64,000 nucleotides of DNA from an uncultured delta proteobacterium (lineage in GTDB: Bacteria; Myxococcota_A; Polyangia; Polyangiales; Houyiibacteriaceae): contig CAVOVB010000002.1 of the NCBI GenBank assembly GCA_963699755.1, positions 192,001 to 256,000 on the forward strand, written 5' to 3'. The first letter of the stretch is position 1. Every line of letters starts with the position of its first letter. Under the pieces are notes generated by a model, which was not told where the DNA came from, did no database searches, and saw only the letters and a list, made by a program, of their open reading frames with translations. Of this stretch, positions 1-64,000 are shown piece by piece. Made by a program: the position numbers and the translations under genes.

Positions 1-323
1 ACAGGTATTTCTATTCACAATTGTTCAAATCTTACAGGTAGTTGACTTGGATGTAGGCGCTGCGGACGGCCCCAAGGGGCCTTCCGAGGTCTTTGATTCG
101 CGGCAGATGCATGCCCGCCGTGAGGAAAGGCGAAACCGTCCACGCGCGTGCGAAGGTGCCAATTTTGCACGTCCCGTTGTGTCGTTGTCGTACGCAGAAT
201 CGACTACTGGGACGCACATTGCTTCTGGGGGGTCATCTGCTGATCAGGCGTGGCGTCGTTGCGAGGCGTGCCGAAAGCTCGCTTCGGGTCGCGTGTGAGG
301 CGGACTTGCTGTATCTATCAACG

Positions 324-530
324 ATGACCGACGAGGGGGAAACCAGCGAGCTCGATCGCGCTCGGCGCCACTTCCTGAGGGCCACGGCCTACATGGCACC
401 TGCGATACTCGCGACTATCACGCTGAACAAGGCTCATGCGCAGGCCTCGTGCAGCCCTTCAACCTGTATGCCAGGGGTCTGCAACCCAAACGGCTGTAAC
501 CCACTGACCTGCATGCCCGCCGGTGGATGA
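324..530 (+). CDS. Putative RiPP precursor peptide (68 aa): Tat-like leader plus (CxPxx)5 core
   Basis: ATG at 324 within the track ORF 93..530. MTDEGETSELDRARRHFLRATAYMAPAILATITLNKAHAQASCSPSTCMPGVCNPNGCNPLTCMPAGG. Directly upstream of the radical SAM and PqqD genes. Confidence 0.8.
   Translation: MTDEGETSELDRARRHFLRATAYMAPAILATITLNKAHAQASCSPSTCMPGVCNPNGCNPLTCMPAGG
450..524 (+). repeat. Five tandem 15-nt/5-aa units encoding CSPST-CMPGV-CNPNG-CNPLT-CMPAG
   Basis: Cys and Pro are invariant at positions 1 and 3. TCMP and CNP each occur twice. Confidence 0.9.
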
Positions 531-1686
531 AGCGGGTGGAACCGTTCACGAAGCCACGATGAACGCGACCGGATACTTCTTGCCCGACGACTGGATCCTC
601 TGGCACAGCGAGGGATCGCTCGAAGCCACGAAGCTGAGCAGCGGAGACCAGATCCGAATCGAAGGCACGCCCGAGCGCGATCCATTGAATAGCGAACTGT
701 CCGCATCCATTTGGGATTCGCTGGCTCGGTTTGAACCTCTCCTAGGGCAACTTCGAAGACAACTCCAAGAGCGGGCACTTCAACCGCTCACGCGAGAAAC
801 CGTCTTGCGGGGTTCTGGATGGAAACAGCTATTCGTAGAGCTTACCGCGAAGTGCAACGAGCGATGTGTCCATTGCTATGCTGAATCGTCGCCTGCCCGG
901 ACGGAGGCGCTTGCCTGGCCGGAGATCAGCAAGGTACTCGAAGATGCGAAGGCGCTGGACTTTGGCCTGGTGCAGTTTACGGGTGGAGATCCTCTGATCA
1001 GCGCCCATTGCGTCCGAGCCGTGGAGTTTGCGAAAGAGATCGGAATTCCGCGCGTCGAGATCTACACGAATGGCCTCGCGCTTCGCGGAAGGATCTACGA
1101 GCGCTTGCGCGAGCTCGCGCCCTCGTTTGCGTTTTCCTTCTACTCACACGATCCCGAAACCCATGACGCCATCACCCAGACCCCAGGTAGTCATGCACGC
1201 ACCGCGCGAGCGATTCGACGCGCGGTGGACGATGGATTGAACGTACGCGTAGGTGTCATCTCGATGGAGCGGAACCAACACGATGCATCGAAGACCTACG
1301 AATATTTGCTGGAGCTCGGCGTGACTGGCAACTCAATCGGTTTCGATCAAGTGCGCGACGTCGGTCGAGGGGACGCCGTACCCATAGAAACCGATACACG
1401 ACCGGCGGGCGTCCGGAGCGGTGGCGTCGAGAGCGCGCGACCACGAAACTTCGGCGGCTCGGCGGCGGTAGGCTACGACGGCACGGTGTACCCGTGCATC
1501 TTCAGTCGGCACCTGCCACTCGGATCGATTCATGACACCAGCCTCCAGGCGATTCTCAGGTCTGCCGAGCCGATCGCCTCGAAAAAGAGAAGCCTACTGA
1601 CGGCCCGCGAACGATGGGGTGCAAAGCTCTCCTGTTGGGAGTGCCAGGCCCGATCCGTACTGCTCGATGGGAGGTGCAATGCCTGA
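523..1686 (+). CDS. Radical SAM protein with degenerate SPASM/Twitch-like C-terminus (putative peptide maturase)
   Basis: ELTAKCNERCVHCY (CxxxCxxC), FTGGDP, YTNG, DGTVYPC and terminal CWEC. GTG 523 overlaps the precursor stop; alternative ATG at 559. Confidence 0.9.
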   Translation: MDEAGGTVHEATMNATGYFLPDDWILWHSEGSLEATKLSSGDQIRIEGTPERDPLNSELSASIWDSLARFEPLLGQLRRQLQERALQPLTRETVLRGSGWKQLFVELTAKCNERCVHCYAESSPARTEALAWPEISKVLEDAKALDFGLVQFTGGDPLISAHCVRAVEFAKEIGIPRVEIYTNGLALRGRIYERLRELAPSFAFSFYSHDPETHDAITQTPGSHARTARAIRRAVDDGLNVRVGVISMERNQHDASKTYEYLLELGVTGNSIGFDQVRDVGRGDAVPIETDTRPAGVRSGGVESARPRNFGGSAAVGYDGTVYPCIFSRHLPLGSIHDTSLQAILRSAEPIASKKRSLLTARERWGAKLSCWECQARSVLLDGRCNA

Positions 1687-1972
1687 TGCTTCCGATCGAC
1701 GCGTGCCCAAGCGCAAAGACACACTCACGCATGAGGTCACCGATACCGACGAAGTCGTGATCTACGACGGCAGCGGTCCGCAATTGCTCGTCTTGAACGA
1801 TATTGCCGCGGGCGTTTGGCTGATGATCGACGGCGCACGAACAGTCGACGACATTACCGCCGAAATCCTGAACCATCTCGAGGCGGAGCCTGCGACGGTG
1901 ACCCGTGACGTGCTCGCGTTCTTGGGCCAGCTCGAGCAACGAAAGCTCATCGCATGGCAAGAGGCAACCTAG
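1679..1972 (+). CDS. PqqD-family RiPP recognition element (RRE)
   Basis: 97 aa. DEVVIYD...LNDIAAGVWLMIDGARTVDDI...DVLAFLGQLEQRKLI is the PqqD pattern. GGAGGT SD before ATG 1679. Confidence 0.9.
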   Translation: MPDASDRRVPKRKDTLTHEVTDTDEVVIYDGSGPQLLVLNDIAAGVWLMIDGARTVDDITAEILNHLEAEPATVTRDVLAFLGQLEQRKLIAWQEAT

Positions 1973-2775
1973 AGCAGCACGAGATCTTTCTCTCCGGCCT
2001 GCGTGTTCGCGTACAAAGCAGCTGCACGAGAACGAATCGTTACCTACGACGTCACTGGTCCGCTGCGAAGCTGCCGATGCTGCCGACCGAGGTCAGCTGC
2101 GACATGGAGGTGATCGCCGACGCATCACCTCGAATCATCGTGGATGGCGAAGTGGTCTGGGCCGACGGTGCCGCCGAATATCTGGTCGCTGGTTTCGAGC
2201 AGCGGCTCTATCGCGCGGCGCTCGCGAAGCACCGAGGCCGATTTGCTGTATTTCACGCAGCAGCGCTGGTGTCGGATGGAGCGACTGTCGTTTTCTCCGG
2301 ACCGTCAGGCGCCGGGAAGAGCTCGCTTGCGCTCGCGGCGGTTCGGCGCGGTTGGAAGTATTTTTCCGATGAGTTCGTGGTCACCGACGGCCAGAGCGTG
2401 TGCGGGTGGCCGCGCGCGATTCGCTTTGATCCTACAGAGCCGGGCGCGCCGTGTCCTGACTACCTCGTCGACCTCGATACCGATCAAGATGCCGTGGAGT
2501 CTCCGCAAGACGTTGGGCCACCGTACTACGCCGTCCGCGGCAACGCCTTGCAACGCGTCGCCTGTTCTGCCCGCGAGGTGCGTTTCGTTAGCGTAGAGCG
2601 TGGTACAGATACGACCCTATCCCGCGTCTCAGCGAGTGTCGGCCTGAAGTATTGGATGGAGGCTGCGTTTATCGAGCCAACGATGTCCTTGGGCGCGCTC
2701 GTCGGCGACGGACGGACTTGGCGCGCGTCGTGGCGCCACCCAGAAGAGCTCATCGAGCTGATCGAAACGATATGA
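1954..2775 (+). CDS. HPr kinase-like P-loop kinase
   Basis: FHAAAL...FSGPSGAGKSSLA...YFSDE: His, Walker A and SDE/D motif of the HprK-related family. Confidence 0.8.
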   Translation: MARGNLEQHEIFLSGLRVRVQSSCTRTNRYLRRHWSAAKLPMLPTEVSCDMEVIADASPRIIVDGEVVWADGAAEYLVAGFEQRLYRAALAKHRGRFAVFHAAALVSDGATVVFSGPSGAGKSSLALAAVRRGWKYFSDEFVVTDGQSVCGWPRAIRFDPTEPGAPCPDYLVDLDTDQDAVESPQDVGPPYYAVRGNALQRVACSAREVRFVSVERGTDTTLSRVSASVGLKYWMEAAFIEPTMSLGALVGDGRTWRASWRHPEELIELIETI

Positions 2776-3551
2776 CGGGAAGCAACCCAAGCCTACGATA
2801 TCGATTGCTTCGAGGCTGGGCGCTGCAGAGTCGCAAAGTTCAGTACCTCATGCGTCGAATCGAGGACGCGGTCACCGTTTGGACCGGAGCCATCTTGAAC
2901 GGACTGCTTCGTGACGCCGAAAAAGAAGCCCTGTCAATCGACCTCTACGATGCCTCGTTTCGGCCCGACAACGATCATCAGGGGCTCTATGAATGGGAGC
3001 AGCAATGGTTCGAACGACGCTTGCCAGCTGCTCCAGCGTCCATTTTGATTGGTGCAGCCGGTGCGGGGCGTGAAGTCTGTGCCCTTCGAGAGCTCGGCTA
3101 TCGGGTTCATGCGTTTGAGCCCTCCGCATCGGCTTTTGAGCTCTGTCAGATCAAAGTCGGCTCGGAGTTTGTCGAGCAAGCGAGCTATCAGGATCTCGTT
3201 GCGACGATACTCCGTGGCGAGAGCACGCGACTGCGGCTCGGGAGCGAAGCAAAATTCGATGCCGTGCTGCTGGGCTGGGGGAGTTTCGGACACGTGCTTC
3301 AGCGCGCCGACCGCTTGGAGTTGCTCCGTGCGTGCGACATCCTCGCGCCGACTGGCCCGATTCTCGTGAGTATCTTCGAACCGAACGCCAGAGCCTCGAC
3401 GAATGGGACCTACTACATGCCATGGGGCGGCTTCCTGGTACGGCCTACACCCGAAGAGCTCGAGCAGCACGCGAAGGCCTTGAATCGGCAACTCGTCATG
3501 TCGCTTCGGGCGCCGAGCCCGTACGCCACTTTGATCCCCAACGGCTACTGA
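2772..3551 (+). CDS. Class I SAM-dependent methyltransferase-like protein
   Basis: ILIGAAGAGRE motif I, VHAFEPS motif II, FDAVLLGWGSFGH. ATGA overlap with the kinase stop. Confidence 0.75.
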   Translation: MTGSNPSLRYRLLRGWALQSRKVQYLMRRIEDAVTVWTGAILNGLLRDAEKEALSIDLYDASFRPDNDHQGLYEWEQQWFERRLPAAPASILIGAAGAGREVCALRELGYRVHAFEPSASAFELCQIKVGSEFVEQASYQDLVATILRGESTRLRLGSEAKFDAVLLGWGSFGHVLQRADRLELLRACDILAPTGPILVSIFEPNARASTNGTYYMPWGGFLVRPTPEELEQHAKALNRQLVMSLRAPSPYATLIPNGY

Positions 3552-4395
3552 ACCGCGTCAAGAGGCGGCGCGCCGCTTCGTCCGCGTGCGCAACGAGCGA
3601 ACGCGAACCCGCTGCCAAGGAGCGATCCAACAGGTGTGGCGTCCACCATCGAGGCGAGCCTGCGTTCGTGCTCGTAGCTAGCCGCACCACCGCGATCACA
3701 ATCCGGTCCCAACGCGAGAGCTCCAATGCGCGATTCGTTGCGCATGCGATGGGGTCTTCGCGAAACGACTCATGGCCGAGCACATAGGCAGCTGCACGCT
3801 GAAGGCCCAACGCCCGAAAATGGGCTCCCAAGGTTTCTGCATCTTCAAGTCGATAGAGGTTTTCCTTCAGCAGCCATCGAATGTCGTCGAGACTCGTGTC
3901 CTGACGAAACGTCCCGCGTCCCTTTACGAAATGACCGATCAAATGCGCTAAGAGGTCTTGATCAGATATCCGTGCGACTGGCGCGGCAAAAAGCGATGTG
4001 TCTATCGCTGCCCGCGAGAAAACGTCATCCGTAGACATGTCGAACAGGCCGTGTGGAAAGAGGTGGTGGTGCACGTCGATGCTGAGCGGCCACGAATCAC
4101 TGGCAAACGTTCTCCCGGCGCTTGAATCCACCGTCGCTTCGAACCCCAGCGCGTGCAGCACCAGGGTCGCCGCTTCGATATCCGAGCTGCGTACCAGGAC
4201 GTCGATGTCGACGAGATCCCGCCGCCCCCGCAAGGCAGGCCACCTCGCCAGCAAGAACGCGCCCTTCAGTGGCATCAACACGATGCCCCGCTCGGCACAT
4301 CCCTCGAAGACTTGATTTGCTAGACCAAGCGCCAGTTCGCCGACGAGCCTGGTGCGAAGGCGGTCTTGAGCAGCGTGGTCCACTAGGGCTATCAT
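3496..4395 (-). CDS. Nucleotidyltransferase family protein (NTP_transf_5-like)
   Basis: PLKGAFL...RRDLVDIDVLV...IDVHHHLF...HLIGH. Confidence 0.8.
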   Translation of the reverse strand: MIALVDHAAQDRLRTRLVGELALGLANQVFEGCAERGIVLMPLKGAFLLARWPALRGRRDLVDIDVLVRSSDIEAATLVLHALGFEATVDSSAGRTFASDSWPLSIDVHHHLFPHGLFDMSTDDVFSRAAIDTSLFAAPVARISDQDLLAHLIGHFVKGRGTFRQDTSLDDIRWLLKENLYRLEDAETLGAHFRALGLQRAAAYVLGHESFREDPIACATNRALELSRWDRIVIAVVRLATSTNAGSPRWWTPHLLDRSLAAGSRSLVAHADEAARRLLTRFSSRWGSKWRTGSAPEAT

Positions 4396-4623
4396 CGACC
4401 GTCATCGATGGGCGGGTCAAGACGGCCTTGGCCGACCTTCGGGCCAAGACACATCGTCGGTTTCCGCAGCTGCCTCCACACGACCGATGATCACGCGCTA
4501 TGAGACATCGAGTTCACCGACTGGTGCCCCAGCGCCACGGCCAGATGCTTGAGCTACGTACGAGTGCACCCCGTCGGGGACGACTTGGCATGCGCCTAGG
4601 CCGTTCGGTGGTATAGAGCGCCG

Positions 4624-5307
4624 ATGGCTACGCATCAAAGGCTCGGCGATCTTGCAGAGGCGCTCGAAGCAGAGGGGGCAGATGAGCTGCGGGTGCACGT
4701 CGTCCGCCGCGCGCGCGAGTTCAAGCGCTCCTGGGTAAACATGGCCGAGGCGCTCGTCGAAGTCCGCAATCGGGAATCCTACCTCGGCTGGGGGTACCAG
4801 GACTTCTACTCCTATTGCTCGCTCGAGCTTCAACTCAAGCAGGCCACTGCCGACAAGCTCACCGGCTCTTATGTCGCGCTCAAGCGGTACGCGCCCTCCG
4901 TGCTGAAACGCGATGGCCTCAACGAGAATATTCCGACCTGTGACGCAGTGGACTACTTCGCCAAGGCCCTGCAAAAGAACCCCAGCAACGACGGGTCGAA
5001 CGAACGGGCCGTGGCTCAAGACCTGGTCGACGAGCTCCGGCTCGCGGTATTCGAGGAAGGCGCGCCGGTGACCGAGCTTCGGAAGCGCTTCAATCCGGTC
5101 TTCCATCCGAAGCCCGAAGGCTCTGAACAGCTGGATGCGATCCAGCGCGCGGCGGCAACGGCCCGGCGGCTCGAAAAGATGGTCGAAGAAATCGACGGCC
5201 TCCGCCGGCCGATGGTGCGCACCACCCTCGAGACTCTCGAAGCGCTGCGAGAAGACCTGACAGAGCTTCTGGAACGAACCAAAGCCCAGTACGCAAAGTC
5301 GGCTTGA
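4624..5307 (+). CDS. Hypothetical protein, helical, with C-terminal coiled coil
   Basis: 227-aa ORF with high-GC codon usage. WGYQDFYSYCSLEL motif; no catalytic motif recognised. Confidence 0.7.
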   Translation: MATHQRLGDLAEALEAEGADELRVHVVRRAREFKRSWVNMAEALVEVRNRESYLGWGYQDFYSYCSLELQLKQATADKLTGSYVALKRYAPSVLKRDGLNENIPTCDAVDYFAKALQKNPSNDGSNERAVAQDLVDELRLAVFEEGAPVTELRKRFNPVFHPKPEGSEQLDAIQRAAATARRLEKMVEEIDGLRRPMVRTTLETLEALREDLTELLERTKAQYAKSA

Positions 5308-5314
5308 AACTGAG

Positions 5315-5328
5315 TGAAACGTGTTCTA
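5315..5328. promoter_or_regulatory. KstR-type operator TGAAACGTGTTCTA
   Basis: Exact match to TnnAACnnGTTnnA, 19 nt upstream of the OB-fold/thiolase operon. Confidence 0.75.
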
Positions 5329-5347
5329 TTTCATGGAACCGTTCGCG

Positions 5348-5797
5348 ATGACTGAGAAAACCAACGCCCCGGCCGTCGAAGGCCTCTTCACCATGGACCT
5401 GCGCGAGCCGCGCCTTCTCGGGACGCGATGCCGGGCTTGCCGAACCTATTTCTTTCCGGCGGAAAGAACCTTCTGCCGTAACCCGGCCTGCGACCATAGC
5501 GATTTCGAGGAAGTCCGGCTGAGCCCGACTGGGAAGCTCTGGTCGTTCACCAGCGCCAACTACAAACCGCCAGCGCCCTTCATCGCCAAGGAGCCCTTCG
5601 AGCCGTTTGCGATCGCAGCGGTCGAGCTCGAAGAGGAGGGAATGACCATTCTCGGCCAGGTCGCCGATGGACTTGGCGTCGCTGCCTTGAAGACCGGCAT
5701 GCCCATGGAGCTGGTGCTCCGCGAGCTTTACCAAGACGAGGAGCACGTTTACTACACCTGGAATTGGAAACCGATTCACGCCGGGAGTGACGCATGA
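5348..5797 (+). CDS. Zn-ribbon/OB-fold (DUF35) protein, Rv1628c-like
   Basis: CRAC...CRNPAC zinc ribbon, GKLWSFT, MPMELV. Paired with a thiolase-like gene. Confidence 0.9.
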   Translation: MTEKTNAPAVEGLFTMDLREPRLLGTRCRACRTYFFPAERTFCRNPACDHSDFEEVRLSPTGKLWSFTSANYKPPAPFIAKEPFEPFAIAAVELEEEGMTILGQVADGLGVAALKTGMPMELVLRELYQDEEHVYYTWNWKPIHAGSDA

Positions 5798-6981
5798 GCA
5801 AGGACGTTGCAGTGCTCGGCGCGGGCATGCACCCCTGGGGCAAGTGGGGTCAGAGCTTCGTCGGCTACGGTGTGAAAGCTGCCCAGGATGCATTGAAGGA
5901 CGCGGGCGTGGAGTGGAAGGATATCCAGCTCGTCGCCGGTGGCGACACGATTCGCAACGGCTACCCGGGCTATGTGGCTGGGGCGACGTTCGCACAGGCG
6001 CTCGGCTGGTCTGGTGCCAAGGTATCGAGCTCCTACGGCGCCTGCGCGACGGGTGCCCAAGCGATTAGCGTCGCGCGAGCCAACATCTTGGCAGGCCTTT
6101 GCGACGTGGCGTTGGTGATCGGCGCCGACGCAGCGCCCAAGGGCTTCTTCGCGCCCACGGGAGGGCGGCGCCCTGAGGACCCGGATTGGCTGCGCTTTCA
6201 CATCCAAGGGATTACGAATCCGACCTACTTCGGACTGTACGCGCGCCGGCGGATGGAGGTCTATGGGGCGACTCCTCAGGACTTCGCCGCGGTCAAAGTG
6301 AAGAACTCCAGGCATGGCCTTCACAATCCCAATGCGCGATATCGCAAAGAGGTCGCCCTCGAAGAGGTGATGAGCTCGGCGGTCGTCGCTGACCCGCTTC
6401 ACCTGCTCGACATCTGCGCGACGAGCGACGGTGCCGCCGCGCTCGTGCTCTCGAGCATGGACTTCGCCCGCAAACACACGACCCACCCGGTGAAGATCTC
6501 GGCGGTGTCCACCGTGACGCCGCGGTACCCGAACGACATCATCGAAATGCCCAACCTAGCGACCGACTCCAAGGCTCGCGTCGGCTTGCCCGAGATCGGC
6601 TTCAAAGAATCGATCGCGCACGGTGCCTACGAAGAAGCCGGCCTCGGCCCCGAGGACATGAGCCTCGCCGAGGTCTACGACCTGTCGACGGCGCTGGAGC
6701 TCGATTGGTACGAACAGATCGGCCTTTGCCCGCCTGGAGATGCGGAGAGGCTATTGCGCGACGGCGACACCAGCCTTGGCGGTCGCGTGCCGGTCAACCC
6801 GAGCGGCGGCTTGGCCTGCTTTGGTGAAGCCGTGCCGGCGCAAGCGATCGCGCAGGTGTGCGAGCTGACCTGGCAACTCCGCGGCCAAGCCGAAGGACGG
6901 CAAGTGGAGGGCGCGAAGGCCGGTGTAACCGTGAACCAAGGCTTGTTTGGTCACGGCTCGTCAGTGATCTGCAGGGTTTGA
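5794..6981 (+). CDS. SCP-x-type thiolase/lipid-transfer protein, Rv1627c-like
   Basis: GACATG, SDGAAA, AEVYD, VNPSGGL, NQGLFGHG. Confidence 0.9.
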   Translation: MSKDVAVLGAGMHPWGKWGQSFVGYGVKAAQDALKDAGVEWKDIQLVAGGDTIRNGYPGYVAGATFAQALGWSGAKVSSSYGACATGAQAISVARANILAGLCDVALVIGADAAPKGFFAPTGGRRPEDPDWLRFHIQGITNPTYFGLYARRRMEVYGATPQDFAAVKVKNSRHGLHNPNARYRKEVALEEVMSSAVVADPLHLLDICATSDGAAALVLSSMDFARKHTTHPVKISAVSTVTPRYPNDIIEMPNLATDSKARVGLPEIGFKESIAHGAYEEAGLGPEDMSLAEVYDLSTALELDWYEQIGLCPPGDAERLLRDGDTSLGGRVPVNPSGGLACFGEAVPAQAIAQVCELTWQLRGQAEGRQVEGAKAGVTVNQGLFGHGSSVICRV

Positions 6982-7034
6982 GCACCGGCAGCGAATCCCC
7001 GTGGGCGGCGCAAGGCGGGGCCTTCAGGGGGCGA

Positions 7035-7499
7035 TCAGTCTAGGGCGGCTAGCTCTTGGTCCAGTCGGGCATCGAGCTCTTGGTCTCCTGGCGAAGCTTC
7101 GGTTCGGTGCATCCTCCCAGCGCGCCCTCGGAACCTACGGACCATCACGACGAACCAGAGCGTCGAGACCACGACGGCAATGACCGGGATGACCCAGCCG
7201 GACTTCACCGGAGGAATGCTCAAATCGAACGCGGGGACCCTCGCCTGAAGGCGCTCTCGGATTTCAGGCTCGGGCACGCCTTCCTCGACCCAGGTCCGGA
7301 TGTCCCTTCGCCACTCCCCGGCCTTTGGGCTCGGACAGGAGTTGAGCGTCTTACCAGGGCAGAAGGGGCTCAGCGTGTTCCGAACGATCGACTGTACCTG
7401 CCGACCCTCGTCGGTCGAGGCATCCTCAGCGGGCACCGAGGCGCAGCCAAGGGCAAACAAAACCAACGATGCCCCAAGAGCACGCGCCATCTCGGACAT
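7035..7499 (-). CDS. CcmH/NrfF-like cytochrome c biogenesis protein
   Basis: Signal peptide, SPFCPGKTLNSCPS, a helical segment resembling CcmH, and one C-terminal TM helix. Confidence 0.6.
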   Translation of the reverse strand: MSEMARALGASLVLFALGCASVPAEDASTDEGRQVQSIVRNTLSPFCPGKTLNSCPSPKAGEWRRDIRTWVEEGVPEPEIRERLQARVPAFDLSIPPVKSGWVIPVIAVVVSTLWFVVMVRRFRGRAGRMHRTEASPGDQELDARLDQELAALD

Positions 7500-7604
7500 A
7501 TAGGCCCCCTCACTACTCGGCGTAAGGCGGCAAATTGTCGCGCCGGTACCCCGTAAAGACGCCGCTTCGCGCCGTCCACGGGGCTTCGCTGACGCTGTCG
7601 CTGA

Positions 7605-8918
7605 CTAGATCAGCATGCCTGCGACCGCGGCAGTCATCAGCGAGGCGAGCATGCCTCCGAACATCGCTCGCAATCCGAGACGGGCGAGGTCATGACGCCG
7701 CTCCGGCGCGATTCCGCCGATTCCGCCGATCTGGATACCGATGGATCCGAAGTTTGCGAACCCGCAGAGCGCATAGCTCGCGATTACGACGGTCCGGGGC
7801 GATAGCTGTGCGACGCCCTCCGACAGCGACTCGTAAAGATGGAGGTAGGCGATGAACTCGGTGAGGACGATCTTCTCGCCGAGGAGGGTTGCGACCGCCG
7901 CGCACTCGGCGGCGGGCACACCGATCAGAAAAGCAAATGGCCAGAAGAGCCATCCGAGAATCTGCTGAAAAGTCAGAGGCGCCACCGCCGACCCACCGTC
8001 CAGGCCCATCCAATCGTTGTAGAGCTGAAACGGAAGGCCGAGGAGTGCGTTGCCGAGTGCGATCAAGGCGATGAAGGCCAGCAGCATGGCCCCGACGTTC
8101 AGGGCCAACTTCATGCCTTCGTACGCACCCCGCGCGGCAGCGTCGATGACGTTGGCGTCCGGGTTGTCGAGCTCGGCGACCAGCTCCTCGTCAGATTCGA
8201 GCTTCTCGGCTTCGGGCCAGATGACTTTGGCGATGACCAGCGCTGCCGGAGCGCTCATGACGCTGGCGGCGATCAGATGCCCGGCAATGTCCGGGAGGAC
8301 GCTCTTGAGCAGACCGACGTAGGCGGCCAGAACCCCGCCTGCGACCGTTGCAAAGCCCCCAGTCATGACCGCCGTGAGCTGCGACATGCTCATCTTCCCG
8401 ATGAACGGGGCAATCATCAGGGGCGCCTCGGTCTGGCCGACGAAGGTGTTCGCAGCCACGCAGAGCGTTTCTGGGCCGGAAGTCTTCATGGTTCGGCGCA
8501 TGATCCAAGCAAACGCGCCAACCAGGCGCTGCATGAGGCCGAGGTAGTAGAGGATCGTCATCAGCGACGAGAAGAAGATCAGGGTCGGGAGCACGTTGAT
8601 CGCGATCGTGAACTTCTCGGACGCGAAGGCACCGAAGATGAACGCGGTTCCTTGCGCCGTGAAGCCAAGCAGCGCGAGCACCATGTCATTCAGCACCGCG
8701 AAAAGCCGGAGCCCGATCTCGGTCTTCATCACGAAGAGGCCAAACGACACCTGCAAACCGATTCCCCAGGCGATGACCCGCCAGGGCACCCGGTCGCGAT
8801 GTGCCGAGAACAGCCACGCGATCCCTACCATCGCGAACAGTCCAAAGAACGAAATCACGCGCTGTTGGAACGGCACGACACCAAGGTCGGTGCTCAACAT
8901 GGCGGCCAGGCTATGCAT
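7605..8918 (-). CDS. nupC: Concentrative nucleoside transporter (NupC/CNT family)
   Basis: FVGQTEAPL, MTGGFATVAG, SYALCGFANFGSIGIQIGG. Start placed at ATG 8918. Confidence 0.92.
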   Translation of the reverse strand: MHSLAAMLSTDLGVVPFQQRVISFFGLFAMVGIAWLFSAHRDRVPWRVIAWGIGLQVSFGLFVMKTEIGLRLFAVLNDMVLALLGFTAQGTAFIFGAFASEKFTIAINVLPTLIFFSSLMTILYYLGLMQRLVGAFAWIMRRTMKTSGPETLCVAANTFVGQTEAPLMIAPFIGKMSMSQLTAVMTGGFATVAGGVLAAYVGLLKSVLPDIAGHLIAASVMSAPAALVIAKVIWPEAEKLESDEELVAELDNPDANVIDAAARGAYEGMKLALNVGAMLLAFIALIALGNALLGLPFQLYNDWMGLDGGSAVAPLTFQQILGWLFWPFAFLIGVPAAECAAVATLLGEKIVLTEFIAYLHLYESLSEGVAQLSPRTVVIASYALCGFANFGSIGIQIGGIGGIAPERRHDLARLGLRAMFGGMLASLMTAAVAGMLI

Positions 8919-8940
8919 GGCAGCGGATACTAGCCGCTTT

Positions 8941-10209
8941 TCATTCGTAGGGTACGTCGAAGCGCGCGCGATAGGTCGCGAGGCGAGACTCGACATCGTC
9001 CTTGGTCAGGCCGAAGTCGGCAAGGGAATACTTGTGGCGGCCATACTTGTGTTGCTTGTTGACTCTCCTCGACGCCTCCATCACGCCTACGGTCTTGGGC
9101 TCGAGGTCGAGCCCAGCGGCTTCGTAGATGCGCGCGACCTGAGGCAGAGGGTCCCTGACCAAGTCGTAGTACGAGACGTCCACAAAACCTCGATCGTGCA
9201 CGCGCTCCCGTGTCGCGAGCGTTCGCCGCGCCATGTTCTCGATCTTCCGCAGCCAGTGTCTCGCGACCCTATTCGGATCGACCTCGTCGCTGAAGATCAT
9301 TTGCAGATGGGTGAGCATACTGAAGAGCGACGGGCTCGTCTTGAGTGGGTCACGATGGGTATGGACGATCGTCGCCGTCGGAAAAACCTCGAGCAGAGGG
9401 TCGAAATACTCCTGGTGGTGCGGCGTCTTGAGCACCCAGCGAACCTCTTCACCGATGCCAGGCCGCTGCCATTGCAGGTACTGCATCATGCGCAGGAGCG
9501 CTCGGTAGGCCGGCACGTGGTCCTGCTCCTCCAACCAGTTGGAGTAGGTGGGTACGTTCATCATCGCTTCAGGCGTCGTCGTGAGGAACGCCTGTTCGAG
9601 CAGGATCACTTCTTCCTCTGGCGCATCCGGCTCGGCCGGGTGGATTGCAAAGAAGCCGGGCGACATGTACTTGAGTGCCTTCGCCGCAACGGCAGCCTGC
9701 GCCAAGCGCGGGTCCTTCTTCTGCCCGGGCTTCTGCTTCGCGGGGGCTGGATTGATCGCCTCCCAGGAAGCAAGCGAACGAATCGCCGGGTCCTGAGCGA
9801 TCAAACGATGCAACATGGTCGTCCCAGTGCGCGCGAGGCCCGCCACGACGATTGGCCCCTCGACCGGGATGTCCAAGATCTCGGGGTGCCGCTTGATCGT
9901 GTCTTGGGCGACTAGCTTGTTGGTCAGGACCCCCACGATGCGGCCGCGAATGATCTGGTGACCGACCGGATTGAGCCGCGCCTCTCGATTGATCGACTCG
10001 ACCAGCACGCCCAGTGGCTCGAGGAAGGCCTCGTCGCCAAAGTCGTCGAGCCCTACCTTGCGCCGCGCGTCGGAGAGCACCCCGTGCACCGTGATCGGCT
10101 TACCGCCGATTCCCACCTTCGAAAGCGCTCGCCCCAGCCGATTCGCCACTGCGATCGGGGCCGGGCGGTAGGGCCGATCGAATCTGCTGGTGATCTCTTC
10201 CGAAGACAT
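8941..10209 (-). CDS. Sulfotransferase family protein
   Basis: PIVVAGLARTGTTMLH (5'-PSB loop), WVLKTPHH, HTHRDP. Confidence 0.9.
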   Translation of the reverse strand: MSSEEITSRFDRPYRPAPIAVANRLGRALSKVGIGGKPITVHGVLSDARRKVGLDDFGDEAFLEPLGVLVESINREARLNPVGHQIIRGRIVGVLTNKLVAQDTIKRHPEILDIPVEGPIVVAGLARTGTTMLHRLIAQDPAIRSLASWEAINPAPAKQKPGQKKDPRLAQAAVAAKALKYMSPGFFAIHPAEPDAPEEEVILLEQAFLTTTPEAMMNVPTYSNWLEEQDHVPAYRALLRMMQYLQWQRPGIGEEVRWVLKTPHHQEYFDPLLEVFPTATIVHTHRDPLKTSPSLFSMLTHLQMIFSDEVDPNRVARHWLRKIENMARRTLATRERVHDRGFVDVSYYDLVRDPLPQVARIYEAAGLDLEPKTVGVMEASRRVNKQHKYGRHKYSLADFGLTKDDVESRLATYRARFDVPYE

Positions 10210-10217
10210 CGAAGGAC

Positions 10218-11318
10218 TCAGAGCTCCGAGAGCTTCACAACCCTGGTCTGCGGCTCCGGATGCGCATTCGCCCGAACCCAGCGCCAGCACATCGTGCCCT
10301 CTTCATGGCCGACGGTATCGATCCAATTGTCGAAGCCCTTGTTTTCCGCGGCAACCACCACTTGGACCGAGCCGTCGGGCCGGTACTTCGCGGTGTGCTT
10401 GTTCACGTGAACCTGGTAGTAGCGGTAGTCGAGCGACTCCATCCAGTAGTTGTTGAGCTGAAAGTTCCAGTGCTCGCATTCTGGGGGAATGGCATCGATC
10501 ACGAGTGCTTCGTCTGGCGCAAGCTTCCAGTAGCTGTGGTAGTAAGCGATGTCGGGCACGCCGCCGGCCATGTTCGAAACGTTCTGATCGAATCGCGGCA
10601 GCTTGTTGGTGTGCTTCTTGAAGCCTTCGGCCCAGCTTGCGAAAAGCATCGCAGCGCCAGCCACCAGCGCTGCCGACTGGGTCAGCCCATCTGCACAGCT
10701 CAGCGGATCGAAAGGTGTTGGCATTCCGTCCCCGCCCAGGCGCTCGATGTGCAAGTCCGCGATCGTTTCGTTCTGGCGGTCCAATCGCGTTTGGCGCACG
10801 ATCAAGGTGCCCGTATCCTTCTCCATCGGAAGCCAGTTCCCTGGCTTCTCCTTCGTGCTCAAGATGATCTCGAAGCTCCCGTCGGGCGCGACTTCCAAGG
10901 TCGAGGCTTCGAGGTAGCCGGTCGGCGGCATGCCACGGCCTTGTCCGTAGTTTCCCTTTTGCGTGAAGAAGCCGAGGTAGTGAACGGTCCCACGATTGCC
11001 CCAGATGCGGTACTCGTGTTCGCCACTGACCGCCGCATTCTGGTAATAGTTGTCGGGGTGGTCGGCGCCCATCTTCGCCGTCTCGTGCACCACCCGCTGC
11101 AGCACCGGTGCGAGCGGGTCGTTGTGCTCTACGAACGTTTGCAGCGCTGCACGCGTGATCCTGCTCAGGTACCGGAAACCCTCCATCCGATTCATCGGAT
11201 CGCTCGGCGTGTTGGTCCCAAGGACCACGTTGCCGGCCATCTTGAGCGTATCGCAGAACTGGTTCCACACTGTTCCGTCGACGATCTCTTGTTCTCGCTT
11301 GCTCAGCTCATCACTCAT
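10218..11318 (-). CDS. DUF1214-domain protein
   Basis: GADHPDNYY, YRIWGNRGTVHY, WMESLDY, DNWIDTVGH. Typical sulfotransferase partner. Confidence 0.8.
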   Translation of the reverse strand: MSDELSKREQEIVDGTVWNQFCDTLKMAGNVVLGTNTPSDPMNRMEGFRYLSRITRAALQTFVEHNDPLAPVLQRVVHETAKMGADHPDNYYQNAAVSGEHEYRIWGNRGTVHYLGFFTQKGNYGQGRGMPPTGYLEASTLEVAPDGSFEIILSTKEKPGNWLPMEKDTGTLIVRQTRLDRQNETIADLHIERLGGDGMPTPFDPLSCADGLTQSAALVAGAAMLFASWAEGFKKHTNKLPRFDQNVSNMAGGVPDIAYYHSYWKLAPDEALVIDAIPPECEHWNFQLNNYWMESLDYRYYQVHVNKHTAKYRPDGSVQVVVAAENKGFDNWIDTVGHEEGTMCWRWVRANAHPEPQTRVVKLSEL

Positions 11319-11327
11319 GGGTCTCCC

Positions 11328-12341
11328 TCAAAGTACGTCGTGTTCGCGTAAGAGCGCTTCGGTCTTGCTCCAGAGCAACGCCCCGTTCTCCGGATCCATG
11401 GAGGCGTCCGATGACTCCTTGGCCCGCATCATATGCATGTACTCGCCGGTTCTTTCACCCATCTCGTCCGATGCGACCAGGTAATCGACTGGGATCGAAG
11501 CTTTTTCGGGGCTTTGGAAGAACAGAGCCATCAACGGCTTGAGAATCGGCTTGAGCCAGGCCGGCGCCTCACGCGCCATGTTCGAATTGACCGCGCCCGG
11601 ACAGAGTGCGTGAACACAGACGTCCGGGTTTCCGCTGCTGCCCCCGGGATTGAGCCGCCTCGAGAGCTCATGGAAGAAGGTCGTCAGGTGCAGCTTGCTC
11701 AGGCCGTAGTACTTCACTCCGTCCGCCACGCCATAGTCGATCGGCTCGCCGAACCTTTCGAAATCGATGGGAATCGAGCTCCTATGAGTCTCCGACGAGA
11801 TGAAAATGATTCGAGGTGGGTCTTCGGCCCGAGAATTGTGACCGAAGACCGCGTTGGGAATGACCCCGTCACGGAGCAAGCGGCGGAGCACGACGAACTT
11901 GGCCAAGAAGTTCACGGCAAACATCAGCTCGAGGCCGTGCTTGTTCGTGCGCGACGTGACCGGGACGACACCGGCATTGAACACCGCTACATCGAGCGTC
12001 ACATCGCGATCGCGCAGCTCGTCACAGAAGGCCATCATCGAATCGAAATCGCTCAGATCGACCTGCATCATCTCGACGCTGCCGCCTCCGCTTTCGGACC
12101 GAACATCTTCACCCGCTTCGGGAATCCCGCTACGGCAGGCCATGATCACGTGTGCGCCGCGCTTCGCGAGGCGAATCGCAATGCCCTTCCCCAAGCCGCT
12201 GTTTGCGCCGGTCACCAGGCAAATGCGTCCGTCGAGACGGACGCGATCGGGCACTGGCTCGACCTTTGGCTCCTTGCTGCGCAGATCGAGCACGCCACTC
12301 AGAACAGCCGTGAAAGGGTTTTGGTGTGTCCTACTGGCCAT
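11328..12341 (-). CDS. Short-chain dehydrogenase/reductase (retinol dehydrogenase-like)
   Basis: TGANSGLG, NAG, YGLSK (YxxxK). Confidence 0.9.
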   Translation of the reverse strand: MASRTHQNPFTAVLSGVLDLRSKEPKVEPVPDRVRLDGRICLVTGANSGLGKGIAIRLAKRGAHVIMACRSGIPEAGEDVRSESGGGSVEMMQVDLSDFDSMMAFCDELRDRDVTLDVAVFNAGVVPVTSRTNKHGLELMFAVNFLAKFVVLRRLLRDGVIPNAVFGHNSRAEDPPRIIFISSETHRSSIPIDFERFGEPIDYGVADGVKYYGLSKLHLTTFFHELSRRLNPGGSSGNPDVCVHALCPGAVNSNMAREAPAWLKPILKPLMALFFQSPEKASIPVDYLVASDEMGERTGEYMHMMRAKESSDASMDPENGALLWSKTEALLREHDVL

Positions 12342-12356
12342 AGCCCCCGCACTCTC

Positions 12357-12378
12357 GAGAACCTGGTCTCACTGTCAA
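12357..12378 (-). promoter_or_regulatory. Candidate -35 (TTGACA) followed by degenerate palindrome GAGACCAGGTTCTC
   Basis: Lies upstream of the SDR-DUF1214-sulfotransferase operon. Three mismatches to the TAGAACnnGTTCTA box. Confidence 0.35.
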
Positions 12379-13115
12379 CGGGCCCCCGTAATTTGCAGGT
12401 ATTCCGCAACGACGGCTCCCAAACCAACGAAGAGCGCACGCGCCATGAGCGCATGCCCGATCGAGACCTCATCGATCCGGGGCAGGGTCAGAAACGTCGG
12501 CAGATTTTGCAGGTCTAGGTCATGGCCTGCATTGACACCGAGCCCGTTGGCGATGGCGCGGTCGATCGCCCGGCGATAGAGCTCGAGACTGCCGCTCAGG
12601 GCATTGCCCCCCCGCGCGAACGCGCGCGCGTAGGGCTCGGTGTAGAGCTCGATGCGGTCCGCGCCCAAGTCCGCGGCCCAGTCGATTGCCGCCGGCGCCG
12701 GATCGACGAAAACGCTCGCCCGAACACCGTGCTGTTGAAAGCGCCGAATGATGTCAGCTAGGTCCTTCTTGGGCGTGTCCGCCGGCCAGCCGGCCTCGCT
12801 CGTGAGCTCACCGGGTCGAACCGGCACGAGCGTGCACTGATCGGGACATACCTTCTCGACGAGCTCGACGAGGCTGGGCCGTGGGTCGCCCTCGATGTTG
12901 TACTCGACGCGGTCGCGCTGCGGCTCGAGCCATGCGGCGATCTCATAGACGTCGGCCGGTCGGATGTGTCGCTCGTCTGCTCGCGGGTGAACCGTGATCC
13001 CTGGAGCCCCCGCCTCGACGCAGACCCGGACCGCGTCCACGACGCTAGGCGTCGCCCCTCCTCGGGAATTCCGAAGCGTGGCGACTTTGTTCACGTTGAC
13101 GCTGAGCCGCACCAT
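12375..13115 (-). CDS. pdxJ: Pyridoxine 5'-phosphate synthase
   Basis: LSVNVNKVATLRNSR, ITVHPRADERHI, NAGHDL, EVSIGH. Confidence 0.97.
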   Translation of the reverse strand: MVRLSVNVNKVATLRNSRGGATPSVVDAVRVCVEAGAPGITVHPRADERHIRPADVYEIAAWLEPQRDRVEYNIEGDPRPSLVELVEKVCPDQCTLVPVRPGELTSEAGWPADTPKKDLADIIRRFQQHGVRASVFVDPAPAAIDWAADLGADRIELYTEPYARAFARGGNALSGSLELYRRAIDRAIANGLGVNAGHDLDLQNLPTFLTLPRIDEVSIGHALMARALFVGLGAVVAEYLQITGAR

Positions 13116-13197
13116 CGCCGGCTGTCTTAGCTCCGGACCAGGGGTCTGTCAGCACAGCACCGGCTGGCTTCGCCTCAGGACGGGGCTAGACCCGGAA

Positions 13198-13211
13198 TGA
13201 AACATGTTCTA
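13198..13211. promoter_or_regulatory. KstR-type operator TGAAACATGTTCTA
   Basis: Exact TnnAACnnGTTnnA match in the pdxJ/PaaX divergent intergenic region. A TAGAAC half-site follows at 13222. Confidence 0.7.
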
Positions 13212-13250
13212 TTACTCCTCCTAGAACGGTCTTGAATTTTGCGTAATGCC

Positions 13251-14048
13251 ATGCACGTACACGTCAGCGCCAAGGCGCTTGTGTTGGAGGTCCTTTCGGC
13301 CGGCGAGTCAATTTATGACGGCGCGCTACCCGTCCGCTCTCTGGTGCAGGCCGCGTCGGTCTTCGACGTGGCTGAGAACAGCGTTCGCGTCGCCATCGTC
13401 CGCCTGCGTGGGGAGGGGCTCGTCGAGTCGCCGAGGCGAGGCGAGTATCGTCTCGGCCCACGCGCTCAGGTGGTCAACGACAAGATTCACGGTTGGCGAA
13501 CGGTTTCAGCGCGGGTGGGCGACTGGGACGGATCCTGGGCGGCGGTTTTCACGGCTGACCTTTCGCGTACCGATCGTCCTGCTCTGCGGCGCCGGCAACG
13601 CGCGTTTCGCTACCTTGGCTTCGAGGAGCTGAAGCCGGGATTGTTCCTCAGGCCGAACAATCTGACACCCGGCATCGATGGCCTACGTGACGAGCTGGTC
13701 GCCCTCGGACTAGACCCGCACGCATCCGTGTTTAAGATGGAAGAGCTCAATCCCGATCAAGAGCAGCGCGCTCGCGCCCTTTGGGATTGCCCTGCCCTGG
13801 AAGGGAGCTATTCGAAGCTTCACGGGGATCTGAGCGTCAGCTTGCGCCATCTGGAAGAGCTTCCACTCAACGATTCCGTACGCGAGGCATTTCTTCTCGG
13901 GCGCGAAGGCATTCGTCAAGTGGTGCTCGACCCACTCCTTCCGCAGCCGCTCATCGACGAGGACAAGCGATCGGCGATGGTCGAGGTCTTGCAGAGCTAC
14001 TGCGACAAGGGCCTCAAGCTCTGGGCCCGATTCCTAGTCATCGATTAA
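13251..14048 (+). CDS. PaaX-family transcriptional regulator
   Basis: ENSVRVAIVRL wHTH, WDGSW, LGF, DPLLP. Confidence 0.85.
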   Translation: MHVHVSAKALVLEVLSAGESIYDGALPVRSLVQAASVFDVAENSVRVAIVRLRGEGLVESPRRGEYRLGPRAQVVNDKIHGWRTVSARVGDWDGSWAAVFTADLSRTDRPALRRRQRAFRYLGFEELKPGLFLRPNNLTPGIDGLRDELVALGLDPHASVFKMEELNPDQEQRARALWDCPALEGSYSKLHGDLSVSLRHLEELPLNDSVREAFLLGREGIRQVVLDPLLPQPLIDEDKRSAMVEVLQSYCDKGLKLWARFLVID

Positions 14049-14099
14049 AGAGGTCCGTCCCCTTTTTCAGCTGGCCAATTCAGGTATGCTGGCGCGGAT

Positions 14100-15032
14100 A
14101 TGAAGTCGGCGGATTTTGAGTTTCAGACGGTGGACGGTGCGAAGCTGCACGTGAGCGGCTGGGCGGTCGAGAACCCCAAAGCGATCGTGCAGATTCTGCA
14201 TGGGATGGCGGAGTACGGATCCCGGTACGCGCGGCTTGCGCAGGCGCTCGCTGCGGCAGGATATACGGTGTATGCCCATGACCACCGTGGACATGGCCAG
14301 AGCATTCCAGAGGGGGCTCCACCCGGCCACATGGCGGACAGCGACAGCTGGAATCGCGTCGTGGAAGACGCTCACGGGGTCAATCGAGAAATCGCGAAGC
14401 GTCACCGTGACCTTCCCATCATCATCCTCGGTCACTCGATGGGCTCGTATGTGCTGCAACAGCTGCTTTTCGAGCATCCCAACGACATGGTTGCCGCGGC
14501 CCTGTCCGGCTCCACCGGAAAGCCACCCCCCATCGCCACGGTCGCCAAGCTGATCGCCAGGATCGAGCGCGCTCGCGTCGGCAAGCGCAAGCCGAGCCCT
14601 GTCCTGCAGAAGCTCACCTTTGGCGAATTCAACAAGCCGTTCGAGCCGGCGCATACCGAATTCGACTGGCTTTCGCGCGACCCCGAGGAAGTCGGCAAGT
14701 ACGTCGCGGATCCCCTGATGGGTTTTGCCGTGTCGACGCAGACCTGGTTCGATCTGCTGTACGGGCTCGACCGTATCTCGAAGCCGAGCAACGTCGCGAA
14801 AGTGCCAAAAGACAAGCCCCTCTACCTCTTCGCCGGAGACCAGGACCCTGTCGGTGACAACGGCAAGGGCATGAAGAATCTCTACGATGCGTACAAGCGC
14901 GCGGGCATTTTCGATGTTCGACTCAAGCTCTACCCGGGCGCGCGACACGAAACCCTCAACGAAACGAATCGCCAAGAGGTGACCGACGATTTCATTGCCT
15001 GGTGCGACGAAATCGTCGCGGCCCCAGCCTAG
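14100..15032 (+). CDS. Alpha/beta hydrolase (lysophospholipase-like)
   Basis: HGMAE, DHRGHG, GHSMG nucleophile elbow, DPVG, RHETLNE. Confidence 0.92.
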   Translation: MKSADFEFQTVDGAKLHVSGWAVENPKAIVQILHGMAEYGSRYARLAQALAAAGYTVYAHDHRGHGQSIPEGAPPGHMADSDSWNRVVEDAHGVNREIAKRHRDLPIIILGHSMGSYVLQQLLFEHPNDMVAAALSGSTGKPPPIATVAKLIARIERARVGKRKPSPVLQKLTFGEFNKPFEPAHTEFDWLSRDPEEVGKYVADPLMGFAVSTQTWFDLLYGLDRISKPSNVAKVPKDKPLYLFAGDQDPVGDNGKGMKNLYDAYKRAGIFDVRLKLYPGARHETLNETNRQEVTDDFIAWCDEIVAAPA

Positions 15033-15046
15033 GCCCTAGGCGAGCG

Positions 15047-15325
15047 TTACTTGTCGCGGAACACGATCATGCCGTGCGTGAGGTCGTACGGGGATAACGC
15101 CACCGTGACACGGTCACCTAGGATCACGCGGATCCTGAACTTACGCATCCGGCCACAGAGCTGCGCGCGCACCGCAGCGCCGGATTCGGTCGTCACTTCG
15201 AACTGGCCACCAGCGTAGACCTGACTCACCACGCCGTTGAGTTTGATGTGGTCGTCACGCTTGTCTTCCTGTTCGAAATTGCGCTCGAACTTCTTTTTCC
15301 TACCTCTTGGGCTACGTCTCGCCAC
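15047..15325 (-). CDS. infA: Translation initiation factor IF-1 with basic N-terminal extension
   Basis: GRMRKFRIRVILGDRVTVALSPYDLTHGMIVFR. AAGGAG SD before GTG. Confidence 0.93.
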   Translation of the reverse strand: MARRSPRGRKKKFERNFEQEDKRDDHIKLNGVVSQVYAGGQFEVTTESGAAVRAQLCGRMRKFRIRVILGDRVTVALSPYDLTHGMIVFRDK

Positions 15326-15545
15326 TCAGTCTCCTTTTTCGTTTCGCCGCAACCTAAGTCTTCTCGAAGCAGCTCGCCAATTTGATTGGTATCTTTATTG
15401 ATACCCATGGCGTACTGAGTTTTGTAGCACCCCCGATGGAAAAGTCAGCCGGAACCCACCGGGTGCGCTCAGCAGTGCCCCCGCCATTGGCGGCAGGTTC
15501 TGAATTGACACCACGCTGGCTTCTGACCACAAGTGGACCGGACCG

Positions 15546-16550
15546 ATGCTCGATCTGCCTCGACTCAAGCGCATCCGGCTCATGAAGCGCCCCATCGGTC
15601 AGGTGTTCTTCGGGCACATGGTCCTCGCGCCGAATTACACGTTCCTCCCTGGCATCGAGATCGAGATCGAGGGAATCGAGAAGATCCCGGACGAGCCGGT
15701 CATCTACGCGATGAACCACACCGACCGGTTCAATTACTTCCCCTTCATGTACAAGATCTGGAAGCTCAAGGAGCGCTACATCACGGTCTGGGTGAAGGGG
15801 AAGTACTATGAAAACCCGATCGTAGCGACCTTCATGGAGCTGACAAGCAACCTTCCGACCACGTCACGCGGGTACATCATCACCAAAGACTTCACCCTGA
15901 CGCTGGGACGGCGGCCGACCGAAGCCGAGTACGAGACCTTGAGGGCGCTCGTGAACAAGGAAGCAACCCCCGGAGAGGACTCGAGCACGGTCGATCTGTC
16001 TACGATTCCGCCCGAGCTCTTCGAGACCCGGCGCAACATCCTCGGCTTGAGCTTCGACCCTCGCGACTGCTCGTATGCGGTCTGCATCAATCGCGTGTTC
16101 ACAGCGATGATGGCCGAGTTCGTGCGGCTCAACGAGCGCTCGTTCGAGCTCGGCCTGGACCTGCTCGTTTTTCCGCAGGGCACGCGCTCGATTCGGCTGC
16201 CGCGAGGACGAATCGGCATGATGGAAATCGCGCTCCGCTACAAAAAGACGATCGTGCCCGTCGGCTGCAACGGCTGTGACCTGGTATACACCGGCTCGCT
16301 GCCGATCGGAAAGGCCGGCACCATCGTTTACCGAATTGGCGATCCTATTCCCTACGAAGAGCTCTCCGAATTTCACATCGACGGGGACTACGCGCCCTTC
16401 TCCGCGGAAGCCGAGCAGCAATATCGCGACAAGTTTCAAGGAGCGGTAGATCTCGTCATGGACCGTATCAATGATCTGCTCGATCCCGAGTACCAATTCA
16501 GCGATGACTTGCAGAGCACCGGTGTTCGCGGAACGTCGCGCTTTCTCTAG
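15546..16550 (+). CDS. Lysophospholipid acyltransferase-like protein
   Basis: NHTDRFN block I, VFPQGTRS block III, IVPVG block IV. Confidence 0.75.
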   Translation: MLDLPRLKRIRLMKRPIGQVFFGHMVLAPNYTFLPGIEIEIEGIEKIPDEPVIYAMNHTDRFNYFPFMYKIWKLKERYITVWVKGKYYENPIVATFMELTSNLPTTSRGYIITKDFTLTLGRRPTEAEYETLRALVNKEATPGEDSSTVDLSTIPPELFETRRNILGLSFDPRDCSYAVCINRVFTAMMAEFVRLNERSFELGLDLLVFPQGTRSIRLPRGRIGMMEIALRYKKTIVPVGCNGCDLVYTGSLPIGKAGTIVYRIGDPIPYEELSEFHIDGDYAPFSAEAEQQYRDKFQGAVDLVMDRINDLLDPEYQFSDDLQSTGVRGTSRFL

Positions 16551-16594
16551 CTCCGCGGTTGTTTCAATCATCGAATCGGGCTAGACCGGCGCTC

Positions 16595-17932
16595 GTGAAC
16601 GCGCTCCAAGCTTTGAAGGACGCGACGGAGCCGACGCCGGTCGTGGCGATCATCGGAGGAGCTGTCGCAGGGTCGGAGGCCGCAGCCGCCTGCGCCGCGC
16701 GAGGGGCCATCCCCGTCGTGTTCGAGCAGGGCGCGCGACCCTACGGAAAGATCGAAGATGGCCTGCCGCGGTGGCATGAGAAACTGCGCGAGAAGGAGTA
16801 CTCGAAGATCAATGCGAATCTCGGCAACGATTCCGTGATCTTCGTCCCGAAAACGGAGATCGGAGTCGATCTTCGCTGGGACGAGCTTCACGGCGAGCTC
16901 GGGTTCAGCGCAGTCGTGCTCGCGAATGGCGCCTGGCGAGACCGCGCATTGCCGGTCGAAGGCGCCGATTCCTACGAAGGTCGCGGGCTGGTGTACCAAA
17001 ACGAATTCGTATACTGGTTCAATCACTACGACGATGAGGACTATGAAGGGCCGGTCTTCGAGATTCCCGATGACACAATCGTCATCGGCGGCGGTCTCGC
17101 ATCGATCGACGTCGTGAAGATCGTGAATCTAGAGCTCTATGCTCGTGCCCTGCGAGCTCGCGGCATCGACATCGACATTGTCGAGATGGAAATCAAGGGC
17201 ATCGCGCGAACACTCGAGACCCACGGTCTGACCGCAGAGGAGCTCGGCGTGAACGGGTGCGCGCTCTACTATCGCCGCCGAAAAGAAGACATGCCACTGG
17301 CAAGTGCGGACGACCCGACTCCGGAGCAACTTGCCAAGCTCGAGAGGGCGCGTGCCAAGATCATGGACCGGGTCATCCGTAAGTACCTCGTTAAGTTCGA
17401 AGAGCTATCCAGGCCGGTAGACACGATCGTCGAAGGCGACCGATTGGCGGGGATTCGATTTCAGAGGACCGAGGTCGTCGACGGCAGGGTGCATGGCTTG
17501 GAGGGCACCGAGTTCGATGTGCATGCCTCGATGGTGATCAGCTCGATCGGTAGTATCCCAAAGCCCATCGCGGGCATCCCAACGAAGGGCGAGCTCTACC
17601 ACTACGATAGCTGGGACACGGGCGAGGTCCACGGCCTCCCGGGCGTGTTCGGGCTTGGCAACGTCCTGACGGGCAAAGGCAACATCAGAGACAGCCGAGC
17701 CAACGCCATCGAAATCATCGAGAAGGTCGTGGCCGCGTACCTCGGTGTTGGTGGCGAGCCTGAGGAATCGCCTGGCGCCGCCTCGGCGAAGGCCAAGACG
17801 GTTGCCGAACGGGCGGCAACTGGTGATGCAATGTCCGTCGATGCGATGAAGGCGCTCGCCAGGCGAATCGAACGCCGGCATGCGGAGGTCGGTTACCAAG
17901 ACTTCAGCAGCTGGATCACGGCCCACGCCTGA
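16595..17932 (+). CDS. FAD/NAD(P)-dependent oxidoreductase (ferredoxin reductase/GltD-like)
   Basis: VAIIGGAVAG, ANGAWRDR, IVIGGGLASID, YYRR. Start at GTG 16595 is inferred. Confidence 0.75.
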   Translation: MNALQALKDATEPTPVVAIIGGAVAGSEAAAACAARGAIPVVFEQGARPYGKIEDGLPRWHEKLREKEYSKINANLGNDSVIFVPKTEIGVDLRWDELHGELGFSAVVLANGAWRDRALPVEGADSYEGRGLVYQNEFVYWFNHYDDEDYEGPVFEIPDDTIVIGGGLASIDVVKIVNLELYARALRARGIDIDIVEMEIKGIARTLETHGLTAEELGVNGCALYYRRRKEDMPLASADDPTPEQLAKLERARAKIMDRVIRKYLVKFEELSRPVDTIVEGDRLAGIRFQRTEVVDGRVHGLEGTEFDVHASMVISSIGSIPKPIAGIPTKGELYHYDSWDTGEVHGLPGVFGLGNVLTGKGNIRDSRANAIEIIEKVVAAYLGVGGEPEESPGAASAKAKTVAERAATGDAMSVDAMKALARRIERRHAEVGYQDFSSWITAHA

Positions 17933-18051
17933 CACCAACACCGACGCGGTGCTGGCGCTGCCGCTGGAACTGAAACCGGCACCCACTCCAGTCGCCAAGC
18001 AGTCGTTCTACAGGGTGGCACTACCGTGGACCCTGACGTAAGGTCCGCCCC

Positions 18052-18696
18052 GTGCAAGCACGCCTCATGCCGCTGTGGATCGCGCTGGCTCTGTGTTTCT
18101 TGGCTTCCTCGGCTTCGGCTCAGGAGCGCCGCGTTGCGCTTCGATTTCAAGGAGGGGCCGAGGTCGGCGTCCCGATCTTTTTCAACGTCGACCGTGAGAT
18201 CGTGAAGCCGGGTGCGAGCTTCTCCGGCTGGGCCGGCTTCGATATCGGCTGGGTGGTCTTCGAGTTCGCCCTCGGCCTACAGTGGACCCCGATCGACACC
18301 AACAAGATCCCCGGCGCCCTCGTCCCGACGGGACTCGAGCCGCTGGTGCGTTTGTCCTTCTCGCCCGGCATCCGGTTCCAAGTTCCATTGTTCGACGCGG
18401 TCCTTCCGTACGTCACAGGCGCGTTCGACGCGAACATCTGGAGTTTCGCAGCCCTCGGGCGAACCTGTGCTTGGTACTACTGCCGAAGTGAGAGCCGCGG
18501 ACAATTCGCGCCTGGATTCAGCGGCAAAGCAGGCCTCGGCATTCACCTCAAGGGGTCGCTGTACCTCGATGTTGGATTCCAATATTCGTTCAGCGGTACG
18601 GGCAACTTCTTCGATCGTCGGCAATGGTGGGCGGAACCGTTCGTCGGCTTCATCTACCGAGGCGACTCAGACCGCTTCGGCGGCACGGGGTATTGA
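18052..18696 (+). CDS. Exported outer-membrane beta-barrel-like protein
   Basis: Signal peptide ending ASA|Q, then alternating aromatic/Gly beta-strands (PYVTG, GLGIHL, YLDVGFQY). Confidence 0.6.
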   Translation: MQARLMPLWIALALCFLASSASAQERRVALRFQGGAEVGVPIFFNVDREIVKPGASFSGWAGFDIGWVVFEFALGLQWTPIDTNKIPGALVPTGLEPLVRLSFSPGIRFQVPLFDAVLPYVTGAFDANIWSFAALGRTCAWYYCRSESRGQFAPGFSGKAGLGIHLKGSLYLDVGFQYSFSGTGNFFDRRQWWAEPFVGFIYRGDSDRFGGTGY

Positions 18697-20274
18697 TTAC
18701 CACCAACAGATCACGACTACGAGGGTAATCACCGCGAGCGCCACCGCCTGCACGCGATAGTCCCGGTACCACGCCTCGCCGGGTTCGGGGGCTGCATCTG
18801 CTAGATGCCAAACTCGAGCGTCGACTTTGACGGCCGGAGGCGCGGGCGTCACCAAGCTAGCCGCTGAGACCAGAGCCAAGCCCAGCACGAACATCAACAC
18901 TGCGGCGTACAAATACTGAAGCTCGAATAGGGACAAAAGCTCGACCGCGACCCAGGCCAGGAGCCCCAAGGGTACGCCCACGACCAAGCCCGCCAGCGCA
19001 CCCGCGTTGTTGGCGCGACGCCAGAACAGGCCGAGCAAAAAGACCGCGACGACGGGCGGCGTGAGATAGGACAGAATCGACTGCAGGTACTGCCACAGCG
19101 TAGGGAAGCGCGAGATCTGCGGCGTCCAGACGACAGCAAAGACCATGAAGACCAAGATGGCGCCGCGGCCCCAGCGCGCGAGTTGCTGGCTGTCCATGTC
19201 GGGGCGAGCCGTCTGAACGAAGTCCATGGTAAACAAGGTCGAAGCCGAGTGAAGAATGGCTTCGAGGCTCGACAGCATCGCTGCAGCGAGGACCGCGAGC
19301 ATGAAGCCCCTCAGGCCAAAGGGCAGAAGGTCAAAAGCCAGCATCGGGAATACCAAGTCGGGGTTCTCGAGGTCGGGGTACAGCACGGTCGCGAAGACGC
19401 CGGGCAAGATTAAGACGAAGAGGTTGGGCAGCTTGAGCAGCCCCGCAAACAGGGCGCCCCAGCGCCCGTCGTTCAAGGTTTGAGCGCCGAGAGCGCGTTG
19501 GATGATGAACTGGTTGGTGCACCAGAAATACATGCCGACGATGAACACGCCTAGGATTCCGGGCCAAGGCATGACGGGGTCGCTGGCCGGCTGCATGAGG
19601 CTCAACGCACCGGGCTTCGAGGCCTCGACGACCGCATCCCAGGATGGAACCGCTTGCCAGGCGAGCGCGGAAATCGCGATGCCGCCGCCGAGGATCAGGA
19701 GCGCCTGCAGCGCATCGTTGGCGACGACCGCGCCGAGTCCGCCAAACGCGATGTAGACGCCAGCCGCCAGCGCAGCCACCGTGATCGTGATCCATATCGA
19801 CACCCCGGGGAGAAGCGTCTTGAGAACCATCGCGCCCGCATACAGTGATCCGGGCGCGTCGACTAACATGCTCGTGACGAGAAGCATCGCTGAGAACGCG
19901 AGTCTGGAGCCACGTCCGAAGCGTTGCTCGAGATATTGCGGAGCCGTGTAGATGCGCGCACGTAGGAACACCGGAAGGAAGAACATCGCGAACAGGATTA
20001 AGACGAGAGCCGGCATCCACTCGTAGTGAAAGACGCTGATGCCAGTGTGGTAACCAGCGCCAGGCAAACCAACGAAGCTGCTGCCTCCCATGTTGGCCAC
20101 GTAGAAAGAGAGCCCGATGATGGGCCAGCGCATGCGATGGCCTGCGAGAAAGAACCCTTCGGCGCCCTCCCCGCGCGTCTGCCTCGCGAAGAACCAACCG
20201 AAGGCTACGCGTGTGAACACGAGATAGCCGATGAGGATCGTCAAGTCCCACGCGCTTACCTCGAGCTCCGGCAT
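18697..20274 (-). CDS. Sodium:solute symporter (SSS/SGLT family)
   Basis: FFLAG, YTAPQYLEQRF, YFWCTNQFIIQRALGA, AAMLSS. Confidence 0.93.
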   Translation of the reverse strand: MPELEVSAWDLTILIGYLVFTRVAFGWFFARQTRGEGAEGFFLAGHRMRWPIIGLSFYVANMGGSSFVGLPGAGYHTGISVFHYEWMPALVLILFAMFFLPVFLRARIYTAPQYLEQRFGRGSRLAFSAMLLVTSMLVDAPGSLYAGAMVLKTLLPGVSIWITITVAALAAGVYIAFGGLGAVVANDALQALLILGGGIAISALAWQAVPSWDAVVEASKPGALSLMQPASDPVMPWPGILGVFIVGMYFWCTNQFIIQRALGAQTLNDGRWGALFAGLLKLPNLFVLILPGVFATVLYPDLENPDLVFPMLAFDLLPFGLRGFMLAVLAAAMLSSLEAILHSASTLFTMDFVQTARPDMDSQQLARWGRGAILVFMVFAVVWTPQISRFPTLWQYLQSILSYLTPPVVAVFLLGLFWRRANNAGALAGLVVGVPLGLLAWVAVELLSLFELQYLYAAVLMFVLGLALVSAASLVTPAPPAVKVDARVWHLADAAPEPGEAWYRDYRVQAVALAVITLVVVICWW

Positions 20275-20290
20275 CGTGCTGGGTCTTCTG

Positions 20291-20680
20291 TCAGCCGGCC
20301 ACCGGCAGGAGAGCCCATAGGATGGCTGCACCGAATGCGACGGCAATGAGCGAGTTGAATCGCATCGCGGTCGGAGAGAGACCGGTCCACCAGTCGATCA
20401 AGCGCTTGAAGCGCTCGACGCCCATGAACGGAAGAACGACGGCAGCGAGCAAGGCAACGACGGCCAGCACCTGAAGCAGGAGCGGTGCGCGCGAAGCCGG
20501 GGCGGCAAACCAAAGCGCAAGTCCAAACGCGAGCCGAATGGCCGCCGAGACCCAGAGGCCGCCTTTCGAAGCGAAACGAGTCACGAAGTCGGCGAGGCGT
20601 GAAGGCACAAGAACGCCCCAGACGCCCATTAGAAGGGTGAAGACCCCCAGCAAGCCCGAGATCTCGACAGCGAACGGCAT
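20291..20680 (-). CDS. Small membrane protein, 4 TM
   Basis: Four hydrophobic segments; co-oriented with its neighbours. Confidence 0.65.
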   Translation of the reverse strand: MPFAVEISGLLGVFTLLMGVWGVLVPSRLADFVTRFASKGGLWVSAAIRLAFGLALWFAAPASRAPLLLQVLAVVALLAAVVLPFMGVERFKRLIDWWTGLSPTAMRFNSLIAVAFGAAILWALLPVAG

Positions 20681-20681
20681 G

Positions 20682-21104
20682 CTAGACGCGCTCCTCTTCC
20701 ACTCCCGGGAACATATCAGAAGCGGGTTCGTACATGGGAAGCGACTGCTCGATCAGATCTGCGGCGCGCGCAACCGCGTGCATCGACACCTCGATATCGG
20801 TGAGATGCAGGTGGTCCGCCATGACCGTGTGACGAACGACGTAGACGTCACCATCCAAACACAAAGAGCCAACGGCCAAGTTGAAGCTTTGCTGAAGCGC
20901 GGATTCCGGGTCGATGCGATCGATGGGACAACAGGCCGATGAAAAGTCCACCCAGGAACGGCCCATCGCGTGATAGTGAGATACGATCACGGCTTGCAGA
21001 CGGTTGCCAGCATATGCGAACACGACCTTGAAGCCGTGGTCGTGCTCTTCAGCCAGCTTGTAGCTGGACCTCGCGTGATCCTTGATGTCAGTCCACGTCG
21101 GCAC
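20682..21104 (-). CDS. Hypothetical protein (possible YbjN/CesT-like fold)
   Basis: GTG start inferred. Alpha/beta pattern ending in ARAADLIEQ. Confidence 0.55.
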   Translation of the reverse strand: MPTWTDIKDHARSSYKLAEEHDHGFKVVFAYAGNRLQAVIVSHYHAMGRSWVDFSSACCPIDRIDPESALQQSFNLAVGSLCLDGDVYVVRHTVMADHLHLTDIEVSMHAVARAADLIEQSLPMYEPASDMFPGVEEERV

Positions 21105-21180
21105 GGGTCGGTCCTTGTACCACAGGGATCGGAAAAAAAAACGTCTCGAATCTGGGTTTGGAGCGCGTACACTTCCCGAC

Positions 21181-22968
21181 ATGTTCTCGCGGCTCGCTTC
21201 ACCATCATGGCGATCTTCGGTGCTCGCGGAAATTCGCTTGGGACCCAAAGCATTGAAGGGGACGGTTCCTTGGTTGCTCCGCACGCAGCTGAGCCAGATC
21301 GACAGCCTTCTTCATGTAGCCCTGAAGAATGCCCAGGACGCGCCCCATGACCTCGCCTACGAGATGGCGAACGAGCATCTGACCTGGTCCGAGCTTGCGA
21401 ATGCGAGCTCCCGGGTCGCTCATGTGCTGGCAGCTGCGGGCGTGAGGCCAGGGGAAGCGGTCGCGCTTCTCGCAGAAAACTCCCCTTTCTACATCGCCTC
21501 GGTTCTCGGCATTTCGCGGATCGGTGCCACCGCCGCCTTGGTGAACACCAACCTGGGCGGGCGCCCGCTCTCGCACGCGATCGAGGTGTCCAGAGCGAGG
21601 GTGGTTCTCGTGAGCCACACGCTCGAATCGGGGCTTCGCCAGTGCGAAGAGCTATGCCGGTCGCTCGATCGCGTTCTCGTGTTCGATGACAATCCCTACG
21701 CTGGCCTTCTTGCCAATACACCGGCCACGGCTTACCCACCCGCCCCGGTCAAGGCCGAAGACGATTTCGTCTACATCTACACCTCGGGAACGACCGGGCT
21801 TCCCAAGCCTTGCCGCGTGTCCCACGCACGCGCGATTCTGGCTGGCGCAGGGTTCGGGCCGCTCATGTACGACTTTGGTCCCGGCGACAAGCTCTATTGC
21901 GTGCTTCCACTGTATCATGCGAACGGGCTCCTCCTCGGCGCTGCGGCGGCGATGATCGCGCGCGTTCCAATGGCCATGCGCCGCTCCTTCAGTGCGAGCG
22001 CGTTCTGGGACGACGTTCATCGATATAAGGCGACGGCGATTCTCTACATCGGTGAGCTCTGCCGGTACCTGGTCAACTCGCCTCCTCATCCGAGGGAGCT
22101 GCCCAACCCGGTTCGGGTCGCCGTCGGCAACGGGCTTCGCCCGGACATCTGGCCGAGGTTCAAGGCGCGATTCGGCATCGAGAATATCCGTGAGTTCTAC
22201 GGTGCGACCGAAGCACCAGGCTTCATCGCCAACATCAGCGGCCGCGAAGGGTCGGTCGGCCGCGTCCCTCTAGGCGGGCTCGCGGGCTGGTTGCGGCTCG
22301 TCCAGTACGACATCGACCTCGATCAACATCTACGCGACAAGAAGGGCTTCTGCATTCCTTGCCGCGATGGCGAGGCCGGCGAGCTTCTCATTCGTGTTTC
22401 GAAGTTCGCGAAAGGCGGGCTCGAGTACCGTGGCTACACCGACGAAGCAGCAACCCAAAAGAAGCTCCTGAGCAACGTCTTCAAGAAGGGAGACCGGTAC
22501 TTTCGCTCGGGCGATCTTCTTCGTCGCGATGCAGACGGCTTCTACTACTTCGTGGATCGCATCGGTGACACGTTTCGGTGGAAGGGTGAGAATGTGTCTA
22601 CCGCCGAGGTTGCAGACGTCATCACGCACAACGACGGCATCGACGAAGCAACCGTCATTGGCGTGCCGGTTCCGAACATGGAGGGTCAAGCGGGGCTCGC
22701 CGCGGTGGTTCCATCAGGAGAGTTCGATCCAGACCGGTTTTGGCGCGCGGTGTCCGATCTGCCCCCGTATGCGCAACCGCGATTCGTCCGCGTCATGGGT
22801 GGCCTCGCGAAGACGGGGACATTCAAGATTCAGAAGAACGATTTGAGAAAAGAAGGCGTCAACCCGGCAACGGTCGAGGATCCCGTCTACGTTCGCACCA
22901 ACACAGGTTACGAGCTGCTCACCGAGGAGCGTTGGGGTGACATCAAAGAGGGGCGCTTGAAGCTCTGA
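21181..22968 (+). CDS. Long/very-long-chain acyl-CoA synthetase (FATP/FadD6-like)
   Basis: YIYTSGTTGLPK, YIGELCRY, EFYGATE, DRIGDTFRWKGENVST, TGTFK. Confidence 0.95.
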   Translation: MFSRLASPSWRSSVLAEIRLGPKALKGTVPWLLRTQLSQIDSLLHVALKNAQDAPHDLAYEMANEHLTWSELANASSRVAHVLAAAGVRPGEAVALLAENSPFYIASVLGISRIGATAALVNTNLGGRPLSHAIEVSRARVVLVSHTLESGLRQCEELCRSLDRVLVFDDNPYAGLLANTPATAYPPAPVKAEDDFVYIYTSGTTGLPKPCRVSHARAILAGAGFGPLMYDFGPGDKLYCVLPLYHANGLLLGAAAAMIARVPMAMRRSFSASAFWDDVHRYKATAILYIGELCRYLVNSPPHPRELPNPVRVAVGNGLRPDIWPRFKARFGIENIREFYGATEAPGFIANISGREGSVGRVPLGGLAGWLRLVQYDIDLDQHLRDKKGFCIPCRDGEAGELLIRVSKFAKGGLEYRGYTDEAATQKKLLSNVFKKGDRYFRSGDLLRRDADGFYYFVDRIGDTFRWKGENVSTAEVADVITHNDGIDEATVIGVPVPNMEGQAGLAAVVPSGEFDPDRFWRAVSDLPPYAQPRFVRVMGGLAKTGTFKIQKNDLRKEGVNPATVEDPVYVRTNTGYELLTEERWGDIKEGRLKL

Positions 22969-23408
22969 TGCCTAAGATGACACCCGAGGAGATCGAGCGC
23001 TTCATGGAGAAGGCATTCCCTCAGGCTCGACTGCCTGTGGAGATCGAGGAGCTGCGCGATGGCTTCCTGCGAATTCGGGCAGGAGTGACGGACCGATCTC
23101 TGCGCCCGGGCGGCACCGTTTCGGGGCCCACCTTGATGACGATCGCAGACACGGCGATGTACAATCTATTGCTCGGGATGATCGGTCCGGTCAGCCTCGC
23201 GCTGACAACCAGTCTGAACATCAACTTCCTTCGCGCACCGAAGCACGCAGACCTAATCGCCGAAGCCGAGATGCTCAAGCTCGGCAAGCGGCTCGCAATC
23301 GGCCAAGTCACGATCTACTCGGACGGTAGCGATGACCCAGTCGCCCATGCCACCGTGACCTATTCGATCCCGCCCGATGCTAGTCGCTCTTCAAAGCCAT
23401 TTGAATGA
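22968..23408 (+). CDS. PaaI-family thioesterase
   Basis: LRPGGTVSGPTLMTIAD, TTSLNINFLR, HATVTY. Confidence 0.9.
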   Translation: MPKMTPEEIERFMEKAFPQARLPVEIEELRDGFLRIRAGVTDRSLRPGGTVSGPTLMTIADTAMYNLLLGMIGPVSLALTTSLNINFLRAPKHADLIAEAEMLKLGKRLAIGQVTIYSDGSDDPVAHATVTYSIPPDASRSSKPFE

Positions 23409-23964
23409 CGGCAAGATCCTCCGGCGCGAAATCGAGTTTCAGCGCCGCTTCGTGCGCCTTGTCCGTCATTTTGTTCCAGGTTTTTCGAACGATGGGAACT
23501 AGCTTCTCGTCTTCGTGCTTCTTCGCGAATTCGTGGAAGTAGTGCTCGAGGAAAACAAGACAGATGATGTCTTCCATGAGCTGAACGTCGGGGTCGGTCT
23601 TGAGGCCGCGCTTCCGGAGGAGCGTCTTCACCCGTTCGATTGCCTCGGCATCATAGCCGACGTCTTCCATGATGGCGCCCGCGATATCGCCATGCCGCTT
23701 GTAGAGGTCGGTCCGCCATTTGAGATACCCTCCCCTGCCCTTCGGATAGCTATCCCGCGGTACCTCCCAGCGGCGAATGTGCTGGGCGCGGGCGGCGAGC
23801 TGTACGCTTTCGGGCGCGTCCGGTGCAAAGGCATTGAGCCGTGCAGACATGCGCCGCCCATAGACGAGCTCCTTCGGGGCCTCCTGACCGTCGACGATCT
23901 CGCGATTGGGATCTTCCGCATTGGCCTCGTCGAATAGGCGCATCGCCGCTTCCAGGCGCGACAT
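23380..23964 (-). CDS. DUF4202-family protein
   Basis: DEANAEDPN, AARAQHIRRW, GYLKWR, EDIICLVFL. Confidence 0.8.
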   Translation of the reverse strand: MSRLEAAMRLFDEANAEDPNREIVDGQEAPKELVYGRRMSARLNAFAPDAPESVQLAARAQHIRRWEVPRDSYPKGRGGYLKWRTDLYKRHGDIAGAIMEDVGYDAEAIERVKTLLRKRGLKTDPDVQLMEDIICLVFLEHYFHEFAKKHEDEKLVPIVRKTWNKMTDKAHEAALKLDFAPEDLAVIQMALKSD

Positions 23965-24034
23965 GCCGCGAGTCTACCACGGTGGCGCTCGCGCTGCGTG
24001 ACACTGCGGGCGATTGCCCTATAAACTAGTGCCA

Positions 24035-25156
24035 ATGTCCCCCTTCCGCCGTCGAGTCCACGGTCTGCGTCGCGAGCGCATTCATGCCTCTCCCCGCTTC
24101 CGCGACGGAGTGTTCCGCAACACCTCAGGCGTCGGCCCCGACCTCACGAAGGGCTCGACCTTGCCCGTCATGCGGGAATTCCTGTTCGGAGGCCGTCGTC
24201 GGGTTCCGGTAGCGCCACTCCCGTCGGTGAGCCCGCTCGAGGTCTGGGCCAAGCCCGTCGAAACCGGACTGCGAGCAACCTGGCTCGGCCATTCTACCCT
24301 TCTGCTCGAAATCGACGGCGTGCGCGTGCTCACCGATCCGGTCTGGAGTCGGCGTGTGTCTCCAAGCCCTCTTTTCGGCCCCAAGCGCTTTCAGCCCGTC
24401 CCGGTCCCGATCTCCCAGCTTCCCGCGCTCGATGCGGTGATCATATCGCACGACCACTACGATCATCTCGACTACCCGAGCATCGTCGAGCTGATTCGCC
24501 ACGAGGTTCCTTTCTACACATCTCTCGGCGTCGGCGCACACCTCGAGGCCTGGGGCGTGCCGGCCGACCGCATCACCGAGCTCGATTGGTGGGAGGGCGC
24601 CGAGCTTCCGAACAACGACTTTCGGATCACTGCTGCGCCCTCCCAACACTTCTCGGGCCGCGCTGCAGGCGATCGCAACCGAACGCTCTGGTCTTCCTTC
24701 GCGCTGCACGGTCCGCAACATCGCGCTTTCTTCAGCGGCGACAGCGGCCTCACTCCGGAATACCGAGAAATCGCGCGGCGCTTGGGCCCCTTCGACCTGG
24801 TGATGCTCGAGGTTGGCGCTTTCCATCCGGCCTGGGGCCACATCCACCTCGGTCCGGACAACGCGCTCGAGGCTTTGAGGCTGCTCGGCGGAGGTAGCTT
24901 CTTGCCGGTGCACTGGGGAACCTTCGACCTGGCGATTCATGACTGGGATCAACCCGCAGAGCGACTGATCGAGATCGCACCGAGCCTAGACACGCACTTG
25001 CTGATGCCGATGCTCGGCGCTCCCATCGAACCGTCGCGGGTGGAAGAAGTCGAAACCTGGTGGCGCACGATCTCCGCGCTCGAACGACATGGGACCCCGG
25101 AAGCTGCAGACCTTGCTCCGGAGCGCCTGGTGCCCATCGGCGACCCAATCGACTAA
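24035..25156 (+). CDS. MBL-fold metallo-hydrolase (RomA/NAPE-PLD-like)
   Basis: WLGHST, SHDHYDHLD, QHFSGR, FSGDSG, PVHWGTF. Confidence 0.92.
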   Translation: MSPFRRRVHGLRRERIHASPRFRDGVFRNTSGVGPDLTKGSTLPVMREFLFGGRRRVPVAPLPSVSPLEVWAKPVETGLRATWLGHSTLLLEIDGVRVLTDPVWSRRVSPSPLFGPKRFQPVPVPISQLPALDAVIISHDHYDHLDYPSIVELIRHEVPFYTSLGVGAHLEAWGVPADRITELDWWEGAELPNNDFRITAAPSQHFSGRAAGDRNRTLWSSFALHGPQHRAFFSGDSGLTPEYREIARRLGPFDLVMLEVGAFHPAWGHIHLGPDNALEALRLLGGGSFLPVHWGTFDLAIHDWDQPAERLIEIAPSLDTHLLMPMLGAPIEPSRVEEVETWWRTISALERHGTPEAADLAPERLVPIGDPID

Positions 25157-25173
25157 GTCGAGGACCCTGCTGC

Positions 25174-25752
25174 TTAGGTTCCAGCTTCGCGGGCAGCGCT
25201 GCGTGCTGCACCACAGACCGATGCCACCGCGGACCCGCCGAACACCATTTGAATGCCAGCAAGTGTGCCGACCGCCCAAATCCCCGAAACTGGGAACTGG
25301 CGCCAAATCATGATGCCGAGCGCAAGCGAGACGACGCCGCTTAACAGCGACCAGCCCCAACCTTTGATCGGGCGAAGCCGAAACGCCCAGATGATCTGAA
25401 AGACACCGTCGACTGCGAAATAGACCGCCAGGACCAACGTCAGCGTCGCGAGTGCCATCCCAGGGCGCAAGACCATGTAGCCACCGATCACGATCGAGAG
25501 CAGCCCCAAGAGGAATACCAGCAGCCCGTGGCCGAACGAGCCCATCTTGAACGCGAGAAAGAGCCGCGAGACGCCCGATACCACGATGAGCACGCCGACG
25601 GCAATCGCGATCGAAAGCCCCGCGACCAGTGGTGAGAGCAGCGCCAAGATGCCGGCGACGACGACGAGGATGCCCACTGCAATCCCGATCCCAGCGTGCC
25701 GCTTGATCGTACCCAGCATTTCTTGATCTACAGCTAGAATCCCGTTCGTCAT
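25174..25752 (-). CDS. HdeD/DUF308 membrane protein
   Basis: Six TM segments, GWGWSLLSG, WAVGTLAGI. Start at ATG 25752. Confidence 0.85.
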   Translation of the reverse strand: MTNGILAVDQEMLGTIKRHAGIGIAVGILVVVAGILALLSPLVAGLSIAIAVGVLIVVSGVSRLFLAFKMGSFGHGLLVFLLGLLSIVIGGYMVLRPGMALATLTLVLAVYFAVDGVFQIIWAFRLRPIKGWGWSLLSGVVSLALGIMIWRQFPVSGIWAVGTLAGIQMVFGGSAVASVCGAARSAAREAGT

Positions 25753-25897
25753 TGGCGCCCTCCGAGCTGGCGATACCAAACCCTGGAACGGGGGCAACGA
25801 GATTCGGAACGCAGCGGGGGTAGCGTGAAATCCATCCTCTGTGCCTGGGATGATGCGGCTAACCTTGGCGCTGAAGCTCAATTCAACTTGCATTGTC

Positions 25898-25935
25898 TCT
25901 ACCATTTGGTAGACATATGACGACCAGTTGGTAGA
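25898..25935. promoter_or_regulatory. Tandem TetR-type operators TCTACCA-TT-TGGTAGA and ACGACCA-GT-TGGTAGA
   Basis: Perfect 7-bp inverted repeat at 25898-25913 and an imperfect copy at 25920-25935, immediately before the TetR ATG. Confidence 0.7.
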
Positions 25936-25938
25936 GAG

Positions 25939-26547
25939 ATGGACGTCCGCGATCAGATTCTCACCCAGGCAGCGCGATTGTTCGCAGAGCAGGGGTACGA
26001 TGGGACTTCGGTGCAGGAGATCGCCGACGCGGTTGGCATCCGGAAGCCGAGCCTCCTCTATCACTTCAGGTCGAAGGACGAGCTTCGCGAGAACGTGCTG
26101 GCCGAGATGTTGGCACACTGGAGCGCCGTCTTGCCCGGCCTTCTGTTGAAGGCGTCCACCGAAGAGCGATTCGACGCGACGATGGAAGCACTGAGCGAGT
26201 TCTTCATCGAGGACCCGGATCGCGCGCGTCTCTTTCTTCGCGAGACCCTCGACCGACCCGAACAGATGCGGGTGATGCTAGCAGCGTACGTCCGGCCCTG
26301 GGTCGAGCTTCTCGGCGGGCAACTAGAGCGCGCCAAGGGGCAAGGCGTGGTGCGACTAGACGTCGACCCCCAAGCGTACGCGGTCGAAGTGATCACCATG
26401 GTGGTAGCCGGCACCGCGGTCATCGACACGGTGCAAACGATTCTACCTGATGATCCGGTTCGAGGAAGTACTCGAATGCGTCACGCGCGGGAATTGATCC
26501 GCGTCGCTCGATCGAGCCTCTACACAGAGAACGAAGGCGAGAACTAG
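25939..26547 (+). CDS. TetR/AcrR-family regulator
   Basis: ILTQAARLFAEQGYDGTSVQEIADAVGIRKPSLLYHFRSKDEL. Confidence 0.95.
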   Translation: MDVRDQILTQAARLFAEQGYDGTSVQEIADAVGIRKPSLLYHFRSKDELRENVLAEMLAHWSAVLPGLLLKASTEERFDATMEALSEFFIEDPDRARLFLRETLDRPEQMRVMLAAYVRPWVELLGGQLERAKGQGVVRLDVDPQAYAVEVITMVVAGTAVIDTVQTILPDDPVRGSTRMRHARELIRVARSSLYTENEGEN

Positions 26548-26549
26548 AT

Positions 26550-28478
26550 ATGGCCAATTTCTTCAAAGACAACGATGATCTTCAGTACTACTTCGACAAG
26601 GGCATCGACTGGGACTCGCTCGTGCAAATCACCGAGCACGACTTCGCAGGTGCCAACGGCGAGGGTTTCAGCAGCACCGAGGAAGCAGTCGAGTTCTATC
26701 GGGACATCATCGAGATGTTCGGGCAGTTCGCCGCAGAGGAGATCAAGCCCCACGAAAAGGAAATCGACGAAAAAGGAGTCGAATTCGTCGGCGGGGAGGT
26801 TCGGTTCCCCGAACGGCTCGCCGGGATTTTCGAGAAGATCAAAGAGCTCGACCTGCATGGTCTCCCGATCCCGCGTGAGCTTGGCGGGATGAACGCCCCG
26901 ATGATGGTGTACTTCATCAACAGTGAGTTGATGGCGCGAGCCGACGTATCTGCGATGGCGCACCATGGCTTCCACGCCGGCATGGCGATGGCGGCAATCG
27001 TGTTCTCCGCGCTCGAAGGGAGCTCGGACATCGATCCCGTGACCGGCCGGATCAACGAGACTCGCTGGCGGAAGATGGTCGAAGAGATCGCGACCGGCGA
27101 AGCCTGGGGCTGCATGGACATCACCGAGCCCGACGCCGGGTCTGACATGGCTGCGCTGCGCACGGTCGGCGAGCAAGACGGGGAAGGCAACTGGTTTGTA
27201 ACAGGCGAGAAGATCTTCATCACCTCAGGTCACGGCAAGTATCACTTCGTGATCGCGCGCACCGAGGAGCTCGACCCTGACGATCCGATGAGCGGGCTCG
27301 ACGGGCTTTCGATGTTCCTGGTGAAGACCTATGAAGACGGCGCGGAGGGAAATCGGACGCGCATCGTGCAGCTGAGCCGCGTCGAGGAGAAGCTCGGCCA
27401 CCACGGTTCTGCCACCTGCGGGCTCGTCTTCGACAGGGCGCCAGCGGAATTGGTCGGCCAACGGGGCGAGGGTTTCAAGTACATGCTCACCCTGATGAAC
27501 AATGCGAGGCTCGGTGTTGGTTTCGAGTGCCTCGGGCTGAGCGAGTCGGCCTACCGGGCCGCCGTTGAATATGCCTCCGAACGTGCCTCGATGGGCAAAA
27601 CGATCGATCGCCACGAGATGATCGCAGAGTACCTCGAAACCATGCGGACCGAGATTCAGGGCGTCCGCGCGATGGCCGTGACCGCATGTTTCCACGAGGA
27701 AATGGCACAGAAGCTGGGACTCACGCTTCGATACAGCGACCTCGCTGAAGACGAGCAGAAGCGCTTGCAGCAGCTGTTGGAGTCACATCAGAAGCAGGCG
27801 CGTCGCATCACTCCGCTGCTCAAATACTTCGCAGCGGAGAAGGCGGTGGAGCACGCGCGGACTTCTCTCCAGATCCACGGCGGCAATGGCTACATCACCG
27901 AGTACCTTCCCGAGAAGCTCCTTCGCGATGCGCTGGTGATGCCGATTTACGAAGGGACGAGCCAGATTCAAGCTTTGATGGCCATGAAAGACACGCTCGG
28001 CGGGATCATCAAGAGCCCGCAGGAGTTCGTGCGGGCCCTGGCACAGGCTCGCTGGCGTGCGTTGTCGAGCCGCAATCCGCTCGAGCGACGGGTCGCCCAG
28101 CTTCAGACGGTATCACTGAGCGCACAACAACACCTCGTTCTCAGAACCGCGGGCGACAAGGTTCGGGGCCTTCGCGGAAAGCCCATCCGCGCGTGGTCTG
28201 ACGAGCTGACCAAGAACTGGAACCCGAAACGCGATTTCTCGTTTGCGATGCTTCACGCCGAACGGCTGATCCAGATTCTCGGCGATACTGTGATCGCCGA
28301 GCTTCTCCTCGAGCAAGCCGCGAAGCATCCCGAGCGAGCCGAAGTGCTCGAACGGCACCTCGACTTGGCGGAGACGAGAGCACGCTATTTGCTGGATCGG
28401 ATCACGTCGACCGGCCATCGCCTCTTGAAGGAGCTCTCACCGGAATCGGCTCAGACGACGCGCCAAGCCGCGGAGTGA
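26550..28478 (+). CDS. Acyl-CoA dehydrogenase (long form)
   Basis: ITEPDAGSD, GEKIFIT, EEKLGHHGS, QIHGGNGY, PIYEGTSQIQ. Confidence 0.95.
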   Translation: MANFFKDNDDLQYYFDKGIDWDSLVQITEHDFAGANGEGFSSTEEAVEFYRDIIEMFGQFAAEEIKPHEKEIDEKGVEFVGGEVRFPERLAGIFEKIKELDLHGLPIPRELGGMNAPMMVYFINSELMARADVSAMAHHGFHAGMAMAAIVFSALEGSSDIDPVTGRINETRWRKMVEEIATGEAWGCMDITEPDAGSDMAALRTVGEQDGEGNWFVTGEKIFITSGHGKYHFVIARTEELDPDDPMSGLDGLSMFLVKTYEDGAEGNRTRIVQLSRVEEKLGHHGSATCGLVFDRAPAELVGQRGEGFKYMLTLMNNARLGVGFECLGLSESAYRAAVEYASERASMGKTIDRHEMIAEYLETMRTEIQGVRAMAVTACFHEEMAQKLGLTLRYSDLAEDEQKRLQQLLESHQKQARRITPLLKYFAAEKAVEHARTSLQIHGGNGYITEYLPEKLLRDALVMPIYEGTSQIQALMAMKDTLGGIIKSPQEFVRALAQARWRALSSRNPLERRVAQLQTVSLSAQQHLVLRTAGDKVRGLRGKPIRAWSDELTKNWNPKRDFSFAMLHAERLIQILGDTVIAELLLEQAAKHPERAEVLERHLDLAETRARYLLDRITSTGHRLLKELSPESAQTTRQAAE

Positions 28479-29507
28479 ACGCAGCGAGAGCCAATCCTTC
28501 GGGTTGAGGCTCTGATACCAGTCGTTCGCCTCGTACCATTGGTGCGTGAGACGGATGCCTTGTGCGAGGTCGATCTCGGCGGTGAAACCGAAGTCTTGTC
28601 TTGCTGCGTCGCCCACACAGGTCCAGGCCTGCTGAGAGCCTAACCTCGCCTTCTGAAGGTTGAGAATTCGCGGTTTCTTGTCGATCCGTGTCGCGACCTC
28701 GCCTGCAAAAGCCGATACCCACATCACTTGCTCGGGGAGATCCAAGTCCCGGACCGGCCTGCCGACGACCCGGACAATCTCGCCCTGGAACTGCTCCCAG
28801 GTCAGCTCCTCATCGTTCGTCAGGAAGTACCCCTTGCCGACGCTCTGCTCATGACCGGCCGCTTGGAGAATTCCGCGTACGCAATCATCGACGTAGATCC
28901 ACGACATGCGGTGGTCGCGGTTTCCGTAGTACAGATTCCATCCGAGCATTGCGCTCTGAAACAAAGCGAAATGGTCGACGTCGCCGGGCCCGTAGACCGC
29001 GCAAGGGCGCACGATCGTCCATGCCACTTGGTCCGACTCTTCCTCGACGACGCGTTCCGCTTCTAGCTTGCTCGTCCCGTAGTGTTCGATCGGTCGCGGC
29101 GGGTTCTCCTCCCGTTGCGGTGCAGATGTCGCTGATGGGCCGTACGAAGCGGACGACGAAACCAGGACGAAGCGCTTCGCAGCGGGGTGCGCGTCGCGGA
29201 CTGCCTTCAATAGGTTGCGGGTCGGCATGACGTTTCCACGTCGGAAGTCCTCGTAGGATGTCCCTTTCGTCACCCCGGCCACGTGCAAGACGTAATCCGG
29301 CCGTTCTTCGCCGATGACTCGCTCCAAGTCGGCGGCGCGAGCATAGTCTGCCTCCACCGATCGGCCAGCCTTCGAGGGAGGCGACCCCGGTCGGCGAATC
29401 GCTACGACGTCGGAACCGGAGGCAAGAAGCTCGTCGCGCAGCCGGCCGCCGATGAAGCCGCTCGCTCCGGTAATCAGCACCTTTCCATCGAGTTTGGGCA
29501 TCGCCAT
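28437..29507 (-). CDS. NAD-dependent epimerase/dehydratase (3-beta-HSD-like extended SDR)
   Basis: ITGASGFIG, YGTSK, RPCAVYGPGD. Confidence 0.88.
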   Translation of the reverse strand: MAMPKLDGKVLITGASGFIGGRLRDELLASGSDVVAIRRPGSPPSKAGRSVEADYARAADLERVIGEERPDYVLHVAGVTKGTSYEDFRRGNVMPTRNLLKAVRDAHPAAKRFVLVSSSASYGPSATSAPQREENPPRPIEHYGTSKLEAERVVEEESDQVAWTIVRPCAVYGPGDVDHFALFQSAMLGWNLYYGNRDHRMSWIYVDDCVRGILQAAGHEQSVGKGYFLTNDEELTWEQFQGEIVRVVGRPVRDLDLPEQVMWVSAFAGEVATRIDKKPRILNLQKARLGSQQAWTCVGDAARQDFGFTAEIDLAQGIRLTHQWYEANDWYQSLNPKDWLSLRSLRGLARRLSRFR

Positions 29508-29585
29508 CCCGAGGTCCTGCCCCGCGCTGGGCGAATGTGCAAGCCCGGATTGACCCCGAGTAGGAGCTGAGAAACGCTTCTGCCG

Positions 29586-30980
29586 ATGACCAGGCGCTTC
29601 CACACGATTTCTCCAGTTGATGGCAGTATCGTCTTCGAGCGCGCGCTCGATGGGGCCGAAGAGATCGAGCGAACACTGACCGACGCGCGAAAAGCCTTTG
29701 AGGCCTGGAAGGAGCGCAAGCTCGAGGAGCGCTGCACGATGGTTCGGCGTTTCGTCGAGTTCGCGGTCCACGATGCGGACGCCATCGCCCAAGAGCTCAC
29801 GATGCAAATGGGACGGCCGGTGCGCGACGGCGGTGGCGAAGTGGGCGGATGGCTGCTTCGCGGGCGAACGATGATCGACCTCGCAGCCGAGGGTCTGGCT
29901 GAGATCCAGCTCGAGGCTCGGGATGGCTTCACTCGGTTCATTCGGCGGGAACCCCTGGGCGTCGTTCTCATCGTTGCGCCGTGGAACTACCCCTGGCTAA
30001 CGGCAGTCAACGCCCTGGTGCCAGCGCTCGTCGCTGGCAACACGGTTGTCCTCAAGCATTCGGAGCAGACCCCGCTCGTCGCAGAGCGTCTCGCACGCGC
30101 GGCCAAGGAGGCCGGGCTGCCCGCGGGTGTGCTCCAGGTCCTCTATTTGAATCATGCCGGCGTCGCCGACGTCATCGCAGATCCCCGCATCGCGTTCGTC
30201 GCGTTCACGGGCTCGGTCGAAGGCGGCCACGCGGTTCAGAGAGCCGCATCCAATCGCTTCATCGGCGCCTCGCTCGAGCTCGGAGGCAAAGATCCGGCAT
30301 ATGTCTGTAGCGACGCCGATATCGAGCGCTCGGCAGCCAATCTCGTCGACGGTGCGTTCTACAATGCAGGGCAGTCGTGCTGCGGCATCGAGAGAATCTA
30401 CGTACATCACGAAGTGTACAAGCCTTTCCTCGAAGCGTTCGCTGCCGTCGCCAACGAGCTCCTGCTCGGCGATCCGCGCGATTCGGCGACGACGCTTGGC
30501 CCGGTCGTCCGCATCCGGAACGCCAAGGGCATCCAATCCCAAATCGACGAAGCGATCGCGGCTGGCGCGCGCGGCCTGCTCGACCCCAGCCATTTCGAAG
30601 AAGCCAAGCGTGGCCTCCCCTACATGGCGCCGCAAGCGCTAATCGGCGTCGATCACTCGATGCGGATCATGAGGGAAGAAACCTTCGGCCCGGCCGTTGG
30701 CATCATGCGGGTGCGGGATGACGCCGAAGCCATCGCCCTGATGAACGATAGCGACTACGGCCTCACCGCCTCGGTCTGGACGAGTGACCTCGAACATGCG
30801 CAACGGCTCGGCGCCAGCGTCGACACCGGAACCTGGTTCATGAATCGCTGCGACTACCTCGACCCCGAGCTCGCCTGGGTGGGAGTCAAGGACTCTGGTC
30901 GCGGGTGTAGCCTCTCGACACTCGGCTATGCGCAGCTTACTCGGCCCAAGTCGTTCCATCTGCGCCACCGGCCCGGCTAA
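29586..30980 (+). CDS. Aldehyde dehydrogenase
   Basis: PWNYP, FTGS, LELGGKDP, NAGQSC, EETFGP. Confidence 0.95.
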   Translation: MTRRFHTISPVDGSIVFERALDGAEEIERTLTDARKAFEAWKERKLEERCTMVRRFVEFAVHDADAIAQELTMQMGRPVRDGGGEVGGWLLRGRTMIDLAAEGLAEIQLEARDGFTRFIRREPLGVVLIVAPWNYPWLTAVNALVPALVAGNTVVLKHSEQTPLVAERLARAAKEAGLPAGVLQVLYLNHAGVADVIADPRIAFVAFTGSVEGGHAVQRAASNRFIGASLELGGKDPAYVCSDADIERSAANLVDGAFYNAGQSCCGIERIYVHHEVYKPFLEAFAAVANELLLGDPRDSATTLGPVVRIRNAKGIQSQIDEAIAAGARGLLDPSHFEEAKRGLPYMAPQALIGVDHSMRIMREETFGPAVGIMRVRDDAEAIALMNDSDYGLTASVWTSDLEHAQRLGASVDTGTWFMNRCDYLDPELAWVGVKDSGRGCSLSTLGYAQLTRPKSFHLRHRPG

Positions 30981-31018
30981 CCTGGTCATCGCTGTCTGGG
31001 TCGCTATAGTCGGCCGCG

Positions 31019-31762
31019 ATGAAGCCGCCGGTCCTACGCTGCCGCCACGTGAACAAACGCTATCGGAAGTTCACGGCGCTCAAAGACCTGTCGCTCGAGG
31101 TCTATGAAGGCGAAATCTTCGCGCTGCTCGGCCCCAACGGAGCGGGAAAGTCGACTCTGATCCACTGCATCACGGGGCTGGCCAAGCAAACCGGAGGAAG
31201 CATCGAGGTACTCGGTTTCGACACGATGAGAGACTTCCGGACCACTCGCCGCCTGGTTGGCTTGGTGCCGCAGGAGATCGGCTACGACCCGTTCTTCACC
31301 CCACTCGAAAGCCTGATGATTCAAATGGGGCTCATGGGAGTCGAGCCAAATCGGGAGCGGGCCGAGGCTCTCCTCGAGACCTTTGCCCTCAGCGACAAGC
31401 GCGACGCATATACCCGCACCCTCTCTGGCGGTATGAAGCGGCGGCTGCTCGTCGCGAAGTCACTGGTCCACGAGCCTCGGCTGCTCTTCCTCGACGAACC
31501 GACCTCCGGCGTGGATGTCGAGCTTCGCCACGAGCTCTGGCAAGAGGTCCAGGACCTCCGCACAGCCGGCACGACAATCGTGCTGACCACTCACTACATC
31601 GAAGAAGCCGAGAAGCTCGCCGACCGCATTGGCATTCTGCACAATGGCGAGCTCCTACTGGTGGAAAGCCGTGAAAGCCTGTTGGAGCGCCACGGCGGAC
31701 GCTCACTCGAAGACATCTACCTGGAGCTGATCCACAAGGCAGATGGAAGACACGCGGCATGA
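31019..31762 (+). CDS. ABC transporter ATP-binding protein (YadG-like)
   Basis: GPNGAGKST, LSGGMKRR, LDEPT, TTHY. Confidence 0.95.
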   Translation: MKPPVLRCRHVNKRYRKFTALKDLSLEVYEGEIFALLGPNGAGKSTLIHCITGLAKQTGGSIEVLGFDTMRDFRTTRRLVGLVPQEIGYDPFFTPLESLMIQMGLMGVEPNRERAEALLETFALSDKRDAYTRTLSGGMKRRLLVAKSLVHEPRLLFLDEPTSGVDVELRHELWQEVQDLRTAGTTIVLTTHYIEEAEKLADRIGILHNGELLLVESRESLLERHGGRSLEDIYLELIHKADGRHAA

Positions 31763-32520
31763 GCACGATCGCCCTCAAGACGCTCTTCCTGAAAGAGGTT
31801 CGCCGCTTTAGCAAAGTCTGGCTGCAAACGGTGCTCAGCCCGCTCGTCACGACCAGTCTCTATTTCTTGGTGTTTGGCGTTGCGCTGGGCTCTCGTCTCC
31901 GCGAGATCTCGGGCGTGCCCTACATCCAGTTCGTCGTTCCCGGACTGGTCATGATGACGATGATTCGAGACTCCTTCCTGAACACTTCGTCGAGTCTCTT
32001 TCAGTCGAAGATCAATGGAACGATCAGCGATATCCTGATCGCGCCGATCGGGGCGCTCGAGATGCTTCTCGCCTACGTGGGGGCAGCGATGATTCGAGCC
32101 ATCATCGTGGGCTTGCTCGTGTATCTCGTCGCCCTCTCCTTCACCTGGTTCCCCGTGCACCACGTTGCTTGGACGCTCTTCTTCACCCTCTTCGTGACGG
32201 CGACGCTCGCGCTCCTCGGCATGATCGCCGCGCTCTGGGCGCAGAAGTTTGATCACCTCGCGATCTTTCCGAACTTCGTGCTCCTACCCTTGGCCTTCCT
32301 CGGAGGCGTCTTCTATTCGATCGATCTCCTCCCCGAACCCTGGAACACCGTCAGCCGTCTCAACCCACTGCTGTACATGGTCAACGGCCTTCGATATGGC
32401 TTCCTCGGCGTGGCGGACGTTTCGCCCGTCACGAGCGCCGGAGTCGTGCTGCTTTCGTTCCTGGTGGCCCTCTGTGCTGCAGGCGCGCTTCTGCGCAGTG
32501 GCTACAACCTACGCAGTTAG
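31759..32520 (+). CDS. ABC-2 type permease (YadH-like)
   Basis: KEVRRF, YIQFVVPGL, FLGGVFYS, NPLLYMVNGLRYGF. Confidence 0.93.
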   Translation: MSTIALKTLFLKEVRRFSKVWLQTVLSPLVTTSLYFLVFGVALGSRLREISGVPYIQFVVPGLVMMTMIRDSFLNTSSSLFQSKINGTISDILIAPIGALEMLLAYVGAAMIRAIIVGLLVYLVALSFTWFPVHHVAWTLFFTLFVTATLALLGMIAALWAQKFDHLAIFPNFVLLPLAFLGGVFYSIDLLPEPWNTVSRLNPLLYMVNGLRYGFLGVADVSPVTSAGVVLLSFLVALCAAGALLRSGYNLRS

Positions 32521-32539
32521 TCATCATGGGCAGGCAGGC

Positions 32540-34138
32540 ATGAGCAGGAGCACCTATTTCGCCAATCCCGAAGCGCGCGCCTTTCTTCAACGGCGCGTCG
32601 CGATGTTCGGCCTCATCGGTGCCATCCTCGGCGCCACGGCCTTGGCCTTTCGTCTGCTCTTGGGCGTCCTGTTCGGAGTGTTGGAGGAACAGGTCACGAA
32701 CCCCGGGTTCCTGATCCACGCCGCTGGTATCCTACCCCTCTTGGTGGTTTGGCTGATCTGCCGTCGCGGCAACCTCTCGGTCAGCATGATTCACGGCGTC
32801 GAGAACACCGGCATCTTCCTCACCAGCGTTTGCTACATCGGCATGGGCATGGACATTCGACCCGAGGTCGGGGCCGACACGATCACCGCCTTCATTCTGG
32901 CGCTCGTGATGTTTGCTCGCAGCGTATTCGTACCGAGCTCCGCCCGGCGAACCACGATCCTCGGCATCCTCATCGGAATTCCGCTCGTAGCGGCGATGTA
33001 CTACCACTACCTGAGCATCAACCTCGACATTTGGCGGGTGTTTGGGTACCCGGCACAGTCCGCCCAGCGCGTCGCGTCCGCGCAATCGGTGATCACGGTC
33101 ATGTGGTGGACACTCACCATCGGCCTCGCAGCCCTTGCTTCCCGCGTGATTCACCGATTGCGTAAAGAGGTGAGCGACATCCAAAGCCTCGGTCAATACA
33201 ATCTCCGCCGCAAGCTCGGAGAGGGCGCGATGGGCGTCGTCTATGAAGCGCAGCACGGTATGCTGAAACGGCCGACCGCCATCAAGCTGCTGCGGCCCGA
33301 GCTTGCCGACCCAGACGCCCTCGACCGCTTTCGTCGGGAGGTGCAGCTGACCGCAAAGCTCACCCACCCGAACACGGTCACCATCTACGACTACGGCCGG
33401 ACCCCCGATGGGCTCTTCTACTACGCAATGGAGCTGCTAGATGGGGCCACTCTCACGCAGGTGGTCAAAGCCGGAGGCCCGCAGCCAGTCGAGCGGGTCG
33501 TGCGCATTCTTCGCCACGCCGCACTCGCGCTCAACGAGGCGCACCAAGTTGGATTGATTCATCGTGATATCAAACCGAGCAACATCATGCTCGCGCATCA
33601 GGGCGGCGAGCCGGACGTGACCAAAGTACTCGATTTCGGCCTCGTGAAAAATCTCGGCAATGTCGATGACCTCGAGAAGACCAACACCATGTCGATCAAG
33701 GGGACCCCGCACTACCTGAGCCCCGAGGCGATCCAGGACCCACAGGGGATCGACGCTCGTACCGATCTCTATGCCCTGGGCGCGGTCGGCTACTACCTGC
33801 TCACTGGCCGCCACGTCTTCGAGGGCAAGACGATCATGGAAGTCTGCCTGCACCACATGCACACGAAGCCCACGCCGCTATCGGAAGCCTCACCGCTCGA
33901 GATCCCCACGGGGCTCGAGACCCTGATCATGGCTTGTCTCGAAAAAGACCAGGCGAACCGACCGGCCTCCGGCAAAGACCTGGCCGACGCCCTCGATCGC
34001 CTCGAAGTCCCACGCTGGACCCGCGCGCACGCCGAAGCCTGGTGGGATGCATTCGGCGAACGAATCGAACACCGCACCGAGCCGCTCACCGCAAGCCCCA
34101 CCGAGCAAACCGTCGCCGTAGACCTAGACGAACGCTGA
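32540..34138 (+). CDS. Membrane-anchored Hanks-type Ser/Thr protein kinase
   Basis: N-terminal TM helices, then GEGAMGVVY, AIK, HRDIKPSN, DFG, GTPHYLSPE. Confidence 0.93.
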   Translation: MSRSTYFANPEARAFLQRRVAMFGLIGAILGATALAFRLLLGVLFGVLEEQVTNPGFLIHAAGILPLLVVWLICRRGNLSVSMIHGVENTGIFLTSVCYIGMGMDIRPEVGADTITAFILALVMFARSVFVPSSARRTTILGILIGIPLVAAMYYHYLSINLDIWRVFGYPAQSAQRVASAQSVITVMWWTLTIGLAALASRVIHRLRKEVSDIQSLGQYNLRRKLGEGAMGVVYEAQHGMLKRPTAIKLLRPELADPDALDRFRREVQLTAKLTHPNTVTIYDYGRTPDGLFYYAMELLDGATLTQVVKAGGPQPVERVVRILRHAALALNEAHQVGLIHRDIKPSNIMLAHQGGEPDVTKVLDFGLVKNLGNVDDLEKTNTMSIKGTPHYLSPEAIQDPQGIDARTDLYALGAVGYYLLTGRHVFEGKTIMEVCLHHMHTKPTPLSEASPLEIPTGLETLIMACLEKDQANRPASGKDLADALDRLEVPRWTRAHAEAWWDAFGERIEHRTEPLTASPTEQTVAVDLDER

Positions 34139-34313
34139 AAGGCACTCTCTCCAGCCCCTCGACCACCTGAAAGGCACAGGCTTCCGCGGCAAGGATCGCA
34201 GCGACGGTCACCCTCGTTGGGCGAAGATCCAGAGAACAGAATCGGAGCCACTGCGATCCCTCTCTGAGAAGGTGCGTGATTCCGTCGGGTTGTAGGACTA
34301 GAGACTGTCCCTC

Positions 34314-34342
34314 TTGACCGTGAGAGGGGTTGGCAGCACAAT
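34314..34342 (+). promoter_or_regulatory. Sigma70-type promoter of the ilv-leu operon
   Basis: TTGACC (34314-19), 17-nt spacer, CACAAT (34337-42). Confidence 0.65.
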
Positions 34343-34351
34343 GGCGGAACG

Positions 34352-34471
34352 ATGGTTCGGTACCCGATGCATGCGACTGACTCCACCGGCCCGCTTCGCG
34401 CGGACTTGCTTGGCGGCGTCGTCGTTGTAGTCGGCCTCATTATCAGCCTCCTGCTAGTTACGCAGGCATAG
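34352..34471 (+). CDS. ilv-leu operon leader (attenuator) peptide
   Basis: MVRYPMHATDSTGPLRADLLGGVVVVVGLIISLLLVTQA*. Val/Leu/Ile run uses AT-ending codons. Alternative ATG at 34367. Confidence 0.85.
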   Translation: MVRYPMHATDSTGPLRADLLGGVVVVVGLIISLLLVTQA

Positions 34472-34515
34472 GCGGGGACCAGAACCAACCCACAGACCAA
34501 CCCACTCCGTTTCTG

Positions 34516-34546
34516 GCCCTCGCATCGAGCATGCGGGGGCTTTTTT
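34516..34546 (+). terminator. Attenuator intrinsic terminator
   Basis: GCCCTCGCAT-cgagc-ATGCGGGGGC-TTTTTT. The left arm can alternatively pair with 34472-34484. Confidence 0.88.
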
Positions 34547-34634
34547 GTTGCCCTAGACCCATGAACACACACTCACAGCGTAAAACTACACAAAACCGCC
34601 AGGCGGCAGGCGCGCGGCGATTCGCCTCGCAGGC

Positions 34635-34669
34635 AGGCGCCCGGTCGGCGAGCGACCCGGCGCCTTTTT
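34635..34669 (+). terminator. Second terminator-like hairpin upstream of ilvB
   Basis: AGGCGCC-C-GGTCG-gcgag-CGACC-C-GGCGCCT-TTTT. Confidence 0.5.
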
Positions 34670-34727
34670 CGTGGATTGCCCACCGCTTGAAGGACGCCTC
34701 AAATCAACTAGTTGGAGCCAGCCAGCA

Positions 34728-36514
34728 ATGAAGGAGACCCTCGTGACACCCGCCAATCCCAAGCTGAAGAATCGCATCGGCGAAACGCTTTCCGGATCCC
34801 AAATCATCTGGGAAGCGCTCGTGCGCGAGGGGGTCGAGGTCTGCTTCGGGTATCCGGGCGGCGCGATCATGCCGGCGTATGACGCGATGGTCGAGTACCC
34901 GATCCATCACGTGCTCACTCGCCACGAGCAAGGGGCTTCGCATATGGCCGACGGCTACGCCCGTGCTTCGGGCAAAGTCGGCTGTTGCATCGCGACTTCC
35001 GGCCCAGGCGCGACCAACCTGGTGACCGGCATCGCGACAGCCATGCTCGACTCGATTCCGATGGTCTGCATCACCGGTCAGGTTCCGTCGCATCTCATCG
35101 GCAGCGACGCATTCCAAGAAACGGACATCACCGGCTGCACCATCCCGATCACAAAGCACAACTACCTGGTGACGAGGCCGGAGCAGATCGCTCCGACGAT
35201 TCGCGAAGCGTTCTACATCGCCCGCTCCGGCCGACCCGGGCCGGTCCTCGTCGACATTACCAAGGATGCCCAGCAGCAAAGCTGTGTATTCGAGTGGAGC
35301 GATGGAGAGATCGTGCTCCCCGGTTATCGCCCCGACTATGCGCCACTCGCGGATCAGATCGAGGATGCGGTCGAGCTCATCAGGACCGCCAAGCGGCCAA
35401 TCATCTTCGCCGGACACGGCGTCATGAAGGCAGAGGCTACCGAGGCGCTGGAGAATTTCGTCGAAAAGACCAACATTCCGGTGGCATGCACCCTGCTTGG
35501 CCTCGGCGGATTCCCTGCCACCCATCCCCGGAACCTCGGCATGATGGGGATGCACGGAGAGACCTGGGTCAACAAGGCGATTCAGGACGCGGACTTAATC
35601 ATCGCCGTCGGCATGCGCTTTGACGACCGCGTGACGGGCAATCTCAAGACCTACGCTCCGACCGCCAAGAAGATCCACATCGAGCTCGATCCGGCGGAGA
35701 TTAGCAAGAACGTCCACGCCGATGTCCCGATTGTCGGCGACGCTCGGGAGGTCCTCGAAGAGCTGATGCCGCACGTCGGCGACTGCGACCGCGCCGATTG
35801 GTTGGCCTACATCGACGAGATCAAAGGCGACTCTGCGGTCAGGGACATCAAGAACCTGCCCGATTTGGGCAAGCTCTATGCTGCCCACGTCATCCACGAC
35901 CTCTACCGCTTCACGGAGGGCAAGGCGCTCGTCGTCACCGACGTCGGCCAGCACCAAATGTGGGAAGCCCAGTACTACAAACACGATTACCCACGAAAGC
36001 TGCTCACCTCGGGAGGGCTTGGCACGATGGGCTTTGCGCTCCCTGCCGCCATCGGTGCGAAATTCGCCGAGCCCGGTGAGTCCGTCTGGGTCATCTGCGG
36101 CGACGGCGGCTTCCAGATGACACAGGCCGAGCTCTCGACCTGTGCCCAGGAGGGTATCAAGGTCAACGTCGCCATCATCAACAACGGCTTCCTCGGCATG
36201 GTGCGCCAGTGGCAGGAGTTCTTCTACGGCGGACGTTATGTGGCAACGCCGATGCTCAGCCCCGACTTCGTCAAGATCGCCGAGGCCCATGGCTTGACCG
36301 GCATCCGCGTCGAAAAGCGGTCCGAAGTGGAAGCGGCGGTTCGGAAGGCCGAAGCGACCAAGGGCACGGTGGTCATCGATTTCCGTGTCGAGCAGGAGGA
36401 CTCTGTATATCCGATGGTACCGGCTGGTGCGACTCTCGGCGACATGATCCAGCGGCCGAGCAAGCCCGGCACCCATGAACACAACCCGATCTTCGAGACA
36501 GGAGAGGACGAATA

Positions 36515-36515
<1 letters not shown>
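34728..36515 (+). CDS. ilvB: Acetolactate synthase large subunit
   Basis: FGYPGGA, RHEQGA, TSGPGATN, DVGQHQMW, GDGGFQM. Start is ATG 34728 or GTG 34743 (AAGGAG SD). Confidence 0.97.
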
Positions 36516-38096
<1,581 letters not shown>

Positions 38097-38134
38097 TTTG
38101 GGCGTCGCTCGTAGCGACGTAGGGAGAATGAATC

Positions 38135-39772
38135 ATGCAACCCGATCATGTAAGGATCTTCGACACAACGCTCCGAGACGGGGAGCAATCACCCGGCGCG
38201 ACGATGACTTCGTCGGAAAAGCTTGAGGTGGCGAAGACCCTATCGCGACTCGGCGTCGATGTGATTGAAGCGGGTTTCGCCGCCGCTTCTCCCGACGATT
38301 TGCGTGCGGTCAAGAACATCGCCGAGGCGGTGGGCGTGACGGGCGTCGAAGGTCGCCCTGCCCAGGAGCCACCGACGATCTGCAGCCTGGCGCGGGCCCA
38401 CAAACCCGACATCGACAAGGCGGCCGAAGCAGTGTCGCCGGCCAAGCACGGCCGGATCCACACCTTCCTCGCGACATCGCCGATCCATCGCGAGCACAAG
38501 CTTCGGATGAGCCGGGACCAGGTGCTTGCGAAGATCAGCGAGATGGTCGCGTACGCGCGTAGCTTCTGTGAGGACGTGGAGTTCAGCCCGGAAGATGCCG
38601 GACGGACGGAAATGGACTTTCTCTACGAAGCTTTGCAGGCAGCCATCGAGGCCGGCGCAAGCACCCTGAACATCCCGGACACGGTTGGTTACACGATCCC
38701 AGAGGAGTTTGGCGGGCGCATAGCAATGCTTCGGGAGAACGTACCGGGGATCGAGAACGCCGTGATCAGCGTCCATTGCCACAACGACCTTGGCTTGGCC
38801 GTGGCCAACAGCTTGTCCGCGGTGCAGCACGGCGCCCGGCAGGTCGAGGTTGCCATCAACGGAATCGGCGAACGGGCGGGCAATGCGTCGCTCGAAGAAG
38901 TGGTCATGGCGCTTCGCGTTCGGCGTGATCTCTACGGTATTGAAACCCAGGTCGACACCACGCAGCTCACTCGAGCAAGCCGCCTGGTCAGCAAGGTAAC
39001 CGGCATGTTGGTGCAGCCAAACAAGGCCATCGTGGGTGCAAATGCCTTTGCCCACGAGGCTGGCATTCATCAGGACGGCATGCTCAAGCACCAAGAAACG
39101 TACGAGATCATGCGTCCCGAGACCGTGGGTGCGGGAAAGACGCAGCTCGTCCTCGGCAAGCATTCAGGTCGGCATGCCTTTGCGAATCGCTTGGTCGAGC
39201 TCGGCTATCCGGTGTCTGCCGATGGGCTCGACAAGGCGTTCGCCCGCTTCAAGAAGCTCGCAGACAAGAAGAAGCTCATCACCGACGCCGATTTGCTGGC
39301 GCTCGTGAGCGATGAGCTCTACCAGCCGAAGGAGTTCTGGCGGCTCGAGAAGATCCAGGTGAGCTGCGGCACTGGAATGCCCACCGCGACGGTTCGGCTC
39401 ACGGGACCCGACGGACAGACCACGACCGCGGCGGAGGTCGGAACCGGCCCCGTCGATGCGGTGTACAAGGCTATCCAGTCGCTGGTGCACGTGCCTGCGA
39501 CCTTGCTCGAATATAACGTTCAATCCGTCACCGAGGGCATCGACGCGCTCGGCGAGGTGAGCGTACGCGTGACGCCGCATGAGGACGACGCACCAAACGA
39601 GAAGATCAACCCGCAATACGAACACAGCCGGACGCGGGTCTTCCACGGCCACGGCGCCCACACCGACGTCATCGTCGCAAGCGCGAAGGCGTATCTGGCG
39701 GCGATCAACCGCATCCTCGCGGTCCGAGAAGCGAAGCAAACCGATAGCAAGGCGGCCGGGAGCGCTGCGTAA
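38135..39772 (+). CDS. leuA: 2-isopropylmalate synthase
   Basis: [31 protein letters not shown], regulatory domain. Confidence 0.97.
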
Positions 39773-39780
39773 CGAGCATC

Positions 39781-41208
39781 ATGGAACCAAGAACACTATT
39801 TCAGAAGGTTTGGGACGAGCACGTCGTCGTTCAAGAGCCGAACAGGCCGGCGGTCCTCTACATCGACCTGCAGTTGATTCACGAGGTGACATCACCGCAG
39901 GCATTCACTGGTCTGCGCGAGCGCGGCCTCAAGGTGAGGCGTCCGGACAAGACCATTGCGACGATGGACCACTCGACGCCGACACTGCCCAAAGCGCTCT
40001 GGGTGATCGATGACCAGGCGAAGGCACAGCTCGGGCAGCTGGAGACCAACTGCAGAGAATTCGGGATCGAGCTCTACGCCCTGGGCGACAGCCGGAACGG
40101 GATTGTGCACGTCATTGGACCGGAGCGGGGCTTTACCCAGCCTGGCAAGACGATCGTCTGTGGCGACAGCCATACCTCGACACACGGAGCGTTCGGCGCA
40201 CTGGCGTTCGGCATCGGCACCAGCGAGGTCGAGCATGTTCTTGCGACACAGTGCCTCTTGCAGCGCAAGCCCAAGACCCTCGAAGTTCGGGTGGATGGCC
40301 AGCTGATGCCGGGCGTCACAGCGAAAGACATCATCCTAGCGCTCTGCGCGAAGATCGGGACGGACGGCGGCACCGGATACGTGATCGAGTTCACCGGCTC
40401 GGCCATCCGCGCGCTCGACATGGAAGGCCGAATGACGGTCTGTAACATGAGCATCGAGGCAGGCGCCCGCGCTGGCATGATCGCCCCCGACGAAACGACC
40501 TTCGACTATCTCAAGGGGCGGGACCGGGTGCCTCAGGGAGCCGACTGGGAGGCAGCTGTAGAGCGCTGGAGTCAGCTTCGCACCGATGACGGTGCTATCT
40601 TCGATAAGACGGTCGTCCTCGACGCGAACAAGCTCGAGCCGATGATCACCTACGGCACGAACCCGGGCATGGGCATGCAAATCAACGAGCCCGTGCCGAC
40701 CGCGGACGCGTTCGACGATGCCTCGCAGCGGGCGGCGTTTGAGAAGGCCCTGGGTTACATGGACCTCCCGCCAGGAGAGCCGCTGCTCGGCAAGAAGATC
40801 GACGTGGTGTTCATCGGTTCGTGCACGAACTCGCGAATCGGCGACCTGCGCATGGCCGCTGGCGTGTTCAGCGGTCGCAAGGTCGCGAACGGTGTGCGAA
40901 CGCTCGTCGTTCCCGGCTCGCACGACATCAAAAAGCAAGCCGAAGCTGAGGGTCTCGACCAGATCTTCAAGGAAGCGGGCGCCGAATGGCGCGAGCCAGG
41001 CTGCTCGATGTGCATTGCGATGAACGGTGACAATTTGGAACCGGGACAGTACGCGGTCAGCACTTCGAACCGCAACTTCGAAGGCCGACAAGGCAAGGGC
41101 GGTCGAACCTTCCTCGCGTCTCCTCTGACCGCAGCCGCGGCCGCCGTCACCGGTGAGGTCACAGACCCACGGAGCTTGCTCCTTTCTGGAAAGGCTGAGT
41201 CATGGTGA
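39781..41208 (+). CDS. leuC: 3-isopropylmalate dehydratase large subunit
   Basis: [42 protein letters not shown]. Confidence 0.98.
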
Positions 41209-41789
41209 AATTCACCACATTGACCTCGCACGCGGTTCCTCTCCCCGAAGAGAACGTCGACACCGACCAGATCATCCCCGCTCGCTTTCTGAAGGTCACC
41301 GACAAGAACGGTCTAGGGGCCAGCCTCTTTTGCGACTGGCGCTACTTGAAGGACGGCTCGGACAACCCGGACTTTGTGCTCAACGAGCCGGCTTCGCAGG
41401 GCGCGCAAATTTTGATCGCCGGTAACAACTTCGGCAGTGGCTCTTCGCGCGAGCATGCGCCCTGGGCACTGGTCGGCTGGGGCTTCCGCGCGATCATATC
41501 CACGCGGTTTGCGGACATCTTCAAGAGCAACTCGCTAAAGAATGGTCTGCTCCCGGTCGAAGTGAGCCCCGAGGTTCACAAGGCGCTCATGGCGGCGGTT
41601 CAGCGCGACCGTTCGACGAAAATCACGATCGACCTTCCGACGCAGTCGGTAACCGGGCCCGACGGCCTAGAATCCACGTTCCCAATCGACGAGTTCTCCA
41701 AGCATTGCCTCCTCGAGGGCATCGATCAGCTTGGATATCTTCTTTCGTTCGACGACCAGATCACGAGCTATGAGCAACGACGGACGTAG
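41202..41789 (+). CDS. leuD: 3-isopropylmalate dehydratase small subunit
   Basis: [28 protein letters not shown]. Confidence 0.97.
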
Positions 41790-43398
41790 GAGCGCAGGCC
41801 CAGTCGTGGAGGTCTACGATACCACTCTGCGGGATGGCACGCAGATGGAGGGCATGAGCCTGTCCTGCGACGACAAGGTGCGGATCGCGGAGCACTTGGA
41901 TTCACTCGGGGTTGCCTTCATCGAAGGCGGCTGGCCGGGCTCGAATCCAAAAGACGTCGAGTTCTTCGAGCGAGCCAAAGATGTCGCCTGGAAGCACGTG
42001 ACGATTGCTGCGTTTGGATCGACATGTCGGGCGCAGCTGCGGGCAGAGGACGACCCACAACTTCAGACCCTGATCGCCGCGCAGACGCCGGTCTGCACGA
42101 TCTTTGGGAAGACATGGAAGATGCACGTCACCGATGTGCTGCGGACCAGCCTCGAAGAGAACCTTCGCATGATCGAGGAGAGCGTGGCCTTTCTCGCGCA
42201 GAACGGGCGTCGAGTCGTCTACGACGCAGAACACTTCTTCGACGGCCACAAAGCCGACCCCGGATACGCGATCGAAACACTCCACGCGGCTGCACGCGGC
42301 GGCGCCGAAACACTGGTCCTCTGCGACACCAACGGCGGCTCGATGCCTTGGGAAGTCGAAGGAATGATCAAGGCCGTGCAGGAGGCTCTGCCTGAAGCTC
42401 GGCTCGGCATTCACGCGCACAACGATGGCGAGTGCGGCGTCGCCAATTCCGTTGCGGCCATTCGTGCAGGCGCCCGTCAGGTTCAGGGGACCATCAACGG
42501 CTATGGCGAGCGCTGCGGCAACGCCAACCTATGCTCGATCGTCCCAAATCTAGAGCTCAAGCTAGGCCTTCGGTGTCTGCCCGATGGCGGCCTCCAACAG
42601 CTTTACGACCTCTCACACTTCGTCGCGGAGATCGCCAACCTGAGTCCGAACGATCACGCAGCGTACGTTGGTCGGAGCGCCTTCGCTCACAAGGGCGGGG
42701 TCCACGTCTCGGCCATCAGACGTCATCCGGAATCCTACGAGCACGTCAATCCAACTCTCGTAGGCAACGAGTCGAGGGTCGTCGTGAGCGAGCTCTCTGG
42801 TCGCAGCAACGTCCTCAGCAAAGCCGAAGAGCTAGGGCTCGAAGTCAGCTCGGCCAGCGGCGGACGTGTGCTCGAGAAGATCAAGGAGCTCGAATCCAAG
42901 GGCTTTGCGTATGAGGCTGCTGAAGCCTCGGTCGCATTGCTGATGGCACGCCATCAAGAGGACTACGAAGCGCCCTTCGAGGTGCTCGATTTCCAAGCCG
43001 GTGTCGGGCGGCGTCGCGGCGGCGGCATGTTCGCGGAAGCGACGGTGAAGGTTCAGATCGGCGATGAGATCGTTCACACCGCGGGCGAAGGCAATGGCCC
43101 CGTGAGCGCTCTCGACTCCGCTCTCCGCAAGGCCTTGCGACCGTTCTTCCCCGAGGTCGCGGACATGCACCTCACTGACTACAAGGTCCGCATCCTCGAC
43201 GGTCGAAGCGGCACTGGCGCGACCACTAGAGTCCTCATCGACAGCCAGTCGTCCTATGACAGCTGGAGCACCGTCGGTGCCTCGAGCAACATCATCGAGG
43301 CATCGCTCCAGGCATTGGTCGACAGCATCGAGTACGGGCTGTCATTGGAACGCAAGAGGATCCAAAGGCAACCGGAAGCAACCGCTGCAAGGACTTAG
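41770..43398 (+). CDS. cimA: Citramalate synthase
   Basis: DTTLRDGTQ, EGGWPGSNPKD, YDAEHFFDG, SAFAHKGGVH, DYKVRIL. Confidence 0.93.
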   Translation: MSNDGRRSAGPVVEVYDTTLRDGTQMEGMSLSCDDKVRIAEHLDSLGVAFIEGGWPGSNPKDVEFFERAKDVAWKHVTIAAFGSTCRAQLRAEDDPQLQTLIAAQTPVCTIFGKTWKMHVTDVLRTSLEENLRMIEESVAFLAQNGRRVVYDAEHFFDGHKADPGYAIETLHAAARGGAETLVLCDTNGGSMPWEVEGMIKAVQEALPEARLGIHAHNDGECGVANSVAAIRAGARQVQGTINGYGERCGNANLCSIVPNLELKLGLRCLPDGGLQQLYDLSHFVAEIANLSPNDHAAYVGRSAFAHKGGVHVSAIRRHPESYEHVNPTLVGNESRVVVSELSGRSNVLSKAEELGLEVSSASGGRVLEKIKELESKGFAYEAAEASVALLMARHQEDYEAPFEVLDFQAGVGRRRGGGMFAEATVKVQIGDEIVHTAGEGNGPVSALDSALRKALRPFFPEVADMHLTDYKVRILDGRSGTGATTRVLIDSQSSYDSWSTVGASSNIIEASLQALVDSIEYGLSLERKRIQRQPEATAART

Positions 43399-43454
43399 CC
43401 ATTGCCCTAGGGACGCGCGCCGGGCATCATGGCCGGCCGCACAGGTAACAGGAC

Positions 43455-44531
43455 ATGAAAGCCAAGATCACACTGCTCCCCGGCGACGGCATCGGCCCCG
43501 AAATCGTGGACGCGACCCGACAAGTGCTCGAAGCCGTCGCGAGCAAATGGGGCCACACGTTCACGTATTCGACGCACTTGATCGGCGGCATCGCCATCGA
43601 CGAAACCGGAGTGCCGCTGCCGGACGACACCATCGTGGGCTGCCGAAGCGCGGACGCCGTATTGCTCGGAGCCGTCGGAGGTCCGAAGTGGGACGATCCC
43701 ACCGCCATAGTTCGACCCGAGCAAGGCCTTCTAGGAATGCGAAAAGCGCTGAAGCTGTTCGCGAACGTCCGCCCTGTGAAGCTCTTCCGCGGCCTCGAAG
43801 CGGCCTCCCCTCTCAAGGCAGAGCGGCTACGTGGTGTCGACCTTGTGTTTATTCGGGAGCTGACCGGCGGCATCTACTTCGGTCAGCCAAAGGGCAAGGA
43901 GACCAGGAACGGTCTCCGTACCGGCTTCGACACCATGGTCTACGACGAAAGCGAGATCCGCCGCATCGTGGAGCTAGCCTTCGAAGTTGCCCGGAAGCGT
44001 CGCGGCCACGTGACCTCCATCGACAAGGCGAACGTGCTCGCCACCATGCAGGTTTGGCGCGAAGTTGCGACCGAAGTGGGCAAAGAGAACCCCGACATCC
44101 GCCTCGACCACCAACTCGTCGACTCGGCGGCGATGCGACTGGTCACGGACCCTTCTTCGTTCGACGTCATCGTGAGCGGCAACATGTTCGGTGACATTCT
44201 CTCTGATGAGGGAGCCGTGTTGACCGGCTCGCTCGGGCTGCTGCCGAGCGCATCGCTCGGTGAGGGAACACTGGGGGTGTATGAACCAATCCACGGCTCC
44301 GCGCCGGACATCGCGGGCAAGGGGATCGCGAACCCGTTGGGTACGATCTTGAGCGCTGCGATGCTGCTTCGCCATAGCCTCAACCTCGATGAAGAGGCGA
44401 GAGCAATTGAAGACGCCGTCCAGAAGGTCCTCGACAGCGGCCTGAGAACCGCGGATTTGAGCGGCGGACAACGTTCGCTCGGGACGACCGCGATGGCGGG
44501 CGCCGTTGTAGCCGCCATCGAAGGCGCCTAA
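43455..44531 (+). CDS. leuB: 3-isopropylmalate dehydrogenase
   Basis: GDGIGPE, RELTGGIYFG, NMFGDILSD, EPIHGSAPDIAG. Confidence 0.98.
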   Translation: MKAKITLLPGDGIGPEIVDATRQVLEAVASKWGHTFTYSTHLIGGIAIDETGVPLPDDTIVGCRSADAVLLGAVGGPKWDDPTAIVRPEQGLLGMRKALKLFANVRPVKLFRGLEAASPLKAERLRGVDLVFIRELTGGIYFGQPKGKETRNGLRTGFDTMVYDESEIRRIVELAFEVARKRRGHVTSIDKANVLATMQVWREVATEVGKENPDIRLDHQLVDSAAMRLVTDPSSFDVIVSGNMFGDILSDEGAVLTGSLGLLPSASLGEGTLGVYEPIHGSAPDIAGKGIANPLGTILSAAMLLRHSLNLDEEARAIEDAVQKVLDSGLRTADLSGGQRSLGTTAMAGAVVAAIEGA

Positions 44532-44544
44532 CGAAAGGAACGCC

Positions 44545-46278
44545 ATGCCCCGAAAACGCGTGAGTCGCCTGTTCGACCTCAAGGAAGATGAGCACGGTCG
44601 TCAGTACATGGAAGTGTACCTCGATGGTATCGCGCTCCTGCGCTTGGTATTGAGCAACAAGGGTACTGCCTTCAGCTACGAAGAGCGCGTGGCGCTTCGA
44701 CTCGATGGCCTTCTTCCCCCCCAGTACAACACGCTCGCGCAGCAAATCGAGCGAGTCTACGAGGGCTTCGTCCAGGCCGCGACCGATATCGACAAATACC
44801 AGTACCTGCGTGCGGTCCAGGAGCGGCAGGAGATTCTCTTTTACGCGCTGCTCGAGAAGCATCTCGATGAAATGCTGCCCATCGTTTACACACCAACGGT
44901 TGGGGCCGCAGTGCAGCAGTTCAGCGCGCTTTACCAGAACCCGCGGGGTCTTTCCTATTCACCGCTCAACATCGATCGCGCCGAGCAAACGCTCGACTGT
45001 TACCCGATGGAAGACGTTCGCATGATCGTCGCAACGGACTCGTCCGCGATCCTCGGGATCGGCGACCAAGGCTATGGCGGTCTCGCGATTCCCATTGGAA
45101 AGATGGCGCTCTATACCGTCGGCGGTGGCGTGAGCCCATTCCACACGATGCCTGTGGCGCTCGACGTGGGCACCGATCGCATGGACCTGATCAACGACCC
45201 CGATTACCTGGGTGTCCGTCAGAAGCGTCTCCGTGGGGAGGACTACTACAAATTCCTCGACAAGTTCGTGGACGCGGTCTGGTCGCGTTGGCCCGACGCG
45301 GTGATCCAGTGGGAGGATCTTTCCAAGAGCTCCGCTTTCACGGTGCTCGAGCGATACCGGGACCGCGGACCTTCATTCAACGATGACATTCAGGGGACGG
45401 GAGCGGTCGCGCTCGCCGGCATCCTCGCGGCATGCCACCTCCGCAACGAAAGCCTGAAGGACGAAGTCTTCGTCATTCACGGCGCGGGTGCGGGTGGGGT
45501 CGGCGTGGCCTGGGCCATCCGGGAAGGCTTGGTTCGAGCCGGGCTGAGCCGTGCGGAAGCCAAATCGCGGGTCTTCGTGCTCGACTCCCAGGGACTTCTG
45601 CTCACCGACCGCGACATCGACGAGTACAAACGCGGATTCGCCCACGATCGAACGATCATCCGAGATTGGAAGTTCGAAGGTGACACGCCCGACCTGGTCG
45701 AGACGATTCGCAACGCGGGGGCGACGGTGCTCTTGGGCCTCTCCGGGAGACCGGACGCTTTCAACGAGGAAATCGTCCACGCCATGGCGGACAACCACAA
45801 GTGGCCGATCATCTTCCCGCTCTCGAACCCCACGAGCTCAGCAGAAGCCAAACCGATCGACATCTACCGCTGGACCAAGGGTCAGGCGATCGTGGCCACG
45901 GGCAGCCCCTTCGATCCGGTCATGATGGGCGGCGTCACTCACCCGATCGGCCAGGGCAACAACGCCTTCATCTTTCCGGGCCTAGGCTTCGGGGCGATCT
46001 TGGTCAACGCGAAGGCGATCACGGACGGCATGGTCTTGGAAGCTTCCCAAGCCCTTGCGAACTACACGATCGAGAAATACGTCGAAGGCGGTCTCATCTA
46101 CCCACCTGTCAGTGACCTCCAAGAAACCTCGGTTCGAGTCGCCGCCGCCGTGGTCAAACAGGCCATTGCCGACGGCGTAGCTTGCCGAAAGAACATTCCA
46201 GAAGACATCGAAGCATTCGTCCGAGAACGCTTCTGGCACCCAAGCTATCTGCCCTTCGTCCGGGGTCACTTAGACTAG
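44545..46278 (+). CDS. maeA: NAD-dependent malic enzyme
   Basis: NKGTAF, PIVYTPTVG, ILGIGDQG, FNDDIQGT, GAGAGG, LSNPT, GQGNN. Confidence 0.93.
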   Translation: MPRKRVSRLFDLKEDEHGRQYMEVYLDGIALLRLVLSNKGTAFSYEERVALRLDGLLPPQYNTLAQQIERVYEGFVQAATDIDKYQYLRAVQERQEILFYALLEKHLDEMLPIVYTPTVGAAVQQFSALYQNPRGLSYSPLNIDRAEQTLDCYPMEDVRMIVATDSSAILGIGDQGYGGLAIPIGKMALYTVGGGVSPFHTMPVALDVGTDRMDLINDPDYLGVRQKRLRGEDYYKFLDKFVDAVWSRWPDAVIQWEDLSKSSAFTVLERYRDRGPSFNDDIQGTGAVALAGILAACHLRNESLKDEVFVIHGAGAGGVGVAWAIREGLVRAGLSRAEAKSRVFVLDSQGLLLTDRDIDEYKRGFAHDRTIIRDWKFEGDTPDLVETIRNAGATVLLGLSGRPDAFNEEIVHAMADNHKWPIIFPLSNPTSSAEAKPIDIYRWTKGQAIVATGSPFDPVMMGGVTHPIGQGNNAFIFPGLGFGAILVNAKAITDGMVLEASQALANYTIEKYVEGGLIYPPVSDLQETSVRVAAAVVKQAIADGVACRKNIPEDIEAFVRERFWHPSYLPFVRGHLD

Positions 46279-46295
46279 GGACACGAGGAGATTTC

Positions 46296-46928
46296 ATGGA
46301 GATCGCCGTTGCGCTCTTTGAGCAGGTGACCGCATTGGATGCGATTGGACCCTACGAGGTTCTGCAACGACTTCCGGGTGCGCGGGTTCGTTTCGTTGGG
46401 CATCGCAAGGGCGAGATCCGAACGGACAACGGTTTTTTGGGGCTAATGGTCGACTTCCCTTTCCACGAGGTCGGCCAACCGGACATCGTCGTCATTCCAG
46501 GTGGGGTTGGGACTCGAGGCCTTGTGCACGATGATGTGATCCTCGACTGGATCCGTGGCGCTCACCAGACAAGTCTTTTCACGACGTCTGTCTGCACGGG
46601 CTCGCTGCTCCTAGCGGCGGCAGGTCTGCTGACAGGACATAAGGCGACGACTCACTTCTCTGCGCGACCGCTGCTTCTCAAGTACGGCGTGATTCCTTCC
46701 GACGAACGCGTGGTTCAGGAAGGAAAGATCATCACTGCGGCCGGAGTATCGAGCGGGATCGACATGGCACTGCGCCTCGCCGAGCAAGTCACGGACGCCA
46801 CGACCGCAAAAGCCCTGCAGCTCATGATCGAGTACGACCCGCGGCCGCCACACGATGCGGGCGCGCTGGAAAAGGTAGACGCCGAAGTTCTCGCCCGGGT
46901 CCAAGAGCTAGCGAATCTCGAGAGCTGA
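46296..46928 (+). CDS. DJ-1/PfpI family protein (isonitrile hydratase-like)
   Basis: LDAIGPYEVL, SVCTGS, ATTH, AAGVSSGID, IEYDP. GAGGAG SD. Confidence 0.9.
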   Translation: MEIAVALFEQVTALDAIGPYEVLQRLPGARVRFVGHRKGEIRTDNGFLGLMVDFPFHEVGQPDIVVIPGGVGTRGLVHDDVILDWIRGAHQTSLFTTSVCTGSLLLAAAGLLTGHKATTHFSARPLLLKYGVIPSDERVVQEGKIITAAGVSSGIDMALRLAEQVTDATTAKALQLMIEYDPRPPHDAGALEKVDAEVLARVQELANLES

Positions 46929-46993
46929 ACCTGTCATCGAAAAAGGCAGAGCGCGGCGCGGTCCGCCCCACCGCCGTCCACACGAACGCCTAC

Positions 46994-47746
46994 CTAAGAG
47001 AGCGCGCCGCCGTCGGCTCGGATTTCGGTGCCGTTGATGTAGCGGGCATCGTCGGACGCCAGGAAGGCGATGACAGATGCTGCGTGTTTGGGTTTGGCGA
47101 AGCCGACGAAGGGCATGGCACCTTTGAGGAGCTCCATGTCGGCGCCTTCAGGTGCCTTGAAGTCGCCGTGCAGGGACGTCGCGATGCCGCCAGGGATGAC
47201 GCAGTTTGCACGAAGGCCCTGCTTCACATACTCCTGGTAGAGGGCGCGAGTCATCGAGAGGATGCCGCCCTTGGAAGCTGCGTAGGCGCTCATCCAGGGG
47301 TGACTCCCTAGCGCGGAAGTCGAGGAGCAGTTCACCAACGCACTGAAACGATTCTTGAGCAGGTGTGGTAGTGCCGCCTGATTCACGTAGAATGTGCCGT
47401 TCAGATTGATGTCGATGATCTCGTGCCACTGCTCGAAGGTCATCTCATGCGTGTGGTACGTGCGCAGGATGCCGGCGCAGTGACAGAGGGTGTCGAAGCC
47501 GCCCATGTCTTCGGCCGCTTGGTCGATCACCGCTTTGACGCGTGCGCCATCGGCGACATTGCACTCGTAGACCCAGGGCTTGACCCCTTGGGACTCGACC
47601 ATTTGCTTGGTGACGGCGAGCCCTTGTGCATCGATGTCGATGAGAGCGACGTTGCCGCCCTCCTCAGCGATGCGTAGAGCCGTTGCCTGTCCGATGCCTG
47701 CAGCCGCGCCGGTGATGACGACGTTCTTTCCTTCAAACCTTTTCAT
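46994..47746 (-). CDS. Short-chain dehydrogenase/reductase
   Basis: TGAAAGIG, YAASK, NGTEIRADGG. Confidence 0.93.
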   Translation of the reverse strand: MKRFEGKNVVITGAAAGIGQATALRIAEEGGNVALIDIDAQGLAVTKQMVESQGVKPWVYECNVADGARVKAVIDQAAEDMGGFDTLCHCAGILRTYHTHEMTFEQWHEIIDINLNGTFYVNQAALPHLLKNRFSALVNCSSTSALGSHPWMSAYAASKGGILSMTRALYQEYVKQGLRANCVIPGGIATSLHGDFKAPEGADMELLKGAMPFVGFAKPKHAASVIAFLASDDARYINGTEIRADGGALS

Positions 47747-47774
47747 GGTACTTCTCGCTCTTCCTGGTTGGTCG

Positions 47775-48920
47775 CTAGTAACCGTGAAGCTCCGCCCAGC
47801 GCTGCCGATGCTGGGAAGGCTTTCCGAAAGTCATATAGGTTGCTTGTGCGCGCTTCATGTAGAAACCGATGTCATGGTCGTCGGTGACGCCGATACCACC
47901 ATGCATCTGAATGGCTTCCTTTGCGGCGTGCATGAAGGTTTCCGACGCTATGGACTTTGCCAGGGCCGCTAGGCGCGGTATCTCGTTCGGCGCCTCGTCG
48001 ATCGCGCGTGCGGCCGCCAGAACCACAGAACGGGTCAGCGTGATTTCCGTGTACACCGACACGGCGCGGTGCTGAAGCGCCTGGAACGAGCCGATCGGCA
48101 CCCCGAACTGCTCGCGCTCCTTGATGTACTCGATCGTGTCAGCGAAGGCCTGCTCCGATGCACCCAGCATCTGGGCTGCCAAGCCAACCGAAGCGCGATC
48201 GAGAATGGACTGCAGTAGCGCCCCGCCCGCGTCGATCTCGCCGACCACAGCCTCATTCGTCACCGAGATCGCATCGAGGCGGACGATAGCTGCGTTCAGC
48301 CCGTCGATTCGCGTCTGCCGCGTGATCGCGATCCCAGACTGCGCTGGGTCGACCAAGAACAGCGTCAACCCCTCTTGTGAAGTCGCAGCCGACACGATGA
48401 TCCGATCGGCGAGGTGGCCATCGAGAACCTGTAGCTTTTCACCACTGAGCTCGAAGCCTTCAGTAGTCTTCTTCGCCAGCGTCGCAACGTTCGTAGCGTC
48501 TCCGCGATTGCCAGCCTCCTCGTAGCCGAGTGCCAGCACCGTTTCTCCGGCGGCGACTCCGGGCAGCAAGGCCCTCTTCTGCGCATCAGAGCCGCCGAGA
48601 AGGAGCGCCTGGGTGCCGAGCAACAAGGTCGAGACGAAGGGTTCGGGCATGAGCTCCCTCCCGCTTTGCTCGAGCACCACGGCGAGGTCGAAGAAGCCGA
48701 GCCCCAAGCCGTCGTACTCCTCGGGGATCTGCAGACCGAGCCAGCCAAGCTCCGCCATGTCGCTCCAGAGGTCGCGAGAGAAGCCGACCTCGTCTTTCGA
48801 ATCGCGAAAGGTTCGAATGCGAGCCGCCGGCGCCCGCTCACGGATGAGCTCGTAGGCGGTCTTCGATAGCATCTTCTGCTCGTCGCTCAGGAGAAGGGAA
48901 GGCGCCCTATCCTCGGTCAT
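47775..48920 (-). CDS. Acyl-CoA dehydrogenase, beta-type subunit of a heteromeric pair
   Basis: REQFGVPIGSFQALQH, QMHGGIG. Lacks the SEP/EGG catalytic motifs of its partner. Confidence 0.85.
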   Translation of the reverse strand: MTEDRAPSLLLSDEQKMLSKTAYELIRERAPAARIRTFRDSKDEVGFSRDLWSDMAELGWLGLQIPEEYDGLGLGFFDLAVVLEQSGRELMPEPFVSTLLLGTQALLLGGSDAQKRALLPGVAAGETVLALGYEEAGNRGDATNVATLAKKTTEGFELSGEKLQVLDGHLADRIIVSAATSQEGLTLFLVDPAQSGIAITRQTRIDGLNAAIVRLDAISVTNEAVVGEIDAGGALLQSILDRASVGLAAQMLGASEQAFADTIEYIKEREQFGVPIGSFQALQHRAVSVYTEITLTRSVVLAAARAIDEAPNEIPRLAALAKSIASETFMHAAKEAIQMHGGIGVTDDHDIGFYMKRAQATYMTFGKPSQHRQRWAELHGY

Positions 48921-50122
48921 TTCTTCCCCTCCGGCAGGCCGAGCACCCGCTTCGAGACGATATTCTTCTGAATCTCGGATGAGCCGCCTTCGATGGTGCT
49001 CGCGCGTGACCGCAACCAGTCGCGGGTGTACTGGAGATCATCCTCTTCGAAGCCCGGCCCTTCCCAGCCGAGGCCCTGTATGCCGGCAACCTGCATGCCA
49101 AGCTCGAATCGCTTTTGCTTCAGCTCCGTGCCGACGATCTTGGTGATCGAGCCCTCGGGCCCGGGCGTCCCAGATTCTGCACTCTGCTGAATGCGAGCGA
49201 GCGTGAGGTGGAACGCCTCTTCGCGCATCCCCAGGGACGCCAGCTCGTCTCTCAGGAGCGGATCGGGGATCGCGCCTTCGGGTACCGCCAGGTGTTTTCG
49301 CGCCCGGGAAACGATCTCACGCTGCGCCGAACCTGGCTGACGGGCGATGGAGCGACCGATGGAGGAGCGCTCATGTCCGAGGATGGCTTTCGCAATCGTC
49401 CAGCCTTCGTTCTCAATGCCCACGAGATTGCCGACGGGCACCCGGACGTCATCGAAAAACGTTTCGCAGAATGGCGAGTAGCCACTGATGAGATCGATGC
49501 GGCGAATCGTGATCCCGGGCGTATTCAAATCCACCAGAATCACCGAAATGCCCATTTGCTTCTTCGGTGCATTCGGATCGGTTCGCGCGAGGCAGTAAAT
49601 CCAGTCGCTCAAGTCCGCGTGCGAGGTCCAGATCTTCTGGCCGTTGAGAACGAACTCGTCCCCATCGCGCGCAGCCTTGAGCTGAAGGTTCGCGAGGTCG
49701 GACCCTGCGTTGGGCTCAGAGTAGCCCTGACACCAGCGGACCTCGCCGCGTGCAATACCTGGCAGGTGCTGCGCCCGTTGCGCGTCGTTGCCGTACTCGA
49801 GCAACACGGGACCAAACATCGCCAGGCCCTGCCCCGCGACGGGACGAGGTACGCCAATCGCCTTCATCTCGGCATGGATGATCTGCTCCTGCTCGCAATT
49901 GAGGCCTCCACCGCCGTACTCCCTGGGCCACGCTGGCGCGGTCCAGCCTTTTTCGACGCCGAGATCGCGCCAGCGCAAGACGTCCGGATCCGTTTCCTCG
50001 CATTTCGAGCCGCCCCAGTACCCTTCGAATGGGCCGCTCCCGCTAGTCCTCCAAAGCGACTTCGGCGCGTTCTCACGAACCCAGGCGCGTGCCTCCGCGC
50101 GAAATGCCTCCGAGTCAGTCAC
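48917..50122 (-). CDS. Acyl-CoA dehydrogenase, alpha-type subunit
   Basis: WCQGYSEPNAGSDLA, GQKIWTS, TIEGGSSEIQKN. Confidence 0.92.
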   Translation of the reverse strand: MTDSEAFRAEARAWVRENAPKSLWRTSGSGPFEGYWGGSKCEETDPDVLRWRDLGVEKGWTAPAWPREYGGGGLNCEQEQIIHAEMKAIGVPRPVAGQGLAMFGPVLLEYGNDAQRAQHLPGIARGEVRWCQGYSEPNAGSDLANLQLKAARDGDEFVLNGQKIWTSHADLSDWIYCLARTDPNAPKKQMGISVILVDLNTPGITIRRIDLISGYSPFCETFFDDVRVPVGNLVGIENEGWTIAKAILGHERSSIGRSIARQPGSAQREIVSRARKHLAVPEGAIPDPLLRDELASLGMREEAFHLTLARIQQSAESGTPGPEGSITKIVGTELKQKRFELGMQVAGIQGLGWEGPGFEEDDLQYTRDWLRSRASTIEGGSSEIQKNIVSKRVLGLPEGKK

Positions 50123-50126
50123 GCGA

Positions 50127-51155
50127 TTACTCCGCAGCTCCGGCCTTCTTCATGTCGAGAGCAACGTCCTCGATCATGTCTTCTTGGCCACCAACCGTCT
50201 TCATTCGGCCGAGCTCGACCAGGATGTCGGTCGACTTGAGTCCGTACTTCTCGGCTGCGCGCTTCGCGTGAAGCAAGAAGGACGAGTACACGCCTGCATA
50301 GCCAAGTGTCAGTGAATCGCGATCTGCGCGGACCTTGTGTGTCATCAGCGGGTAGACGATCTCTTCGGCCACATCCATGAGCTTCCACATGTCGACGCCA
50401 GTTTCGACTCCCATGCGGTGAAGTACGGCCACGAACACTTCGAGCGGCGTGTTGCCTGCACCAGCGCCCATGCCGGCGACGGAGCCGTCGATGCGCGCCG
50501 CGCCGGCCTCGATGGCCGCGAGCGAGTTGGCAATCCCCATGTGCATGTTGTGATGGCCATGGAATCCGACCTCGACGTCCGGGTCGAGCTTCTCACGAAG
50601 ATGGCCTACTCGCGTGGTCACATCGTCCGGCAGCATGTATCCAGCCGAGTCGGTGACGTAGATGCAATTGGCGCCGTAGCCCTGCATGAGCTCAGCTTGC
50701 TCGAGAAGCTCCTCGGGCCCGATCATGTGCGCCATCATCAGGAAGCCCACGGTGTCCATCTCCATCTCGGCCCCGAGGCCGATGTGCTGCTCCGAAACGT
50801 CAGCCTCGGTGCAATGCGTGGCCACTCGAATCGTTTGAACCCCGCAAGCATGGGCCATTCGCAGCTGATCGACGGTCCCGATGCCCGGGATCAACAAGGC
50901 CGAGATCTTCGCGTTCTTCATCTTGGGCACGACCGCCCGGAGGTACTCCTCGTCGGTCGCAGCGGGAAAGCCGTAGTTCACCGAGGCGCCGCCGAGACCG
51001 TCGCCGTGCGTGACTTCGATGAGCGGCACGCCGGCCGCATCGAGCGCAGTCGCGACCTCGACCATTTGCTCGGGCGTGAGCTGGTGGCGCTGGGGATGCA
51101 TCCCGTCGCGCAGGCTCATGTCGTGGAGCGTGACCTTCTTACCTTCGAGATTCAT
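50127..51155 (-). CDS. hsaF: 4-hydroxy-2-oxovalerate/hexanoate aldolase
   Basis: [43 protein letters not shown] (DmpG/HsaF). Confidence 0.93.
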
Positions 51156-52048
51156 GCTGCCTCCGCACGCTGGATTTCTTCGGCGATGAGCTCGGCCGTT
51201 CGCAGCCCCGCTGCCGTCATGATGTCGAGATTGCCGGCGTACTTCGGGAGGAAGTCACCGAGCCCTTCGACCTCCATGTAGAACGAAACGCGGTGGCCAT
51301 CGAAGACCGGTCCGTTCTTGAGTGTGTAGCCCGGAACGTACTTCTGTACTTCGGCGATCATTCGCTCTGCCGACTCGATGATCTTTTTTTGCTTCGGAGC
51401 GTCCTTGGTCAAGCAGTGAATCGTGTCTCGCATGATGAGCGGTGGCTCGGCGGGATTGATGATGATGATGGCCTTGCCGCGCTCGGCGCCACCAACGACC
51501 TCCACTCCCTTGGCCGTCGTGCGGGTAAACTCGTCGATGTTCTTGCGTGTACCGGGGCCTGCCGACTTCGACGAGACCGTGGCGATGATCTCGGCGTACT
51601 CGACAGGCTGCACGCGGCTCACTGCGGCTACCATCGGGATGGTGGCCTGACCGCCGCAAGTCACCATGTTCACGTTCTGCTCTCCCCGCCCGACCATCTC
51701 CATCAGATTGACGGGCGGCACGCAGAAGGGGCCGATGGCAGCGGGCGTGAGGTCGACCATCTTGACGCCGTACTTCTTGACCAGCTCATTGTTCGACTCA
51801 TGCACATACGCGCTGGTCGCGTCCCAGGCGATCTGCACCTTGTCCTCGACGATGTGCGGCTCCATGCCCTTGACGCCGTCGGCAGTGGTCTTGAGGCCGA
51901 GCTTCTGCGCCCGTTTGAGCCCTTCTGATTCGGCGTCGATGCCAACCATCCAAATCGGTTCGATGATGTCGCTTCGAAGCGCCTTGTAGAGCAGATCGGT
52001 GCCGATGTTCCCGGACCCGATGATCGCTGCCTTCACTTTCGTCGTCAT
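51152..52048 (-). CDS. hsaG: Acetaldehyde/propanal dehydrogenase (acylating)
   Basis: [38 protein letters not shown] (DmpF/HsaG). Confidence 0.93.
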
Positions 52049-52062
52049 CTCTCGCTATTCTC

Positions 52063-52863
52063 CTATGTGAACCGCACCGAGGCCGTACCGATCCCATCGA
52101 CCTCGAGGCGCATTTCGTCTCCCGCCACCACCGGTTCGAGGGGCACCAGCGAGCCAGAGAGCACAACATCACCTGCGTTCAAGCTGATGCCGAATTCCGA
52201 CAGGGTGTTTGCGAGCCAGCTCACGCAATTGAGCGGCGAGTCAAGTGCCGCGGAGCCCAATCCCTCGCTGAGAAGCTTGCCGTTCTTGTAGACGCGCATC
52301 TTCAGGCGCGGAAAATCGAGCCCCTTCGGGTCGGCGTGCTCGTCGCCGAGGACGAAGAGGCCACAGCTCGCGTTGTCCGCTACGGTGTCCTGAATCTTGA
52401 CCTTCCAGTCATGGAGGCGGCTGTCGACGACCTCGAAACAGGCCATCACGTACTCGGTCGCGTCCAGGACATCCTCGTTGGTCACGCCAGGCCCCTTCAG
52501 GCCCTTTTTGAGCTTGAATGCGATCTCGCCTTCCGCGCGCGGTTGAATCAACTGCTCGCTGATCGGCATCGGTCCGCCGTTCGGATACATCATTTTGTCC
52601 GTGAGATAACCGAAGTCTGGCTGAAAAACACCGAGCATTTCCTGCACGGCTCGACTGGTGACCCCGATCTTCTTGCCGATGATTTTCTCGCCGTCTTCCT
52701 CGATGCGGCGGTTCACCATGCGCAGGGAAACGTGATACGCATCCTCGATTCGGATTTCCGGCCAGCGTTCGGTGAGTGGACTCAGCGTCCGACGTGCGCG
52801 CAAGGCTGCATAGAGTTCGTCTCCGAGCTCTTCAATCTTTTGCCGTCGCGCCGCATCCTCCAT
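52063..52863 (-). CDS. hsaE: 2-hydroxy-penta/hexa-2,4-dienoate hydratase
   Basis: GKKIGVTS, QPDFG, EGEIAF, DTVADNAS (MhpD/HsaE). Confidence 0.9.
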   Translation of the reverse strand: MEDAARRQKIEELGDELYAALRARRTLSPLTERWPEIRIEDAYHVSLRMVNRRIEEDGEKIIGKKIGVTSRAVQEMLGVFQPDFGYLTDKMMYPNGGPMPISEQLIQPRAEGEIAFKLKKGLKGPGVTNEDVLDATEYVMACFEVVDSRLHDWKVKIQDTVADNASCGLFVLGDEHADPKGLDFPRLKMRVYKNGKLLSEGLGSAALDSPLNCVSWLANTLSEFGISLNAGDVVLSGSLVPLEPVVAGDEMRLEVDGIGTASVRFT

Positions 52864-52868
52864 ACCTG

Positions 52869-54059
52869 CTAGATGAAGAAATCCGAGTTGCTCTGGCCGA
52901 AGAGAACGCCACCCATGTTGGCAGCGGGCCCCTCGGGCCCGTTGGCGTGATGCAAACGGATTGCATGAATATCTTGGAAGTGACGGTTGACCGGATGGTC
53001 TTCGAAGGCAGCGCGGGCACCGCAGGCCACGAAGAGCTGTTCGACAACCTCCGTCGATACTCGCACCGCGCGCGCGGAGTCGTTTCGGAAGTGAACGCGT
53101 CGCTCGAGTGGGATCTTCTCGCCCTTCTCGAGATATCCAAACATCTCCTGAAAGTTTCGTCGCAAGGTCAAGACCTCACGGTCCAGGGCCGCCGCGGCTT
53201 CAGCCGCGATCATGCTGTTGGTGTACGAATCCTTGGCCTTGCCACCAGTTGCCTGAGAGACTTTCGTCTTCATGAAATCGATGTAGGAGTCCAATGCACC
53301 GAAGGCAGCGCCGACCGAAGGCGTGGACACCGATCGTACGTGAATCTGACCAAACGGGTACTTGTAGACCGGGGAGGGATTGATCTCGTTACCCGGGCTC
53401 TGCTGCCTGAACCCATCCGAGAATTTGTGCATGCGATGATCGGGAATGAACGCACCATCGACGACGACGTCCTTGCTGCCCGAGCCGCGCAAGCCTGACA
53501 CGTACCAGTTGTCGATGATCTCGTAGTCAGAACGCGGCACCAGGAAGGTTCGCATGTCGGGCGGCTTGCCCTCTTCCGTCGGCACAAAGCCGCCTAGGAA
53601 CGCCCACTCGCAAAAATCGCATCCGCTAGAAAAGGACCAGCGACCACTCAGTTTCACGCCGCCGTCGACCCACTCCGTCTTGGCAACCGGCATGTAGGAT
53701 GATGAGATCAACGTCTTGGGGTTCTCACGCCACACCTCGTCCTGAGCTTCCTCCGAAAACAGCGCGAGCTGCCAGGAGTGTACGTTGAGAACTCCATAGA
53801 CCCATGCGCTCGACGCACAGCCTCGCCCCAGCTCGAGCTGCAGGTCGAAGATGATCGATGGGTCCATCTCGTACCCGCCATAGCGCTTGGGTTGGACGGC
53901 TTTGAAGAACCCGAGCCGATGGAAGTCTTCGATCGTCTCATCCGGAAGGCGCCGCAGCTCGGCGGCTTTCTTGGACCGCTCCTGCAGCGTCGGAGCTAGA
54001 TCTCGGGCGCGCTGAATCAGCTCGTCGCGCGTGGGGATAGGGTTATGATCTCCGTCCAT
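52869..54059 (-). CDS. hsaA: Flavin-dependent monooxygenase oxygenase subunit (3-HSA hydroxylase-like)
   Basis: QPKRYGG, VHSWQLALF, ISSSYMP, WSFSSGCD, GLRGSGS. Start at ATG 54059 (GGAGA SD); upstream alternatives exist. Confidence 0.82.
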   Translation of the reverse strand: MDGDHNPIPTRDELIQRARDLAPTLQERSKKAAELRRLPDETIEDFHRLGFFKAVQPKRYGGYEMDPSIIFDLQLELGRGCASSAWVYGVLNVHSWQLALFSEEAQDEVWRENPKTLISSSYMPVAKTEWVDGGVKLSGRWSFSSGCDFCEWAFLGGFVPTEEGKPPDMRTFLVPRSDYEIIDNWYVSGLRGSGSKDVVVDGAFIPDHRMHKFSDGFRQQSPGNEINPSPVYKYPFGQIHVRSVSTPSVGAAFGALDSYIDFMKTKVSQATGGKAKDSYTNSMIAAEAAAALDREVLTLRRNFQEMFGYLEKGEKIPLERRVHFRNDSARAVRVSTEVVEQLFVACGARAAFEDHPVNRHFQDIHAIRLHHANGPEGPAANMGGVLFGQSNSDFFI

Positions 54060-54151
54060 GATGCTTTCTCCAGGGGCCATCGGCTCGTGCCGCGGGCGTT
54101 TGATCGTGCTCACATTCAACGCTTTACAGATGGTCCGCCTCAGTCCATAAA

Positions 54152-54167
54152 CTAGAACGTGTTCTAG
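54152..54167. promoter_or_regulatory. KstR-type operator CTAGAACGTGTTCTAG
   Basis: 7-bp perfect inverted repeat with 2-nt spacer, between divergent hsaA and the amidohydrolase. Confidence 0.85.
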
Positions 54168-54244
54168 CCTACGGGCCAGGACATGTCCAGCGGGCCACTC
54201 TTGATCATAGGGCCCCGCTGAGGACCTCGAAAGGAAGCGATTTC

Positions 54245-55117
54245 ATGCCGATGCCAACGGGCCTCAGAGCCATCGACCTGATGATGAACATCCCCGACGG
54301 CGATCCTACAGCCTGGTACGAGTTCATCAAGCCGCTGCTGCTCGATGAGGAGAGCCAAGAGGTCTTCAAGATGCCGGCCCAGTACATGTTCAAGGACATC
54401 CCGGAGATCGGCGATCAGAAGGACTATGTCCACTACGCGATCGGCGAGATGGACAAATGGGGCATTCAGCGCGCGATGCTCGGGATTTCGGGACCCAACT
54501 CGACCAACCTCGAAGCCTGCCAAAACTACCCCGACCGCTTCTTTCCCTCCTATGGCGCCAACCCCAACAACGGCATGGCCGAGGTTCGGAAGATTCGGCA
54601 GCTCCACAGAGACCACGGTCTCAAGGCGGTGACCGGCTTCCCCTCGGGCCTCTGCCCGCAGGTTCCGCTGAACGACAAGAAGTACTATCCGATCTATGCG
54701 ACCTGCGTTGACCTGGACATCCCGATTTGCCTCTGCGTGGGGGTCCCAGGCCCGCGCATCCCGATGGCGCCGCAGAAGGTCGAGCACATCGATGAGGTGT
54801 GCTGGTTTTTTCCGGAGCTCAAGCTCGTCATGCGCCACGGAGGTGAGCCCTGGGTCGACCTCGCGGTCAAGCTGATGCTCAAGTACCCAAACCTCTACTA
54901 CAGCACGAGCGCCTTCGCACCGAAGCACTACCCGAAGTCGATCATCCACTACGCGAACACGCGCGGCGCCGACAAGATCATGTACGCCGGCTACTTCCCG
55001 ATGGGCCTCTCGCTCGAGCGTATCTTCACCGAGATGCGAGACGTCCCCTTCAAAGACAGGGTTTGGCCGAAGTTTCTCCGGGAGAACGCGATTCGCGTGT
55101 TCAAGCTCGAGGACTAG
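54245..55117 (+). CDS. Amidohydrolase_2 family protein
   Basis: YYPIYATCVDLDIP, VMRHGGEPW, STSAFAPKHYP, ENAIRVF. Confidence 0.85.
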   Translation: MPMPTGLRAIDLMMNIPDGDPTAWYEFIKPLLLDEESQEVFKMPAQYMFKDIPEIGDQKDYVHYAIGEMDKWGIQRAMLGISGPNSTNLEACQNYPDRFFPSYGANPNNGMAEVRKIRQLHRDHGLKAVTGFPSGLCPQVPLNDKKYYPIYATCVDLDIPICLCVGVPGPRIPMAPQKVEHIDEVCWFFPELKLVMRHGGEPWVDLAVKLMLKYPNLYYSTSAFAPKHYPKSIIHYANTRGADKIMYAGYFPMGLSLERIFTEMRDVPFKDRVWPKFLRENAIRVFKLED

Positions 55118-55122
55118 CTACC

Positions 55123-55710
55123 TCAAATGACGAAGGTGATGCCAAGCGGGAACACGAACTGAACGCCGTAGCGACCTTGGCCCGAGGTCTCGCTGTAGAA
55201 TCGAACCGTCGGAATGCCGAAATCGACCCAGAGCTTCTTGCTCATCTTATAGTTGAACGTGAGCGCGTCGAGCTGCACACCGATCAGGAACCTGTAGGCG
55301 TAGCCGCCTCCCACCCCGATGCCGACACGCCATAGCCAGCTCCAGTCCTTTCGGTGGCGGATGGGCACGAGGGTCCCGTAGGACGCGAAGAACGTCGCTG
55401 TTCCGCGGAGGCGCCAATCGATCCGGTTTGTCGTCGGCGCTGCCTCGAAGCCGAGCAGGTGCCGATGATCATCCCCGAGCAGAAGCCCACCCCGTACTGC
55501 AAAGAGCAGACTCGTCTCGTAGTAGGCCCTGCGCCCCGAGTCGGACTCTCCGTTCACGCCAAAGCCAGCGCCTAGCAGCCCGCCCACGAACCCCAGAGGC
55601 TTGCTTGGCGACGCGGCTTCGTCCGACTGCGCCCACGCCTTGCCTGCGCAACAGAACAAGCTGAGAGCAAGCAACACAGCATGAGCCATCTTCATCCTCC
55701 ACCTGGCCAT
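55123..55710 (-). CDS. Exported hypothetical protein, possible beta-barrel
   Basis: Signal peptide ending AWA|Q, amphipathic beta-strands, terminal PLGITFVI. Confidence 0.55.
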   Translation of the reverse strand: MARWRMKMAHAVLLALSLFCCAGKAWAQSDEAASPSKPLGFVGGLLGAGFGVNGESDSGRRAYYETSLLFAVRGGLLLGDDHRHLLGFEAAPTTNRIDWRLRGTATFFASYGTLVPIRHRKDWSWLWRVGIGVGGGYAYRFLIGVQLDALTFNYKMSKKLWVDFGIPTVRFYSETSGQGRYGVQFVFPLGITFVI

Positions 55711-55744
55711 GCCGGAAAGCATAGTGGAAAAAGGCTGTGCCTTC

Positions 55745-57871
55745 TTACTTCCTCAGGAGGAAGGCTTGGAACGGATAGCGGGTGAAGTCTTCGGGGACGA
55801 GCTGCTTCGTGGCGTCTTCGACCCGGAAGCGCTGGTAGATGGATTCATCGAGCTCGAAGCCTCGGGCGTGAGTCGTGAAGAGCAGCTCTCCCTTCTTGTC
55901 CATGGAGGTCATCGCATTGTCGATTAGGCCCCGATGGTCTTTGTGAATGTTGAAGTCGCCCTTGCTCATCTTGGAGCGTGAGAACGTGGGCGGGTTGATG
56001 AAGATCCAGTCGTAGCTGTTCCGGTCCCTCGCGATCCAACGGGTGGCGTCGTCGCGGATGAATCGATGTTTCGCGGGGTCCAGGCCGTTGGCTTCGAAGT
56101 TCTTCTTGCCCCAGTCCAGATAGGTGTTCGACAGATCGACGCTACTGGTCTGCTTGGCTCCGCCGACTGCTGCCGCCACGCTTACCGAGCAGGTGTACGC
56201 GAAGAGGTTGAGCATCCGCTTACCCTTGCAGTGCTCTTGCGCGTATGCCCGGACCGCCCGATGATCCAAAAATAGGCCGGTGTCGATTCGGTCTTCCACG
56301 TTGACCACGAAGCGAAGGTTGCCTTCGCTCACGATCATGTCGCTTTCCTGCTGGGAGATGCGGGCGTACTGATCGCCCTCCTCGTGCTTGCGACGGACCT
56401 TCACCACCAGGTCGCCGGGATCGATTCCAAGAGCCTCGGGAAGTGTCAGCAAGACGTCCTGAATCCGCTGCTTCGCACGGTCGTCGTCGGCGTCCCGTTC
56501 TTTTTGGAAGATGTGAACCACTGCTTTCGGTCCATAGCGATCGACTGCGACGTGATACTCGGGGATGTCGGCGTCGTAGATCCTATAGCATTCGATGCCG
56601 TTGCGCTTCGCCCATCGCCCCCATTTCTTCTTGTTCTTCTTGATCCGATTGACGAACATCGAGGCCTTCTCGCTCGGTTTTCGCCAGGCCGGAGCCCGGT
56701 CGGGATCGGCGCCGGTCACCCCGCGTATTGGAATCTCGACCAGACGGCATTCGATCGCGCCGTTATACAGAACGTGCCGACGAACTGGTCGAAGGCCGAG
56801 GTGCTTCAGATTGCCTCCGTGGGCGGCAAACACGAAGGCCGTCCAACCGTCGAAGGATCGCTTCAGCGTGTCGCCCAGCGACTGATAGAAGAGAAACAAT
56901 GTGCCCTCGTCCCCTAGTCGATGGCCGTACGGAGGATTGGATACGAGGATGCCGACGTCGGCCGGCTTTTCGATCGTGGAAAGCTCCTGGACTGCGAGCG
57001 ACACATGCTGCTCGACACCAGCGGCTTGCAGGTTCTCTCGAACCAGCGACAGGGCCTTCTCCGATGCGTCGCAGCCGTAGATCCTCGCCGGGCATTCAGC
57101 CCTCCGGGCCGCCAACGCCTCCTCCCGCTCAGCGGCAAAGGCAGCCGCATCGTGCCTGAGCCAGCTCTCGAAGCCGAAGCGCTCGCGTAAGAGACCCGGC
57201 GCACAATTCGTCGCCATCAGTGCGCCCTCGACCAAGAACGTGCCGGAACCACAAGTCGGATCCATCAGGGCCAAACCCCGTCGCGCGGCCTGGGGCCAGT
57301 TCGCAAGATATAGAATCGCGGCCGCCAGGTTTTCCTTGAGTGGTGCCCTGCCACCCGATTGCCGATAGCCGCGACGGTGCAAACCCTCTCCCGAAAAATC
57401 GAGCGACAGCTCGTGCTGAGCTTCCCCGATGTGCAGGTGTAGACGGATCGCAGGATCTCTCTTGTCGATGCTGGGGCGCGTGCCGGCGTGGTCACGAAAG
57501 CCGTCGACGATGGCATCCTTCGCGCGCTGCACCCAGTAGTGGGCGGGGCGCGAGCTCTTGAAGGCCTGAGAGCTTCCGATGGCAAATGTCTTCGAGCCAT
57601 CGAAGTGCTCCCACCAGGCGAGTCCACGGAGCGAGTCGTATAGCGCCGTGTCGTCCTCTGCATCCACCTGGACCAAGGGCAGCAGAACGCGCGAAGCGAC
57701 ACGAGACCAGAGGCAGAGCCGATAGCCTTCCCGAAGGGTGCCCCAGGCGTGCACCGCAGTCGGACGCAAATCGGCAACCTCCACATCCAGGTCGCGCACT
57801 TCCTGGGCCAGGACCTCCTCGCAACCCTTCGGGCAAGGAAGCACCCACCGATACCGCTGCGAAGTCTCGAT
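55745..57871 (-). CDS. rlmKL: Bifunctional 23S rRNA m2G2445/m7G2069 methyltransferase
   Basis: THUMP region, LHRRGYR, APLKENLAA, DPTCGSGT, SNPPYG, YRIYDADIPEY, DTGLFLDHR. Start uncertain (57844-57871). Confidence 0.93.
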   Translation of the reverse strand: METSQRYRWVLPCPKGCEEVLAQEVRDLDVEVADLRPTAVHAWGTLREGYRLCLWSRVASRVLLPLVQVDAEDDTALYDSLRGLAWWEHFDGSKTFAIGSSQAFKSSRPAHYWVQRAKDAIVDGFRDHAGTRPSIDKRDPAIRLHLHIGEAQHELSLDFSGEGLHRRGYRQSGGRAPLKENLAAAILYLANWPQAARRGLALMDPTCGSGTFLVEGALMATNCAPGLLRERFGFESWLRHDAAAFAAEREEALAARRAECPARIYGCDASEKALSLVRENLQAAGVEQHVSLAVQELSTIEKPADVGILVSNPPYGHRLGDEGTLFLFYQSLGDTLKRSFDGWTAFVFAAHGGNLKHLGLRPVRRHVLYNGAIECRLVEIPIRGVTGADPDRAPAWRKPSEKASMFVNRIKKNKKKWGRWAKRNGIECYRIYDADIPEYHVAVDRYGPKAVVHIFQKERDADDDRAKQRIQDVLLTLPEALGIDPGDLVVKVRRKHEEGDQYARISQQESDMIVSEGNLRFVVNVEDRIDTGLFLDHRAVRAYAQEHCKGKRMLNLFAYTCSVSVAAAVGGAKQTSSVDLSNTYLDWGKKNFEANGLDPAKHRFIRDDATRWIARDRNSYDWIFINPPTFSRSKMSKGDFNIHKDHRGLIDNAMTSMDKKGELLFTTHARGFELDESIYQRFRVEDATKQLVPEDFTRYPFQAFLLRK

Positions 57872-57881
57872 AGGCCCTCGC

Positions 57882-58460
57882 CTACTCCGCCAAGAGGAGC
57901 TCGGCCGTCCTGTCGATGTCCTCGAGGAGCTGGGGCGCTTCGTGCAGGCCACCGGCCCAGCCCACGAAGGATGCAAACCAAACGTTCTGCAGAATTGACG
58001 CGATGGTACGCTCGCGGGCGTCGACGTCTCCACCCCATTCTCCTTGTTGAGACGCAGCCTGGCCGCGAATGGCGGCCATGACCATTGCAGTAATGAGGGC
58101 GTGGAAGCTGGCGACGCGCTCGGTGATGTTCGGATCACCGGAGGCCAGGGAGCGAACGAGGGCCTTCGCCAGATTTGGGCGGCGAAGAAGCCCCCTGGTG
58201 AGCGCCGAGAAAACGAAATGCACTCGCTCTCTAGGGCCGTCGCCCGGGACCGGCTGCTTGCCGATCTTGGCCACCAGCTTTTCGCTCTCTTGCTCGAGCG
58301 CGGCGATTAGGATTTCTTCTTTGCTGGAAAAGCGCTTGTACACCGTGCCGAGGGCAACTTGCGCGCTAGCCGCGACGTCGCGCAGCCGAACCGCCTGGTA
58401 GCCATCGCGCTCTGCAAGTGCGACTGCGGTTTCGACGATGCGCTTGGCTCGATCGTCCAT
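57882..58460 (-). CDS. kstR: KstR-like TetR-family repressor
   Basis: RIVETAVALAERDGYQAVRLRDVAASAQVALGTVYKRFSSK, P-x-L-x-x-A-L-V-R, and IASILQNVWF resemble mycobacterial KstR over the full length. Steroid gene context. Confidence 0.75.
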   Translation of the reverse strand: MDDRAKRIVETAVALAERDGYQAVRLRDVAASAQVALGTVYKRFSSKEEILIAALEQESEKLVAKIGKQPVPGDGPRERVHFVFSALTRGLLRRPNLAKALVRSLASGDPNITERVASFHALITAMVMAAIRGQAASQQGEWGGDVDARERTIASILQNVWFASFVGWAGGLHEAPQLLEDIDRTAELLLAE

Positions 58461-58462
58461 CG

Positions 58463-59434
58463 CTAGTACCCGACCTCTGCCTGCGGCATGTAGAATTTCT
58501 GATACCAGCGCCGCAGGGCTCCCACGTCGCCATCACCATCGCAGAGAATCGGCCGCGTTCGGTACTTCTTATTCTCCCAGATCGCGATATCTTCCTTGAA
58601 CCCGACGATGATGTTCTCGCGGTAGCCTTCCTGAAACTGCTCCTTGCCCTCTTTGACGTTCGAGATGTCGATCATCGCGCCAATTCGCACGTGAACGCGG
58701 TTCTTGTCGACCGGAGTGTGGCACAAGAGCATGATGTTCGGCAGAACGCTCTGCATCTTGGTGAGCATGTAGCCAGGGCCGTAGTACGTGGACTGGAGCT
58801 CGAAGTGGTCTTCACCTCCGCCCCGCGGATAGGCCACGCCCTTCACTTTTTGAATGCCGATGTGCTCCTTGAACTCGTTGCCGAACTCGTTGGCCCAGGT
58901 GCCGTGCACTGGGCCGAAGTGCCCTTTGTCCGCGAGGTTCTCGACGATCTCTTTAGGGTGCGTCTTGATGTCGATCAGGGCCGAGCCCCAGTCGGTCCAA
59001 CCTTCGTTGCCGTACTCCGGAATGTCCGGGATCTCCCAGGTGGGCTCTTCGCCTTCGATGTGAGCGTTCCATGTGAAAATCAGACCGTTGTGCTCCTGCA
59101 CGGGGCGGTTCGTCACGCAGGCGCGCGGCGGTATCCGCTTGGCATAGGGCACGTCCACGCACTTGCCGGTTTCATCAAAGCGCCAGGCATGGAAAGGACA
59201 CTGGATCGACTCGCCGATGACCTTGCCGCCATGGCCGAGGTGTGCCCCGAGGTGCGGACAAAACGCGTCGTGCACGATCGCTCTGCCGCTTTGGCCCCGG
59301 TAAAGGACCATCTCCCGACCGAAGTACTTGATCGGGCGGACCTCGCCAAGCGCAAGCTCAGCAGATACACCTACGACGAACCAGCCACGCGGATAGCCAG
59401 GAAAGAGCTCCTCTTCTTCTTGCGCTGCTGACAT
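58463..59434 (-). CDS. kshA: Rieske oxygenase, 3-ketosteroid 9alpha-hydroxylase-like
   Basis: CPHLG...CPFH Rieske ligands, ENLADKGHFGPVH iron site, EDIAIWENK...LRRWYQKFY. Could alternatively be a sterol C7 desaturase-like homolog. Confidence 0.72.
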   Translation of the reverse strand: MSAAQEEEELFPGYPRGWFVVGVSAELALGEVRPIKYFGREMVLYRGQSGRAIVHDAFCPHLGAHLGHGGKVIGESIQCPFHAWRFDETGKCVDVPYAKRIPPRACVTNRPVQEHNGLIFTWNAHIEGEEPTWEIPDIPEYGNEGWTDWGSALIDIKTHPKEIVENLADKGHFGPVHGTWANEFGNEFKEHIGIQKVKGVAYPRGGGEDHFELQSTYYGPGYMLTKMQSVLPNIMLLCHTPVDKNRVHVRIGAMIDISNVKEGKEQFQEGYRENIIVGFKEDIAIWENKKYRTRPILCDGDGDVGALRRWYQKFYMPQAEVGY

Positions 59435-59471
59435 GTGATGCCTCTTGGGTTCAATGCTGGTTGATGCGAGC

Positions 59472-61076
59472 CTAGGCGCTCGCCTGCGCACGGGCGATCT
59501 CCTCGGCCCAGCTGTAGTCGGGCTTTCCGCTCGGCATGCGGGAAACCGTCTCGGTGATCGTGATCTGCCGCGGGACCTTGTAGCCGGCGATGTGCTTGCG
59601 GCAATGCTCCTGCACCTGCTCGAGAGAGAGCTGCTGATTCCCCCGCGTGTTGAACACCGCAGCGACCTTGGACCCGAAACGAGGATCTGGAACCGCCACG
59701 ACCAGGGCATCGATGACGTCCGGGTGTGCCTTGAGCGCTTCTTCCACTTCTTCGGGGAACACCTTCTCGCCACCGGTGTTGATGCACTTGCTGCCCCGGC
59801 CGAGGAAGGTAATCCTGCCGTCTTCTTCAATCGTCGCGAAGTCCCCAGGCACGACCCAGCGCTTACCTTTGAATTCCTTGAAGCGCTCGGCGGTCTTCTC
59901 GGCATCTTTGTAGTAGCCGAGGGGAAGGCGGCCTGAGCGGGCTACCATTCCGACCTGGCCGGAGCCTGGCTCGATCTGATCGCCGTTCTCGTCCAAGACG
60001 GTGACCTCGTCTCCCATGTAGAACGAGGGACGGTTCTCGTGGCTCTCCTCGTCGCCCGCGGCACGCCCGAGGTCGCCCGATTCACTCGTCCCAAAGCTGT
60101 TGATGATCATGACGTCGGGGAGCAGGGATTCGAGCTCCTCCTGAATGCTCGCAGAGAGAATCGCGCCAGCGGATGCGATCACCGCTAGATTCGACATGTC
60201 GTAGTCGCCGCTCTTGAGCTCCTCGATCAGCGGAATTGCCATCGCGTCGCCCACGAGCGAGAGCGTCGATACTTCCTCTTCGGCCACGAGTGACAAGATT
60301 CGCTTGGCGTCGAAGCTCGGGCCATTTTGAAGCACGAGCTTCCCACCTGTCATGTGGCAGATCCATTGGGTCCACTGCGCCGCCCCGTGAATGAAAGGAG
60401 CACAGGGAAGCATGGTCACCGTGTACCAGCCCTCTCTTGCCTGCTCGACCAGCTGCTCCGGTGATTCCACCGGATCGCCGCCTGGCGACCCGCCTTGAAG
60501 ACCTGTGAAGAACAAGTCCTCATGTCGCCACATCACGCCCTTGGGCATCCCGGTCGTCCCGCCGGTGTAGATGATGTAGAGGTCTTTGCCGGACCTCGGT
60601 CCGAAATCACGCTCCTCGGATCCTTGCGCAAGCGCCGCTTCGTACTCGATCGACTCCTGGTTCGCGAAACCCTTGGCGCCGTCTTCGATGACGAGGAGCG
60701 CCCTGAGTGGCTCGAGGCCTTCCATGGCCTCGTTGATGACAGGCAAGAAGCGCCGCTGCGTGATCACCCCCACCAGGTCCGCGTTTTCGATCATGTAGCG
60801 AACTTCGGGACCCACGAACCTGTAGTTCATGTTGATGCCAACGGCGCGAATCTTGAAAAGGGCGAGAATCGCTTCGACGAACTCGTGACCGTTGAAGAGG
60901 TGCAGCCCGACGTGGTCGCCGGGGCCGATGCCGCGGGATAGTAGGTAGTGCGCAAGGCGGTTGGCCCGCTTGTCGAGGTCTTTGTACGTGTGGTGGATGT
61001 CGCCCGAGGCCAGAGCGACATTGTCGGGAACGGCGTCCGCAATAGCCTCGTACAGATCTGCAAGATTGTATTCCAT
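59472..61076 (-). CDS. fadD19: Steroid side-chain acyl-CoA ligase, FadD19-like
   Basis: YTGGTTGMPKGVMWRHED, LGYYKD, GRGSKCINTGGEKVFPEEVE, SGKPDY. Confidence 0.8.
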   Translation of the reverse strand: MEYNLADLYEAIADAVPDNVALASGDIHHTYKDLDKRANRLAHYLLSRGIGPGDHVGLHLFNGHEFVEAILALFKIRAVGINMNYRFVGPEVRYMIENADLVGVITQRRFLPVINEAMEGLEPLRALLVIEDGAKGFANQESIEYEAALAQGSEERDFGPRSGKDLYIIYTGGTTGMPKGVMWRHEDLFFTGLQGGSPGGDPVESPEQLVEQAREGWYTVTMLPCAPFIHGAAQWTQWICHMTGGKLVLQNGPSFDAKRILSLVAEEEVSTLSLVGDAMAIPLIEELKSGDYDMSNLAVIASAGAILSASIQEELESLLPDVMIINSFGTSESGDLGRAAGDEESHENRPSFYMGDEVTVLDENGDQIEPGSGQVGMVARSGRLPLGYYKDAEKTAERFKEFKGKRWVVPGDFATIEEDGRITFLGRGSKCINTGGEKVFPEEVEEALKAHPDVIDALVVAVPDPRFGSKVAAVFNTRGNQQLSLEQVQEHCRKHIAGYKVPRQITITETVSRMPSGKPDYSWAEEIARAQASA

Positions 61077-61088
61077 CGTTTGTCCGGC

Positions 61089-62237
61089 TCAGCGTTCCGA
61101 GCTCACGATCCACATCGCGAAGAACTGCGAGCCGCCTCCGTAGGCGTGACCGAGGGCGACCTTCGCGCCGTCGACCTGATGTTTGTCGGCTGTCCCCCGC
61201 ACCTGGCGCGCGGCTTCGGCGAATCGGAGCATACCACTGGCACCAATCGGATTGGTGCACATGACGCCGCCAGACATGTTCCAAGGCATCTCGCCGTCGA
61301 TTCTCGTCTTGCCTTCCATGGTCATCCTCCAGCCTTCGCCTTCTTCGGCGAATCCGAGGTTTTCGAGCCACATCGGCTCGAACCAAGAGAAAGGAACGTA
61401 GACTTCGGCACAGTCGATCTCTTTGACTGGGTTGCGGATCCCGGCCTCATCGTAGACGTCTCTTGCGCAGAGCTTTCCGGCGGCCGGGTTCACCTGGTCA
61501 CGTCCCGCAAAGAACGTGCGCTCGGTTCGAACCGAGGTCCCCTTCACCCAGGCGGGGTTCTTCACTCGTCCGGCGTGCTTGTCGTTGACGAGGACCATCG
61601 CCACGGCGCCGTCCGAAGAAGGACAGGTCTCCGAGTAGCGAATCGGATCCCAGAGCATCGGCGATGCCTTGACCTGTTCGAGCGTCTGGTCGAGGTGCAG
61701 ATGCGCGTCAGGGTTGAGTAAGCCGTTCTGCCGATCCTTGACGGCGACCATGCAGCCCGTGTCTGGGTGCGCGTCGGAGCGACGGATATACGAACGAATG
61801 AGGGGGGCGAAGTAGCCGCCAGCGCCGGCAACTAGCTGCGGCTGAAAGGGAATCGCCGGTGAGAGCGCCCACATGGCGTTGGACTCGCTCTGCTTCTCAA
61901 ACGCAAGCGTGAGGACCTTTTCGTGTACGCCAGCCTGTACGAGGTGAGACGCCACGACGGCGGTCGACCCTCCCACCGAACCGGCGGTGTGCACGCGGAG
62001 CATCGGTTTCCCGGCAGCGCCCAACGCATCCGACAACCAAAGCTCCGGCATCATGACGCCTTCGAACATATCGGGCGCCGTACCGATGACGATGGAATCG
62101 ATGTCCTTCCAGGTCATGTCCGCGTCTGAGAGCGCGCGAAGGGCTGCGTCTCGCACCAGGCCTGGAATCGAAAGGTCGCGACGACTTTCGCGATGCTTGG
62201 TCTGGCCGATCCCGATGACCGCACATTGATCAGCCAT
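61089..62237 (-). CDS. ltp3: Thiolase-like protein Ltp3 (retro-aldolase subunit)
   Basis: APDMFEGVMMPE, VHTAGSVGGST, GAGGYFAP, YVPFSWFEPMWLENL, HAYGGGSQFF. Confidence 0.85.
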   Translation of the reverse strand: MADQCAVIGIGQTKHRESRRDLSIPGLVRDAALRALSDADMTWKDIDSIVIGTAPDMFEGVMMPELWLSDALGAAGKPMLRVHTAGSVGGSTAVVASHLVQAGVHEKVLTLAFEKQSESNAMWALSPAIPFQPQLVAGAGGYFAPLIRSYIRRSDAHPDTGCMVAVKDRQNGLLNPDAHLHLDQTLEQVKASPMLWDPIRYSETCPSSDGAVAMVLVNDKHAGRVKNPAWVKGTSVRTERTFFAGRDQVNPAAGKLCARDVYDEAGIRNPVKEIDCAEVYVPFSWFEPMWLENLGFAEEGEGWRMTMEGKTRIDGEMPWNMSGGVMCTNPIGASGMLRFAEAARQVRGTADKHQVDGAKVALGHAYGGGSQFFAMWIVSSER

Positions 62238-63292
62238 TATTCCCCCTCCAAGACGGCAACGAGGTTGTGTTGGAGGCAGACACCGTTGGTGGTGTGTGCC
62301 AGTGCGCGGTCTGCATCTCCGGAGAGGATCCGGGCCGCCGCCTCACCGAAGCGAATCAGCCCCGCGGTCATCAGCGCGTTTGCGGCCAAGGCGCCACCGG
62401 AAGGATTGACGTTCACCTCGTCACCGATACCCATCGCCTCGCGCAAGATGATCTCCTGGTGGGCGAAAGGCGCATGGAGCTCTGCGAGGTCGACTTGGCC
62501 CTTCCCGAGACCCGCCTTTTCGGCTGCGAGCGTCGAAGACGGCGACCTCGTGAGGTCACGTTGGCCGAGGGCATGCGGCTCGGTCCGATGGTCGATCCCC
62601 CGAATCCAAGCCGGTCGCTTCACCAGCCTCTTTGCCGCATCCCCAGCGGCCAACACGATGGCTGCGGCCGAGTCGGAGAGCGGCGAGCAGAAACTCTTGC
62701 GCAAAGGGGAGCTGATGTACGGCTCTTCGAGCATTTCATCGACGCTGAAGTCGCCCTTGATCTGCGCGTTTGGGTTGTCCACCGCGCTCCTTCGATTGCG
62801 CGCGACGACCTCCGCAAAGTCTCGCTCCGTTGCCTTGCCTGCGTCGATCAGTGCCTGGGCCTGGAGCGCGGCAGCGCTGATCGAGTCGAGGCCGAGAGGC
62901 TGCACGTAGTAGGGATCATTCTGCAGATTCAGGATGTCGGGAACCGGGCCGAGCGAGCTCTTTCCAAAGGAGAACACGAGCGCGGTGTCGATGTCGCCGT
63001 GCAAGAGCCGGACCCAGGCTTCGTAGAGCGCGAAGGCGCCGTCCATTTCGACGTGTGACTCGCGAATCGGAGGGAAGGCCTTGAGGCCATCCACCGCTGC
63101 GACAAAGGAGAAGGGACGCCCCGGCAGATAGTCGGTGCTCCCCGAGCAAGTGAAGCCGATGTCGTCTTGCGTGAGACCAACCTGCCTCATCGCATCCGAG
63201 GTGACCGGTTGGACCAGCTCCGGCTCGTCCGCGGCGTCGATAACTTTCACCGACGGAAGCTGTGAGAAGGAAACGATCGCGACGTCGCGCAT
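62237..63292 (-). CDS. ltp4: Thiolase-like protein Ltp4
   Basis: MRDVAIVSF, CSGSTDY, ESHVEMDGAFALYEAW, LQHNLVAVLE. Confidence 0.82.
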   Translation of the reverse strand: MRDVAIVSFSQLPSVKVIDAADEPELVQPVTSDAMRQVGLTQDDIGFTCSGSTDYLPGRPFSFVAAVDGLKAFPPIRESHVEMDGAFALYEAWVRLLHGDIDTALVFSFGKSSLGPVPDILNLQNDPYYVQPLGLDSISAAALQAQALIDAGKATERDFAEVVARNRRSAVDNPNAQIKGDFSVDEMLEEPYISSPLRKSFCSPLSDSAAAIVLAAGDAAKRLVKRPAWIRGIDHRTEPHALGQRDLTRSPSSTLAAEKAGLGKGQVDLAELHAPFAHQEIILREAMGIGDEVNVNPSGGALAANALMTAGLIRFGEAAARILSGDADRALAHTTNGVCLQHNLVAVLEGE

Positions 63293-64000
63293 CAGAGATG
63301 CTCCTTGTAGCTATCGAAAGGCGCATCGGGCTCGCCGGTGGGTTCGAAGTAGAGGATGTTCTCGAGCGAAGTCTCCCATTCGTCTTGGGGCTTCCACTTC
63401 GCTTTCACGCGCATACCCATTCGGATATCGTCGTGCGGAACACCGCTGATCAGGTGGTAGATGGGGCTGTGGGCGCCATCGAGCACGATCGCGCCGAAGC
63501 AGTACGGCGGCGTGAGCTTCTGGCCCTCGAACGGAATGCGAATGATGGTGAAGGTCGTGAGCACCCCTCGATCGGGGACCTCGACGTACTCGTTGGTCGG
63601 GTTTCCGGTCATGGGATCGGCCCCGCGCGGTGGCACATACACCTTCCCTGCCTCGGGATCGCGCCCGCCGATGAGCTTGCCCTCCTGCAGGCCCCGCAAA
63701 TAGGCCGTGTAGTGTTTACCGGGATTCACGTCGTACTCGAGATGAACCGGGCTTGGCAGGTACGGGCTGATCGGCTCGAAGCAATCGATATCGCGAATCG
63801 TCCCATTCTTCTTGTCGGCCCAACGCAGACGCACCCGCATCCCAGTCTTCATTCGCTTGGCCTTCCCGGCGTCGACCACGTGCACCATGGCGTTGTCCGC
63901 GCCATCGATTCGAATGAGCGCCCAAGCGAATGGACGATCGAAGGGGTGCCCTTTGCGGGGTTCTGGCACCCAGGACCAAGACTTCACCGTGCCGGACGGT
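63292..64000 (-). CDS. Tandem DUF35/OB-fold protein (Rv3521-like), 5' end outside window
   Basis: PFAWALIRIDGAD, KVYVPPRG, MGMRVKAKW, YFEPTGEPDA. Frame is open to the window edge. Confidence 0.82.
   Translation of the reverse strand, partial: PSGTVKSWSWVPEPRKGHPFDRPFAWALIRIDGADNAMVHVVDAGKAKRMKTGMRVRLRWADKKNGTIRDIDCFEPISPYLPSPVHLEYDVNPGKHYTAYLRGLQEGKLIGGRDPEAGKVYVPPRGADPMTGNPTNEYVEVPDRGVLTTFTIIRIPFEGQKLTPPYCFGAIVLDGAHSPIYHLISGVPHDDIRMGMRVKAKWKPQDEWETSLENILYFEPTGEPDAPFDSYKEHL

Follow-up and report, generated by a model that had tools for sequence, protein, structure and literature searches.

The leader of a small precursor peptide encoded at positions 324 to 530 of the analysed DNA is rather likely to be a dual-purpose sequence, acting both as a Tat signal and as an RRE leader, from which signal peptidase I is predicted to release a product of 29 aa. 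The window, which is the whole stretch of 64,000 nucleotides that was analysed, originates from an uncultured delta proteobacterium. The presence of a Tat motif, a YxxP motif and an AxA site within one leader is confirmed as a real observation and lies far beyond chance.

The precursor peptide and its leader

The precursor consists of the following features.

324..530, plus strand: precursor gene, 68 aa, with a 39-aa leader and a 29-aa core of five C-x-P-x-x repeats
First 13 residues, ahead of the Arg-Arg pair, plus strand: acidic N-region with a net charge of -4
363..380, plus strand: twin-arginine motif RRHFLR (aa 14-19), matching the TatP regular expression, with Ala, not Ser, ahead of it
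381..428, plus strand: h-region of 16 residues without charge, moderately hydrophobic, which holds YMAPAI
390..407, plus strand: putative RRE recognition motif YMAPAI (aa 23-28), of the form [Y/W]xxPx[I/V], within the h-region
429..440, plus strand: c-region with the basic Lys36 followed by AHA (aa 37-39, nucleotides 432-440), the predicted signal peptidase I site
441..527, plus strand: predicted mature core, 29 aa, 2,798 Da unmodified, which begins with Gln-Ala-Ser-Cys and holds the conserved S-C-x-P motif

The twin-arginine motif ARRHFLR reported in the first-pass annotation is present, as the translation places RRHFLR at aa 14-19, and the AxA site is found where it was proposed, with AHA at aa 37-39 and a predicted cut after nucleotide 440 that leaves the 29-aa core. 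A YxxPxL-like motif had also been reported in the hydrophobic stretch. YMAPAI indeed lies there, but the motif is YxxPxI, which fits the published RRE leader consensus [Y/W]xxPx[L/V/I/A/F/Y] (PMC13381572). The core contains five Cys, five Pro and no charged residues. A longer frame of 145 aa, starting from TTG at position 93, was considered as the precursor and is unsupported because homologues align from the Met at 324. In total, 35 precursor homologues were listed and aligned, among them P0002, which is apparently encoded by the window's own source. With the leader profile, no second precursor copy was found in the host genome. A promoter and terminator scan gave nothing 5' of the precursor gene, where no Shine-Dalgarno sequence was seen. 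In RNA data, small word shares were found in 14 runs, and contigs from two of four RNA runs span the precursor with approximately 92-94% identity, although contigs cannot show transcription.

The leader features were compared with chance expectation using a rule set of our own, consisting of the TatP regular expression followed by at least 13 uncharged residues with a mean KD of at least 1 and then AxA. When the first 45 aa were shuffled 200,000 times, these rules were satisfied in 9e-5 of the shuffles, and in none when YxxP was added. Among the 19,229 short ATG ORFs of the host genome, eight follow the Tat rules, and only the precursor has YxxP as well. None of the 25 other RR-motif candidates of the host carries YxxP at the matching place. 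The host's own RR candidates include ones with AHA-Q and ASA-Q ends.

Conservation of the leader in related loci

In the alignment of close sequences, R14, R15, Y23, P26, A37, A39 and Q40 are kept in 36 of 36. A search with the kinase gave matches in 26 of 61 related genomes, and 20 regions were fetched around the strong matches, leaving out the weak ones; all 20 contain a precursor with RR, YxxP and AxA, the copy in L039 being without a start. The leader profile matched in 16 of the 401 genomes of the phylum Myxococcota, in which the precursor family is thus patchy, and the radical SAM gene is present in seven of the eight regions newly fetched in this way. One leader-profile match without a cassette (L074, E 6.5e-4) was dropped as a family member.

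A sampling that is independent of the leader was obtained by searching GTDB with the radical SAM alignment, from which the best 80 of 139 relatives were kept, in genomes that are partly the same as before. These 80 belong to Myxococcota and Zetaproteobacteria, with single records from Planctomycetales, Thermoanaerobaculia and Gammaproteobacteria. The family is common in Zetaproteobacteria, where 30 of the 61 genomes sampled have the radical SAM gene. At a threshold of at least 20 bits, 85 precursors were found in 74 of these best 80 of 139 loci; the six loci without one are two with assembly gaps just upstream, three at contig edges and one that is intact (L104).

In the 85 precursors from the best 80 of 139 loci, RR is kept in all, and after dereplication of the leaders at 70% identity or above it is kept in 43 of 43. 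Lys occurs at neither Arg in any of the 85, while positions -7 and -4 swap between Lys and Arg. The TatP expression RR.[FGAVML][LITMVF] matches all 85 and the narrower RRx[FL][LIMV][KR] matches 70; the Phe position of the twin-arginine motif is Leu in 74-85% of precursors. The spacing from RR to [Y/W]xxP is nine residues in 85 of 85, with Tyr in 94%, Trp in 5% and Pro in 100%, and 83 of 85 have [Y/W]xxPx[L/V/I/A/F/Y], a count that the anchor pattern itself favours. In the h-region of the same 85 (Y-3 to Y+11), only six of 1,275 positions are charged. An uncharged run of at least 13 residues is present in 82 of these 85 and a basic c-region residue in 60. The site class in this set (best 80 of 139 loci) is AxA in 71, lipobox-like (G/A/S-Cys) in three and a near variant in 11, such as A-L-G, V-E-A and S-F-A. 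The distance from Tyr to the cut varies between 16 and 21 residues among precursors.

A leader-profile search of 1.84 billion representatives resulted in 228 matches at E <=0.001. Among the matches listed (150 of 228), all are 48-151 aa long, and 147 could be anchored by the motif pattern, the other three being dropped. Of these 147 representatives among the matches listed, RR is present in 146 (absent from P0091), AxA in 121, a lipobox-like end in 11 and neither in 15, and the N-region ahead of RR is negative in 124. AxA lies at the modal distance in 116 of the 147, compared with 20 +/- 4 in shuffled windows. Since this set was selected by the leader profile, these motif counts are partly circular. 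Also, the leader is joined to Cys-free cores, some of them very short, in 17 of the 147 representatives among the matches listed (e.g., P0079, P0124, P0127, P0130 and P0136), and other modification systems may use the leader there. Overall, both RR and a site of the signal peptidase type are kept in Myxococcota, in Zetaproteobacteria and in a small number of further lineages, and the lack of conservation that was to count against the first-pass reading is not seen.

The gene cassette and its neighbourhood

The precursor gene is followed by multiple genes for putative modification enzymes.

559..1686, plus strand: radical SAM enzyme, in which three Cys are conserved near the C-terminus (Twitch-like) and the N-terminal domain is predicted to be RRE-like
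1679..1972, plus strand: stand-alone PqqD/RRE with a conserved Tyr/Pro pocket (N40, D77, F81, L85)
1954..2775, plus strand: HprK-related kinase (TIGR04352, E 3e-12, below the cut-off)
2772..3551, plus strand: SAM-dependent methyltransferase (NF041820, E 7e-8, below the cut-off)
3496..4395, minus strand: PF14907 nucleotidyltransferase, convergent

The radical SAM ORF could begin at GTG 523, and its N-terminal domain is modelled with three strands and three helices. The closest titled relatives of this enzyme (94%) are from Polyangiales MAGs. The HprK-related kinase is present in 47 of 60 distant loci and the nucleotidyltransferase in 14 of 20 loci and 36 of 60 distant loci. The methyltransferase is found in 17 of 20 loci and is accessory, not family-wide. 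In L080 (625-760) and L095 (2691-2950), a degenerate duplicate of the precursor leader lies between the precursor and the radical SAM gene, and its first part is in frame with the radical SAM N-terminus.

It had been noted that the visible cluster contains no peptidase or ABC exporter, and that the DNA left of the window should be inspected for them. In the 20 kb read there, neither was seen. This region encodes an RRM protein, an enoyl-CoA hydratase family protein similar to MenB, TetR, SCP2, Amt and other housekeeping genes, named from their translations and partly confirmed on the syntenic relatives L036 and L041. Also left of the window (G000:C2, approximately 172,000-181,000), a V/A-type ATPase operon can be read from the translations. 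Also across the loci, no dedicated peptidase or exporter recurs near the cassette, so the conserved upstream gene of this kind that would have spoken against the first-pass reading was not found. When 90 and 60 neighbouring ORFs, taken from some of the loci, were scanned against Pfam, the only peptidases seen were one-offs. The 605 ORFs called in the 60 distant loci were clustered, resulting in 29 families present in at least three loci, of which four are cassette genes; among the 25 others, which were scanned, no leader-peptidase family was found, and one is a penicillin-binding protein. In the host genome, which is 100% complete with 9% contamination, PF13471 (lasso B2) and PF03412 (C39 peptidase) were not found.

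The only recurrent transporter is an MFS protein in 19 of the 60 distant loci, all from Zetaproteobacteria. It is present in 56 of the 61 Zetaproteobacteria genomes, among them 28 of the 31 that do not have the radical SAM gene, and was rejected as a dedicated exporter because it is a housekeeping gene of the class. As the radical SAM gene is present in 30 of these 61 genomes only, the MFS gene is read as an insertion site. An ABC ATPase was rejected as well, being present in just four of 60 loci, and an M48 peptidase (L048) and an imelysin with a TonB receptor (L046) are non-recurrent neighbours. In L046 (315-7241), genes for TonB, imelysin, an HTTM protein and a TonB-dependent receptor directly abut the radical SAM gene, which is a metal-uptake context seen in one genome.

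Probable recognition of the leader by PqqD

Docking of the leader YxxP motif on the RRE is backed by conservation of the predicted pocket residues and weakly by a modelled complex. PqqD is the only match to PF05402 in the host genome. The best PDB matches to its profile are TbiB1, LppB (second-best), two PqqD entries, TfuB1 and PbaB1, of which TbiB1, LppB and TfuB1 are RREs that bind YxxP, and its AlphaFold model (pLDDT 80) matches TbiB1 with a TM-score of 0.75. The invariant residues N40, D77, F81 and L85 align with N33, D70, F74 and M78 of LppB, which have been described to hold the leader Pro and Tyr and to line a second pocket, with D70 forming a hydrogen bond to the leader Tyr (PMC13381572). 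An RRE was found in 77 of the best 80 of 139 loci, and the pocket Asn and the pocket Asp (D77) are each kept in 76 of these 77; the pocket Phe is often Ile in Zetaproteobacteria. The sole RRE of the 77 (best 80 of 139 loci) without the Tyr-binding Asp is that of L104, the intact locus without a precursor (n=1). The L104 cassette, in which no precursor is detectable, is possibly decaying or retargeted. Covariation of a leader Tyr-to-Trp change with the pocket Asp was considered and rejected, as all three Trp loci with an RRE keep the Asp.

In ESMFold2, PqqD with the leader reached a score of 0.42, compared with 0.20 for the best control. At least 91% of contacts are shared between runs, and the partner pLDDT is at least 62. 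The calibration mark is reached by 116 of 157 solved and two of 215 mismatched pairs; at scores of 0.60 or below, it is reached by only 18 solved pairs and by both mismatches, and similar complexes have already been solved. W/Y/LxxP leader motifs have been described as not specific to lasso peptides (PMC12710340). In PMC5067487, no passage on YxxP was found.

Tat and signal peptidase features

The leader agrees with the published description of a Tat signal in its motif, h-region and c-region features (PMC6708511). The twin-arginine consensus is S-R-R-x-F-L-K, as given in the source of the TatP expression (PMC1182353), and TATFIND has been outlined in PMC6085387. Signal peptide N-regions are described as positive (PMC6708511), and the N-region of the precursor, with its net charge of -4, does not have this property of Tat signals. 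The profile TIGR02811 matches the precursor with E 0.054. TIGR01409 gave no match to it at E up to 10, though 18 other places in the genome match. Changing RR to KK stops Tat export (PMC6708511), and attempts at Tat routing or display of lanthipeptide precursors have been reported as preliminary and unsuccessful (PMC5686179). For Tat, an unfolded peptide of only 29 aa is an unusual cargo.

TatC is encoded in the host, and 49 of 51 carrier genomes have it as well (covering 50 of the 80 loci), which is weak evidence because TatC is widespread anyway, being present in 11 of 14 control genomes. Two S26 homologues are encoded in the host, both among housekeeping genes, and one of them is of the LepB type with an intact catalytic pair. 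Judged by what we take to be the family motif, the second (G000:C8:88587-89210) seemingly has neither the catalytic Ser nor the catalytic Lys.

The lipobox-like precursors, with G/A/S-Cys ends instead of AxA, occur in loci L068/L129, L070, L071, L141 and L153, and among the representatives in P0076, P0080, P0089, P0110, P0120, P0121, P0125, P0126, P0154, P0157 and P0182. This minority of relatives may include candidate Tat lipopeptides, several with non-canonical lipoboxes. Because the -3 residue is non-canonical in several of these ends, lipidation is no more than a suggestion.

The predicted product

Judged from the encoded enzymes and the core, the product probably carries thioether links, phosphate and a pyroglutamyl end. 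The best match of the radical SAM enzyme, both in sequence and in fold, is SkfB. The enzyme keeps the three C-terminal Cys and is without the pre-hairpin Cys; by comparison with SkfB and CteB, this suggests that an iron site is left open to a substrate thiol, from which thioether links are predicted. A SPASM/Twitch enzyme with a predicted open auxiliary site together with a Cys-rich core, the features by which sactipeptides and ranthipeptides are recognized, are both present in the sequence.

LppK phosphorylates Ser3 of the LPP core (PMC13381572), and by analogy phosphorylation of the core Ser is likely. The core has Ser at +3, and S/T-Cys lies at +2 to +5 in most precursors from outside Zetaproteobacteria and often far downstream in those from Zetaproteobacteria. 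Outside Zetaproteobacteria, the first Cys motif is most often S-C-x-P, at a distance from the cut that varies. Zetaproteobacteria loci such as L111, L122, L123, L127, L131, L144 and L152 have one to three precursors each with long Cys-rich cores, which contain C-C-P-C or S-C-x-P motifs, often behind linkers rich in Gly, Ser, Asn and His. The ESM Atlas gave clusters without names and a family of radical SAM targets with Cys-Xaa-Xaa-Xaa repeats, which are leads only.

An N-terminal pyroglutamate on the product, as had been suggested, is plausible, since a predicted glutaminyl cyclase (PF05096) with a lipoprotein-like N-terminus is encoded in the host. Pyroglutamate capping of signal peptidase I products has been described in Bacteroidetes (PMC5837995, PMC10653852). 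PF05096 is present in 10 of 25 carriers outside Zetaproteobacteria (one match being partial) and in none of the 26 Zetaproteobacteria carriers. Gln directly follows AxA in 32 of 41 precursors from outside Zetaproteobacteria and is not among the six commonest residues after the cut in those from Zetaproteobacteria. Gln at +1 and the cyclase thus share a clade split among genomes that are kin, with exceptions such as L097-L099, L102, L106 and L135, which have Gln at +1 and no PF05096 found in the genome. A periplasmic metal-binding or envelope role for the product is a guess, based on the Cys content and on polysaccharide-gene neighbours of L070 and L105.

Proposed pathway and alternative explanations

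In the proposed pathway, PqqD would bind Y23, P26 and I28, burying part of the h-region and keeping the precursor from the translocase. The radical SAM enzyme would then cross-link Cys residues through thioethers, phosphorylation of the S-C-x-P Ser would fall to the HprK-like kinase, and the nucleotidyltransferase and methyltransferase would attach further groups. After release from PqqD, the modified peptide would cross Tat, the housekeeping signal peptidase I would cleave after AHA, and the host glutaminyl cyclase would cap Gln1 as pyroglutamate. A wider reading, which we regard as possible with slightly more doubt than belief, is a multi-phylum class of Tat-exported RiPPs, in which the RRE would act as a Tat proofreading chaperone that masks the hydrophobic core until cross-linking and phosphorylation, and in which one leader would give soluble pyroglutamyl forms (through signal peptidase I) and membrane-anchored lipopeptide forms (through signal peptidase II).

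The leader could also be purely cytoplasmic, with the RRxLLK helix and YxxP forming one epitope for PqqD or for the RRE-like domain of the radical SAM enzyme, an unlinked protease cutting at AxA and the likeness to Tat being incidental. The rigid RR-to-Tyr spacing, next to a Tyr-to-cut distance of 16-21 residues, suggests that one protein reads RR and YxxP as one surface, and RR may therefore be kept for enzyme binding; in the radical SAM enzyme, the modelled N-terminal domain could accommodate a second epitope. An RRE-dependent leader peptidase similar to signal peptidases is known in LPPs (PMC13381572). The acidic N-region and the missing TIGR01409 match point the same way. However, a cytoplasmic leader leaves unexplained the 16-residue charge-free stretch, the basic c-region in 60 of 85 precursors (best 80 of 139 loci), the occurrence of AxA-Gln and lipobox-like ends as alternatives at one place, and the absence of a linked peptidase or exporter. 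In addition, both S26 homologues of the host lie among housekeeping genes, and the second is seemingly without the catalytic Ser and Lys. On balance, we consider this explanation unlikely.

Export by Sec instead of Tat, with the same cut by signal peptidase I as in the bufferins, appears quite unlikely. Sec with signal peptidase is a proven RiPP route (PMC11626156), the TatP expression alone gives 4-15% false positives, and several RR proteins of B. subtilis use Sec (PMC1182353). Against this stand the strict Arg-Arg without Lys, the acidic N-region, the 39-residue length, the low h-region hydrophobicity and the basic c-region, and macrocycles are expected to be poor Sec substrates (PMC11626156). 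It is very unlikely that the leader is just a Tat signal, with YxxP playing no part in RRE binding and the enzymes recognizing the core, as in the bufferins: the bufferin signal peptide is dispensable for modification (PMC11626156) and the PqqD-leader complex model is weak, but Tyr/Trp and Pro hardly change while the remainder of the h-region varies, YxxP is missing from the host's other RR candidates (0/25), and the PqqD pocket residues are conserved to match. On comparative grounds, the dual-purpose Tat and RRE leader remains the preferred reading.

Significance and comparison with known systems

Signal-peptide RiPPs have been published for Sec (PMC11626156, PMC12452194) and for the lipoprotein pathway (PMC13056109), and the word Tat is absent from these three texts. 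In the literature searched, mostly open-access texts without supplements, no natural Tat-exported RiPP was found described. If the dual-purpose reading is true, Tat joins the known RiPP export routes, and one leader is both an RRE epitope and a signal peptide, a combination thought unlikely for lipoprotein-signal RiPPs (PMC13056109). It would also explain how cross-linked peptides exit without a dedicated peptidase or transporter, and would assign the precursor to the class of HprK/PqqD/nucleotidyltransferase cassettes. The two predicted leader functions should be separable by point mutations, and the leader could be used for secreting engineered macrocyclic peptides.

Multiple known systems share parts of this arrangement. 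In NapD/NapA (PMC3712460) and TorD/TorA (PMC6708511), one Tat signal likewise holds overlapping sites for transport and for a maturation factor; in these two systems, however, large redox enzymes are exported and the chaperones do not belong to the RREs. SkfB and CteB (PMC6231123) have one Cys after the beta-hairpin and two later ones, as does the radical SAM enzyme, which likewise has no pre-hairpin Cys. The identity is approximately 19%, the enzyme has CxxC instead of CxC, and its PqqD is separate.

The bufferins are alike in being Cys-containing RiPPs with a housekeeping signal peptide as leader and without a dedicated peptidase or exporter, and unlike in using Sec, not Tat, and MNIO, not radical SAM, chemistry (PMC11626156). 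No match to an MNIO enzyme was found in the cassette or the scanned neighbourhoods. Bufferin-type RREs have no defined leader motif (PMC12710340), unlike the YxxP found here. Other related signal-peptide RiPPs are oxazolin, chryseobasin and cinnamycin, as cited in PMC11626156. The DAG-RiPPs, which are RiPP-lipoprotein hybrids, are a parallel to the lipobox-like minority (11 of 147 representatives among the matches listed). They are MNIO-modified, their authors expect leader-independent pathways, and their description mentions neither Tat nor RRE (PMC13056109).

The LPPs of Bacillota share the YxxP leader, the stand-alone RRE, the HprK-like kinase and the NTP transferase, and the LppK target Ser3 has a counterpart in the Ser at +3 of the cassette core (PMC13381572). 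Their leader is removed by an enzyme of the signal peptidase family, which is alike in kind to the cut predicted here. However, LPP clusters come with genes for a peptidase (LppS) and for an MsbA-like exporter, neither of which is in the cassette, and the LPP leader is polar, with H, Q and E in the consensus after YxxP, whereas the cassette leader has an uncharged h-region (PMC13381572). The radical SAM enzyme and the Cys-Pro repeat core are extra in the cassette, and its Ser is part of an S-C-x-P motif whose distance from the cut varies, unlike the LPP Ser3. The comparison with lasso leaders made in the first-pass annotation holds for the RRE, as lasso leaders and B1 RREs (TbiB1, TfuB1, PbaB1) share [Y/W]xxPx[hydrophobic] and the RRE fold, but not for the remainder of the system, since neither a macrolactam cyclase nor a B2 peptidase is found in the cassette; L070 is the only relative with an Asn synthase nearby. 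The precursor system is therefore not a lasso peptide and not an LPP, but a variant of the signal-peptide RiPPs.
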